From assembly GCF_041886205.1 (NCBI RefSeq), contig NZ_CP169029.1: a stretch of 64,000 bases of DNA; one strand, 5' to 3'. The notes beneath the pieces are model-generated. The model worked only from the letters and a program-made list of their open reading frames with translations, was not told the origin of the DNA and searched no databases. How positions within the stretch are numbered: the first letter of the stretch is position 1; each line of letters opens with the position of its first letter. A program made the position numbers and the translations under genes. Below, piece by piece: positions 1 to 64,000 of the stretch. This stretch comes from Escherichia coli. Lineage in GTDB: Bacteria > Pseudomonadota > Gammaproteobacteria > Enterobacterales > Enterobacteriaceae.

Positions 1-603
1 GGCGGACCGGGGATGTTAATGATGGTGCAACCCTTGCGGGACGCCATTCATGCAGCAAAAGCCGCGGCGGGTGAAGGCGCAAAGGTGATTTATCTGTCAC
101 CACAGGGACGCAAGCTTGATCAAGCGGGCGTCAGCGAACTGGCAACGAATCAAAAATTGATTCTGGTGTGCGGTCGCTACGAAGGTATAGATGAGCGCGT
201 GATCCAAACCGAAATTGACGAAGAATGGTCAATCGGCGATTACGTTCTCAGTGGTGGTGAGTTACCAGCAATGACGCTGATTGACTCCGTTTCCCGGTTT
301 ATTCCGGGAGTACTGGGACATGAAGCCTCAGCAACAGAAGATTCCTTTGCTGAAGGATTGCTGGATTGCCCGCACTATACGCGGCCTGAGGTGTTAGAAG
401 GGATGGAAGTTCCGCCAGTGTTACTGTCGGGCAACCATGCCGAGATACGTCGCTGGCGTTTGAAACAGTCGCTGGGCCGTACCTGGCTTAGAAGACCTGA
501 ACTTCTGGAAAACCTGGCTCTGACTGAAGAGCAAGCAAGGTTGCTGGCGGAGTTCAAAACGGAACACGCACAACAGCAACATAAACATGATGGGATGGCG
601 TAA
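1..603 (+). CDS. trmD: tRNA (guanine37-N1)-methyltransferase TrmD, C-terminal portion; 5' end lies outside the window
   Basis: ORF 13..603 is open to the window edge; C-terminus ...[13 protein letters not shown] recognised as TrmD; immediately upstream of rplS as in the rpsP-rimM-trmD-rplS operon. Confidence 0.88.
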
Positions 604-641
604 GCCCCCGAGATATCAGTTTACCCAGGATAAGAGATTAA

Positions 642-992
<351 letters not shown>

Positions 993-1021
993 GATTTCGC
1001 TTAAGCGACATCCTGTTAAGA

Positions 1022-1051
1022 AGGGCTGGCCAATTGGCTGGCCCTTTTTTT
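1022..1051. terminator. Rho-independent terminator after rplS (GC hairpin around a ggccaattggcc core, then T-run); sits between convergent rplS and yfiB
   Basis: Inverted repeat agggctggcc...ggctggccct followed by ttttttt, read directly. Confidence 0.6.
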
Positions 1052-1068
1052 ATCTGTTTGCTCGTGTT

Positions 1069-1551
1069 TTAAGGGGTAGTAATCACCACTGCGACGCGGC
1101 GGTTCTCGGCGCGGCCCTGGGCGGTCTTGTTACTGGCTATGGGATATTTTTTTCCTAAACCCTGTGTGGTGAGATTGCTGCGCGGAATTTGTCCACCCTT
1201 AGCCCATGCATCGGCCACGACATTCGCCCGTTTCAATGATAAGCCTTCGTTGTAACTGTCTTCAACATAGTTATCGGTGTGTCCATCCATACGGGCATGT
1301 GTTAGCCCTGTCGAGGCCAATTTGGCTGCCATGGTTTGGATCTGTTGCTGGCTTTCCGGGAGCAATTTGTAGTCATTTTTGGCGAACAGAATGGCATCTG
1401 ATAAGCCCAGCGACCAGTCGCCGGCGGATTCAGTAAATCCATAAGATTGCATAGCGGCGACTTGCTCAGGAGTAAACTTTCCCTGAGGGGACTGGCAGCC
1501 AGTCAGTATTAGTGAGGTGAAAATCAGGGGTGCTACCAGGTGCTTTATCAT
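1069..1551 (-). CDS. yfiB: OmpA-like outer-membrane lipoprotein YfiB (Pal-like, lipobox LTGC)
   Basis: 160-aa ORF with signal peptide and lipobox cysteine, C-terminal OmpA-like peptidoglycan-binding region; last gene of the yfiR-dgcN-yfiB cluster. Confidence 0.88.
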   Translation of the reverse strand: MIKHLVAPLIFTSLILTGCQSPQGKFTPEQVAAMQSYGFTESAGDWSLGLSDAILFAKNDYKLLPESQQQIQTMAAKLASTGLTHARMDGHTDNYVEDSYNEGLSLKRANVVADAWAKGGQIPRSNLTTQGLGKKYPIASNKTAQGRAENRRVAVVITTP

Positions 1552-1566
1552 ATCGATATATCCTTG

Positions 1567-2793
1567 TTATCTCACCAGCTTTTCGGCACGCTGGTGTTTG
1601 GCCTGATACATATTGTGATCGGCAAGCTCTTGTAATTTTTCCGCAGAGGAGTGCTCAATGGTCATCGCGTAACCAATGCTTAATGTCATGGTGGTCTGAT
1701 AGCCATTATGAAGATCAAACGGGAGATTAAAGATTTGTGTCAGTGCTGAACATATCTGCTGCACTTCAGATTCCGACTGTACATCATAGAGCACCATAGC
1801 GAATTCATCGCCGCCTATGCGGTATGCTTTATGTCGCAGCCCGCCAAATTCAGCTAACCGTTTTGCGATTTCAATCAAGACTCGATCGCCCGTCGCATGA
1901 CCCCAGGTATCATTGATATATTTGAAATTATCGCCATCAAGAAATAGTAACGCCGACGTTTTTCGGGCATCGGAACTGTTCATCAACGTGTTGATACCGC
2001 TACGAAACGCTGCGCGGTTAGCCAGCCCGGTTAATGGGTCATGTAGTGCGGTACGTAGAAGCTGCGCATTTTTGGCCTGTAAACGAAGCTGCCACTCTTC
2101 CATTTCATCCAGCAGACTGTTGAAGTCGAGAGCGAATCGGTGAAACTCAGCGATACGTTCTTCCGAAACTCGTCGGGAAAAATTGCGGTTGGAACGCACA
2201 TCATGTACGACATCGGTGATATTTTTCAGCGCTTCCACCAGGCCATTGTGCAAATGGCGGGTGAGGGTAATTGCGATGCCTGATGCCAGCAGAATACAAC
2301 CGGTCAGTACGGCGAGCGAAAACCAGATAAAATGGCTGATTGAACTGTCGCGAGCGGTTAAGCGTACTTCGCCAATGGTTTCACCATTGTGACGAATCGG
2401 CTGAATGATGGGGGCAGGGAAGAGCCAGTGGCTTATGAAATTGCTGAAAGTATCGCCTGGATCCTTACGGGTGTAATGCCAGGATGCCAGAATATTTTGC
2501 TGCTTATCACGCACTTCTGCAGTTGAAAATTGGCCTTGCTGGCCCAGCGCTGCCAGCGTTTCAGTTGCTGCAGGGCCATCGGCAAAAACGACCGCTGCTT
2601 CCAGACTGTAAGTCATTGTTGCTGCTGTCAGTGCCAGGTTTTTTTGCGCGTACTGTTTCAGGGTCAGCACCGAGGTCACGGAAAGCAGCAACCAGATCAG
2701 CATCATAGTGATAAATATGCTGGTCATACTGATGTTGCGTAATGCTCTTTTAAACGTGGGGCGCTTATTAAGAGAATTATCGTTATCCATCAT
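1567..2793 (-). CDS. dgcN: Inner-membrane diguanylate cyclase DgcN/YfiN (periplasmic sensor, HAMP, GGDEF)
   Basis: 408-aa ORF with N-terminal TM segments and GGDEF motif ([10 protein letters not shown]); 11-nt overlap with yfiR upstream. Confidence 0.9.
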
Positions 2794-3301
2794 TTTTCTT
2801 CCGTGCGAGCATTAAGACATCCGGGTTGACCTTTACACCGCTACGCGATAAGGCATGCAGGTTTACGGCAAATCTGACGTCATTATTGTGGATGATCAGA
2901 CAAAAGGCGCTACCAATAATGCACTCGGTATTTTGTTCGGCAATTAATAATAACGCCTTTGACGGATATTGTTCGGTTAATTCCATCTGGAATGTCGGTG
3001 ACTCGTTGCCAAAATAAAAACCATTGCAGCCTGAAATCATCGCCTCTTGTTGAGTGTGAATGATGACAGGCAGATAAGGCAAAGATGTCGCGGCATTCTC
3101 TTGTAGGGCGGTACTAAAACGTGAAGATGAAAAGATACATAACTTTGGTGGCCCTGATAGCGCAGGCCAGCGGGTGTAACTGACAATACCGGAAACCATC
3201 ATACGCACGTTTTTCGCAACGTCAGAAGGCTCCTGAGCGAGTATTGGTGCTCCCGTCAGCAGGAGAATCAGAAGTAAGAACAGTCGGTGAGAAAAACGCA
3301 T
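2783..3301 (-). CDS. yfiR: Periplasmic repressor of DgcN, YfiR
   Basis: 172-aa ORF with signal peptide, first gene of the yfiRNB operon. Confidence 0.86.
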
Positions 3302-3450
3302 TCAGGGATCCCCACCATCTTCGCTCGAAATGCATCGATATTTTTTCAGAATACTCATTAAAATATCATTTTTTCATGCGATAGTCATCAATGTGAGAAA
3401 TAAAACACAATGAGTAAAATTTTATGTTTAATTTATTTGTGGGGTTTTAA

Positions 3451-3834
3451 TTAATTTAATCGTATTGTGCTGGCATTTTCATCAGCCCCTTTTTGCCATA
3501 CTTCATGCAATTGGCTGGCATTTTCAACATTGTTGCAGCTGGCAGGAAAGCTTTTACCGGAAAGTCCTCGGGCATAAGTAAAATCGGTCTGGCAAGTTTT
3601 CTTTTGTCCTTCGGCATATCCTTTAAGGTATAGACCGCGATCCGCCTGTGAATCGCTAAATGCATCGTCATCTTTTATGGCGCTGCCCGATATCGCATCT
3701 TCCATACCAACATCATACCAGTCGGTGCTGGTCAAGGTTGGCGCGTGAGTATAAGGATCAATCTGACATCCGCTAACCAGTAAAGCCAACAAGGGGGCGA
3801 TAAATTTTTTCATCATTTCTTTCTCCTTTTTCAA
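3451..3834 (-). CDS. yfiL: Small lipoprotein YfiL (true start may be an internal Met)
   Basis: ORF with signal peptide and lipobox (LVSGC); position between yfiR and aroF. Confidence 0.7.
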   Translation of the reverse strand: MKKEKEMMKKFIAPLLALLVSGCQIDPYTHAPTLTSTDWYDVGMEDAISGSAIKDDDAFSDSQADRGLYLKGYAEGQKKTCQTDFTYARGLSGKSFPASCNNVENASQLHEVWQKGADENASTIRLN

Positions 3835-3861
3835 AGCATAGCGGATTGTTTTTAAAGGAGG

Positions 3862-3953
3862 TGTAAATTTATTTGTACGAAAATAAGCGTCAAAGCGCGA
3901 ATAAATTGTTTTTGTAAAGAAAAATGTACGAAATATGGATTGAAAACTTTACT
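3862..3953. promoter_or_regulatory. Three TyrR-box-like sites (TGTAAA-N6-TTTACA family) in the aroF promoter region
   Basis: tgtaaatttatttgtacg (3862..3879), tgtaaagaaaaatgtacg (3913..3930) and tggattgaaaactttact (3936..3953, box on opposite strand) read directly. Confidence 0.6.
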
Positions 3954-4024
3954 GTATGTGTTATCGTTACGTCATCCTCGCTGAGGATCAACTATCGCAA
4001 ACGAGCATAAACAGGATCGCCATC

Positions 4025-5095
4025 ATGCAAAAAGACGCGCTGAATAACGTACATATTACCGACGAACAGGTTTTAATGACTCCGGAACAACTGAAGGCCG
4101 CTTTTCCATTGAGCCTGCAACAAGAAGCCCAGATTGCTGACTCGCGTAAAACCATTTCAGATATTATCGCCGGGCGCGATCCTCGTCTGCTGGTAGTATG
4201 TGGTCCTTGTTCCATTCATGATCCGGAAACTGCTCTGGAATATGCTCGTCGATTTAAAGCCCTTGCCGCAGAGGTCAGCGATAGCCTCTATCTGGTAATG
4301 CGCGTCTATTTTGAAAAACCCCGTACCACTGTCGGCTGGAAAGGGTTAATTAACGATCCCCATATGGATGGCTCTTTTGATGTAGAAGCCGGGCTGCAGA
4401 TCGCGCGTAAATTGCTGCTTGAGCTGGTGAATATGGGACTGCCACTGGCGACGGAAGCGTTAGATCCGAATAGCCCGCAATACCTGGGCGATCTGTTTAG
4501 CTGGTCAGCAATTGGTGCTCGTACAACGGAATCGCAAACTCACCGTGAAATGGCCTCCGGGCTTTCCATGCCGGTTGGTTTTAAAAACGGCACCGATGGC
4601 AGTCTGGCAACGGCAATTAACGCTATGCGCGCCGCCGCCCAGCCGCACCGTTTTGTTGGCATTAACCAGGCAGGGCAGGTTGCGTTGCTACAAACTCAGG
4701 GAAATCCGGACGGGCATGTTATCCTGCGTGGTGGTAAAGCGCCGAACTATAGCCCTGCGGATGTTGCGCAATGTGAAAAAGAGATGGAACAGGCGGGACT
4801 GCGCCCGTCTCTGATGGTAGATTGCAGCCACGGTAATTCCAATAAAGATTATCGCCGTCAGCCTGCGGTGGCAGAATCCGTGGTTGCTCAAATCAAAGAT
4901 GGCAATCGCTCAATTATTGGTCTGATGATCGAAAGTAATATCCACGAGGGCAATCAGTCTTCCGAGCAACCGCGCAGTGAAATGAAATACGGTGTATCCG
5001 TAACCGATGCCTGCATTAGCTGGGAAATGACCGATGCCTTGCTGCGTGAAATTCACCAGGATCTGAACGGGCAGCTGACGGCTCGCGTGGCTTAA
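4025..5095 (+). CDS. aroF: Tyrosine-sensitive DAHP synthase (3-deoxy-7-phosphoheptulonate synthase)
   Basis: ORF 3956..5095; start placed at internal ATG giving [11 protein letters not shown]... (356 aa); class I DAHP synthase motifs; followed by tyrA. Confidence 0.93.
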
Positions 5096-5105
5096 GAGGT
5101 TTATT

Positions 5106-6227
5106 ATGGTTGCTGAATTGACCGCATTACGCGATCAAATTGATGAAGTCGATAAAGCGCTGCTGAATTTATTAGCGAAGCGTCTGGAACTGGTTGCTGA
5201 AGTGGGCGAGGTGAAAAGCCGCTTTGGACTGCCTATTTATGTTCCGGAGCGCGAGGCATCTATGCTGGCCTCACGTCGTGCAGAGGCGGAAGCTCTGGGT
5301 GTACCGCCAGATCTGATTGAGGATGTTTTGCGTCGGGTGATGCGTGAATCTTACTCCAGTGAAAACGACAAAGGATTTAAAACACTTTGTCCGTCACTGC
5401 GTCCGGTGGTTATCGTCGGTGGTGGCGGTCAGATGGGACGTCTGTTCGAGAAGATGCTGATACTCTCGGGTTATCAGGTGCGGATTCTGGAGCAACATGA
5501 CTGGGATCGAGCGGCTGATATTGTTGCCGATGCTGGAATGGTGATTGTTAGTGTGCCCATTCATGTTACTGAGCAAGTTATCGGCAAATTACCGCCTTTA
5601 CCGAAAGATTGTATTCTGGTTGATCTGGCATCAGTGAAAAATGGACCGTTACAGGCCATGCTGGCGGCGCACGATGGCCCGGTACTGGGGTTACACCCAA
5701 TGTTCGGTCCGGACAGCGGTAGCCTGGCAAAGCAAGTTGTGGTCTGGTGTGATGGACGTAAGCCGGAAGCATACCAATGGTTTCTGGAGCAAATTCAGGT
5801 CTGGGGCGCTCGGCTGCATCGTATTAGCGCTGTCGAGCACGATCAGAATATGGCGTTTATTCAGGCTCTGCGCCACTTTGCTACTTTTGCTTATGGGCTG
5901 CACCTGGCAGAAGAAAATGTTCAGCTTGAGCAACTTCTGGCGCTCTCTTCGCCGATTTACCGCCTTGAACTGGCGATGGTTGGGCGACTGTTTGCTCAGG
6001 ATCCGCAGCTTTATGCCGACATTATTATGTCGTCAGAGCGTAATCTGGCGTTAATCAAACGTTACTATAAGCGTTTCGGCGAGGCGATTGAGTTGCTGGA
6101 GCAGGGCGATAAGCAGGCGTTTATTGACAGTTTCCGCAAGGTGGAGCACTGGTTCGGCGATTACGCACAGCGTTTTCAGAGTGAAAGCCGCGTGTTATTG
6201 CGTCAGGCGAATGACAACCGCCAGTAA
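5106..6227 (+). CDS. tyrA: Bifunctional chorismate mutase / prephenate dehydrogenase (T-protein)
   Basis: 373-aa ORF; N-terminal chorismate mutase, NAD-binding GGGGQMG motif. Confidence 0.95.
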
Positions 6228-6234
6228 TAATCCA

Positions 6235-6267
6235 GTGCCGGGTGATTCACATCATCCGGCACCTTTT
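6235..6267. terminator. Hairpin terminator between convergent tyrA and pheA
   Basis: gtgccgggtga...tcatccggcac inverted repeat followed by cttttc. Confidence 0.5.
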
Positions 6268-6269
6268 CA

Positions 6270-7430
6270 TCAGGTTGGATCAACAGGCACTACGTTCTCA
6301 CTTGGGTAACAGCCCAATACCTTCATCGAACGGGTGATGTCCCCTAACTCTTTCAATGCTTTTTGCATTTCCGCTGATTCAAGATTGGCCTGAATATCCA
6401 GATAAAACATCTCTTCCCATGGATTACCGTGAATCGGGCGTGACTCCAGACGGGTCATAATCAGATTGTGGTTGCGCAATACCAGCAATGCTTCAACCAG
6501 CGCACCAGCTTGTTGTCCGGTCGCCATTAACAACGTCGTTTTCGCCGGAACCTGGTCAGACACATTAATGGCTTTACGTGCCAACACCACAAATCGGGTG
6601 AAGTTTTGTCGCTGATTCGCTTCAATACGCTCCAGTACCTGCAAACCGTACAAAGTGCCGCCAGCTTCGCTTCCCAACGCAGCAACATGCGGTGATTTTG
6701 CCTGTGCAACCTTTTCCATTGCCGCAGACGTACTTTCGGTATATTCAATCTTCCAGTGCGGATAACGATTAAGGAATTTGCTGCATTGCTGGAATGGCTG
6801 CGGATGGCTGTAGACCGTATTAATGGTGGATAAATCAGTCGTGCCGGAGACCAACAAACAATGGTCGATAGTTAACGTCATCTCGCCAACAATCGACAAG
6901 CTGGTATGTTGCAGCAGATCGTAAACGTCGTTTATGGCACCGGAGCTGGTATTTTCAATCGGTACGACGGCATAGTCGGCCTGGCCGGTTTCCACCTGAT
7001 TAAAAATATCGGCAAATTTGGCGCAGCCACTTTCAATGAATTGCTCAAAGTGACGGGCAGCATACTGGCGCGCCGCAAGATGGGAATAAGAACCTTTGGG
7101 GCCGAGAAAAGCGATGCGTGCTGAGTGCGGATTAATTTTATTGAGATGTTGCTGGAGCAAAGCCTGCTGAGTTAATACGGAATCTTCAATGATGAGCTGG
7201 AACAGGCGAGTAATGTAATGGGCGTCCAGATGGTGCGCTTTACCGAGCGTAATTAATCTTTCCAGTAAATCGCGTTCACGATCAATATCACGTACCGGGC
7301 GATGCGAGAGCAGTTTGGCTTTTCCCACCTCGACGGCCAGTTCGCGCCGCTCTGCGAGTAATGCTAATAATTTTTCATCCAGCGCGCTGATTTTCTCTCG
7401 CAGCGCCAGTAACGGGTTTTCCGATGTCAT
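6270..7430 (-). CDS. pheA: Bifunctional chorismate mutase / prephenate dehydratase (P-protein)
   Basis: 386-aa [25 protein letters not shown]...; pheL leader upstream. Confidence 0.95.
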
Positions 7431-7450
7431 AGTGTTGCCTTTTTGTTATC

Positions 7451-7486
7451 AATAAAAAAGGCCCCCCGATTTGGGAGGCCTTATTG
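7451..7486 (-). terminator. pheA attenuator terminator hairpin (minus strand)
   Basis: On minus strand ggcctcccaaatcggggggcc followed by ttttttatt, between pheL stop and pheA start. Confidence 0.7.
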
Positions 7487-7528
7487 TTCGTCTTCGCATT
7501 CTGTTTCACACGACGAAACGCCTCCCAT

Positions 7529-7576
7529 TCAGGGGAAGGTAAAAAAGAATGCGAAGAAAAACGGTGTGTGTTTCAT
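7529..7576 (-). CDS. pheL: pheA leader peptide (15 aa, 7 Phe codons), translated here as MKHTPFFFAFFFTFP
   Basis: Manual translation of the minus strand; not in the ORF track because it is below the length cut-off. Confidence 0.85.
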   Translation of the reverse strand: MKHTPFFFAFFFTFP

Positions 7577-7631
7577 GTTTGTTTCCTTAAGTGACTTTAG
7601 TACAGTACCCGTACTGTTTTCACGCTGTCAA

Positions 7632-7655
7632 CAAAAAACGCGCCCGAAGGCGCGT
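7632..7655 (-). terminator. Rho-independent terminator downstream of raiA (minus strand)
   Basis: acgcgcccgaaggcgcgt hairpin preceded on the plus strand by an A-run (T-run on minus strand). Confidence 0.6.
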
Positions 7656-7679
7656 TGGCGATACACTCAATATAAAGGA

Positions 7680-8075
<396 letters not shown>

Positions 8076-8243
8076 TCAAAATGTGTGATGGAAATCTCAT
8101 AATTTTGTCACTTTTTGTCAACGAATCTTTTTTGTGAGAAATCGCAGGAAGAGGTGTTTTTTTACTTGAGGAATATCTCAAAGCGAGCCATATTTGATGA
8201 GATAGATAGTGACTAAATCGCTTCAGTTTCACAACTAACAGAA

Positions 8244-8272
8244 TAAAAAAACGGCAGCTCAAGGGCTGCCGT
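8244..8272 (-). terminator. Terminator downstream of bamD (minus strand)
   Basis: acggcag...ctgccgt hairpin with A-run upstream on the plus strand. Confidence 0.5.
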
Positions 8273-8291
8273 TTTGTGTTTCAGGTTTCTG

Positions 8292-9029
8292 TTATGTATT
8301 GCTGCTGTTTGCGGCGATGATTTTCGCTACTTTTTCAGCTTGCGCATTCATCTGCATCTGACGGTATGCATTTTCCATCAGCGGCAGCGCATCACGCGTA
8401 GCCTGGGTATCCGGGTAGTCGCGCAACATGCCTTCTACGCGGTTAACGACGGCAACCCATGCGCCACGTTCTGTATAGTACTCGGCCACGGAGTATTCAT
8501 ATTTCGCCAGACGATCTTTCAGGAATACCAGACGTTTGGTGGCATCGGTGGTGTACTGACTGTTTGGATAGCCGCGCACCAGTTTGGAAAAGTCACTAAA
8601 CGCAGCTCGTGCATGTTGAGGATCGCGATCGCTACGATCGACGCCAAAGAACCCTTGCAGCGCACTGTCATCCAGCGCCATATTGGTCAGGCCACGCATG
8701 TACATAACATAATCGATATTCGGATGGGTCGGGTTAAGGCGAATAAAACGATCGATGGCAGCCTGTGCTAACGGCAAATCGGCGTTTTTATAGTAGGCGT
8801 AGATGAGATCCAGCTGCACCTGCTGCGAATACGGACCAAACGGATAGCGATTATCTAACGCTTCCAGTTGCGTTATTGCCTGTCTCCAGTTACCGTCCTG
8901 CAGCTTTTGTTGTGCAGTCGCGTAAATTTCATTTGGCGGATTATCAGGTACTTCTTCCTTTGACCCCGAGCAACCCGCCAAAAACAGGCTTAGTGTGGCG
9001 GCTGCCACCAGATATTTCATGCGCGTCAT
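8292..9029 (-). CDS. bamD: Outer-membrane protein assembly factor BamD (TPR lipoprotein)
   Basis: 245-aa ORF with lipobox (LAGCSG); divergent from rluD. Confidence 0.93.
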
Positions 9030-9163
9030 GACGTTTTGACTTTCCTCAAAATGTAATACGGGAGATTCTCTGTTCCTGCTCCCGGTTAAGACCAGCTACA
9101 ATAGCACACTATATTAAACGGCAAAGCCGTAAAACCCCAACGATAAACGAAGAAGCAGTATAT

Positions 9164-10144
9164 ATGGCACAACGAGTACAGCTCACTGCAACGGTGTCCG
9201 AAAACCAACTCGGTCAACGCTTAGATCAGGCTTTGGCCGAAATGTTCCCGGATTATTCACGTTCGCGGATAAAAGAATGGATCCTCGACCAGCGCGTGCT
9301 GGTTAACGGCAAAGTTTGTGATAAGCCGAAAGAAAAAGTATTGGGTGGCGAGCAGGTTGCCATCAACGCTGAGATTGAAGAAGAAGCGCGTTTTGAACCG
9401 CAGGATATCCCGCTGGATATCGTCTATGAAGATGAAGACATTATTATCATTAATAAACCGCGCGACCTGGTGGTACATCCTGGCGCGGGTAACCCGGATG
9501 GCACGGTACTGAATGCGTTGCTTCATTACTATCCACCCATTGCCGATGTACCGCGTGCGGGCATCGTCCATCGTCTGGATAAAGACACCACTGGCCTGAT
9601 GGTTGTGGCAAAAACCGTTCCGGCTCAGACGCGTTTAGTCGAATCTTTGCAACGGCGTGAAATTACTCGTGAGTATGAAGCGGTGGCGATTGGTCATATG
9701 ACCGCTGGCGGTACAGTAGATGAACCAATCAGCCGCCACCCGACCAAACGTACTCACATGGCGGTGCATCCGATGGGCAAACCAGCGGTGACTCACTATC
9801 GCATCATGGAACACTTCCGTGTGCACACGCGTCTGCGGTTGCGTCTGGAAACTGGACGTACGCACCAGATCCGCGTGCATATGGCCCATATCACTCATCC
9901 GCTGGTGGGCGATCCGGTTTATGGTGGTCGTCCGCGTCCGCCAAAAGGTGCTTCGGAAGCATTTATCTCCACGCTGCGTAAGTTTGACCGCCAGGCGCTT
10001 CATGCAACCATGCTGCGTCTTTATCACCCGATCTCCGGCATCGAAATGGAATGGCATGCGCCTATTCCACAAGATATGGTGGAGCTGATTGAGGTGATGC
10101 GCGCCGATTTCGAAGAGCATAAAGATGAAGTGGACTGGTTATGA
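9164..10144 (+). CDS. rluD: 23S rRNA pseudouridine(1911/1915/1917) synthase RluD
   Basis: 326-aa ORF with S4 domain and RluA-family catalytic motif (HRLDKDTTGL). Confidence 0.93.
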   Translation: MAQRVQLTATVSENQLGQRLDQALAEMFPDYSRSRIKEWILDQRVLVNGKVCDKPKEKVLGGEQVAINAEIEEEARFEPQDIPLDIVYEDEDIIIINKPRDLVVHPGAGNPDGTVLNALLHYYPPIADVPRAGIVHRLDKDTTGLMVVAKTVPAQTRLVESLQRREITREYEAVAIGHMTAGGTVDEPISRHPTKRTHMAVHPMGKPAVTHYRIMEHFRVHTRLRLRLETGRTHQIRVHMAHITHPLVGDPVYGGRPRPPKGASEAFISTLRKFDRQALHATMLRLYHPISGIEMEWHAPIPQDMVELIEVMRADFEEHKDEVDWL

Positions 10145-10872
10145 GTAAGCTGATTGTCCCGCAGTGGCCGCTGCCAAAAGGTGTTGCGGCCTGTAGCTCT
10201 ACTCGTATCGGCGGCGTGAGCTTGCCCCCGTATGACTCGCTCAACCTCGGTGCCCATTGTGGCGATAACCCGGATCACGTTGAGGAGAATCGCAAGCGAC
10301 TTTTTGCTGCGGGCAATTTGCCTTCTAAACCGGTCTGGCTTGAGCAGGTACACGGCAAAGATGTGCTTAAGCTTACTGGCGAACCTTATGCCTCAAAACG
10401 AGCAGATGCCTCTTATAGCAATACGCCTGGCACGGTTTGCGCAGTGATGACTGCCGACTGCCTCCCTGTGCTGTTTTGCAATCGAGCGGGAACGGAAGTC
10501 GCCGCCGCTCATGCTGGCTGGCGTGGACTGTGCGCAGGCGTGCTGGAAGAGACGGTTTCCTGTTTTGCTGATAAACCTGAAAACATTCTCGCCTGGTTAG
10601 GGCCGGCAATTGGTCCACGCGCGTTCGAAGTGGGGGCGGAGGTTCGCGAGGCGTTTATGGCAGTAGACGCTAAAGCAAGTGCAGCTTTCATTCAGCATGG
10701 TGATAAGTATCTGGCGGATATTTATCAGCTTGCCCGGCAGCGTCTGGCGAACGTGGGTGTTGAGCAAATTTTCGGCGGCGACCGTTGTACATATACGGAA
10801 AATGAGACTTTCTTCTCTTATCGTCGCGACAAGACCACCGGTCGTATGGCAAGTTTCATTTGGCTGATATAA
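10141..10872 (+). CDS. yfiH: YfiH/PgeF (DUF152, purine nucleoside phosphorylase / laccase-like family)
   Basis: 243-aa ORF; start overlaps rluD stop (ATGA). Confidence 0.85.
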   Translation: MSKLIVPQWPLPKGVAACSSTRIGGVSLPPYDSLNLGAHCGDNPDHVEENRKRLFAAGNLPSKPVWLEQVHGKDVLKLTGEPYASKRADASYSNTPGTVCAVMTADCLPVLFCNRAGTEVAAAHAGWRGLCAGVLEETVSCFADKPENILAWLGPAIGPRAFEVGAEVREAFMAVDAKASAAFIQHGDKYLADIYQLARQRLANVGVEQIFGGDRCTYTENETFFSYRRDKTTGRMASFIWLI

Positions 10873-10934
10873 CCTAAAGAATCAAGACGATCCGGTACGC
10901 GTGATTTTCTTTTCACATTAATCTGGTCAATAAC

Positions 10935-10964
10935 CTTGAATAATTGAGGGATGACCTCATTTAA
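10935..10964 (+). promoter_or_regulatory. Sigma-32 heat-shock promoter of clpB
   Basis: cttgaa ... cctcatttaa, matching the CTTGAA-N13-15-CCCCATNT class, about 40-65 nt upstream of clpB. Confidence 0.6.
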
Positions 10965-11001
10965 TCTCCAGTAGCAACTTTGATCCGTTATGGGAGGAGT
11001 T

Positions 11002-13575
11002 ATGCGTCTGGATCGTCTTACTAATAAATTCCAGCTTGCTCTTGCCGATGCCCAATCACTTGCACTCGGGCACGACAACCAATTTATCGAACCACTTCAT
11101 TTAATGAGCGCCCTGCTGAATCAGGAAGGGGGTTCGGTTAGTCCTTTATTAACATCCGCTGGCATAAATGCTGGCCAGTTGCGCACAGATATCAATCAGG
11201 CATTAAATCGTTTACCGCAGGTTGAAGGTACTGGTGGTGATGTCCAGCCATCACAGGATCTGGTGCGCGTTCTTAATCTTTGCGACAAGCTGGCGCAAAA
11301 ACGTGGTGATAACTTTATCTCGTCAGAACTGTTCGTTCTGGCGGCACTTGAGTCTCGCGGCACGCTGGCCGACATCCTGAAAGCAGCAGGGGCGACCACC
11401 GCCAACATTACTCAAGCGATTGAACAAATGCGTGGAGGTGAAAGCGTGAACGATCAAGGTGCTGAAGACCAACGTCAGGCTTTGAAAAAATATACCATCG
11501 ACCTTACCGAACGAGCCGAACAGGGCAAACTCGATCCGGTGATTGGTCGTGATGAAGAAATTCGCCGTACCATTCAGGTGCTGCAACGTCGTACTAAAAA
11601 TAACCCGGTACTGATTGGTGAACCCGGCGTCGGTAAAACTGCCATCGTTGAAGGTCTGGCGCAGCGTATTATCAACGGCGAAGTGCCGGAAGGATTGAAA
11701 GGCCGCCGCGTGCTGGCGCTGGATATGGGCGCGCTGGTGGCTGGGGCGAAATATCGCGGTGAGTTTGAAGAACGTTTAAAAGGCGTGCTTAACGATCTTG
11801 CCAAACAGGAAGGCAACGTCATCCTGTTTATCGACGAATTACATACCATGGTCGGCGCGGGTAAAGCTGATGGCGCAATGGACGCCGGAAACATGCTGAA
11901 ACCGGCGCTGGCGCGTGGTGAATTGCACTGCGTAGGTGCCACGACGCTTGACGAATATCGCCAGTACATTGAAAAAGATGCTGCGCTGGAACGTCGTTTC
12001 CAGAAAGTGTTTGTTGCCGAGCCTTCTGTTGAAGATACCATTGCGATTCTGCGTGGCCTGAAAGAACGTTACGAATTGCACCACCATGTGCAAATTACTG
12101 ACCCGGCAATTGTTGCAGCGGCGACGTTGTCTCATCGCTACATTGCTGACCGTCAGCTGCCGGATAAAGCCATCGACCTGATCGATGAAGCAGCATCCAG
12201 CATTCGTATGCAGATTGACTCAAAACCAGAAGAACTCGACCGACTCGATCGTCGTATCATCCAGCTCAAACTGGAACAACAGGCGTTAATGAAAGAGTCT
12301 GATGAAGCCAGTAAAAAACGCCTGGATATGCTCAACGAAGAACTGAGCGACAAAGAACGTCAGTACTCCGAGTTAGAAGAAGAGTGGAAAGCAGAGAAAG
12401 CATCGCTTTCTGGTACGCAGACCATTAAAGCGGAACTGGAACAGGCGAAAATCGCTATTGAACAGGCTCGCCGTGTGGGGGACCTGGCGCGGATGTCTGA
12501 ACTGCAATACGGCAAAATCCCGGAACTGGAAAAGCAACTGGAAGCCGCAACGCAGCTCGAAGGCAAAACTATGCGTCTGTTGCGTAATAAAGTGACCGAT
12601 GCCGAAATTGCTGAAGTGCTGGCGCGTTGGACTGGGATTCCGGTTTCTCGCATGATGGAAAGCGAGCGCGAAAAACTGCTGCGTATGGAGCAAGAACTGC
12701 ACCATCGCGTTATTGGTCAGAACGAAGCGGTTGATGCGGTATCTAACGCTATTCGTCGTAGCCGTGCGGGGCTGGCGGATCCAAATCGCCCGATTGGTTC
12801 ATTCCTGTTCCTCGGCCCAACGGGTGTGGGGAAAACAGAGCTTTGTAAGGCGCTGGCGAACTTTATGTTTGATAGCGACGAGGCGATGGTCCGTATCGAT
12901 ATGTCCGAGTTTATGGAGAAACACTCGGTGTCTCGTTTGGTTGGTGCGCCTCCGGGATATGTCGGTTATGAAGAAGGTGGCTACCTGACCGAAGCGGTGC
13001 GTCGTCGTCCGTATTCCGTCATCCTGCTGGATGAAGTGGAAAAAGCGCATCCGGATGTCTTCAACATTCTGTTGCAGGTACTGGATGATGGGCGTCTGAC
13101 TGACGGGCAGGGGAGAACGGTCGACTTCCGTAATACGGTTGTCATTATGACCTCTAACCTCGGTTCCGATTTGATTCAGGAACGCTTCGGTGAACTGGAT
13201 TATGCGCACATGAAAGAGCTGGTGCTCGGTGTGGTAAGCCATAACTTCCGTCCGGAATTCATTAACCGTATCGATGAAGTGGTGGTTTTCCATCCGCTGG
13301 GTGAACAGCACATTGCGTCGATTGCGCAGATTCAGTTGAAACGTCTGTACAAACGTCTGGAAGAACGTGGTTATGAAATCCACATTTCTGACGAGGCGCT
13401 GAAACTGCTGAGCGAGAACGGTTACGATCCGGTCTATGGTGCACGTCCTCTGAAACGTGCAATTCAGCAGCAGATCGAAAACCCGCTGGCACAGCAAATA
13501 CTGTCTGGTGAATTGGTTCCGGGTAAAGTGATTCGCCTGGAAGTTAATGAAGACCGGATTGTCGCCGTCCAGTAA
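11002..13575 (+). CDS. clpB: Chaperone/disaggregase ClpB (two AAA+ modules)
   Basis: 857-aa product [18 protein letters not shown]...; two Walker A motifs ([16 protein letters not shown]); RBS gggaggag. ORF track starts 12 nt upstream at an in-frame ATG. Confidence 0.95.
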
Positions 13576-13584
13576 ATGATAAAA

Positions 13585-13608
13585 CGAGCCCTTCGGGGCT
13601 CGTTTTTG
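13585..13608 (+). terminator. clpB rho-independent terminator
   Basis: cgagcccttcggggctcg hairpin then ttttt. Confidence 0.7.
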
Positions 13609-13690
13609 TCTATAAGTTAGACGGGAAAGACTATATTTAAGATGTTTTGCCTGAAAAGTGAGCGAACGATAAAGTTTTTATATTTTTCGC

Positions 13691-13718
13691 TTGTCAGGCC
13701 GGAATAACTCCCTATAAT
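13691..13718 (+). promoter_or_regulatory. rrnG P1 promoter (-35 ttgtca, -10 tataat) with AT-rich UP-element-like sequence upstream
   Basis: Read directly: ttgtcaggccggaataactccctataat. Confidence 0.7.
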
Positions 13719-13808
13719 GCGCCACCACTGACACGGAACAACGGCAAACACGCCGCCGGGTCAGCGGGGTTCTCCTGAGAATTCCGGCAGAGAAAGCAAA
13801 AATAAATG

Positions 13809-13836
13809 CTTGACTCTGTAGCGGGAAAGCGTATTA
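13809..13836 (+). promoter_or_regulatory. rrnG P2 promoter (-35 ttgact, -10 tattat)
   Basis: Read directly: ttgactctgtagcgggaaagcgtattat. Confidence 0.7.
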
Positions 13837-13874
13837 TGCACACCCCGCGCCGCTGAGAAAAAGCGAAGCGGCAC

Positions 13875-13887
13875 TGCTCTTTAACAA
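13875..13887 (+). promoter_or_regulatory. rrn leader boxA antitermination element
   Basis: tgctctttaacaa in the leader between P2 and the 16S 5' end. Confidence 0.6.
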
Positions 13888-14018
13888 TTTATCAGACAAT
13901 CTGTGTGGGCACTCGAAGATACGGATTCTTAACGTCGCAAGACGAAAAATGAATACCAAGTCTCAAGAGTGAACACGTAATTCATTACGAAGTTTAATTC
14001 TTTGAGCATCAAACTTTT

Positions 14019-15560
<1,542 letters not shown>

Positions 15561-15645
15561 CCTTAAAGAAGCGTACTTTGCAGTGCTCACACAGATTGTC
15601 TGATAGAAAGTGAAAAGCAAGGCGTCTTGCGAAGCAGACTGATAC

Positions 15646-15721
15646 GTCCCCTTCGTCTAGAGGCCCAGGACACCGCCCTTTCACGGCGGTAACAGGGGTT
15701 CGAATCCCCTAGGGGACGCCA
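15646..15721 (+). tRNA. gltW: tRNA-Glu (anticodon UUC) in the 16S-23S spacer
   Basis: GTCCCCTTCGTCTAGAGGCCCAGGACACCGCCCTTTCACGGCGG...GGGGACGCCA; anticodon loop CTTTCAC; 76 nt including CCA. Confidence 0.95.
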
Positions 15722-15914
15722 CTTGCTGGTTTGTGAGTGAAAGTCACCTGCCTTAATATCTCAAAACTCATCTTCGGGTGATGTTTGAGATATTTGCTCT
15801 TTAAAAATCTGGATCAAGCTGAAAATTGAAACACTGAACAACGAAAGTTGTTCGTGAGTCTCTCAAATTTTCGCAACACGATGATGAATCGCAAGAAACA
15901 TCTTCGGGTTGTGA

Positions 15915-18818
<2,904 letters not shown>

Positions 18819-18911
18819 ACAACGCCGAAGATGTTTTGGCGGATTGAGAGAAGATTTTCAGCCTGATACAGATTAAATCAGAACGCAGAAGCGGTCTGAT
18901 AAAACAGAATT

Positions 18912-19031
18912 TGCCTGGCGGCCTTAGCGCGGTGGTCCCACCTGACCCCATGCCGAACTCAGAAGTGAAACGCCGTAGCGCCGATGGTAGTGTGGGGTCT
19001 CCCCATGCGAGAGTAGGGAACTGCCAGGCAT
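18912..19031 (+). rRNA. rrfG: 5S ribosomal RNA
   Basis: TGCCTGGCGGCC...GGGAACTGCCAGGCAT, 120 nt. Confidence 0.95.
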
Positions 19032-19042
19032 CAAATCATGCG

Positions 19043-19070
19043 AAAGGCCATCCGTCAGGATGGCCTTTTT
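19043..19070 (+). terminator. rrnG terminator hairpin
   Basis: aaaggccatccgtcaggatggccttttt immediately after 5S. Confidence 0.65.
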
Positions 19071-19090
19071 GCGCTGGCGGCAGAAACAAT

Positions 19091-19130
19091 GCCGGATGCG
19101 ACGCCAGCGCGTCTTATCCAGCCTGCGCGA
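19091..19130. repeat. REP-like (repetitive extragenic palindrome) element
   Basis: gccggatgcgacgccagcgcgtcttatccagcctgcg resembles the REP consensus. Confidence 0.5.
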
Positions 19131-19382
19131 GGACATAAATGATGTAATTTCAGCAAGTTATCTCGACATCCTCTACCTGCAAGTCAAAGTGCTTATTCAC
19201 GATCAATCCCAACCACATCGATTTTCTATATAACCAGAATCCCCCAAAATCATTCTCCTGCTAACGAATTCACATTTGTGGTTGTATAATTATATGCAAC
19301 AATTACATAACATTTAATTCACCAAAAAACAAACAAAGCAATCGACAGAAAACATCAGGTTTATGGCAGGAGTAATATTCAC

Positions 19383-20681
19383 ATGACAGAAAGCACTGTA
19401 ACGACAGGCGATGAACTGACGTCCAAAGAGACCCGCCGTCGCATATGGGCAATTGTAGGGGCATCATCCGGCAATCTGGTAGAGTGGTTTGATTTCTATG
19501 TCTACTCGTTCTGCTCCCTCTACTTTGCTCACATATTTTTCCCTTCAGGTAACACTACTACGCAACTATTACAAACAGCTGGCGTTTTTGCTGCGGGCTT
19601 TCTAATGCGCCCTATAGGCGGCTGGCTATTTGGCCGCATAGCCGATAAACATGGTCGCAAAAAATCGATGCTTTTATCGGTGTGTATGATGTGTTTCGGC
19701 TCACTGATTATCGCCTGTTTGCCAGGCTACGAAACAATCGGTACCTGGGCCCCGGCATTATTGCTTCTTGCTCGTTTATTCCAGGGATTATCCGTTGGCG
19801 GAGAATATGGCACCAGCGCCACCTATATGAGTGAAGTCGCTGTCGAAGGGCGCAAAGGATTCTATGCCTCGTTCCAGTATGTCACGTTAATTGGTGGGCA
19901 ACTGCTGGCGTTACTGGTTGTGGTTGTTCTGCAACAGACGCTTGATGACACCACGTTGAGACAGTGGGGCTGGCGCATACCTTTTGTGATCGGTGCCGTG
20001 TTGGCAATTGTGGCTTTGTGGTTACGTCGCCAGTTAGATGAAACTTCGCAACATGAAACGCGAGCGTTAAAAGAAGCGGGCTCAATGAAAGGGCTATGGC
20101 GCAATCGCCGTGCATTCATGATGGTGCTAGGCTTTACTGCTGCGGGCTCGCTCTGCTTTTACACCTTCACCACCTATATGCAAAAGTATCTGGTCAACAC
20201 CGCTGGTATGCATGCCAACATGGCGAGTGGCATTATGACTGCTGCATTGTTTGTATTCATGCTTATTCAACCACTCATTGGTGCACTGTCGGATAAAATT
20301 GGCCGCCGGACATCAATGTTATGCTTCGGTTCGCTGGCTGCTATTTTTACCGTCCCGATCCTGTCGGCATTGCAGAATGTCACCTCACCTTATGCAGCCT
20401 TTGGGCTGGTGATGTGCGCATTGCTGATTGTCAGTTTTTATACCTCTATCAGTGGCATCCTTAAAGCAGAAATGTTTCCGGCACAGGTTCGCGCCCTGGG
20501 CGTCGGCCTTTCTTATGCAGTTGCTAACGCCTTATTTGGCGGCTCTGCGGAGTATGTGGCGCTGTCGCTGAAATCGGTAGGGATGGAAACAGCATTCTTC
20601 TGGTATGTGACCTTGATGGCCGTGGTGGCGTTTCTGGTTTCTTTGATGCTACATCGCAAAGGGAAGGGGATGCGTCTTTAG
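19383..20681 (+). CDS. kgtP: Alpha-ketoglutarate:H+ symporter (MFS)
   Basis: 432-aa polytopic membrane ORF; position just after rrnG. Confidence 0.92.
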
Positions 20682-21022
20682 TGACGGGTCAGTTGCCAGA
20701 CGGTATAGCCGGTGCTTGCACCGGCGACATCCCAGGCCAAATCCTTCCAGCTCCAGCCGCTCCCTTCGGGGCGGCTATCCCAAAGCTCTTTTGACGCCCC
20801 CAAACTGACAGAGAACATCAATCCAAACATGGCACTGCGATCCCGGCTCATCCCCTGATGCTGTGAATATTCATTTCCGGCGGCGGAAAGCATCGCCGAG
20901 GCGATAAAGTGTTGAGCTTTATCCTGCCCGCTCCAGCTATCGTTAGCCATATGGCTGCATCCAGAAAGTAACAATAGCGAACAGACAAAAAGAATACGCA
21001 AAACGTGGCCTCCAAAAAACAA
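20678..21022 (-). CDS. yfiM: Lipoprotein YfiM (start may be internal)
   Basis: 114-aa ORF with signal peptide and lipobox (LLSGCS); convergent with kgtP, 4-nt 3' overlap. Confidence 0.78.
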
Positions 21023-21046
21023 ACCCCGTACAGGACGGGGTTGTGA

Positions 21047-22402
21047 TTACAGGATGCGGCTAATTAATCGGTCGATGCGGATACGGCGCAAACGGCGGAT
21101 GAGTTTACGAACCTTCACCGGATAATCGGCAATACTTTGCAGATCGCGATAGTGCTTAACGATGGTGGTATGCTCGCGGATCAGCTCCAGTTCTTTCTCT
21201 CGCTGCGGCGCAAGCTCCAGTTGTGGATCGTGGATCAAAATGGCGTTTTCCAGATCCAGACGCCAGGCGCGCGGGTTCAGGTTATTACCGGTGATCAACA
21301 TCCACTTATCATCAACCCACATCCCTTTTAGGTGATAGGTGTTGTCGTCATCTTTCCATAACCGAACCACTAGCTGGTCAGTATTGACGTAATACTGCAA
21401 ACGGCTCAGGAAACGACGCAGATTGATCTCATAGAGATAAGGCAATGCGCCAATTATCTTGAAAGGTTCATCTTCCGGAATGTAGAAGTCATTCGCGGTT
21501 TTATCACCAACAATAATTTCGACCTTTTTCCCTTCGCGCAGCAACTGGATAATATTGCGCACAAGGATTGCAGGCAGGTTGAAGTATGGCGTACAGATGG
21601 TTAGTTTCTGCTCGGCACAAGGCATAAGATGGAAAATGGTTTTGTTCAACAGACTCGATTTCCCCAGCCCCACTAGCGGCGTTACGGAAAGCTGATCGTT
21701 GTCGGCATCGCCCTGGAAATGATAAGCGGCATCACGCAGCTCCTGGCGGAACAGACGAATATCGTTCTTGATTTCCGGGCTTTTTGGCCGATTAACATCA
21801 TCCAGACGATTAACGCCGCGACCATTCATAATATTCTGTGTAACCCATTCAAACATAATGTCTGACATCTTACGGTTACGGATCAGATGATAACGGTCGT
21901 AGCGATATTTATCGTGCTGATGCAGGTAAACATCGTTCAGGCTGGCACCGCTATAAAGTACGCTATCGTCGATGATAAAGCCTTTAAAGTGCAGAACACC
22001 AAGAGCTTCACGGGTATTGATTGGAACGCCATAAACCGGAACATCTACGCCCGGATTTTCCTGCGCCATGCGGCAGTACCAGTCAGCGTTAGTGTTAGAT
22101 GCCGCAGCGCCAATGCGTCCACGTTGTGCACGATGCCAGTCGACCAGCACCCGCACATCCAGTTCCGGACGCTGCCTTTTAGCCTCATACAACGCGTTCA
22201 GAATGCCTTTGCCACCGTCATCCTGTTCGAGATACAGGGCGACAATGCAAATGCGCTGCTTCGCGCTGGCTATTTTTTCCAGCAGCGTCTCCCGGAAGTC
22301 GGCGGGAGCGTAAAAGAAATCGACATCATCAACTGATTGAGAAATCTTGGGTAGTTGGGCAAGGTGTTGTTGATGTTTATTACGCTTAAATTTTGACAAC
22401 AT
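21047..22402 (-). CDS. pssA: CDP-diacylglycerol-serine O-phosphatidyltransferase (phosphatidylserine synthase, PLD superfamily)
   Basis: 451-aa product MLSKFKRNKHQQHLAQLPK...; the ORF track adds one extra Met at the 5' end. Confidence 0.93.
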   Translation of the reverse strand: MLSKFKRNKHQQHLAQLPKISQSVDDVDFFYAPADFRETLLEKIASAKQRICIVALYLEQDDGGKGILNALYEAKRQRPELDVRVLVDWHRAQRGRIGAAASNTNADWYCRMAQENPGVDVPVYGVPINTREALGVLHFKGFIIDDSVLYSGASLNDVYLHQHDKYRYDRYHLIRNRKMSDIMFEWVTQNIMNGRGVNRLDDVNRPKSPEIKNDIRLFRQELRDAAYHFQGDADNDQLSVTPLVGLGKSSLLNKTIFHLMPCAEQKLTICTPYFNLPAILVRNIIQLLREGKKVEIIVGDKTANDFYIPEDEPFKIIGALPYLYEINLRRFLSRLQYYVNTDQLVVRLWKDDDNTYHLKGMWVDDKWMLITGNNLNPRAWRLDLENAILIHDPQLELAPQREKELELIREHTTIVKHYRDLQSIADYPVKVRKLIRRLRRIRIDRLISRIL

Positions 22403-22515
22403 CACAGTGCATTTCTTCTCTGTTCATTGAAGGGTCCTCTGTGCAATGCAGACGACATAAGCGGGCAATAATAACACCAGTCCCGATTAAGTGGTCAACA
22501 TTTCCAGTACCTTAC

Positions 22516-25176
22516 TCATGATTCCTCGCGCTGGGCAAGATTTAGCGTAAGCCCAACGATCCCCTCTTCGAGCTGGATATCAACGTTAAACCCGAGCTTG
22601 CGGGCCAGCGCCACCATGCCACGATTGTTTGGCATCGTAATACCATTCAGACGTTGTAGTCCGTGATCTCGCGTATAGGTAATCAACTTTTCCATTAAGC
22701 GTCGACCTAAGCCTAACCCTTTGAGATCCGAGCGAACCAGCACGGCAAATTCGGCATCGATGTTATCAGGATCGGAAATCGCACGCGTGACGCCGAGGAT
22801 CTCTTCCGTTTGATCAATACGTCGTACCGCTACAAACGCCATTTCCCGATCGTAGTCGATCTGTGTCATGTTGGCTAAATCTTCATGGGTAAATTCGTTG
22901 ATCTCGCTAAAGTAGCGGTAATAAAGATCTTCTTTGGTGACTCGCGAAATGAATTGCTGAAGTTGTGGCTCATCTTCTGGCAAAATCGGGCGGAACAAGC
23001 AGCGTTCACCGTTTTTCAATTCTACCCATTCTTCCAGCTGATGCGGATAAGGGCGCACTGCCAGCCGACTCTCGTTATCGCCTTCAAACGGCGAGATATC
23101 CAGCGTGACATCCAGCGCGGTAAATTCACTGCCAGAAGCCAGCAAAGGATGAATATCCAGACGCTGAATTTCCGGGCAATCGACAATCAAGTTGGAAACC
23201 TGCACCAGAAGCTGGCTCAAGCCTGCAACATCCAATGGGCGTAGCGCACTGCGCGCACGAATCTTTTTACTTTTGATCCCCTGAATAACCAGATAGCGGG
23301 CCAGGTTCATATTCAGCGGCGGCAGTGCGACGACGGCTTGATCTTCAGGACGCCACTCCACACCGCCTTCACCCAGCATGATCAACGGCCCGAAAACCGG
23401 ATCGTGCTCAACCACAACCCGCAACTCCTGAGCGCCAGCACGGTTAGCCATACTTTGCACCAACAGGCCGTGGACCCGCGCCTGTGGCCAGGCCATTTTT
23501 ACGCGATCGAAAATAGCGTTCGCCGCTTGCTGGACTTCATTGGCTGTACGCAGGTAAAGCATGACGCCCTGAACTTCCGATTTATGTGGAATATCCGGCG
23601 AACGCAATTTCAGCGCCACCGGATAACCAATCTGTTCGGCAATATGCACCGCTTCGGTGCTATCGCTGGCAATCCAGGTAGGGAGCGTGTTCATGCCATA
23701 CGCTTGCAGGATGGGCTGAACTTCATGGGTATCGAGCGACGTAGCCCCTTCGGCAATCGCCTGTTGCAACAGAAGATGCGCTTCTGCGGTATTGGAAGTC
23801 AGATTGCTGGGCAACGCCGGCGTTTCGCGTAGTTGCTTCTGATTACGCCGGTACTCCACCATATGCATAAAAGCAGTGATGGTTCCTTCCGGGGTACGGT
23901 AGGTCGGCAGCCCGGCTTCGCTGAATAAACGTCGTGCCTCTTGCGAGGAGTGCTCGCCGCACCAGTTCGTCAGCAAAGAGACATATTTGCTGCGGGGATG
24001 ATGCTTTACCGCTTCAATTAATACTTGCGCGCTTTCTGTTGCGGGAGCAGCGGCGCTGGGCGAATGAATAACCATCAGCGCATCAAAATCCTGGCTGTGG
24101 AGCAGAATGTCCAGCGTTTTGACATAATGCTCGCTGCTGGCGTCATCGCGCAGATCGAGCGGGTTAGAGACTGCCACATGTTCTGGCAATGCATCGCGCA
24201 ATTTCTGGCAGGTTTCTTCGCTTAGCGTTGCCAGCTTGCCATTGCGTGACCATAAGGCATCCAGCGCCAGCGCGGCAGGCGCAGCACCGTTGCTGATAAT
24301 CATCAGCCGGTCGCCACGTAGCGGGCGCATATGGCTAAGGGTTTCCACCGCCGAAAACAGCTCGTGGGTGTCCTGTACCCGCAACAAACCGGCACGCTGA
24401 ATAGCCGCATCCCATGCCGGGTCCATTCCTGCCGTGGTGTTGAGCAGTCGCTGTGCCGCCGGGCTACGTCCGCTTTTAATCACCAGTATCGGTTTATTAC
24501 GCGAGGCACTACGGGCCGCCGAAACAAAGCGTCGCGCGTCGCTTAACTGTTCGAGATAGAGCAGGATGGCGCTGGTTTTACTGTCGCGTGCCAGATAGTC
24601 AAGCAATTCATCAACGTCGATATCCAGGCTGTCGCCGAGCGCAATAAAGTAGGAAAAGCCCATCTTACGCTGTTGCGCCCAGTCGAGGATGGTGTTGGAG
24701 ACGGCAGCCGATTGCGAAATAAACGCCAGCTTGCCGCGTTTAATCGGCACAGGCGAAAAGCTGGCATTCAGACCTTGCCAGGGAGCCAGTAAACCCAGAC
24801 TGTTTGGTCCAAGCAGGCGCATGTTATGGCGCAGGGCGCAGACGCGTAGCTCTTCGTGTTGTGATGCCGGTGCAGAAAGAATAATGCAGGTTTTACAGCC
24901 TTTCTCGCCGAGCTCTTCCAGAAGAGCAAGATTACGGCTGGCATTGGTACATAAAACCGCAAGGTCGGGTGTAAAGGGCAAGCTGGCAATATCCGGCCAG
25001 GCCAACACACCCAACACCTCTTTCCAGGCTGGCGTCACCGGGAGTACCGGTCCGTTAAAGCCTCCCGCCAGCAGGTTACGCATCATCAGGTAACCTGCGC
25101 GATTGGGTTTCATCGACGCGCCAATTACCGCTATCGATTTTGGTCGCAGTAGTGCTTCCAGTCCTCGCTGACTCAT
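22516..25176 (-). CDS. patZ: Protein lysine acetyltransferase PatZ/Pka (NDP-forming acyl-CoA synthetase-like domain plus C-terminal GNAT)
   Basis: 886-aa ORF; CoA-binding N-terminus and C-terminal GNAT domain. Confidence 0.9.
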   Translation of the reverse strand: MSQRGLEALLRPKSIAVIGASMKPNRAGYLMMRNLLAGGFNGPVLPVTPAWKEVLGVLAWPDIASLPFTPDLAVLCTNASRNLALLEELGEKGCKTCIILSAPASQHEELRVCALRHNMRLLGPNSLGLLAPWQGLNASFSPVPIKRGKLAFISQSAAVSNTILDWAQQRKMGFSYFIALGDSLDIDVDELLDYLARDSKTSAILLYLEQLSDARRFVSAARSASRNKPILVIKSGRSPAAQRLLNTTAGMDPAWDAAIQRAGLLRVQDTHELFSAVETLSHMRPLRGDRLMIISNGAAPAALALDALWSRNGKLATLSEETCQKLRDALPEHVAVSNPLDLRDDASSEHYVKTLDILLHSQDFDALMVIHSPSAAAPATESAQVLIEAVKHHPRSKYVSLLTNWCGEHSSQEARRLFSEAGLPTYRTPEGTITAFMHMVEYRRNQKQLRETPALPSNLTSNTAEAHLLLQQAIAEGATSLDTHEVQPILQAYGMNTLPTWIASDSTEAVHIAEQIGYPVALKLRSPDIPHKSEVQGVMLYLRTANEVQQAANAIFDRVKMAWPQARVHGLLVQSMANRAGAQELRVVVEHDPVFGPLIMLGEGGVEWRPEDQAVVALPPLNMNLARYLVIQGIKSKKIRARSALRPLDVAGLSQLLVQVSNLIVDCPEIQRLDIHPLLASGSEFTALDVTLDISPFEGDNESRLAVRPYPHQLEEWVELKNGERCLFRPILPEDEPQLQQFISRVTKEDLYYRYFSEINEFTHEDLANMTQIDYDREMAFVAVRRIDQTEEILGVTRAISDPDNIDAEFAVLVRSDLKGLGLGRRLMEKLITYTRDHGLQRLNGITMPNNRGMVALARKLGFNVDIQLEEGIVGLTLNLAQREES

Positions 25177-25207
25177 ACCGGTCTCCCGCAGAAGTGACCG
25201 AATGATT

Positions 25208-25906
25208 TTAAACGCTTTCTAACTGTTCTGCTGTGATGCTACCCAGATGTTGCGTTTTTCCTGCCAGATAGCGTGTTTTAAAGCGGGTAAAATGCTCGCC
25301 TAACCCTGCTGCCGCCCCGGTATCGCCGGCCATATCTAACAGTGCGATGGCTACCTCGGCAGTACAATATTGGCCTTCAGCCTGGGCTTCACGCAGGCGA
25401 TAGGCAGAAAGCCGGGAAAGATCGACGGAAATGACGGGAAGATTATCCAGATACGGACTTTTACGAAACATCTTGCGAGCTTCCGGCCAGGTACCATCGA
25501 GCATGATAAACAGCGGTGGCTTACCGGCAGGTGGTGTGAAGATCACTTCCCGTTGCTCATCAGCATACGAGGCGGGAAAGACCACCATTGGCTGATAGTC
25601 CGGGTTTTGTACCAGATCCAGCAAATCTTGCGAGGGTTCGGTACGCGACCATTGAAACGCAACGGTATCAGGCAAAATATCAGCAATCAGACGCCCGGTA
25701 TTACTGGGCTTCATTGGCTCGGTGTCGAACATCAGCAAACAGAAGCGACTTTTTGCTTGCGCTGGGGTAATTGTCGAACAGAGACATAATTTCTCTGGTA
25801 AAAGGCAGCGTTGGCAGCGACGAACGCGATTACCGCGGGCAAGAAAAGGACGTGTTGCGCGCGCAATACGCTCGGCGCGTAACTGGAGAACAGCGTTTTC
25901 GGTCAT
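25208..25906 (-). CDS. yfiP: DTW-domain protein YfiP/TapT (tRNA-uridine aminocarboxypropyltransferase family)
   Basis: ORF 25208..25957; start placed at internal Met (232 aa); Cys-rich N-terminus and DTW-type region. Confidence 0.78.
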   Translation of the reverse strand: MTENAVLQLRAERIARATRPFLARGNRVRRCQRCLLPEKLCLCSTITPAQAKSRFCLLMFDTEPMKPSNTGRLIADILPDTVAFQWSRTEPSQDLLDLVQNPDYQPMVVFPASYADEQREVIFTPPAGKPPLFIMLDGTWPEARKMFRKSPYLDNLPVISVDLSRLSAYRLREAQAEGQYCTAEVAIALLDMAGDTGAAAGLGEHFTRFKTRYLAGKTQHLGSITAEQLESV

Positions 25907-25974
25907 AAGAGAGCGTCGAAAAAACGCCATTGTCGCAGAGGAGAAAACGGGGCACAAGATGCGCCCCGGTAAGA

Positions 25975-26394
25975 TTAAAGAGATTCGTTCAGCCAGCTAT
26001 CAAACGGCGCTTTCGGTACTGCGCCATTAAGCATGTCGACAACCTGACCGTTTTTGAAAATCATGATCGTCGGTATACTACGAATTCCAAAGCGGCTGCT
26101 TAATTCACGTTCAGCTTCGGTATTCACTTTCACAAAGCGCACTTTACCGCTACGCTCTTGCGCGACATCTTCAAAAATTGGTGCGAAATTACGGCAGGGG
26201 CCGCACCACGGTGCCCAGAAGTCGATCACCACAGGTAGATCATCTTTCAGCAATTTGTCGAGCGTTTCACCGGTCGCATTAATCACCTCTCCGTCAAACA
26301 AGTCGTGACCGCAGCGTCCGCATTTTGCCGCATCTTCGATCCGATCGTCGGGAATGCGATTGATGGCCTGACAATGGGTACAAACGGTATTCAT
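25975..26394 (-). CDS. trxC: Thioredoxin 2 (N-terminal zinc-finger extension, WCGPC active site)
   Basis: 139-aa ORF with two CxxC pairs at the N-terminus and WAPWCGPC. Confidence 0.94.
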
Positions 26395-26600
26395 AACTAA
26401 CCTCGGGATGAGTAAGGAGACTTATCGGCAACGACGCCGGTATGTTTCTAATATGTTACATATTATCGGGGACATTGTTCCAGACAACAATCTGTTTTAT
26501 TCAATAGGTATGATAGTCGCAGGCTTTGGTACGAAATCATGGCGAACCGCGCGGACTTCGGGTAATCTGCGCGCTTCGCGCAGCGCTGGTGGAGAAAAGC

Positions 26601-27638
26601 ATGAACGATGAAATGAAAGGTAAAAGCGGCAAGGTCAAAGTGATGTATGTCCGCAGTGATGATGATTCTGATAAACGTACCCACAACCCGCGTACCGGGA
26701 AAGGGGGCGGGCGTCCAGGAAAATCTCGTGCTGACGGTGGCCGTCGCCCCGCCCGCGATGACAAACAGAGTCAGCCCCGTGACCGCAAGTGGGAAGATTC
26801 GCCGTGGCGCACGGTTTCCCGCGCGCCGGGTGATGAGACGCCGGAAAAGGCCGATCACGGTGGCATCAGTGGTAAAAGTTTTATTGATCCGGAAGTTTTG
26901 CGTCGTCAGCGTGCGGAAGAAACCCGCGTCTACGGCGAAAATGCATGTCAGGCACTGTTCCAGAGCCGTCCGGAAGCGATTGTTCGCGCCTGGTTTATCC
27001 AGAGCGTAACGCCACGTTTTAAAGAAGCCTTGCGCTGGATGGCGGCAAACCGCAAAGCGTACCATGTGGTGGATGAAGCGGAATTGACAAAAGCGTCAGG
27101 CACGGAACATCACGGCGGCGTTTGCTTCCTGATCAAAAAGCGTAATGGCACAACCGTGCAGCAGTGGGTAAGCCAGGCAGGTGCGCAGGATTGCGTTCTG
27201 GCACTGGAAAACGAATCTAACCCGCATAACCTGGGTGGCATGATGCGCAGCTGCGCGCACTTCGGCGTGAAAGGCGTTGTGGTGCAGGATGCGGCACTGC
27301 TGGAGTCGGGTGCGGCTATCCGTACCGCAGAAGGCGGCGCAGAGCACGTTCAGCCGATTACTGGCGACAACATTGTTAACGTGCTGGATGATTTTCGTCA
27401 GGCGGGTTACACCGTAGTGACCACTTCCAGCGAGCAGGGGAAACCGCTGTTCAAAACCAGCCTGCCAGCGAAAATGGTACTGGTGCTGGGTCAGGAATAT
27501 GAAGGGTTACCGGATGCCGCACGCGATCCGAACGATCTGCGCGTGAAGATTGACGGTACGGGCAACGTTGCCGGGCTGAATATCTCTGTTGCAACAGGCG
27601 TTTTGCTTGGTGAATGGTGGCGTCAGAATAAAGCCTGA
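26601..27638 (+). CDS. yfiF: SpoU/TrmH-family putative RNA methyltransferase YfiF with basic low-complexity N-terminus
   Basis: ORF 26526..27638; start placed at [10 protein letters not shown] (345 aa); C-terminal SpoU-type methylase region. Confidence 0.85.
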
Positions 27639-27685
27639 TAAATCAGCCGGGTGGCAACGCTGCCATCCGGCATTTTCCCGCAAAT

Positions 27686-28375
27686 TTACTCACTCTCTGC
27701 CGGTAATACTGGCATCCAGTCAATCGGCGTCTCGCCATGTTGTTCCAGCCACTGATTTGCCAGCACAAAATGGTTACAGCCAAAGAATCCACGATGCGCA
27801 GAAAGCGGTGACGGATGCGGTGCTTTCAGTACGTGATGGCGTTGCTTATCTATAATCGCCCCTTTCTTTTGCGCATGCGATCCCCACAACAAAAACACCA
27901 CGCCTTCGCGATGCTGGTTAATCAGGCTGATGACTTTATCGGTGAAGGTCTCCCAGCCGAGGCTGGCATGGGAATGCGCCTGACCTGCGCGTACCGTCAA
28001 CACAGTATTGAGTAGCAGAACGCCCTGACGCGCCCAGCTTTCAAGATAACCATGATTAGGGCGGGTGAAGCCCGGAATAGTATTTTCCAGCTCTTTATAC
28101 ATATTCAGCAGTGACGGAGGAGTGGCGATTCCGGGGCGAACGGAAAATGCCAGCCCATGCGCCTGTCCCGGTCCGTGATAAGGATCCTGGCCGAGAATCA
28201 CCACTTTAACGTCACCCAACTCGGTAAAGCGGAACGCGTTAAAGACATCTTTTTGTGGCGGATAGATAGTGACGCCGGACTGCCGCTCGCTGGCGACGGT
28301 CTGAAGGGTATTAAGAAAATAGGGTTGCTTCTTCTCTTCAGCCAGCACGTCATGCCAGGTTAATTCGTTAGCCAT
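27686..28375 (-). CDS. ung: Uracil-DNA glycosylase
   Basis: 229-aa [23 protein letters not shown]... with GQDPYHGP motif. Confidence 0.96.
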
Positions 28376-28504
28376 CTCGCTCTCCTGCGAATCTTCAATC
28401 CGCCTAGCTTAACTGCTTCTTTCTACAGAACAAAATCATGCTCATTTTTAGACTTAAACGAGTGCAAAAAAATGTAAATTGGTAAAATTTCACACCTGCA
28501 TAAG

Positions 28505-28571
28505 TTGATGTAAAACAATAAAATCCATTTGCGACCATACTTGATGTGTGGTTTTTGTTGATTTAAATCAA
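28505..28571 (+). promoter_or_regulatory. Two FNR/CRP-family boxes upstream of grcA
   Basis: ttgatttaaatcaa (28558..28571, perfect TTGAT-N4-ATCAA) and ttgatgtaaaacaa (28505..28518). Confidence 0.6.
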
Positions 28572-28678
28572 AGATTCAAGGGTGTTTGAGGAGTATATAT
28601 ACACTCAAGCAACAATGGTTTTACCAATTGGCCGCGACAGGCTGAACAAATCAAATAATTTTGCCGGGGAGGCATCAC

Positions 28679-29062
28679 ATGATTACAGGTATCCAGATTA
28701 CTAAAGCCGCTAACGACGATCTGCTGAACTCTTTCTGGCTGCTGGACAGCGAAAAAGGCGAAGCACGTTGCATCGTTGCGAAAGCAGGTTTTGCAGAAGA
28801 TGAAGTGGTTGCAGTAAGCAAACTGGGTGACATTGAGTACCGTGAAGTTCCAGTAGAAGTGAAACCAGAAGTTCGCGTTGAAGGTGGTCAGCACCTGAAC
28901 GTTAACGTTCTGCGTCGTGAAACTCTGGAAGATGCAGTTAAGCATCCGGAAAAATATCCGCAGCTGACCATCCGTGTATCCGGATATGCAGTTCGCTTTA
29001 ACTCTCTGACTCCGGAACAGCAACGCGACGTTATTGCTCGTACCTTTACTGAAAGCCTGTAA
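28679..29062 (+). CDS. grcA: Autonomous glycyl radical cofactor GrcA (YfiD)
   Basis: 127-aa product [22 protein letters not shown]... with C-terminal glycyl-radical motif (RVSGYAV). Confidence 0.94.
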
Positions 29063-29084
29063 GGCTTAAGTAGCAAGTTACTAA

Positions 29085-29116
29085 GCGGAAGAGGGCGACT
29101 TCTTCCGCTTTTTTTC
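29085..29116 (+). terminator. grcA rho-independent terminator
   Basis: gcggaagagggcgacttcttccgc hairpin then tttttttc. Confidence 0.65.
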
Positions 29117-29117
29117 G

Positions 29118-29705
29118 TTAATAGAAAATGCGTACCGCGCAATAGACCAGCAACAGTGCAAGCACGATATTCAACTGGCGACCATACTGGCGAAACAATC
29201 GCTGAAACAGATGCCCCGCCAGCGCCCAGCACACATTGCCAAACGTCCCAATCATCGCCAGCAAAACGCTGACGCCAACTACCCAGCTTAACGCCTGTGT
29301 TTGCGGCAGAACAAATGTCGACAGTGCCGTAACACCGTACAAAATGATTTTGACGTTCACAAACTGCAAAGCAAAGCTGGCCCAAAAACTGATTGGTTTT
29401 GTCTGAAGTCCATCTTCCTTTGTTGGACTGGTAGCGATTTTCCACGCCAGCCAGACAATATATGCCGCTCCTGCCCAACTCAACAGATGCACTGCTGCCG
29501 GGTCGATAACAGCCAGTGAAAACGAAATGCCCGCACACAGCAACATGACGATTAAAAATCCCAGACTCATCCCTGCCAGCACGCGGGTACTCTGACGAAA
29601 TCCGTGCGTTGTAGCTGAGCTAAGGGCGAGAATATTGTTCGGTCCTGGCGTCATGGCGGTAATCAGGGTGTAAGTCCAAAAAGCACTTAAAAGGGTCGGT
29701 GTCAC
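29118..29705 (-). CDS. eamB: Cysteine/O-acetylserine exporter (LysE/RhtB family)
   Basis: 195-aa membrane ORF of the LysE family; position next to yfiE. Confidence 0.88.
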   Translation of the reverse strand: MTPTLLSAFWTYTLITAMTPGPNNILALSSATTHGFRQSTRVLAGMSLGFLIVMLLCAGISFSLAVIDPAAVHLLSWAGAAYIVWLAWKIATSPTKEDGLQTKPISFWASFALQFVNVKIILYGVTALSTFVLPQTQALSWVVGVSVLLAMIGTFGNVCWALAGHLFQRLFRQYGRQLNIVLALLLVYCAVRIFY

Positions 29706-29806
29706 TTGTTATCTCCTCTGTTTTGGTAGACAGTACCCGACACGGAACATTTAAAAAAATGAATGTTTTTACATTCTAAATTCGATATTTTCGATAGGTT
29801 TGGGTT

Positions 29807-30688
29807 ATGGATCTGCGCCGTTTTATTACGCTTAAAACCGTGGTGGAAGAGGGTTCCTTTTTGCGTGCTTCGCAAAAATTGTGCTGCACACAATCGACGG
29901 TGACTTTTCATATTCAGCAGCTTGAGCAGGAGTTCTCGGTACAGTTGTTTGAGAAAATTGGTCGACGGATGTGCCTTACCCGCGAGGGGAAAAAGCTGCT
30001 GCCGCACATCTATGAACTTACCAGAGTGATGGATACGCTTCGTGAGGCTGCCAAAAAAGAGTCGGATCCGGACGGGGAACTACGCGTTGTTTCGGGCGAA
30101 ACGCTGCTCTCTTACCGAATGCCGCAGGTGTTGCAGCGTTTTCGGCAACGCGCACCAAAAGTACGTTTATCGTTGCAGTCACTGAACTGTTACGTGATCC
30201 GTGATGCGCTACTGAATGATGAGGCCGATGTCGGAGTTTTTTATCGCGTAGGGAATGATGATGCTCTGAATCGACGAGAGTTGGGTGAACAATCACTGGT
30301 GCTGGTGGCTTCACCGCAAATTGCAGATGTCGATTTTACTGAGCCGGGAAGACATAACGCCTGTAGCTTTATTATCAATGAACCACAATGTGTCTTCCGG
30401 CAGATATTTGAGAGCACGCTGCGCCAGCGACGGATCACGGTGGAAAACACCATTGAGCTTATAAGTATCGAAAGCATCAAGCGTTGTGTCGCGGCAAATA
30501 TCGGGGTCAGTTACTTACCGCGTTTTGCGGTGGTAAAAGAGTTGGAGTGCGGAGAATTAATTGAATTGCCTTTTGGCGAACAGTCGCAGACCATTACGGC
30601 AATGTGCGCTCACCATGCCGGAAAAGCGGTTAGCCCGGCGATGCACACTTTTATTCAGTGTGTTGAAGAGAGTTTTGTGGCTGGATAA
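29807..30688 (+). CDS. yfiE: LysR-family transcriptional regulator YfiE
   Basis: 293-aa ORF with N-terminal HTH and LysR substrate-binding domain; divergent from eamB. Confidence 0.85.
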   Translation: MDLRRFITLKTVVEEGSFLRASQKLCCTQSTVTFHIQQLEQEFSVQLFEKIGRRMCLTREGKKLLPHIYELTRVMDTLREAAKKESDPDGELRVVSGETLLSYRMPQVLQRFRQRAPKVRLSLQSLNCYVIRDALLNDEADVGVFYRVGNDDALNRRELGEQSLVLVASPQIADVDFTEPGRHNACSFIINEPQCVFRQIFESTLRQRRITVENTIELISIESIKRCVAANIGVSYLPRFAVVKELECGELIELPFGEQSQTITAMCAHHAGKAVSPAMHTFIQCVEESFVAG

Positions 30689-30746
30689 AAATAATGTCGG
30701 GATTAAACCCGGCATTTAACTTGTCGACAAAGTGCGCTTTATTCAT

Positions 30747-30844
30747 GCCGGATGCGGCGTGAACGCCTTATCCGGCCTACAAGATCGTGCAAATTCAATA
30801 TATTGCATGAGCCACGTAGGCCTGATAAGCGTAGCGCATCAGGC
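30747..30844. repeat. BIME: two inverted REP elements
   Basis: gccggatgcggcgtgaacgccttatccggcctac (30747..30780) and inverted copy gtaggcctgataagcgtagcgcatcaggc (30816..30844). Confidence 0.65.
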
Positions 30845-30896
30845 AGTTTTGCGTTTGCCAGCACTTTTAATACCAGGCTTAAACCCGGCATTGAGA

Positions 30897-32231
30897 TTAC
30901 TCTTCTGTCGTTTGCGGTGGCACGCCCGTTCCGCTCGGTTTACGGCGCTTACCAATATTTTTGGTGTCGCGATGGCGTTTTTTCACCCGCGGCTTCTCTT
31001 TCTCTTTAGCTTTTTTCTTCTCGGCGCGTTTTGCCAGTACTTTCTTCGATGGCTTGCCGGTCTGCTTCTCGCTTGGCGCACGCGTTTTCGGGCGTAACTC
31101 ATCAATTACGCGAGCTTTAATTGGCTCTTCAATATAGCGACCAACTTTGCCCAGCAGCAGATGGTCATGGGCTTCTACCAGCGAAATTGCGGTGCCTTTA
31201 CGACCGGCGCGCGCGGTACGTCCGATACGGTGCAAATAAGTATCGCCACTGCGCGGCATATCGAAGTTAAAGACGTGGCTGACGTCAGGAATGTCGATAC
31301 CGCGCGCGGCAACATCGGTTGCAACCAGTACGTTTACGCGACCTTCGGTCAAACGCTTGATCGCTTCGTTACGCTTGCCTTGTACCATCTCACCTTCGAG
31401 ATAGCAGTTGTTGATGCCCGCTTCGCGCAGCCAGTTTGCCAGCTCATGCACACGTTCACGCTTACGCACAAACACAATTGAGCGGGTCGCTTCCGGCTGT
31501 TTTAACAGATGCACCAGCAACGCGGTTTTATGCTCAAGATCATCGGCGCGGTAATACCACTGATGAATTTTTTTGCGCTCACGGGTGGACGGATTGGCAG
31601 AAACTTCCACCGGGTCTTCCAGCAGACGCTCGGCAAAGTCCTGAATCGCATCGCCTTCCAGCGTTGCCGAAAAGAGCAGGGTCTGTTTACGCCAGCGCGT
31701 TTCGCCAGCAATATGTTCGATATCCTGAGCGAAGCCCATATCCAGCATACGGTCTGCTTCGTCGAGGATCAGCGTTTCAACCGCGCGGCAATCGAAGTTC
31801 TCTTCTTTTATGTATTGCAGCAGACGTCCGGTCGTGGCGACCACGATGTCCTGATTTTCGCTGAACACTTCCGCGTGGTTCATATAGGCTACGCCGCCGG
31901 TGATGGTGGCGATATCCAGATGCGTATGTTTCGCCAGTTCGCGGGCATGATCGGCTACCTGCATCGCCAGCTCGCGAGTTGGGGTGAGGATCAAAATACG
32001 CGGCGGACCGGATTTCTTACGTGGGAAATCGAGCAGGTGCTGCAACGCTGGCAGCAGATACGCCGCCGTTTTACCGGTGCCTGTCGGCGCAGAACCGAGT
32101 ACATCACGGCCATCGAGCGCAGGCGGAATGGCGGCAGCCTGAATGGCGGTCGGGCGAGTGAAACCTTTATCCTCGAGGGCTTCCAGCAGGCTTTCGTCGA
32201 GTTCAAGTTCGGAAAAAGTCGTTACAGTCAT
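30897..32231 (-). CDS. srmB: ATP-dependent DEAD-box RNA helicase SrmB
   Basis: 444-aa ORF with Q-motif, [10 protein letters not shown] Walker A, DEAD, SAT and a basic C-terminal tail. Confidence 0.94.
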
Positions 32232-32362
32232 GTTCTACCTCTGTGTGGGGCGCTGATTATAGACGTTACGGCTGCAATCTTCATCTGTTTGTATGGATAT
32301 CGCTTCTCGGGTATTGTTCTCACCCGGTGCTATCGCCGTTTTTCCTGCAAGGTTTTATTTTC

Positions 32363-34716
<2,354 letters not shown>

Positions 34717-35004
34717 TTAATTTACTAAACATGATTTGGTCAGAATAGCATCATGTTGTGCGAATAAACACCTGCTATTTTAATATTTGTTACAGTGGCT
34801 AAACACGCTGACGCAGGGCGGCGAGAAAAAGGGAAGTTACTGGCTGGTGGAGGATTAGGTGGTGAAATAAAAAGGCCGTTGGGTTACTCTTCAGGCAGTT
34901 AAATGGGCATTTCTACACAGATAATGCGATGTTCAGATTCTGTAGACTTATAATGATAGATAATGATCCGTCTACAGCATGACAAACAAAAACAGATGCG
35001 TTAC

Positions 35005-35032
35005 GGAACTTTACAAAAACGAGACACTCTAA
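35005..35032 (+). promoter_or_regulatory. Sigma-E-dependent promoter upstream of rpoE (autoregulated)
   Basis: ggaactt - 16 nt - tctaa, matching the sigma-E class. Confidence 0.55.
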
Positions 35033-35114
35033 CCCTTTGCTTGCTCAAATTGCAGCTAATGGAGTGGCGTTTCGATAGCGCGTGGAAATTTGGTTTGGGG
35101 AGACTTTACCTCGG

Positions 35115-35690
35115 ATGAGCGAGCAGTTAACGGACCAGGTCCTGGTTGAACGGGTCCAGAAGGGAGATCAGAAAGCCTTTAACTTACTGGTAGTGCGCTA
35201 TCAGCATAAAGTGGCGAGTCTGGTTTCCCGCTATGTGCCGTCGGGTGATGTTCCCGATGTGGTACAAGAAGCTTTTATTAAAGCCTATCGTGCGCTGGAT
35301 TCGTTCCGGGGAGATAGCGCTTTTTATACATGGCTGTATCGGATTGCTGTAAATACAGCGAAAAATTACCTGGTTGCTCAGGGGCGTCGTCCACCTTCCA
35401 GTGATGTGGATGCCATTGAAGCTGAAAACTTCGAAAGTGGCGGCGCGTTGAAAGAAATTTCGAACCCTGAGAACTTAATGTTGTCAGAAGAACTGAGACA
35501 GATAGTTTTCCGAACTATTGAGTCCCTCCCGGAAGATTTACGCATGGCAATAACCTTGCGGGAGCTGGATGGCCTGAGCTATGAAGAGATAGCCGCTATC
35601 ATGGATTGTCCGGTAGGTACAGTGCGTTCACGTATCTTCCGAGCGAGGGAAGCTATTGATAACAAAGTTCAACCGCTTATCAGGCGTTGA
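35115..35690 (+). CDS. rpoE: RNA polymerase sigma-E (sigma-24, ECF) factor
   Basis: 191-aa product MSEQLTDQVLVERVQKGDQKAF...; ORF track extends 11 codons upstream. Confidence 0.95.
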   Translation: MSEQLTDQVLVERVQKGDQKAFNLLVVRYQHKVASLVSRYVPSGDVPDVVQEAFIKAYRALDSFRGDSAFYTWLYRIAVNTAKNYLVAQGRRPPSSDVDAIEAENFESGGALKEISNPENLMLSEELRQIVFRTIESLPEDLRMAITLRELDGLSYEEIAAIMDCPVGTVRSRIFRAREAIDNKVQPLIRR

Positions 35691-35722
35691 CGATAGCGGG
35701 ATACTGGATAAGGGTATTAGGC

Positions 35723-36373
35723 ATGCAGAAAGAACAACTTTCCGCTTTAATGGATGGCGAAACGCTGGATAGTGAGCTGCTTAACGAACTGGCTCATAAC
35801 CCAGAAATGCAGAAAACCTGGGAAAGCTATCACTTAATCCGTGACTCAATGCGGGGTGATACTCCCGAGGTGCTCCATTTCGATATCTCTTCACGCGTGA
35901 TGGCCGCCATTGAAGAAGAGCCAGTACGTCAACCGGCGACATTGATCCCGGAAGCCCAGCCTGCGCCGCATCAATGGCAGAAAATGCCATTCTGGCAGAA
36001 AGTACGTCCGTGGGCGGCACAGCTTACCCAAATGGGCGTAGCAGCATGCGTATCGCTTGCAGTTATCGTTGGCGTCCAGCACTATAATGGGCAATCTGAA
36101 ACGTCCCAGCAGCCCGAAACGCCGGTATTTAATACACTGCCGATGATGGGTAAAGCCAGCCCGGTTAGCCTGGGAGTACCTTCTGAAGCGACCGCAAACA
36201 ATGGTCAACAGCAGCAGGTACAGGAGCAGCGTCGTCGCATTAATGCAATGTTGCAGGATTACGAACTGCAACGCCGACTCCACTCTGAACAGCTTCAGTT
36301 TGAGCAGGCGCAAACCCAGCAAGCCGCTGTACAGGTGCCAGGAATTCAAACTTTAGGAACGCAATCGCAGTAA
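35723..36373 (+). CDS. rseA: Anti-sigma-E factor RseA
   Basis: 216-aa product MQKEQLSALMDGETLDSELL..., single TM segment, Gln-rich C-terminus. Confidence 0.92.
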   Translation: MQKEQLSALMDGETLDSELLNELAHNPEMQKTWESYHLIRDSMRGDTPEVLHFDISSRVMAAIEEEPVRQPATLIPEAQPAPHQWQKMPFWQKVRPWAAQLTQMGVAACVSLAVIVGVQHYNGQSETSQQPETPVFNTLPMMGKASPVSLGVPSEATANNGQQQQVQEQRRRINAMLQDYELQRRLHSEQLQFEQAQTQQAAVQVPGIQTLGTQSQ

Positions 36374-37329
36374 TGAAGCAACTTTGGTTTGCCATGTCAT
36401 TAGTGACAGGTAGCCTGTTATTCTCTGCTAACGCCTCGGCCACTCCCGCGTCCGGGGCGTTATTACAGCAGATGAACCTGGCCAGTCAGTCACTGAATTA
36501 CGAGCTGTCATTCATCAGCATCAATAAACAGGGTGTTGAGTCTCTGCGTTATCGACATGCACGCCTCGATAACCGTCCTCTTGCACAATTGTTGCAAATG
36601 GATGGCCCGCGCCGGGAAGTGGTACAGCGCGGCAATGAAATCAGCTATTTTGAACCGGGACTTGAACCGTTCACGCTTAATGGCGATTACATTGTTGATT
36701 CTCTGCCATCGCTCATCTATACCGATTTCAAACGCCTTTCTCCTTACTACGACTTCATCTCCGTCGGGCGCACGCGTATTGCTGATCGTCTTTGCGAAGT
36801 CATTCGCGTGGTTGCCCGAGATGGTACACGCTACAGCTACATCGTGTGGATGGACACTGAATCGAAATTACCGATGAGGGTTGATCTCCTTGATCGCGAT
36901 GGTGAAACGCTGGAACAATTTCGCGTGATTGCTTTTAACGTCAATCAGGATATCAGCAGCAGTATGCAGACGTTGGCGAAGGCAAATTTGCCGCCGTTGC
37001 TTTCTGTTCCTGTAGGTGAAAAAGCTAAATTCAGCTGGACGCCAACCTGGTTGCCACAGGGTTTTAGCGAAGTTTCCAGTAGTCGACGTCCGCTACCGAC
37101 GATGGACAACATGCCTATCGAATCACGTCTCTATTCCGACGGATTATTCAGCTTCTCGGTAAACGTTAACCGCGCTACGCCATCGAGCACCGATCAGATG
37201 TTGCGCACCGGACGCAGAACCGTCAGTACAAGCGTACGTGATAACGCCGAAATCACCATTGTCGGTGAACTGCCGCCGCAAACGGCGAAACGCATTGCCG
37301 AGAATATTAAGTTCGGGGCAGCGCAATGA
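36373..37329 (+). CDS. rseB: Sigma-E regulatory protein RseB (periplasmic)
   Basis: 318-aa ORF with signal peptide; coupled to rseA (1-nt overlap). Confidence 0.93.
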   Translation: MKQLWFAMSLVTGSLLFSANASATPASGALLQQMNLASQSLNYELSFISINKQGVESLRYRHARLDNRPLAQLLQMDGPRREVVQRGNEISYFEPGLEPFTLNGDYIVDSLPSLIYTDFKRLSPYYDFISVGRTRIADRLCEVIRVVARDGTRYSYIVWMDTESKLPMRVDLLDRDGETLEQFRVIAFNVNQDISSSMQTLAKANLPPLLSVPVGEKAKFSWTPTWLPQGFSEVSSSRRPLPTMDNMPIESRLYSDGLFSFSVNVNRATPSSTDQMLRTGRRTVSTSVRDNAEITIVGELPPQTAKRIAENIKFGAAQ

Positions 37330-37805
37330 TCAAAGAGTGGGCTACCGTCGTCTCCTGGCAAAACGGGCAGGCGCTGGTCAGTTGTGATGTTAAAGCCTCA
37401 TGCAGCAGCTGCGCTTCACGCGCCGGTTGCGGTAGCCGCGTGTTGAATAAACTTGGCCCGCAAACCACGCATACCATTGTCGTACCCTGTGATGAGCCGT
37501 TAGTGCCGGGGCAAAAAGTGGAATTGGGGATCGCCGAAGGCAGCCTGCTTAGCTCCGCATTACTGGTTTATATGTCGCCGCTGGTGGGATTATTCCTCAT
37601 CGCTTCGCTATTTCAGCTACTCTTTGCTTCTGACGTCGCAGCATTATGTGGTGCGGTCCTCGGCGGTATTGGCGGGTTCCTGATTGCGCGTGGCTACTCG
37701 CGTAAGTTTGCTGCCCGGGCAGAATGGCAACCGATCATCTTAAGCGTGGCATTGCCGCCTGGCCTTGTGCGATTTGAAACATCTTCGGAAGACGCGAGCC
37801 AGTGA
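37326..37805 (+). CDS. rseC: Sigma-E regulatory protein RseC (SoxR-reducing system family)
   Basis: 159-aa ORF with Cys-rich N-terminus and two TM segments; 4-nt overlap with rseB. Confidence 0.9.
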   Translation: MIKEWATVVSWQNGQALVSCDVKASCSSCASRAGCGSRVLNKLGPQTTHTIVVPCDEPLVPGQKVELGIAEGSLLSSALLVYMSPLVGLFLIASLFQLLFASDVAALCGAVLGGIGGFLIARGYSRKFAARAEWQPIILSVALPPGLVRFETSSEDASQ

Positions 37806-38002
37806 TTTCACTGGCTTTGTTGCATTTTGCATAACAAATGCGAGGACGTTTCCAGATACCACAATCCATACGGTATGAACATTTCCTCGCCTCAATGTTG
37901 TAGTGTAGAATGCGGCGTTTCTATTAATACAGACGTTAAGCTCAGAACAGCGACTTCTAAAAGCCTGGTTAACCGGGCATTAAGGCACAATAATCATACT
38001 TT

Positions 38003-39802
<1,800 letters not shown>

Positions 39803-39817
39803 CCCTTAGGAGTTGGC

Positions 39818-40792
39818 ATGGCGAATATGTTTGCCCTGATTCTGGTGATTGCCACACTGGTGACGGGCATTTTATGGTGCGTGGATAAATTCTTTTTCGC
39901 ACCTAAACGGCGGGAACGTCAGGCAGCGGCGCAGGCGGCTGCCGGTGACTCACTGGATAAAGCAACGTTGAAAAAGGTTGCGCCGAAGCCTGGCTGGCTG
40001 GAAACCGGTGCTTCTGTTTTTCCGGTACTGGCTATCGTATTGATTGTGCGTTCGTTTATTTATGAACCGTTCCAGATCCCGTCAGGTTCGATGATGCCGA
40101 CTCTGTTAATCGGTGATTTTATTCTGGTAGAGAAGTTTGCTTATGGCATTAAAGATCCTATCTACCAGAAAACGCTGATCGAAACCGGTCATCCGAAACG
40201 CGGCGATATCGTGGTCTTTAAATATCCGGAAGATCCAAAGCTTGATTACATCAAGCGCGCGGTGGGTTTACCGGGCGATAAAGTCACTTACGATCCGGTC
40301 TCAAAAGAGCTGACGATTCAACCGGGATGCAGTTCCGGCCAGGCGTGTGAAAACGCGCTGCCGGTCACCTACTCAAACGTGGAACCGAGCGATTTCGTTC
40401 AGACCTTCTCACGCCGTAATGGTGGGGAAGCGACCAGCGGATTCTTTGAAGTGCCGAAAAACGAAACCAAAGAAAATGGAATTCGTCTTTCCGAGCGTAA
40501 AGAGACACTGGGTGATGTGACGCACCGCATTCTGACAGTGCCGATTGCGCAGGATCAGGTGGGGATGTATTACCAGCAGCCAGGGCAACAACTGGCAACC
40601 TGGATTGTTCCTCCGGGACAATACTTCATGATGGGCGACAACCGCGACAACAGCGCGGACAGCCGTTACTGGGGTTTTGTGCCTGAAGCGAATCTGGTCG
40701 GTCGGGCAACGGCTATCTGGATGAGCTTCGATAAGCAAGAAGGCGAATGGCCGACTGGTGTGCGCTTAAGTCGCATTGGCGGCATCCATTAA
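39818..40792 (+). CDS. lepB: Signal peptidase I
   Basis: 324-aa ORF with catalytic Ser box (PSGSMMPTL) and Lys box. Confidence 0.95.
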   Translation: MANMFALILVIATLVTGILWCVDKFFFAPKRRERQAAAQAAAGDSLDKATLKKVAPKPGWLETGASVFPVLAIVLIVRSFIYEPFQIPSGSMMPTLLIGDFILVEKFAYGIKDPIYQKTLIETGHPKRGDIVVFKYPEDPKLDYIKRAVGLPGDKVTYDPVSKELTIQPGCSSGQACENALPVTYSNVEPSDFVQTFSRRNGGEATSGFFEVPKNETKENGIRLSERKETLGDVTHRILTVPIAQDQVGMYYQQPGQQLATWIVPPGQYFMMGDNRDNSADSRYWGFVPEANLVGRATAIWMSFDKQEGEWPTGVRLSRIGGIH

Positions 40793-40805
40793 TAGCTCAT
40801 CTTCG

Positions 40806-40838
40806 TTCACGTTGTCGCCGTTATGGCGACAACGTGAA
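40806..40838 (+). terminator. Hairpin after lepB
   Basis: ttcacgttgtcgccgttatggcgacaacgtgaa inverted repeat followed by ttattt. Confidence 0.5.
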
Positions 40839-40937
40839 TTATTTATGAGATAAATCTCCCGTGGCTAACGACATCCCCCGTCGTTGTGTATAGAATATTC
40901 CCCCGAAGTTTAAGGTTGGCACCTCCAGGTTGCCACG

Positions 40938-41031
40938 GCACACGAAACAGCGTTGGTCCCCATATACCGCTAAACTGAAACTGCAGCGAAGCAGTTAGCA
41001 GAGCCATGTATATCAGGTCTGTTTCGTGTGC
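40938..41031 (+). promoter_or_regulatory. rnc leader: 13-bp perfect inverted repeat able to form a long-range stem, consistent with the RNase III autoregulatory cleavage site
   Basis: gcacacgaaacag (40938..40950) and ctgtttcgtgtgc (41019..41031) read directly. Confidence 0.5.
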
Positions 41032-41034
41032 TGA

Positions 41035-42647
<1,613 letters not shown>

Positions 42648-42658
42648 GAGTCACTCCG

Positions 42659-56344: not shown

Positions 56345-57668
56345 ACCTGCGCATTTATTATTGGTCGATGACGATCCGGGATTGCTGAAACTGCTTGGCC
56401 TGCGCCTGACCAGCGAAGGCTACAGTGTGGTCACGGCGGAAAGTGGCGCTGAAGGATTACGGGTACTGAATCGCGAAAAAGTAGATTTAGTTATCAGCGA
56501 CCTGCGGATGGATGAAATGGACGGTATGCAGCTATTTGCTGAAATCCAGAAAGTGCAGCCGGGAATGCCAGTAATTATTCTTACTGCGCATGGTTCTATC
56601 CCCGATGCCGTTGCTGCAACACAGCAGGGCGTTTTTAGTTTCCTCACCAAGCCTGTCGATAAAGATGCGCTATATCAGGCAATTGACGATGCGCTGGAGC
56701 AATCCGCGCCAGCCACCGATGAACGCTGGCGCGAGGCAATTGTCACCCGCAGCCCGCTGATGCTGCGTTTGCTGGAACAGGCGCGGCTGGTGGCGCAATC
56801 AGACGTCAGCGTTTTGATTAACGGCCAGAGCGGCACCGGGAAAGAGATTTTCGCCCAGGCTATCCACAACGCCAGCCCGCGCAATAGCAAACCATTTATT
56901 GCTATTAACTGTGGTGCATTGCCTGAGCAATTGCTGGAGTCGGAGCTGTTTGGTCATGCGCGTGGCGCGTTTACTGGCGCTGTCAGCAATCGCGAAGGTT
57001 TATTCCAGGCGGCGGAAGGCGGAACGCTATTTCTCGATGAGATTGGCGATATGCCTGCGCCGTTGCAGGTCAAACTGCTGCGCGTGTTGCAGGAGCGTAA
57101 AGTGCGCCCGCTGGGCAGTAACCGCGATATGGATATCAATGTGCGGATTATTTCTGCCACTCACCGTGATCTGCCAAAAGCGATGGCGCGCGGGGAATTC
57201 CGCGAAGATCTCTATTACCGTCTCAACGTTGTCAGCCTGAAAATTCCGGCACTGGCGGAGCGCACAGAAGACATTCCGCTACTGGCAAATCACCTGTTGC
57301 GCCAGGCGGCAGAGCGACATAAACCGTTTGTCCGCGCGTTCTCTACCGATGCGATGAAACGCCTGATGACCGCGAGCTGGCCGGGTAATGTGCGCCAGTT
57401 GGTCAACGTGATTGAACAGTGCGTGGCGCTGACCTCATCTCCGGTGATTAGTGATGCGCTGGTGGAGCAGGCGCTGGAGGGTGAAAATACGGCGCTGCCA
57501 ACCTTTGTTGAGGCACGTAATCAGTTTGAACTCAACTATCTGCGTAAGCTGCTGCAAATCACCAAAGGCAACGTCACCCACGCGGCGAGAATGGCGGGGC
57601 GCAACCGGACAGAATTTTATAAACTGCTTTCCCGACACGAGCTGGATGCAAACGATTTCAAGGAATGA
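56334..57668 (+). CDS. glrR: Sigma-54-dependent response regulator GlrR (QseF/YfhA)
   Basis: 444-aa product [18 protein letters not shown]...; receiver domain, AAA+ sigma-54 interaction domain (GESGTGKE, GAFTGA) and C-terminal HTH; 11-nt overlap with preceding gene. Confidence 0.92.
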
Positions 57669-57692
57669 ATTGGCGTTATGTGTTACGTTTAG

Positions 57693-58067
<375 letters not shown>

Positions 58068-58078
58068 ACCGCGTCAAG

Positions 58079-58104
58079 GGTTGCCGGATGTTTCCATCCG
58101 GCAA
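58079..58104. terminator. Hairpin terminator between convergent glnB and hmp
   Basis: gttgccggatg tttc catccggcaac perfect inverted repeat. Confidence 0.6.
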
Positions 58105-58111
58105 CATCAAA

Positions 58112-59302
58112 TCACAGCACCTTATGCGGGCCAAAGCATTCGTAATGAATGTTTTCCTGCTTCACGCCCAGATCCACTAACTGTTTCGCGGCAAACTGCA
58201 TGAAGCCAACCGGGCCGCAGAGATAGAACTGCATTGTCGGATCGCTGAACGCACCTTCCAGTTTGCTCAAATCCATCAGACCTTCGCTATCAAACTGACC
58301 TTTAGCGCGATCGGCTTCGCTCGGCTGACGATACCAGGTGTGCGCGGTAAAGCGCGGCAGTGACTGCCCCAGTTCCTTAACTTCATCGGCAAAGGCGTGA
58401 ACATCGCCATTTTCTGCCGCATGGAACCAGTTCACTTGTGCTGTGTGGCCTGCTTTTGCCAGCGTGTCGAGCATTGCCAGCATTGGCGTTTGACCAACAC
58501 CGGCAGAGATTAACGTCACTGGTGTGTCATCTGCGACAGCCATAAAGAAATCACCTGCCGGAGCGGCCAGTTTCACGACATCGCCAACATTGGCGTGATT
58601 GTGCAACCAGTTGGATACCTGCCCACCCTCTTCGCGTTTCACCGCAATACGATAGCCTTTGCCATCCGGTTTGCGAGTCAAAGAGTACTGACGAATTTCC
58701 TGATGCGGGAAACCTTCCGGCTTCAGCCAGACGCCGAGATATTGCCCCGGACGGTATTCTGCCACTGCACCACCGTCGACCGGCTCCAGTTCGAAGCTGG
58801 TGATAAGCGCGCTGCGCGGTGTTTTAGCCACAATGCGGAAATCGCGAGTACCTTCCCAACCACCGGCTTTGCTGGCGTTTTCGTTATAGATTTCCGCCTC
58901 GCGATTGATAAATACATTAGCCAGTACACCATAGGCTTTACCCCACGCGTCCAGCACTTCCTGCCCCGGGCTGAACATTTCGTCCAGCGTTGCCAACAGG
59001 TGTTCACCGACGATGTTGTACTGTTCCGGTTTGATCTGGAAACTGGTGTGCTTCTGCGCGATTTTTTCTACCGCTGGCAGCAGCGCAGGCAGGTTTTCAA
59101 TATTACTGGCGTAGGCGGCAATAGCGTTAAACAGGGCTTCACGTTGATCGCCATTACGCTGGTTACTCATGTTAAAAATTTCTTTGAGTTCTGGGTTATG
59201 AGTAAACATACGGTCGTAGAAATGGGCGGTTAACTTTGGCCCTGTTTCTACCAGTAAAGGGATGGTGGCTTTTACTGTAGCGATGGTTTGAGCGTCAAGC
59301 AT
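58112..59302 (-). CDS. hmp: Flavohemoglobin (nitric oxide dioxygenase)
   Basis: 396-aa [20 protein letters not shown]...; globin domain plus FAD/NAD reductase domain. Confidence 0.95.
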
Positions 59303-59321
59303 ATGGTCTTCCTTTTTTTTG

Positions 59322-59352
59322 CATCTTAATTGATGTATCTCAAATGCATCTT
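59322..59352. promoter_or_regulatory. NsrR-type operator overlapping the hmp promoter
   Basis: gcatcttaattgatgtatctcaaatgcatctt, AT-rich imperfect palindrome aagatgcatttgagatacatc on the hmp strand. Confidence 0.5.
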
Positions 59353-59630
59353 ATAAAAAATAGCCCTGCAATGTAAATGGTTCTTTGGTGTTTTTCAGAA
59401 AGAATGTGATGAAGTGAAAAATTTGCATCACAAACCTGAAAAGAAATCCGTTTCCGGTTGCAAGCTCTTTATTCTCCAAAGCCTTGCGTAGCCTGAAGGT
59501 AATCGTTTGCGTAAATTCCTTTGTCAAGACCTGTTATCGCACAATGATTCGGTTATACTGTTCGCCGTTGTCCAACAGGACCGCCTATAAAGGCCAAAAA
59601 TTTTATTGTTAGCTGAGTCAGGAGATGCGG

Positions 59631-60884
59631 ATGTTAAAGCGTGAAATGAACATTGCCGATTATGATGCCGAACTGTGGCAGGCTATAGAGCAGGAAAAAG
59701 TACGTCAGGAAGAGCACATCGAACTGATCGCCTCCGAAAACTACACCAGCCCGCGCGTAATGCAGGCGCAGGGTTCTCAGCTGACCAACAAATATGCTGA
59801 AGGTTATCCGGGCAAACGCTACTACGGCGGTTGCGAGTATGTTGATATCGTTGAACAACTGGCGATCGATCGTGCGAAAGAACTGTTCGGCGCTGACTAC
59901 GCTAACGTCCAGCCGCACTCCGGCTCCCAGGCTAACTTTGCGGTCTACACCGCGCTGCTGGAACCAGGTGATACCGTTCTGGGTATGAACCTGGCGCATG
60001 GCGGTCACCTGACTCACGGTTCTCCGGTTAACTTCTCCGGTAAACTGTACAACATCGTTCCTTACGGTATCGATGCTACCGGTCATATCGACTACGCCGA
60101 TCTGGAAAAACAAGCCAAAGAACACAAGCCGAAAATGATTATCGGTGGTTTCTCTGCATATTCCGGCGTGGTGGACTGGGCGAAAATGCGTGAAATCGCT
60201 GACAGCATCGGTGCTTACCTGTTCGTTGATATGGCGCACGTTGCGGGCCTGGTTGCTGCTGGCGTCTACCCGAACCCGGTTCCTCATGCTCACGTTGTTA
60301 CTACCACCACTCACAAAACCCTGGCGGGTCCGCGCGGCGGCCTGATCCTGGCGAAAGGTGGTAGCGAAGAGCTGTACAAAAAACTGAACTCTGCCGTTTT
60401 CCCTGGTGGTCAGGGCGGTCCGTTGATGCACGTAATCGCCGGTAAAGCGGTTGCTCTGAAAGAAGCGATGGAGCCTGAGTTCAAAACTTACCAGCAGCAG
60501 GTCGCGAAAAACGCTAAAGCGATGGTAGAAGTGTTCCTCGAGCGCGGCTACAAAGTGGTTTCCGGCGGCACTGATAACCACCTGTTCCTGGTTGATCTGG
60601 TTGATAAAAACCTGACCGGTAAAGAAGCAGACGCCGCTCTGGGCCGTGCTAACATCACCGTCAACAAAAACAGCGTACCGAACGATCCGAAGAGCCCGTT
60701 TGTGACCTCCGGTATTCGCGTGGGTACTCCGGCGATTACGCGTCGCGGCTTCAAAGAAGCAGAAGCGAAAGAACTGGCTGGCTGGATGTGTGACGTGCTG
60801 GACAGCATCAATGATGAAGCCGTTATCGAGCGCATCAAAGGTAAAGTTCTCGACATCTGCGCACGTTTCCCGGTTTACGCATAA
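59631..60884 (+). CDS. glyA: Serine hydroxymethyltransferase
   Basis: 417-aa product [18 protein letters not shown]...; PLP-binding [13 protein letters not shown] motif. Confidence 0.96.
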
Positions 60885-60908
60885 GCGAAACGGTTAATCT
60901 GTTGAAAA

Positions 60909-60930
60909 AAGGCTTCCTTCGGGAAGCCTT
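60909..60930. terminator. Bidirectional hairpin terminator between convergent glyA and yphH
   Basis: aaggcttccttcgggaagcctt flanked by an A-run upstream and tttc downstream. Confidence 0.65.
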
Positions 60931-60947
60931 TCTACGTTATCGCGCCA

Positions 60948-62147
60948 TCAAATCTGTCGTAACTGCGCCTCAACATACAAATAGCCAATTCCCAGCACCT
61001 GTTGTGCGCGGCTTAATTGCCCGAAGCCAATTTGCGTCGCTTTCACGCTCGGTCCTTCGTCGCGGTCGAACGGGTTAAATCCTGTCTGGCGAATAATAGT
61101 ATTAAGCCAGTTCTCACCAAAGGCACAACTGCGACCGTACAACCAAATCTGATTAATATTGAGGATGTTGAGGAAGTTATACAGACTCAAACCAATGGCA
61201 TTGGCAGAGCGATCAACCCAGCTGGTGATCCACGGTTCTCCACTCTGCCAGGCAGCGATTAACTGCGCGGTTGTCAGTTTTTCAGGATCAAGCTGAGTAT
61301 TAACCGGTTGTGATTTTAGCCATACCCGCGCCTGTTTTTTTAATGCACTTAACGAGGCGACGGTTTCCAGGCAGCCGTAACGTCCACAGTCGCAGACGAC
61401 GCCATCCGGATTAACGATGGTGTGACCAATCTGTCCGCTACCATACAAACTGCCGCGATAAATTTGCTCGTTAATCACGAACGACGAGCCAATGCCGTAA
61501 TCAACGTTGATCACGCAGAAATCCCGTTCCTGCGAATTATTTTGCCATTTCTCCGCCAGCGCCAGCATCACGCAGTCATTATCGACCATCACCCGAATGC
61601 CCAGCTTCTCTTCCAGCAGATACTTCACCTCAACCGGCGTTGTCCACGGCGCTTGCGGCATGGTTTGCGATACGCCGGTCACCGGATCAACCTGCCCGTG
61701 GATTGCCAGCGCCAGATTGATGGTGCGGCCCGGCCACAGTTTGCGATGACGATGCCAGCATTTTTCGATTTCGGACAGCAGCGCCTGCGGCGTCGGTGCA
61801 TCAATCTGTAAATACTCAAATTCACCTTTCGGACTTAAACAAGCATTAGCAACCTGACACTCAATACTGGTGGGCGTCACGTTCAGGCACAGCGTCCAGT
61901 CACCTTCCGGCGCAATCAGCCATGTACCGCTACTATGCCCGCGCGTCTGGCTTTCATCGTCAATATTCACCACCCGTTTTTCGCTTTCCAGTTCCTGCAA
62001 AATATTACTGACTGCCGGAATCGAAATTTGCGCCAGCCGGGCCAGCGTTGATTTATTGGCGCGCTTTTGCCGGTACAGCAGTTCCAGAATCACGCATTTG
62101 TTATGGTGGCGAATCTGTTGATTATTAATGCAGGCTCTCATCTTCAC
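60948..62147 (-). CDS. yphH: ROK/NagC-family transcriptional regulator YphH
   Basis: 399-aa ORF with N-terminal HTH and ROK sugar-kinase-like fold with Cys/His zinc motif (CDCGRYGCLE). Confidence 0.85.
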   Translation of the reverse strand: MKMRACINNQQIRHHNKCVILELLYRQKRANKSTLARLAQISIPAVSNILQELESEKRVVNIDDESQTRGHSSGTWLIAPEGDWTLCLNVTPTSIECQVANACLSPKGEFEYLQIDAPTPQALLSEIEKCWHRHRKLWPGRTINLALAIHGQVDPVTGVSQTMPQAPWTTPVEVKYLLEEKLGIRVMVDNDCVMLALAEKWQNNSQERDFCVINVDYGIGSSFVINEQIYRGSLYGSGQIGHTIVNPDGVVCDCGRYGCLETVASLSALKKQARVWLKSQPVNTQLDPEKLTTAQLIAAWQSGEPWITSWVDRSANAIGLSLYNFLNILNINQIWLYGRSCAFGENWLNTIIRQTGFNPFDRDEGPSVKATQIGFGQLSRAQQVLGIGYLYVEAQLRQI

Positions 62148-62258
62148 TAAACCTTGTTTAGTTAATTGCGTGATTATTCCGCGAAAACATTGCCAGATTG
62201 TTCAATACACTGCCACAAATCTTTTAATTCAGTATGTCTTGTTAATATTGAGGGCACC

Positions 62259-63031
62259 ATGACTCCAGTAAAAGTGTGGCAAGAGCGCGTTGAGATCCCG
62301 ACCTATGAAACCGGGCCGCAGGATATACATCCCATGTTCCTGGAAAATCGCGTTTATCAGGGATCGTCCGGCGCGGTTTATCCCTACGGCGTGACCGATA
62401 CGCTGAGCGAGCAGAAAACCCTGAAATCCTGGCAGGCGGTGTGGCTGGAAAACGACTACATCAAAGTGATGATCCTGCCGGAACTGGGCGGTCGGGTGCA
62501 TCGCGCGTGGGATAAAGTGAAACAGCGCGATTTTGTTTATCACAATGAAGTCATTAAACCTGCGCTGGTGGGGCTGCTGGGGCCGTGGATTTCCGGTGGG
62601 ATTGAGTTTAACTGGCCGCAACATCATCGCCCGACCACCTTTATGCCCGTTGATTTCACCCTCGAAGCCCATGAAGACGGTGCACAGACGGTGTGGGTAG
62701 GCGAAACGGAGCCGATGCATGGTTTACAGGTGATGACAGGTTTCACCCTGCGCCCTGACCGGGCGGCGCTGGAAATCGCCAGCCGCGTCTATAACGGGAA
62801 CGCCACGCCGCGTCATTTCTTGTGGTGGGCCAACCCGGCAGTGAAAGGGGGGGAAGGGCATCAGAGCGTCTTCCCGCCGGATGTAACGGCGGTTTTTGAT
62901 CACGGCAAACGGGCCGTCTCCGCTTTCCCCATCGCTACCGGCACTTACTACAAAGTGGACTACTCCGCTGGAGTGGACATTTCTCGCTATAAAAATGTGC
63001 CTGTTCCAACCTCATATATGGCCGAAAAATC
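62259..63031 (+). pseudogene. yphG: 5' portion of yphG (DUF5107-type large protein) interrupted by the IS1 insertion
   Basis: Reading frame MTPVKVWQERVEIPTYETGP... runs into the IS1 end at 63032 and terminates just inside it. Confidence 0.8.
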
Positions 63032-63046
63032 GGTAATGACTCCAAC

Positions 63047-63550
63047 TTATTGATAGTGTTTTATGTTCAGATAATGCCCGATAACTTTGTCATGCAGCTC
63101 CACCGATTTTGAGAACGACAGTGACTTCCTGCCCAGCCTTGCCAGATGCTGCCTCAGATTCAGGTTATGCCGCTCAATGCGCTGCGTATATCGCTTGCTG
63201 ATAACGTGCAGTTCTCCCTTCAGGCGTGATTCATAAAGCGGCCAGCCATCCGTCATCCATACCACGACCTCAAAGGCCGACAGCAGGCCCAGAAGACGCT
63301 CCAGCGTCGCCATAGTGCGTTCACCGAATACGTGCGCAACAACCGTCTTCCGGAGCCTGTCATACGCGTAAAACAGCCAGCGCTGGCGCGATTTAGCCCC
63401 GACATAGCCCCACTGTTCGTCCATTTCCGCGCAGACGATGACGTCACTGCCCGGCTGTATGCGCGAGGTTACCGACTGCGGCCTGAGTTTTTTAAGTGAC
63501 GTAAAATCGTGTTGAGGCCAACGCCCATAATGCGGGCAGTTGCCCGGCAT
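63047..63550 (-). CDS. insB: IS1 InsB reading frame (expressed as the InsAB' transposase by -1 frameshift at the A6C slippery site)
   Basis: 167-aa ORF recognised as InsB; A-run slippery motif lies in the insA/insB overlap (plus-strand gagttttttaag). Confidence 0.9.
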
Positions 63551-63744
63551 CCAACGCCATTCATGGCCATATCAATGATTTTCTGGTGCGTACCGGGTTG
63601 AGAAGCGGTGTAAGTGAACTGCAGTTGCCATGTTTTACGGCAGTGAGAGCAGAGATAGCGCTGATGTCCGGCGGTGCTTTTGCCGTTACGTACCACCCCG
63701 TCAGTAGCTGAACAGGAGGGACAGCTGATAGAAACAGAAGCCAC
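63469..63744 (-). CDS. insA: IS1 protein InsA
   Basis: 91-aa [33 protein letters not shown]... recognised as InsA. Confidence 0.93.
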
Positions 63745-63799
63745 TGGAGCACCTCAAAAACACCATCATACACTAAATCAGTAAGTTGGCAGCATCACC

Positions 63800-64000
63800 G
63801 AAAAATCGCAGTACGATTTTGTCGGCGCGTGGTGTCACGATGAAGATGGCGGTTTGCTGCACGTTGCCAACCACCATATTGCGCCAGGTAAAAAACAGTG
63901 GAGTTGGGGACACAGTGAATTTGGCCAGGCGTGGGATAAGAGTCTGACCGACAATAACGGCCCGTATATCGAACTGATGACCGGTATTTTTGCCGATAAC
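63800..64000 (+). pseudogene. yphG: Continuation of yphG downstream of the IS1 insertion (runs off the window)
   Basis: With IS1 and one copy of the duplication removed, the frame continues ...MAEKSQYDFVGAWCHDEDGG... without stops. Confidence 0.75.

What the first reader, a model, noticed from the sequence alone, without database searches (positions are those of the whole stretch)
40938..41031. 13-bp perfect long-range inverted repeat in the rnc leader
gcacacgaaacag and ctgtttcgtgtgc lie 68 nt apart in the untranslated region just upstream of rnc. This can form a long double-stranded stem, the substrate type RNase III cleaves, and matches the known autoregulation in which RNase III cuts its own mRNA leader. 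It is a structural signal rather than a coding or promoter signal.
Basis: partly seen in the sequence, partly recalled or inferred. Interest (0 to 1): 0.3.

Follow-up and report, generated by a model that had tools for sequence, protein, structure and literature searches.

The report
Known RNase III self-cleavage hairpin, rncO

Summary
The 13-nt arms (40938-40950 GCACACGAAACAG; 41019-41031 CTGTTTCGTGTGC; 68 nt apart) are exactly as described. The window has only three perfect inverted repeats this long, against 0.13 expected by chance.

The window is the E. coli lepA-lepB-rnc-era-recO-pdxJ region. Rfam family RF00552 (rncO) matches 40905-41119 over its full length at 257 bits (threshold 43). 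The two arms are 13 of the 15 base pairs of the basal helix of the middle hairpin (stem-loop II, 40936-41033). Folding pairs them with probability about 1.00 in four sequence contexts.

Across 85 distinct leaders from Enterobacteriaceae and neighbouring families, 96% of stem positions are paired. This falls to 30-47% when the partner column is slid. Two pairs carry the recurrent A-U to C-G compensatory changes, but the arms are mostly invariant in sequence.

The 68 nt between the arms are not conserved. Most genera have only 17-22 nt there. The conserved core is 15 bp, a 2x2 internal loop and a 4-5 bp helix, about the length of a classical RNase III substrate.

The exact cleavage positions could not be checked because the primary papers were not available.

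Verdict: already known, interpretation supported, low interest.

The parts
40868..40896 (+). Promoter-like site of the rnc operon (ACGACA - 17 nt - TAGAAT)
   Evidence: Consensus scan. The -10 region TATAGAAT is invariant or nearly so in all 86 aligned leaders. Its position fits a transcription start at 40905.
40905..41119 (+). rncO, the whole post-transcriptional operator (5' UTR plus the first 55 nt of rnc)
   Evidence: Rfam RF00552, 257.4 bits against a gathering score of 43, model positions 1-214 of 214, E 4e-61. The 5' end agrees with published transcript boundaries: -160 relative to the start codon (PMC4191395) and a 5' UTR of nt 1-160 (PMC10037077).
40917..40935 (+). Stem-loop I (7-bp hairpin directly abutting stem-loop II)
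   Evidence: Rfam consensus structure and minimum-free-energy folds. 6 of 7 pairs show changes on both sides across 85 leaders.
40936..41033 (+). Stem-loop II, the irregular 98-nt hairpin that the literature names as the RNase III target
   Evidence: Folded alone: -41.2 kcal/mol, z -5.42, 0 of 200 shuffles as stable. Rfam structure, model positions 32-128. nt 32-129 of the transcript; the published nt 1-129 fragment ends exactly at its base.
40938..40950 (+). 5' arm of the reported inverted repeat (transcript nt 34-46)
   Evidence: Pair probabilities 0.98-1.00. Within the 15-nt arm 40936-40950, 12 of 15 columns are invariant in 80 Enterobacteriaceae leaders.
41019..41031 (+). 3' arm of the reported inverted repeat (transcript nt 115-127)
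   Evidence: Within the 15-nt arm 41019-41033, 12 of 15 columns are invariant in 80 Enterobacteriaceae leaders.
40951..40957 (+). 5' side of the conserved 2x2 internal loop (C40951, G40952) and of the short upper helix UUGGU
   Evidence: Folds of the E. coli hairpin and of short-form hairpins from other genera give the same 2x2 loop plus a 4-5 bp helix. Consensus fold pairs 18/85 to 22/81. Mean column identity 0.91.
41012..41018 (+). 3' side of the short upper helix (AUCAG) and of the 2x2 internal loop (G41017, U41018)
   Evidence: Two of the five pairs are G.U or U.G wobbles, which exist only on the + strand RNA.
40958..41011 (+). Distal, lineage-specific extension of stem-loop II (most of the 68-nt spacer)
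   Evidence: Mean column identity 0.60 with no invariant column. Absent in most genera: the spacer is 17-22 nt in 54 of 86 leaders. Polymorphic within E. coli, including a 6-nt deletion in strain 317. The apical helix keeps pairing through double changes within the Escherichia-Citrobacter-Salmonella group.
41085..41104 (+). Stem-loop III (8-bp hairpin inside codons 7-14 of rnc)
   Evidence: Rfam consensus structure, model positions 180-199, and the minimum-free-energy fold of 40905-41119.
41065..41745 (+). rnc coding sequence (RNase III, 226 aa), the regulated gene and the source of the enzyme that cuts the leader
   Evidence: ORF list. RefSeq annotates the matching region in 5,425 E. coli genomes as rnc, ribonuclease III. 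Pfam Ribonuclease_3 and dsrm domains on the homologues.

Best explanation
The two arms pair in the rnc-era-recO mRNA, not in DNA. They form the 15-bp basal helix of stem-loop II of rncO, the post-transcriptional operator of the RNase III operon.

Transcription starts at 40905. The first 129 nt fold into hairpin I (40917-40935) and hairpin II (40936-41033), which abut each other.

In most relatives, hairpin II's basal helix, a 2x2 internal loop and a 4-5 bp upper helix give about 22 stacked positions, roughly two turns of A-form RNA. That is the size of duplex that E. coli RNase III binds as a dimer and cuts on both strands.

When free RNase III is abundant, it cuts this hairpin. That removes the structured, triphosphorylated 5' end and leaves a monophosphorylated, largely unpaired 5' end on the rnc message, which then decays quickly (RNase E). 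Less RNase III, Era and RecO are made. When rRNA precursors and other substrates occupy the enzyme, the leader escapes cleavage and expression rises.

Shown here: the repeat, its strong predicted pairing, family membership, position in the transcript, and conservation with some compensatory change.

Taken from the literature: cleavage by RNase III, destabilisation and feedback.

Inferred: that the cut falls within or next to the 13-nt arms.
For: Sequence and statistics:
- The repeat is exact and rare.

Context:
- The gene order is lepA-lepB-rnc-era-recO-pdxJ, and the region is present once in 5,425 of 5,426 complete E. coli genomes.

Family:
- RF00552 rncO scores 257.4 bits over its full length on the + strand, against 22.7 bits (below threshold) on the - strand.
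- All 20 tested Enterobacteriaceae loci pass at 149-231 bits.
- All eight loci from neighbouring families also pass, at 43.5-126 bits.

Folding:
- The arms pair in the minimum-free-energy and centroid structures.
- Pair probability is 0.98-1.00 for the 13 pairs whether the hairpin alone, the 215-nt rncO, the leader plus 336 nt of coding sequence, or a lepB read-through context is folded.
- The 15-bp duplex is worth -24.4 kcal/mol.

Comparative:
- In 85 distinct leaders, 96.1% of stem cells are standard pairs, against 30-47% with the partner slid by 1-3 columns.
- 4 pairs have double changes against 1-2 in slid controls, and 0 of 500 shuffles reach any observed measure.
- A40949-U41020 alternates with C-G (34 against 41 sequences). 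A40945-U41024 becomes C-G in Photorhabdus, Xenorhabdus and Proteus.
- 12 of 15 columns are invariant in each arm, against 20 of 226 third codon positions of rnc in the same genomes.

Literature:
- RNase III cleaves a long or irregular stem-loop in its own 5' UTR, creating an unstructured 5'-monophosphate end and rapid decay (PMC3867540; PMC5371410; PMC10582724; PMC10037077).
- A fusion carrying leader nt 1-129 is cleaved by RNase III in vivo, and nt 129 is window 41033.
Against: - Nothing here measures cleavage. The exact cut sites from Bardwell 1989 and Matsunaga 1996 could not be read, so placing the cut inside the arms is an inference.
- Covariation in the 13 reported pairs is thin. Only two pairs show recurrent double changes and most are simply invariant, which neither supports nor contradicts pairing.
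- Several lineages tolerate one mismatch: C.U at pair 14 in 10 leaders, A.C at pair 10 in 9 Enterobacteriaceae leaders (12 of 85 cells unpaired at that pair in all), and a mismatch at pair 13 in 5 leaders.
- In E. coli, folding energy does not distinguish the strands (-41.2 on + against -42.7 on -). Strand assignment rests on gene context, wobble pairs and the Rfam score.
- The stem is degenerate in Serratia symbiotica and Sodalis, and it is effectively absent in Serratia microhaemolytica and Limnobaculum. The element is therefore confined to part of the Enterobacterales.
Confidence: 0.93

Rival explanations
1. The basal helix is mainly a protective 5' structure. Together with hairpin I it blocks 5'-end-dependent decay, and RNase III cuts elsewhere, in the distal part of hairpin II. 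On this reading the arms are not themselves the scissile duplex.
For: Hairpins I and II abut at the very 5' end of the transcript, the position where 5' stem-loops stabilise E. coli mRNAs (established knowledge). The E. coli hairpin has a further roughly 25 irregular base-paired positions above the basal helix that could hold a cleavage site. The exact cut sites were not available to me.
Against: In 54 of 86 leaders there is no distal part at all (spacer 17-22 nt), yet the basal helix and its flanking motifs are kept almost unchanged. Any conserved RNase III site must therefore lie in the core. A cut only in the distal part would leave the downstream mRNA still paired to the 5' fragment through 15 bp, which does not fit the 'unstructured 5' end' described in PMC3867540. 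The two roles are not exclusive: protection before cleavage, loss of protection after.
Confidence: 0.05
2. The repeat is a transcription attenuator or intrinsic terminator between lepB and rnc.
For: It is a stable G+C-containing hairpin in an intergenic leader.
Against: No T-run follows the 3' arm (GTGTGCTGAATTGTTGACG). The terminator scan reports only the lepB hairpin at 40805-40839 and nothing at 41019-41045. A 98-nt hairpin with a 15-bp base is unlike intrinsic terminators. The rnc promoter lies upstream of the hairpin, so the hairpin is inside the transcript that must be completed.
Confidence: 0.01
3. The repeat acts at DNA level, as a palindromic protein-binding operator or a cruciform, or it is a chance or mobile-element repeat.
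For: It is a perfect DNA palindrome pair, and both arm sequences are more invariant than pairing alone requires.
Against: The distance between the arms varies from 17 to 92 nt among species, which does not suit a dimeric DNA-binding site. The helix extends through G.U and U.G wobbles that are mismatches in DNA and on the opposite strand. The chance expectation is 0.13 per window. The hairpin is single-copy in every E. coli genome, so it is not a repeated mobile element.
Confidence: 0.01

Closest known systems
rncO, the RNase III operon post-transcriptional operator (Rfam RF00552; Bardwell et al. 1989; Matsunaga, Simons and Simons 1996)
   Same: It is this element: same genomic position, same 215-nt extent, a full-length covariance-model match, and the predicted three-hairpin layout. 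The reported arms are the base of stem-loop II.
   Different: Nothing differs in kind. This window's copy differs from K-12-like strains at two positions in the distal part of hairpin II (40970 and 41003), which shift a 3-bp helix by one register. The arms are identical.
pnp leader RNase III site (autoregulation of polynucleotide phosphorylase)
   Same: A long hairpin in the 5' UTR is cut by RNase III, which starts decay of the downstream message (PMC5371410).
   Different: Different gene and sequence. There the feedback sensor is PNPase acting after the RNase III cut, whereas in rncO the cutting enzyme is itself the regulated product.
Classical phage T7 R1.1-type RNase III processing signals
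   Same: The conserved core here is about 22 stacked positions interrupted by a small internal loop. That resembles in size the two-turn hairpins with an internal loop used as model substrates (established knowledge; PMC3867540).
   Different: The sequences are unrelated. R1.1 is a maturation signal that leaves stable products, whereas rncO cleavage triggers decay. The E. coli rncO hairpin also carries a long extra distal extension.

Membership tests
rncO (Rfam RF00552) | Covariance-model score at or above the curated gathering score (43 bits) | tested here: met
   257.4 bits, model positions 1-214 of 214, E 4e-61, + strand, window 40905-41119.
rncO (Rfam RF00552) | [quoted passage not shown] | tested here: met
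   ORFs and RefSeq annotation. The arms lie 34-127 nt upstream of the rnc ATG. The same synteny is seen in all fetched loci.
rncO (Rfam RF00552) | Three stem-loops (I, II, III), with II a long irregular hairpin | tested here: met
   Prediction only. I is 40917-40935, II is 40936-41033 and III is 41085-41104, in the Rfam consensus structure and the minimum-free-energy fold. Pairing of I and of the base of II is supported comparatively.
rncO (Rfam RF00552) | Stem-loop II is cleaved by RNase III in vivo and in vitro | not testable with these tools
   Stated in reviews and later papers (PMC3867540, PMC5371410, PMC10582724, PMC10037077). The primary mapping papers are not held, and the Altuvia 2018 supplementary table with the rnc sites is not held.
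rncO (Rfam RF00552) | Cleavage destabilises rnc mRNA and gives negative feedback on RNase III synthesis | not testable with these tools
   Literature only.
Canonical E. coli RNase III double-strand cleavage substrate | About two helical turns (roughly 22-24 duplex positions) of mostly paired RNA | tested here: met
   15 bp plus a 2x2 loop plus a 4-5 bp helix gives 21-22 positions in the conserved core, and more in E. coli. Altuvia 2018 scores 24 positions around the two cuts.
Canonical E. coli RNase III double-strand cleavage substrate | Two staggered cuts leaving 2-nt 3' overhangs, with proximal-box and distal-box base-pair preferences around them | not tested
   The cut positions are unknown to me, so the box positions cannot be placed. 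The position-specific score table (Altuvia 2018, Table S4) is not held.

The most novel reading that the evidence does not exclude
The operator that evolution actually conserves may be a compact hairpin of about 47 nt: a 15-bp stem, a 2x2 internal loop, a 4-5 bp helix and a small loop. On this reading the 68-nt E. coli 'spacer' is a fast-evolving, repeatedly gained or lost extension that autoregulation does not need.

The stem's near-invariant sequence (12 of 15 columns per arm, against free covariation in neighbouring hairpin I) would then mean the helix is read base-specifically.
Probability: 0.15. Interest if true: 0.3.

Novelty: already known. Interest (0 to 1): 0.08.

Why it matters
rncO is the feedback device that sets the cellular level of RNase III, and with it Era and RecO, against the load of rRNA precursors and other double-stranded substrates. 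The result confirms that a reader working from sequence alone can recognise it correctly. That is a useful calibration point for the scan, but it adds nothing to biology.

The one modest addition is comparative. Among 80 Enterobacteriaceae species the basal helix is almost sequence-invariant, while the part between the arms ranges from 17 to 92 nt. This defines a minimal conserved core that could guide design of RNase III-responsive RNA modules, such as the published nt 1-129 guide-RNA fusion.

Tried and rejected
- **Primary papers.** I tried to read the mapping papers (Matsunaga 1996, PMC1369450; Bardwell 1989, PMC401487; Court 2013, PMC6311387; Hauk 2023). None is held.
- **Supplements.** I looked for rnc cleavage coordinates in the supplements of Altuvia 2018 and Weeks 2023. 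No supplementary text is held.
- **Literature searches.** Searches on rncO and 'rnc mRNA' returned only secondary descriptions, plus confirmation of the -160 transcript boundary. Most whole-word 'RNCO' hits were isocyanate chemistry.
- **Strand.** The - strand gives a sub-threshold Rfam hit (22.7 bits) and folds about as well in E. coli. That reflects the palindrome. I rejected a - strand RNA because of gene context, the wobble pairs, and the weaker - strand folding of the short-form hairpin tested, from Enterobacter cloacae (-23.2 against -27.9).
- **Coding.** A 92-aa - strand ORF (40843-41121) spans the hairpin. I rejected it as coding because the distal region carries indels of many lengths among species. 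On the + strand, the frame of rnc is closed by TGA at 41032-41034 in E. coli.
- **Terminator or attenuator.** Rejected: there is no T-run and no scan hit.
- **Repeated or mobile element.** Rejected: the hairpin is present once per genome.
- **mir-2001.** The hit at 40806-40838 (20 bits against a threshold of 74) is a chance match to the lepB terminator hairpin.
- **Cut-site prediction.** I considered predicting the cuts from the published base-pair preferences but did not commit, because the position-specific table is not available.

Full report
**Observation.** GCACACGAAACAG lies at 40938-40950 and its perfect reverse complement CTGTTTCGTGTGC at 41019-41031, separated by 68 nt. Watson-Crick complementarity ends there. 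In RNA the helix continues towards its base with G40937.U41032 and C40936-G41033, giving 15 pairs.

The repeat is not a chance feature. The 64-kb window contains only three perfect inverted repeats of at least 13 nt with a spacer of 200 nt or less, against a mean of 0.13 in 100 Markov simulations. The other two are also RNA hairpins: the lepB terminator-like hairpin at 40806-40838, and a repeat at 44530-44576 that lies in an Rfam ohsC match.

**Context.** The ORFs around the repeat are lepA, lepB (39818-40792), rnc (41065-41745), era, recO and pdxJ. The 351 nt around the repeat occur once in 5,425 of 5,426 complete E. coli genomes, between genes annotated lepB and rnc.

A promoter-like site (ACGACA, 17 nt, TAGAAT) ends at 40896. 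Published constructs place the 5' boundary of the rnc transcript at -160 from the start codon (PMC4191395; PMC10037077). That puts the transcription start at 40905, so the arms are transcript nt 34-46 and 115-127, inside the 5' UTR.

**What it is.** Rfam family RF00552 (rncO) matches 40905-41119 on the + strand over its full length, at 257.4 bits against a gathering score of 43. In the family's consensus structure the arms fall in a 15-bp helix (model positions 32-46 with 114-128). This helix is the base of the middle of three hairpins:
- stem-loop I at 40917-40935;
- stem-loop II at 40936-41033;
- stem-loop III at 41085-41104, inside the first codons of rnc.

**Folding.** Thermodynamic folding agrees.
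- The arms pair in the minimum-free-energy and centroid structures of 40900-41070.
- The 13 pairs have probability 0.98-1.00 in all four contexts folded: the hairpin alone, the 215-nt rncO, the leader plus 336 nt of coding sequence, and a read-through context from lepB.
- The hairpin alone has -41.2 kcal/mol and z = -5.4.

**Comparative test.** I fetched the rnc locus from 80 species of Enterobacteriaceae. Through RNase III homologues I also fetched it from Photorhabdus, Xenorhabdus, Proteus, Symbiopectobacterium, Serratia symbiotica, Sodalis, Limnobaculum and Serratia microhaemolytica. All 20 Enterobacteriaceae loci tested pass the rncO threshold at 149-231 bits. The eight outer loci score 43.5-126 bits, much of it from the conserved start region.

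On an alignment of 85 distinct leaders:
- The 15-bp helix is formed in 96.1% of cells, against 30-47% when the 3' partner is slid by one to three columns.
- Four pairs carry changes on both sides, against one or two in the slid controls.
- None of 500 column shuffles reaches any observed measure.
- A40949-U41020 alternates with C-G (34 against 41 sequences).
- A40945-U41024 becomes C-G in the three Morganellaceae.
- The remaining pairs are essentially invariant, which says nothing for or against pairing.
- Some lineages carry a single mismatch: C.U at pair 14 in 10 leaders, A.C at pair 10 in 9 Enterobacteriaceae leaders, and a mismatch at pair 13 in 5 leaders.

The support comes mostly from conservation plus a few compensatory changes, not from abundant covariation.

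**Sequence invariance of the arms.** In each 15-nt arm, 12 of 15 columns are invariant among the 80 Enterobacteriaceae. In the same genomes only 20 of 226 third codon positions of rnc are invariant. The neighbouring hairpin I covaries freely, with 6 of 7 pairs changed on both sides. The helix of stem-loop II therefore seems constrained in sequence as well as in pairing. Known base-pair preferences of RNase III around its cleavage sites would account for this (PMC6212723), but I could not test that.

**The spacer is not conserved.** The 68 nt between the arms vary widely.
- The spacer is 17-22 nt in 54 of 86 leaders. These include Enterobacter, Kluyvera, Klebsiella oxytoca, Atlantibacter, Siccibacter and most others.
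- It is 58-92 nt in about 25 leaders: Escherichia, most Citrobacter, Salmonella, Raoultella, Phytobacter and one Kosakonia.
- Differences occur even within Citrobacter.

Folding the short forms gives one recurring architecture: 15 bp, a 2x2 internal loop (CG opposite GU), a 4-5 bp helix (UUGG(U) with (A)UCAG) and a small loop. The same elements sit at the bottom of the E. coli hairpin.

This core spans about 22 stacked positions, the size of a classical RNase III substrate. The distal extension is polymorphic within E. coli, with two linked substitutions relative to K-12-like strains and a 6-nt deletion in strain 317, while the 13-nt arms are identical in all five strains compared. Within the Escherichia-Citrobacter-Salmonella group the apical helix keeps pairing through double changes.

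**Mechanism.** The literature I could read says that RNase III cleaves a long, irregular stem-loop in its own 5' UTR. The cut creates an unstructured 5'-monophosphate end that is then attacked by RNase E. The resulting negative feedback is relieved when rRNA precursors titrate the enzyme (PMC3867540; PMC5371410; PMC10582724; PMC10037077).

A guide-RNA fusion carrying leader nt 1-129 is cut by RNase III in vivo, and nt 129 is window 41033, the last base of the 15-bp helix. That fragment is therefore hairpins I and II exactly.

That the cuts fall within or beside the reported arms is my inference, on two grounds. The conserved core offers no other duplex in most species. A cut higher up would also leave the message still paired to the 5' fragment.

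**Rivals.**
- A terminator or attenuator is excluded: there is no T-run and no scan hit.
- A DNA-level operator does not fit the 17-92 nt variation in arm spacing, nor the wobble pairs that extend the helix only in + strand RNA.
- A - strand RNA is not supported: 22.7 bits, below threshold, and weaker folding of the short-form hairpin tested. In E. coli itself, however, folding energy does not separate the strands.
- Coding on either strand is excluded by the indel pattern and by an in-frame TGA at 41032.
- A purely protective role for the basal helix, with cleavage only in the distal part, remains possible at low probability. The published cut sites would settle it.

**Verdict.** Interest is low. 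The only mildly new points are comparative: a compact conserved core, near-invariant arm sequence, and a lineage-specific distal extension.

Noticed in passing
window 40805-40839: A perfect 14-bp inverted repeat (TTCACGTTGTCGCC / GGCGACAACGTGAA, 5-nt gap) lies 13 nt after the lepB stop codon and is followed by TATTTATGAG. It looks like the lepB terminator, just upstream of the rnc promoter. Other genera have a different G+C-rich hairpin at the same place, followed by a conserved AATTATTT.
   Followed up: partly
window 44530-44576 (Rfam hit 44532-44596, - strand): The longest perfect inverted repeat of the window (17 bp, ATAAAGTAAAACCCCCG / CGGGGGTTTTACTTTAT) lies downstream of the 126-aa ORF that follows pdxJ. 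It falls in a match to RF02495, ohsC RNA (73 bits against a threshold of 50), the antitoxin sRNA of a small toxin-antitoxin locus.
   Followed up: partly
L004-L011, L026, L027, L034 (Citrobacter); L047, L048, L051, L080 (Phytobacter and Kosakonia): The length of the distal part of rncO hairpin II changes between close relatives. Two Citrobacter youngae assemblies have 34 and 63 nt, several Citrobacter sp. have 20 nt, and Kosakonia has 17-19 or 74 nt. This suggests repeated gain or loss of the extension.
   Followed up: partly
L087 (Limnobaculum, Budviciaceae) 1964-2524: In this locus a 186-aa gene with no Pfam hit sits between rnc and era. That breaks the overlapping rnc-era junction seen in E. 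coli (ATGA at window 41742-41745) and in the other seven loci fetched by the same route. Hairpin II of rncO is also essentially missing there.
   Followed up: no
L069 (record titled Chryseobacterium sp. 18061): A contig labelled Chryseobacterium carries an Enterobacteriaceae-type lepB-rncO-rnc locus with a 97% identical RNase III. It is probably contamination or mislabelling of that assembly.
   Followed up: no
proteins P0007, P0009-P0015: The protein database holds several RNase III gene calls of 282 aa, 96-97% identical to the E. coli enzyme. The roughly 56 extra residues are probably N-terminal extensions read through the leader. In several genera the rnc frame stays open for 81-120 nt upstream of the ATG, because the TGA at window 41032-41034 is TGC there. 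This does not fully explain 56 residues.
   Followed up: partly
L075 2809-2900 (Klebsiella oxytoca; equivalent to about window 42673-42764, start of recO): A match to RF02902, Aggregatibacter sRNA 22 (48.5 bits against a threshold of 39.8), falls on the 5' end of recO. The window itself gave no such hit at gathering threshold.
   Followed up: no
window 14019-19029, 7452-7577, 10883-11021, 37290-38121, 53797-53944: Other Rfam features of the window are a complete rRNA operon (16S, one tRNA, 23S, 5S), the Phe leader, RyfD, the AsrC antisense RNA opposite the start of lepA, and GlmY.
   Followed up: no

What the first reader, a model, noticed from the sequence alone, without database searches (positions are those of the whole stretch)
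59303..59630. Divergent hmp / glyA control region with an NsrR-type palindrome over the hmp promoter
The 328-bp region between divergently transcribed hmp and glyA contains the AT-rich imperfect palindrome aagatgcatttgagatacatc about 20-50 bp upstream of the hmp start codon, the expected position for the NO-sensing repressor NsrR. glyA is known to be regulated by MetR and PurR from the same region, but I did not verify those sites base by base.
Basis: partly seen in the sequence, partly recalled or inferred. Interest (0 to 1): 0.25.

Follow-up and report, generated by a model that had tools for sequence, protein, structure and literature searches.

The report
Known NsrR operator at hmp promoter
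This is the well-studied control region between the E. coli nitric-oxide-detoxifying gene hmp and the serine hydroxymethyltransferase gene glyA. The flagged palindrome is the published binding site of the NO-sensing repressor NsrR, so the finding is correct but ordinary.

Summary
That spacer is identical to E. coli K-12 apart from one extra A in a poly-A run.

It belongs to the 23-bp 11-1-11 site 59330-59352, which is letter for letter the ChIP-seq-positive hmp NsrR site published for E. coli CFT073.

- **Motif match:** A matrix built from the 25 other distinct published NsrR sites scores it 18.4 bits. That is the best hit in the 64-kb window; the next best is 12.3.
- **Conservation:** In 78 other Enterobacteriaceae species the best NsrR hit in the hmp-glyA spacer sits at the same place. 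The arms are conserved and the centre varies.
- **Position:** The site covers the hmp -10 hexamer and the start region, which implies repression by promoter occlusion.
- **Symmetry:** Palindromy alone (7 of 11) is no better than chance.
- **Other regulators:** The site overlaps a 9/10 FNR box, mostly confined to Escherichia and some Citrobacter. The PurR box of glyA (59497-59512) matches the published site exactly. Two conserved MetR-like sites lie at 59415-59427 and 59437-59449.

Novelty: none. Interest: low.

The parts
58112..59302 (-). hmp (hmpA), NO-inducible flavohaemoglobin / NO dioxygenase CDS
   Evidence: ORF. NCBIfam NF009805 at 629 bits, cut-off 432. 394/396 identical to K-12 Hmp.
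59303..59630 (.). 328-bp hmp-glyA divergent control region
   Evidence: Identical to K-12 MG1655 apart from one extra A. glyA lies divergent from hmp in all 78 Enterobacteriaceae loci with enough upstream DNA, with spacers of 272-346 bp.
59330..59352 (-). NsrR operator, 11-1-11 inverted repeat AAGATGCATTT-G-AGATACATCAA.
   Evidence: Identical to the ChIP-seq-positive hmp site in PMC5320621 Table 4. Leave-one-out matrix score 18.4 bits, top of the window. Best matrix hit at the same position in 79 of 79 orthologous spacers, at least 17.9 bits against at most 10.1 elsewhere. Arm conservation 0.975 and 0.915, centre 0.63, downstream UTR 0.45.
59330..59343 (-). FNR-like box TTGAGATACATCAA (9 of 10 to TTGAT-N4-ATCAA), nested in the NsrR right arm
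   Evidence: Pattern scan. A box with at most 1 mismatch occurs in only 11 of 79 species spacers, in Escherichia and some Citrobacter. Myers 2013 predicts an FNR site at hmp but found no ChIP-seq peak.
59348..59355 (-). hmp -10 region. The candidates are TATAAG (59355-59350, 16-bp spacer) and TAAGAT (59353-59348, 18-bp spacer).
   Evidence: The consensus scan reports TTTACA-18-TAAGAT. Shimada 2014 lists TTTACA-16-TATAAG for hmp. TATAAGATGCAT is nearly invariant in 79 species. The start site was not determined here.
59372..59377 (-). hmp -35 hexamer TTTACA
   Evidence: Mean conservation 1.0.
59317..59327 (-). Second, weak NsrR half-site-like copy AAGATGCAAAA in the hmp 5' UTR
   Evidence: 8 of 11 to AAGATGCATTT. 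Listed as a weak 11-bp motif (score 5.00) under the hmp ChIP peak in PMC5320621. Poorly conserved, 0.52, so probably not required.
59415..59427 (+). MetR-like site A, TGAAAAATTTGCA (7 of 8 to TGAA-N5-TTCA)
   Evidence: At most 1 mismatch at the aligned position in 63 of 79 species. Conservation 0.87. Assigned by inference; the footprint coordinates could not be read.
59437..59449 (+). MetR-like site B, TGAAAAGAAATCC (6 of 8), centred 22 bp from site A
   Evidence: Conservation 0.96. CTGAAAAGAAATCC is nearly invariant. Two tandem MetR sites in this spacer are reported in the literature.
59497..59512 (+). PurR operator of glyA, AGGTAATCGTTTGCGT
   Evidence: Identical in sequence and in offset (119-134 bp upstream of the glyA ATG) to the glyA row of Table 1 in Cho 2011, PMC3159470. 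Conservation 0.92.
59521..59559 (+). glyA core promoter region: TTGTCA (59521-59526), AATGAT (59543-59548), TATACT (59554-59559)
   Evidence: The scan reports TTGTCA-16-AATGAT. Conservation is TTGTCA 0.98, TATACT 0.985, AATGAT 0.71. Which hexamer pair is used was not resolved.
59631..60884 (+). glyA, serine hydroxymethyltransferase CDS
   Evidence: ORF. NF000586 at 679 bits. 415/417 identical to K-12.

Best explanation
The 23-bp element at 59330-59352 is the operator of NsrR, the Rrf2-family [Fe-S] repressor that senses nitric oxide. It lies on the sigma-70 promoter of hmp. A holo-NsrR dimer binds the two 11-bp arms, which cover the 3' part of the -10 hexamer, the transcription start and the first dozen or so transcribed bases. 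This keeps RNA polymerase off the promoter. Nitrosylation of the cluster by NO releases NsrR and hmp is induced. In Escherichia the right arm also reads as a near-consensus FNR box, so the same DNA can be a second, anaerobic repression site. The rest of the spacer serves glyA and also modulates hmp. A PurR box lies just upstream of the glyA -35 region, and two tandem MetR-type sites lie in the middle of the spacer. Shown here: the sequence identity to the published sites, the motif score, the position relative to promoter-like hexamers, and the conservation. Taken from the literature: NsrR occupancy in vivo, the NO response, and PurR, MetR and FNR regulation. Inferred: the exact start site, occlusion as the mechanism, and the MetR site coordinates.
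For: The site is identical to the ChIP-seq-positive hmp site TTGATGTATCTCAAATGCATCTT. The ChIP peak is centred 34 bp upstream of hmp, with the motif AAGATGCATTT at 44 bp. A leave-one-out matrix scores the site 18.4 bits, the best of about 64,000 positions, with 12.3 next. In the window's own spacer and in those of 78 other species, the top NsrR hit is at the same place, centred 29-50 bp from the ATG (mode 38). Scores there are 17.9-30.1 bits, against at most 10.1 elsewhere in the same spacers. Conservation follows the pattern of a dimer operator: arms 0.975 and 0.915, centre 0.63, flanking UTR 0.45. The site overlaps -10 candidates paired with an invariant TTTACA -35. Rodionov 2005 predicted the same conserved site upstream of hmp in enterobacteria. 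The PurR box is identical to the published motif, and the literature reports two MetR sites in this spacer.
Against: The palindromic symmetry (7 of 11) is at chance level. The left arm coincides with the -10 hexamer, so part of its conservation would be expected without any repressor. The matrix comes from sites called with a related matrix in E. coli, so it is not fully independent even with hmp left out. nsrR itself is not in the window. The hmp start site and the MetR footprint coordinates could not be checked in the primary papers, which are not held.
Confidence: 0.95

Rival explanations
1. The element is primarily an FNR operator (TTGAGATACATCAA) that represses hmp anaerobically, and NsrR is secondary.
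For: It matches the FNR consensus at 9 of 10 positions, at 59330-59343. Only 5 such boxes with at most 1 mismatch occur in the 64 kb, and two of those are the boxes upstream of grcA. Myers 2013 found a threshold-passing predicted FNR site at hmp and cites prior in vitro binding. The literature describes FNR as a repressor of hmp.
Against: FNR ChIP-seq gave no peak at hmp, so it is a 'silent' site, whereas NsrR ChIP-seq was positive. The FNR box is present with at most 1 mismatch in only 11 of 79 species, while the NsrR motif is present in all 79. Rodionov 2005 reached the same conclusion. The left arm AAGATGCATTT lies outside the FNR box yet is the best conserved part. The two readings can coexist; FNR alone cannot account for the element.
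Confidence: 0.04
2. There is no operator. The sequence is just the hmp core promoter (-10 and start region), and its resemblance to a palindrome is a chance product of AT-rich DNA.
For: Palindromy of 7 in 11 is at chance level. The left arm overlaps TATAAG/TAAGAT. The spacer is AT-rich, at 39% GC.
Against: A matrix built only from other regulon members picks this site as the top hit in the window and in every orthologous spacer. The right arm ATACATC lies downstream of the -10, where no promoter element is needed, and is 0.915 conserved against 0.45 for the adjacent UTR. Published ChIP-seq shows occupancy.
Confidence: 0.01
3. The same DNA also acts as a second promoter directed towards glyA (TTGATG-16-TATAAA, 59330-59357, + strand), back to back with the hmp promoter, so that NsrR or FNR binding would also affect a long glyA transcript.
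For: Shimada 2014 lists TTGATG-16-TATAAA as the predicted constitutive promoter on the glyA side of this spacer.
Against: This is a consensus prediction only. It lies about 275 bp upstream of the glyA ATG, whereas the conserved glyA promoter elements and the PurR and MetR sites lie downstream of it. The local scan did not report it. No transcript evidence was available.
Confidence: 0.05

Closest known systems
NsrR operator of hmp in E. coli K-12 / CFT073 (Bodenmiller & Spiro 2006; Partridge et al. 2009; Mehta et al. 2015, PMC5320621)
   Same: The 23-bp sequence, the flanking genes and the promoter context are all identical.
   Different: Only one extra A in the poly-A run of the hmp 5' UTR (A8 against A7 in K-12). 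This shifts the site 1 bp further from the ATG.
NsrR operator of ytfE (AAGATGCATTTAAAATGCATCTT), the near-perfect reference palindrome
   Same: The left arm AAGATGCATTT is identical, and so is the 11-1-11 architecture.
   Different: The hmp right arm matches only 7 of 11 (AGATACATCAA against AAATGCATCTT). The leave-one-out score is 18.4 bits against 31.0 for ytfE.
hmp NsrR sites of other Enterobacteriaceae (Citrobacter, Enterobacter, Klebsiella, Raoultella, Kluyvera, Buttiauxella and others)
   Same: The position relative to the hmp ATG and the -10 is the same, with the same GATGyAT-N5-ATrCAT core.
   Different: The identical 23-mer shared by the window and three of the four other Escherichia loci scores lowest of all 79 (17.9 bits against a median of 25.7). 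The fourth Escherichia locus, L003, has GATATACATCAA, a perfect FNR box, and scores above it. Most other genera have AAATACATC in place of GAGATACATC and lack the FNR box.
FNR box of the hmp promoter (Poole et al. 1996; Cruz-Ramos et al. 2002)
   Same: TTGAGATACATCAA is nested in the same DNA.
   Different: It binds a different protein family (CRP/FNR), is not bound in vivo according to ChIP-seq, and has a narrow phylogenetic range.
PurR operator and tandem MetR sites of glyA (Steiert 1990/1992; Lorenz & Stauffer 1995/1996; Cho 2011)
   Same: The PurR box is identical in sequence and offset. Two MetR-type sites 22 bp apart fit the published description of two tandem sites.
   Different: The MetR coordinates given here are inferred and were not checked against the footprints.

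Membership tests
NsrR (Rrf2) operator, enterobacterial 11-1-11 type | Match to the 11-1-11 inverted-repeat motif (AAGATGCATTT-N-AAATGCATCTT) | tested here: met
   18 of 22 arm positions match. Leave-one-out matrix score 18.4 bits, top of the 64 kb with 12.3 next, reached in 2 of 100 window shuffles.
NsrR (Rrf2) operator, enterobacterial 11-1-11 type | Position overlapping the core promoter of an NO-stress gene, as expected for a repressor | tested here: met
   It covers the -10 candidates TATAAG/TAAGAT and the region just downstream, 30-52 bp upstream of the hmp ATG. The start site itself was not determined.
NsrR (Rrf2) operator, enterobacterial 11-1-11 type | Conservation of the site in orthologous promoters, with conserved arms and a variable centre | tested here: met
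   The top matrix hit is at the same place in 79 of 79 spacers. Arms 0.975 and 0.915, centre 0.63.
NsrR (Rrf2) operator, enterobacterial 11-1-11 type | Occupancy by NsrR in vivo or in vitro | not testable with these tools
   The published ChIP-seq peak in CFT073 is on the identical 23-mer. This was not measured for this strain.
NsrR (Rrf2) operator, enterobacterial 11-1-11 type | NO-dependent derepression, and presence of nsrR in the genome | not testable with these tools
   nsrR lies outside the 64-kb window. The regulation is known from the literature.
FNR box | TTGAT-N4-ATCAA dyad | tested here: met
   TTGAGATACATCAA matches 9 of 10.
FNR box | Conservation in orthologous promoters | tested here: not met
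   At most 1 mismatch in only 11 of 79 spacers, in Escherichia and some Citrobacter.
FNR box | In vivo occupancy by FNR | not testable with these tools
   Myers 2013 reports no ChIP-seq peak at hmp despite a predicted site.
PurR operator | 16-bp dyad ACGCAAACGTTTGCGT | tested here: met
   AGGTAATCGTTTGCGT matches 13 of 16. It is one of only 2 sites with at most 3 mismatches in the 64 kb; the other is the purL operator. It is identical to the published glyA motif.
PurR operator | Conservation in orthologues | tested here: met
   Mean 0.92. The half CGTTTGCGTAA is nearly invariant.
MetR (LysR-type) site | TGAA-N5-TTCA dyad | tested here: inconclusive
   Site A matches 7 of 8 and site B 6 of 8. 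Sites with at most 1 mismatch occur 26 times in the 64 kb, which predicts about 0.13 in 328 bp.
MetR (LysR-type) site | Two tandem sites about two helical turns apart, conserved | tested here: met
   The centres are 22 bp apart. Conservation is 0.87 and 0.96 inside a 36-bp conserved block.
MetR (LysR-type) site | Agreement with the DNase I footprints of Lorenz & Stauffer 1995 | not tested
   The paper is not held.

The most novel reading that the evidence does not exclude
In Escherichia (and, more weakly, some Citrobacter) the right arm of the ancestral hmp NsrR operator has been rewritten from AAATACATC to GAGATACATCAA. This creates an FNR box at the cost of NsrR motif quality. The identical 23-mer shared by the window and three other Escherichia loci scores lowest of 79 Enterobacteriaceae species (17.9 bits against a median of 25.7). 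If this lowers NsrR affinity, E. coli hmp would be a deliberately leaky NsrR target with an added anaerobic input. About 4% of E. coli genomes lack the exact 32-mer around the site, and the one such strain examined (NCTC10444, GAAATACATC) would be a natural reversion towards tighter NsrR control. The existence and narrow range of the FNR box are already published (Rodionov 2005). Only the quantitative ranking is new.
Probability: 0.35. Interest if true: 0.2.

Novelty: already known. Interest (0 to 1): 0.05.

Why it matters
The region links nitric-oxide defence (hmp) to one-carbon, methionine and purine metabolism (glyA) through four regulators in 328 bp, and it is a textbook case of a shared divergent control region. 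Confirming it here adds nothing new biologically. It does show that the first-stage reader can recognise a real operator from sequence alone. It also gives base-level coordinates and a 79-species footprint for anyone annotating this window.

Tried and rejected
- **Inverted-repeat search:** The repeat finder on the spacer did not report the NsrR dyad, because the arms share no 6-base exact seed. A direct count showed the palindromy is at chance level. I therefore dropped symmetry as evidence and relied on the motif score, conservation and published ChIP.
- **Primary papers:** I tried to read the papers on the hmp start site, the FNR footprint, the NsrR site and the MetR footprints (PMC1347358, PMC126088, PMC177144, PMC4909240, PMC4288677). 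None is held. A full-text search for the site sequences themselves found only unrelated papers. The supplements of the MetR regulon paper give only regulon scores, not site sequences.
- **Fur:** A Fur-box scan (19-mer, up to 7 mismatches) found nothing in the spacer.
- **RNA elements:** Rfam found nothing in the spacer at gathering thresholds, so a structured RNA element is not indicated.
- **glyA -10 hexamer:** The scan's AATGAT is less conserved than TATACT 6 bp further downstream. I left the glyA -10 assignment open.

Full report
**What is there.** NCBIfam assigns the two proteins to NO-inducible flavohemoprotein (629 bits, cut-off 432) and serine hydroxymethyltransferase (679 bits). They are 394/396 and 415/417 identical to the K-12 proteins. 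A 528-bp stretch centred on the spacer is found once in 5425 of 5426 complete E. coli genomes, always under hmpA and glyA annotations, with 99.8% as the best identity. The spacer is identical to K-12 MG1655 apart from one extra A in the poly-A run just upstream of the hmp ribosome-binding site. In K-12 the neighbours are glnB and glrR on the hmp side and yphH on the glyA side.

**The observation.** The 21-mer AAGATGCATTTGAGATACATC occurs once, at 59332-59352 on the hmp strand, which is 30-50 bp upstream of the hmp ATG. It is part of a 23-bp 11-1-11 element at 59330-59352, AAGATGCATTT-G-AGATACATCAA. As a palindrome it is unremarkable. Only 7 of 11 arm positions are complementary. Six such dyads occur in the spacer against about three expected in shuffles, and they occur 8.9 times per kb across the window. 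The repeat finder did not report it.

**Why it is the NsrR site.** Table 4 of Mehta et al. 2015 (PMC5320621) lists 27 NsrR 11-1-11 sites in E. coli CFT073. The hmp row, TTGATGTATCTCAAATGCATCTT with ChIP-seq positive, is the plus-strand sequence of 59330-59352 letter for letter. Their peak table places the ChIP summit 34 bp upstream of hmp. It names AAGATGCATTT (44 bp upstream) and a weaker AAGATGCAAAA (19 bp upstream) as 11-bp motifs. Both are present here, each 1 bp further from the ATG because of the extra A.

I built a symmetrised weight matrix from the other sites in that table, leaving hmp out and counting one duplicated sequence once. I then scanned the whole window with it. The hmp site scores 18.4 bits, the best of about 64,000 positions, with 12.3 as the next best. 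Only 2 of 100 Markov shuffles of the whole window reach that score.

**Independent evidence from other species.** A scan of one genome per species returned 80 Enterobacteriaceae hmp loci with 81-99% protein identity. All 78 with enough upstream DNA have glyA divergent from hmp, with spacers of 272-346 bp. With the leave-one-out matrix, the best hit in every one of the 79 spacers is at the same place. Its centre lies 29-50 bp from the hmp ATG (mode 38) and it scores 17.9-30.1 bits (median 25.7). The best hit elsewhere in the same spacers never exceeds 10.1 bits.

In a MAFFT alignment the two arm cores are 0.975 (GATGCAT) and 0.915 (ATACATC) conserved. The five central bases are 0.63 conserved, and the 5' UTR just downstream is 0.45. 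This is the pattern expected of an operator for a dimeric protein. The right arm lies downstream of the -10, where promoter function alone would not require conservation. Rodionov et al. 2005 predicted the same conserved site upstream of hmp, with the consensus gATGyAT-N5-ATrCATc.

**How it most likely works.** The invariant TTTACA at 59377-59372 pairs with TATAAG (59355-59350, 16-bp spacer; Shimada 2014) or with TAAGAT (59353-59348, 18-bp spacer). On either reading the NsrR site covers the 3' part of the -10 hexamer, the expected start (about 59341-59343, inferred) and the first dozen or so transcribed bases.

The mechanism is therefore promoter occlusion by holo-NsrR. It is relieved when NO destroys or nitrosylates the Fe-S cluster, as described in the literature. 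The sequence, position and conservation are shown here. Occupancy and the NO response come from the literature. Occlusion and the exact start site are inferred.

**The overlapping FNR box.** TTGAGATACATCAA (59330-59343) matches TTGAT-N4-ATCAA at 9 of 10 positions and is nested in the NsrR right arm. Myers et al. 2013 found that hmp has a threshold-passing predicted FNR site and FNR-dependent expression but no FNR ChIP-seq peak. They suggested that silent sites of this kind are masked by other proteins. NsrR sitting on the same DNA would fit that, which is my inference.

Across species, an FNR box with at most 1 mismatch is present in only 11 of 79 spacers. These are the Escherichia loci and some Citrobacter. 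This agrees with Rodionov's remark that the FNR site is confined to close relatives.

The identical 23-mer shared by the window and three of the four other Escherichia loci scores lowest of all 79 (17.9 bits). Most other genera have AAATACATC where these sequences have GAGATACATC. The fourth Escherichia locus, L003, has GATATACATCAA, which is a perfect FNR box. The exact 32-mer 59326-59357 is found in 5220 of 5426 E. coli genomes. One divergent strain, NCTC10444, carries GAAATACATC, which is closer to the NsrR consensus.

**The glyA side.**
- **PurR:** AGGTAATCGTTTGCGT at 59497-59512 is one of only two boxes in the window with at most 3 mismatches to the PurR consensus. It is identical in sequence and offset (119-134 bp upstream of the ATG) to the glyA entry of Cho et al. 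2011. It is 0.92 conserved. RegulonDB's evidence paper counts the glyA PurR site among those confirmed by independent cross-validation.
- **MetR:** The literature states that two tandem sites resembling TGAAnnTnnTTCA lie in this spacer, activating glyA and modulating hmp. The best candidates are TGAAAAATTTGCA (59415-59427, 7 of 8) and TGAAAAGAAATCC (59437-59449, 6 of 8). They are 22 bp apart, inside a 36-bp block that is 0.87-0.96 conserved. I could not check these against the footprints because the papers are not held.
- **Core promoter:** It lies in 59521-59559. TTGTCA and TATACT are almost invariant, whereas the AATGAT hexamer reported by the scan is only 0.71 conserved. The -10 assignment is left open.

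**Rivals.** FNR as the sole ligand fails on phylogenetic range and on ChIP data. A promoter-only or chance explanation fails on the cross-regulon matrix, the conserved right arm and the ChIP data. A glyA-directed promoter overlapping the site (TTGATG-16-TATAAA; Shimada 2014) is only a consensus prediction, but it is not excluded.

**Verdict.** Interest is low. The only mildly new point is quantitative: the hmp operator sequence shared by most Escherichia loci is the weakest NsrR match among 79 Enterobacteriaceae species, apparently because it doubles as an FNR box.

Noticed in passing
window 59313-59320: The poly-A run in the hmp 5' UTR, just upstream of the GGAAG Shine-Dalgarno, has 8 A where K-12 has 7. 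This is the only difference from K-12 in the whole spacer. Other Escherichia loci show both lengths: the site-to-ATG distance is 38 bp in some and 39 bp in others.
   Followed up: partly
window 59317-59327 (-): There is a second copy of AAGATGCA (AAGATGCAAAA), 25 bp downstream of the first, inside the hmp 5' UTR. Mehta 2015 lists it as a weak 11-bp NsrR motif. It is poorly conserved (0.52) and altered in NCTC10444 (AAGATAC).
   Followed up: partly
window 59330-59340; loci L002-L081: The 23-mer shared by the window and three other Escherichia loci has the lowest NsrR matrix score of 79 Enterobacteriaceae species (17.9 bits against a median of 25.7). Its right arm has diverged into an FNR box.
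   Followed up: yes
window 59601-59630: The last 30 nt of the glyA 5' UTR (GTTAGCTGAGTCAGGAGATGCGG and flanks) are 0.94 conserved across 79 species, well beyond the Shine-Dalgarno itself. No Rfam family matches. A translational or sRNA target role was not examined.
   Followed up: no
window 59543-59559: The glyA -10 is ambiguous. The consensus scan pairs TTGTCA with AATGAT, but AATGAT is variable across species (0.71), while TATACT 6 bp downstream is nearly invariant (0.985) and has no good -35 at 16-18 bp.
   Followed up: partly
window 49484-49499: The PurR box ACGCAAACGGTTTCGT lies 77 bp upstream of a 1295-aa ORF (49576-53463, purL by size and position). Its reverse complement is identical to the purL motif in Cho 2011 Table 1.
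   Followed up: partly
window 28505-28518 and 28558-28571: Two FNR boxes lie 53 bp apart (TTGATGTAAAACAA and the perfect TTGATTTAAATCAA), upstream of the ORF whose product includes [14 protein letters not shown]... (28661-29062, +). From memory, this is grcA/yfiD with its two known FNR sites. ung lies divergent at 27686-28375.
   Followed up: partly
window 59631-60884 and 58112-59302: GlyA differs from K-12 at M19I and Y413F, and Hmp at V246A and T371A. No complete RefSeq E. coli genome is 100% identical over the 528 bp tested (best 99.8%), so the source strain is a close but distinct E. coli/Shigella-type genome.
   Followed up: partly
window 7452-53944: Rfam gathering-threshold hits elsewhere in the window are all known enterobacterial elements: Phe leader (7452-7577), RyfD (10883-11021), an rRNA operon with an internal tRNA (14019-19029), ES036 (30781-30823), AsrC antisense of rseC (37290-38121), rncO (40905-41119), OhsC (44532-44596) and GlmY (53797-53944).
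   Followed up: no

Follow-up and report, generated by a model that had tools for sequence, protein, structure and literature searches.

The closest described systems for the element analysed here are the IS1 copies of Escherichia coli. The published IS1 is 768 bp long, encodes the InsA repressor and, through a frameshift at an A6C motif, a 232-aa InsAB' protein, carries a weak promoter that partly overlaps IRL, and produces target duplications of either 8 or 9 bp (PMC12428005). Appreciable transposition in K-12 is reported for the consensus copies, IS1A and IS1E, alone (PMC12428005). The gene affected in the present case, yphG, spans 3282 bp in K-12 MG1655 (b2549) and codes for a 1093-aa protein annotated as DUF5107 domain-containing, in which Pfam also recognizes TPR repeats. 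No role for yphG has been established in the literature, where it serves as a Klebsiella PCR marker or is mentioned in passing, and no papers were found on yphG together with IS1.

Here we describe an IS1 copy located within yphG in a 64,000-nucleotide stretch of E. coli DNA (hereafter, the window). We put at about 0.93 the probability that yphG was hit, in a simple transposition event, by a complete and apparently functional IS1, which generated an 8-bp duplication and rendered the gene a pseudogene; no evidence contradicting simple insertion was encountered. In the proposed course of events, IS1 would have transposed at codon 258 of yphG in a lineage very close to E. coli wlxctx60, 6EVA and LHM10-1, duplicating an AT-rich 8-bp target sequence (GAAAAATC), with neither a second IS copy nor a rearrangement being involved. 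YphG would have been split, leaving a 264-aa hybrid ORF, its function would have been lost, and expression of the downstream yphFEDCB genes would have decreased, provided that they are co-transcribed with yphG. The insertion is real but ordinary and strain-specific, a textbook IS1 event. Its practical value is limited to a strain marker and an annotation note, and it raises no new biological question.

Structure and coding capacity of the IS1 element

Reading of the sequence combined with alignment delineated a full-length, 768-bp IS1 at positions 63032-63799, on the minus strand and antisense to yphG (Table 1). The element aligns without gaps to the annotated IS1A of K-12 MG1655 (mobile_genetic_element 19796-20563), with 745 of the 768 positions being identical, and its termini, GGTAATGACTCCAACTTATTGAT and, reverse-complemented, GGTGATGCTGCCAACTTACTGAT, are the same as the annotated termini of that copy. 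In the orientation of the window, the element starts with GGTAATGACTCCAACTTATTGAT at about 63032 and finishes with GCAGCATCACC at 63799, whereupon the sequence of the yphG ORF resumes. The terminal inverted repeats, IRL and IRR, are imperfect, about 23 bp long (18 of 23 positions match) and bound an element of the length expected of an IS1 family member, ~768 bp. The claim of the preliminary description that a 768-bp IS1 is present with both inverted repeats is thus borne out by ends that coincide with those of K-12 IS1A.

Table 1. Positions of the IS1 element, its target-site duplication and the flanking genes in the window, with the basis of each assignment.
Feature	Position	Strand	Basis
yphH, divergent neighbour, intact ROK/NagC-type regulator	60948..62147	-	ORF list; Pfam ROK 1.7e-32; K-12 and wlxctx60 annotation
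Truncated yphG, 264-aa hybrid ORF	62259..63053	+	Translation; one difference from K-12 in native part
Target-site duplication, left copy, 8 bp GAAAAATC	63024..63031	.	Empty-site comparison with K-12 and wlxctx60
IS1, complete, 768 bp	63032..63799	-	K-12 IS1A alignment; 767/768 to public-assembly copies
IRR of IS1	63032-63054		Identical to K-12 IS1A end
insB frame, 167-aa ORF, C-terminal catalytic part of InsAB'	63047..63550	-	ORF list; Pfam DDE_Tnp_IS1 3.8e-75
insA, 91 aa, GTG start, repressor/DNA-binding	63469..63744	-	ORF list; Pfam Zn_ribbon_InsA, HTH_Tnp_IS1
A6C (AAAAAAC) -1 frameshift motif, insA to insB	63487..63493	-	Motif located; role from PMC12428005
Promoter-like site, CTGCCA, 16-nt spacer, TATGAT	63765..63792	-	Consensus scan, pattern match only
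IRL of IS1	63777-63799		Identical to K-12 IS1A end
Target-site duplication, right copy, 8 bp GAAAAATC	63800..63807	.	Empty-site comparison with K-12 and wlxctx60
Downstream yphG fragment	63808..64000	+	Open frame to window end; gene continues past window

The transposase genes are intact. The slippery motif, TTAAAAAACTC, occupies IS positions 305-315 (numbered from IRL) and contains the A6C core; joining insA to insB by a -1 shift at this core results in a stop-free InsAB' of 232 aa, the predicted product of frameshifting. Pfam searches of the transposase returned PF03811 (8e-21), PF12759 (1.7e-28) and PF03400 (3.8e-75), each above its gathering score, and the fusion scored 246.7 bits (cut-off, 100) against the NCBIfam equivalog model for the IS1 family transposase, NF033558. 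Accordingly, the protein combines an N-terminal zinc ribbon with an HTH and with a DDE domain of the IS1 type. The promoter-like site within IRL points inward, toward insA, coincides with the reported location of the weak IS1 promoter (PMC12428005), and is the sole such site revealed by the consensus scan of positions 62000-64000.

This layout agrees with the published description of IS1 (PMC12428005). The element shares with the consensus copies IS1A and IS1E of K-12 the length of 768 bp, the terminal repeats, the insA-A6C-insB arrangement, the 232-aa InsAB' and a duplication in the 8/9-bp range, but differs from them by 23 nucleotides and eight InsAB' residues, all of the latter located in the InsB part. 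As far as can be judged from the sequence, everything required for transposition appears to be in place. With insA, the A6C site, an unbroken 232-aa InsAB' and its two inverted repeats all retained, the element could transpose again or be mobilized in trans.

Length of the target-site duplication

The insertion was previously described as flanked by a 9-bp direct repeat, and the 9-mer GAAAAATCG is indeed visible on both sides of the element, at 63024-63032 and 63800-63808; the true duplication, however, appears to be 8 bp long. The segment 63024-63808 spans 785 bp rather than 786 bp, and the left 9-mer overlaps the first G of IS1 (63032). A 768-bp IS1 accompanied by a 9-bp repeat is arithmetically impossible, as it entails counting base 63032 twice. 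Comparison with the empty site of K-12, which reads ATGGCCGAAAAATCGCAGTAC, and with that of wlxctx60 shows that the insertion added 776 bp, that is, 768 + 8; with the 768-bp element set aside, the window still has exactly 8 bases more than K-12. It is on account of these 776 bp that we consider the duplication to be the octamer GAAAAATC, and not 9 bp, a count that depends on assigning the terminal G (63032) to IS1. The expectation that exactly 9 bp would prove to be duplicated relative to the uninterrupted yphG was not upheld in either K-12 or wlxctx60. The companion expectation, that an open frame would reappear once IS1 and one copy of the repeat are deleted, was confirmed solely for the shorter repeat: with 768 + 8 bp deleted, yphG is again in frame, with 1 mismatch over 966 bp relative to wlxctx60, and deletion of 768 + 9 bp breaks the frame.

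The possibility that the duplication is nevertheless 9 bp long (GAAAAATCG), next to a 767-bp IS1 devoid of the terminal G at its IRR end, is unlikely. The 776 added bases can be divided either way on sequence alone, 9 bp is the usual length of IS1 duplications, and two of the comparator copies, in E. coli H86 (CCCTACGGC) and MB53 (GGGAAGCCT), are 768-bp elements flanked by clean 9-bp repeats. Under such a division, however, the one base missing from the element would have to be the very base that the target happens to supply, which is unparsimonious, whereas assigning the G to IS1 yields the canonical 768 bp, with both ends exactly as in K-12 IS1A, and 8-bp IS1 duplications are documented (PMC12428005). 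The 8-bp duplication shown by the empty-site comparison, which remains our preferred reading, falls within the range of 8 or 9 bp characteristic of the family.

Two BLAST segments on wlxctx60 overlap by 11 bp of the subject (CCGAAAAATCG), and the repeat can be read as extending up to these 11 bp, because the first base of IS1, G, and its last two, CC, match the target by chance. The locus is hence a case in which the repeat seen beside an IS exceeds the true duplication when the IS ends match the target: the duplication is apparently 8 bp, against a visible repeat of 9 bp that can be extended to 11 bp. With 75% A+T, the target octamer is richer in A+T than the gene segment (45%), in which only ~12% of octamers are equally AT-rich.

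Interruption of yphG

The identity of the interrupted gene follows from its match to the K-12 sequence and from its position beside the divergent yphH, within the order hmp-glyA-yphH-yphG, which is collinear with K-12. Upon subtraction of the 776 inserted bases, the visible part of yphG is identical to K-12 at 965 of 966 bp, and the last 203 bases of the window are all identical to both K-12 and wlxctx60. In the latter two genomes, the same gene, with the same target sequence and the same yphH-yphG-yphF neighbourhood, is uninterrupted over 3282 bp, unlike in the window.

On the plus strand, the yphG ORF opens with the ATG at 62259 and is broken off by IS1 at about 63032; 258 of its 1093 codons, or ~24% of the length of YphG, precede the cut. 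The resulting hybrid ORF consists of YphG residues 1-258 followed by VMTPTY and a stop, this last part being derived from the IS1 end. According to the Pfam annotation of the 1093-aa protein, the cut falls within DUF5107 (residues 39-324) and upstream of every TPR repeat. The full-length 1093-aa frame is absent from the window, where the frame ends at 63053; the 3' 2.3 kb of the gene are located outside the window, which stops 201 bp past IS1, coordinate 64000 being the end of the window and not of a feature. A stop codon in the yphG frame at 63782-63784 precedes the downstream fragment, for which no evident start, that is, no in-frame ATG or GTG, is found in the first 16 codons after this stop. 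These observations agree with the earlier proposal that IS1 leaves yphG a pseudogene, the frame being split after codon 258. YphG function has probably been lost in the source strain, where an annotation of yphG as a pseudogene is warranted.

Possible effects on neighbouring genes

The divergent neighbour, yphH, was retrieved as a mechanically called ORF of 399 aa starting from GTG; the K-12 annotation of this gene is 1194 bp. Downstream of yphG in relatives lie yphF, yphE and yphD, joined in K-12 by yphC and yphB; all are in the yphG orientation, separated by short gaps, and they code for a putative sugar ABC transporter with its associated enzymes. Because IS1 insertions are classically polar, lower expression of yphFEDCB is plausible, provided that these genes are co-transcribed with yphG.

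It had also been suggested that the outward-reading ends of IS1 can alter the expression of yphH and of the downstream yphG fragment. This suggestion finds no support in the promoter scan, where the only promoter-like site between 62000 and 64000 faces inward. In a stronger form, the insertion would be mainly a regulatory event, with transcription exiting IS1 altering yphH, or the downstream yphG fragment together with yphFEDCB. IS1 ends can form hybrid promoters. Furthermore, insAB is located on the minus strand, so that read-through past IRR would be sense for yphH, and the flanking context and IS1 transcription are reported to affect each other (PMC12428005). Nevertheless, a mainly regulatory event is quite unlikely: no outward-facing promoter-like site was detected by the consensus scan of 62000-64000, in which the total of 1 site compares with 2.0 expected from shuffled sequence; the IS1 promoter is extremely weak and repressed by InsA (PMC12428005); the distance from IRR is ~770 bp to the yphH-yphG intergenic region and ~885 bp to the start of yphH; and translation of the downstream fragment would have to contend with the yphG-frame stop at 63782-63784 and the 16 ATG- and GTG-free codons that follow it. 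It is even more doubtful that the insertion is non-neutral, having been selected either for silencing yphG-yphFEDCB by polarity or for insAB read-through feeding yphH. The loss of yphG through a simple insertion thus remains the preferred reading.

A separate IS1 insertion was observed in the same neighbourhood of a related chromosome. In E. coli MB53 (NZ_CP073939.1), which is 99.6% identical to the window over 45000-63031, an independent IS1A-like element (L006:16430-17197) resides ~1 kb from the site occupied in the window. In contrast to the latter, the MB53 element is intergenic, between glyA and yphH, rather than within yphG, shows 22 differences from the window copy and is flanked by its clean 9-bp duplication. 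Two separate IS1 insertions have thus been found in one small neighbourhood of related chromosomes; were the insertion in the window non-neutral, the MB53 element could be a hint that the locus is targeted repeatedly or is under selection.

Across the interval 45000-63031, four genomes, CX12, CX08, PT62 and LP5-1, contain ~213 bp more DNA than the window, and three others, AH04, AH02 and CT01, contain ~2.2 kb more, in four aligned pieces. Because these near-identical relatives span more DNA than the window, they apparently carry other strain-specific insertions near the locus.

Occurrence and age of the insertion

The two junctions were searched for, using 171-bp queries centred on each IS1 end and a threshold of at least 80% coverage, in 5,426 complete RefSeq E. 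coli genomes. Neither yphG::IS1 junction was covered at this threshold in any of these genomes, the matches being confined to the IS1 half or the yphG half alone. The 5' region of yphG is core, with 5,423 of the 5,426 genomes covering at least 80% of window positions 45000-63031. The exact 40-mer of the left junction had no matches in the GTDB species representatives, nor in the JGI metagenome contigs. The nearest complete genome, that of E. coli wlxctx60 (NZ_AP045833.1), carries an intact annotated yphG with the same empty site, and differs from the window at positions 39000-63032 by 4 mismatches and no gaps over 24,033 bp.

The insertion is accordingly rare and clone-level. The identity of the two copies of the duplication, the intactness of the element and the empty site in relatives diverging by ~2 substitutions per 10 kb all point to a recent, clone-level event. 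Several elements of the preliminary description are in line with this picture: a simple, fairly recent transposition is indicated by the contiguous yphG flanks and the perfect target duplication; the assumption that IS1 does not occupy this site in K-12 MG1655 proved correct, yphG there being uninterrupted; and the BLASTN comparison of the junctions that it called for, having retrieved no E. coli genome with either junction among the 5,426, justifies its view of the insertion as a strain marker. Since the junctions, 63031/63032 and 63799/63800, are missing from all these complete genomes, they can be used as a clone-specific marker for PCR or read mapping. The flanks are 99.98% identical to those of ordinary commensal E. 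coli, an identity that speaks against an origin in Shigella.

A single contig, in the Logan assembly of SRR28800585, codes for the exact 264-aa hybrid protein. This contig (SRR28800585_4615, 1343 bp) corresponds exactly to window positions 61719-63061, including 30 bp of IS1. At least one public data set thus attests that the left junction is real, although SRR28800585 may derive from the same strain or from a clonal relative.

This match bears on a technical alternative, namely, that a collapsed or misplaced IS1 was erroneously joined into yphG during assembly, with the true genome harbouring an intact gene. IS1 is a multi-copy element in E. coli (median of ~10-11 matching places per genome), repeats commonly cause misassembly, and, as noted above, the junction is found in no complete RefSeq genome. 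Even so, such an artefact is extremely improbable: a misjoin would not yield a perfect 8-bp duplication with the flanks meeting at one position of yphG, and the Logan contig reproduces an identical left junction, with the reservation that the run could be from the same strain. A composite transposon or an IS1-mediated rearrangement can be rejected, both flanks being contiguous yphG and bordered by the matching duplication.

Affiliation of the IS1 variant and the search for a donor

The differences between the window copy and K-12 IS1A (97.0% identity) are unevenly distributed. All but two of the 23 are located at IS positions 52-325 in the orientation of the window (63083-63356), in the 3' half of insB, so that this 274-bp stretch is 7.7% divergent, compared to two differences in the other 494 bp. 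Such clustering suggests recombination between two IS1 variants, with the element being a mosaic of both.

Among the complete E. coli genomes, the best full-length match was 99.2% identical (H86, 6 differences), and among the PLSDB plasmids, 98.9% identical. Closer copies, matching at 767 of the 768 positions, were identified through the exact InsB sequence on small contigs of the draft assembly GCA_014331675.1 and of the Logan runs SRR25030044, SRR25030045 and SRR25030058; the exact 167-aa InsB is present on eight public contigs in total. These copies encode an InsB identical to that of the window copy, but have a C at the equivalent of position 63691 and are embedded in other flanking sequence. 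No fully identical copy, and hence no donor, was found in the complete E. coli genomes, PLSDB or the draft and metagenome contigs searched. The exact 232-aa InsAB' was likewise missing from the protein collection searched, probably because frameshifted products are seldom recorded. The T at 63691, where every compared IS1 copy, including the 767/768 matches, has a C, is a synonymous change in codon 18 of insA (GTA), and could help to trace the donor or sister copies within the source genome.

Collinearity of the window with K-12

The window as a whole is collinear with MG1655 2,745,174..2,681,780, in reverse orientation and at 98.1-98.8% identity, and IS1 is the only large block in it that is missing from K-12; no other structural difference exceeding ~150 bp was found in the window. 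The K-12 annotation lists no mobile element or prophage in the matching interval. Together with the collinearity, this corroborates the statement that IS1 is the only mobile element in the window.

Smaller differences were nonetheless apparent. The alignment with K-12 is broken at 15625-15646 (~20 bp) and 19117-19245 (~130 bp), within and beside the region of the rrnG ribosomal RNA operon (K-12 ~2,729.5 kb and ~2,725.9 kb, respectively), by short indels or divergent spacer sequence. In addition, a ~149-bp segment situated between glyA and yphH in K-12 (MG1655 2,684,095-2,684,244) is missing from the corresponding place in the window (60894-60909). This segment is 87.6% identical to window positions 30728-30856 and has the appearance of a small dispersed intergenic repeat whose presence varies between strains.
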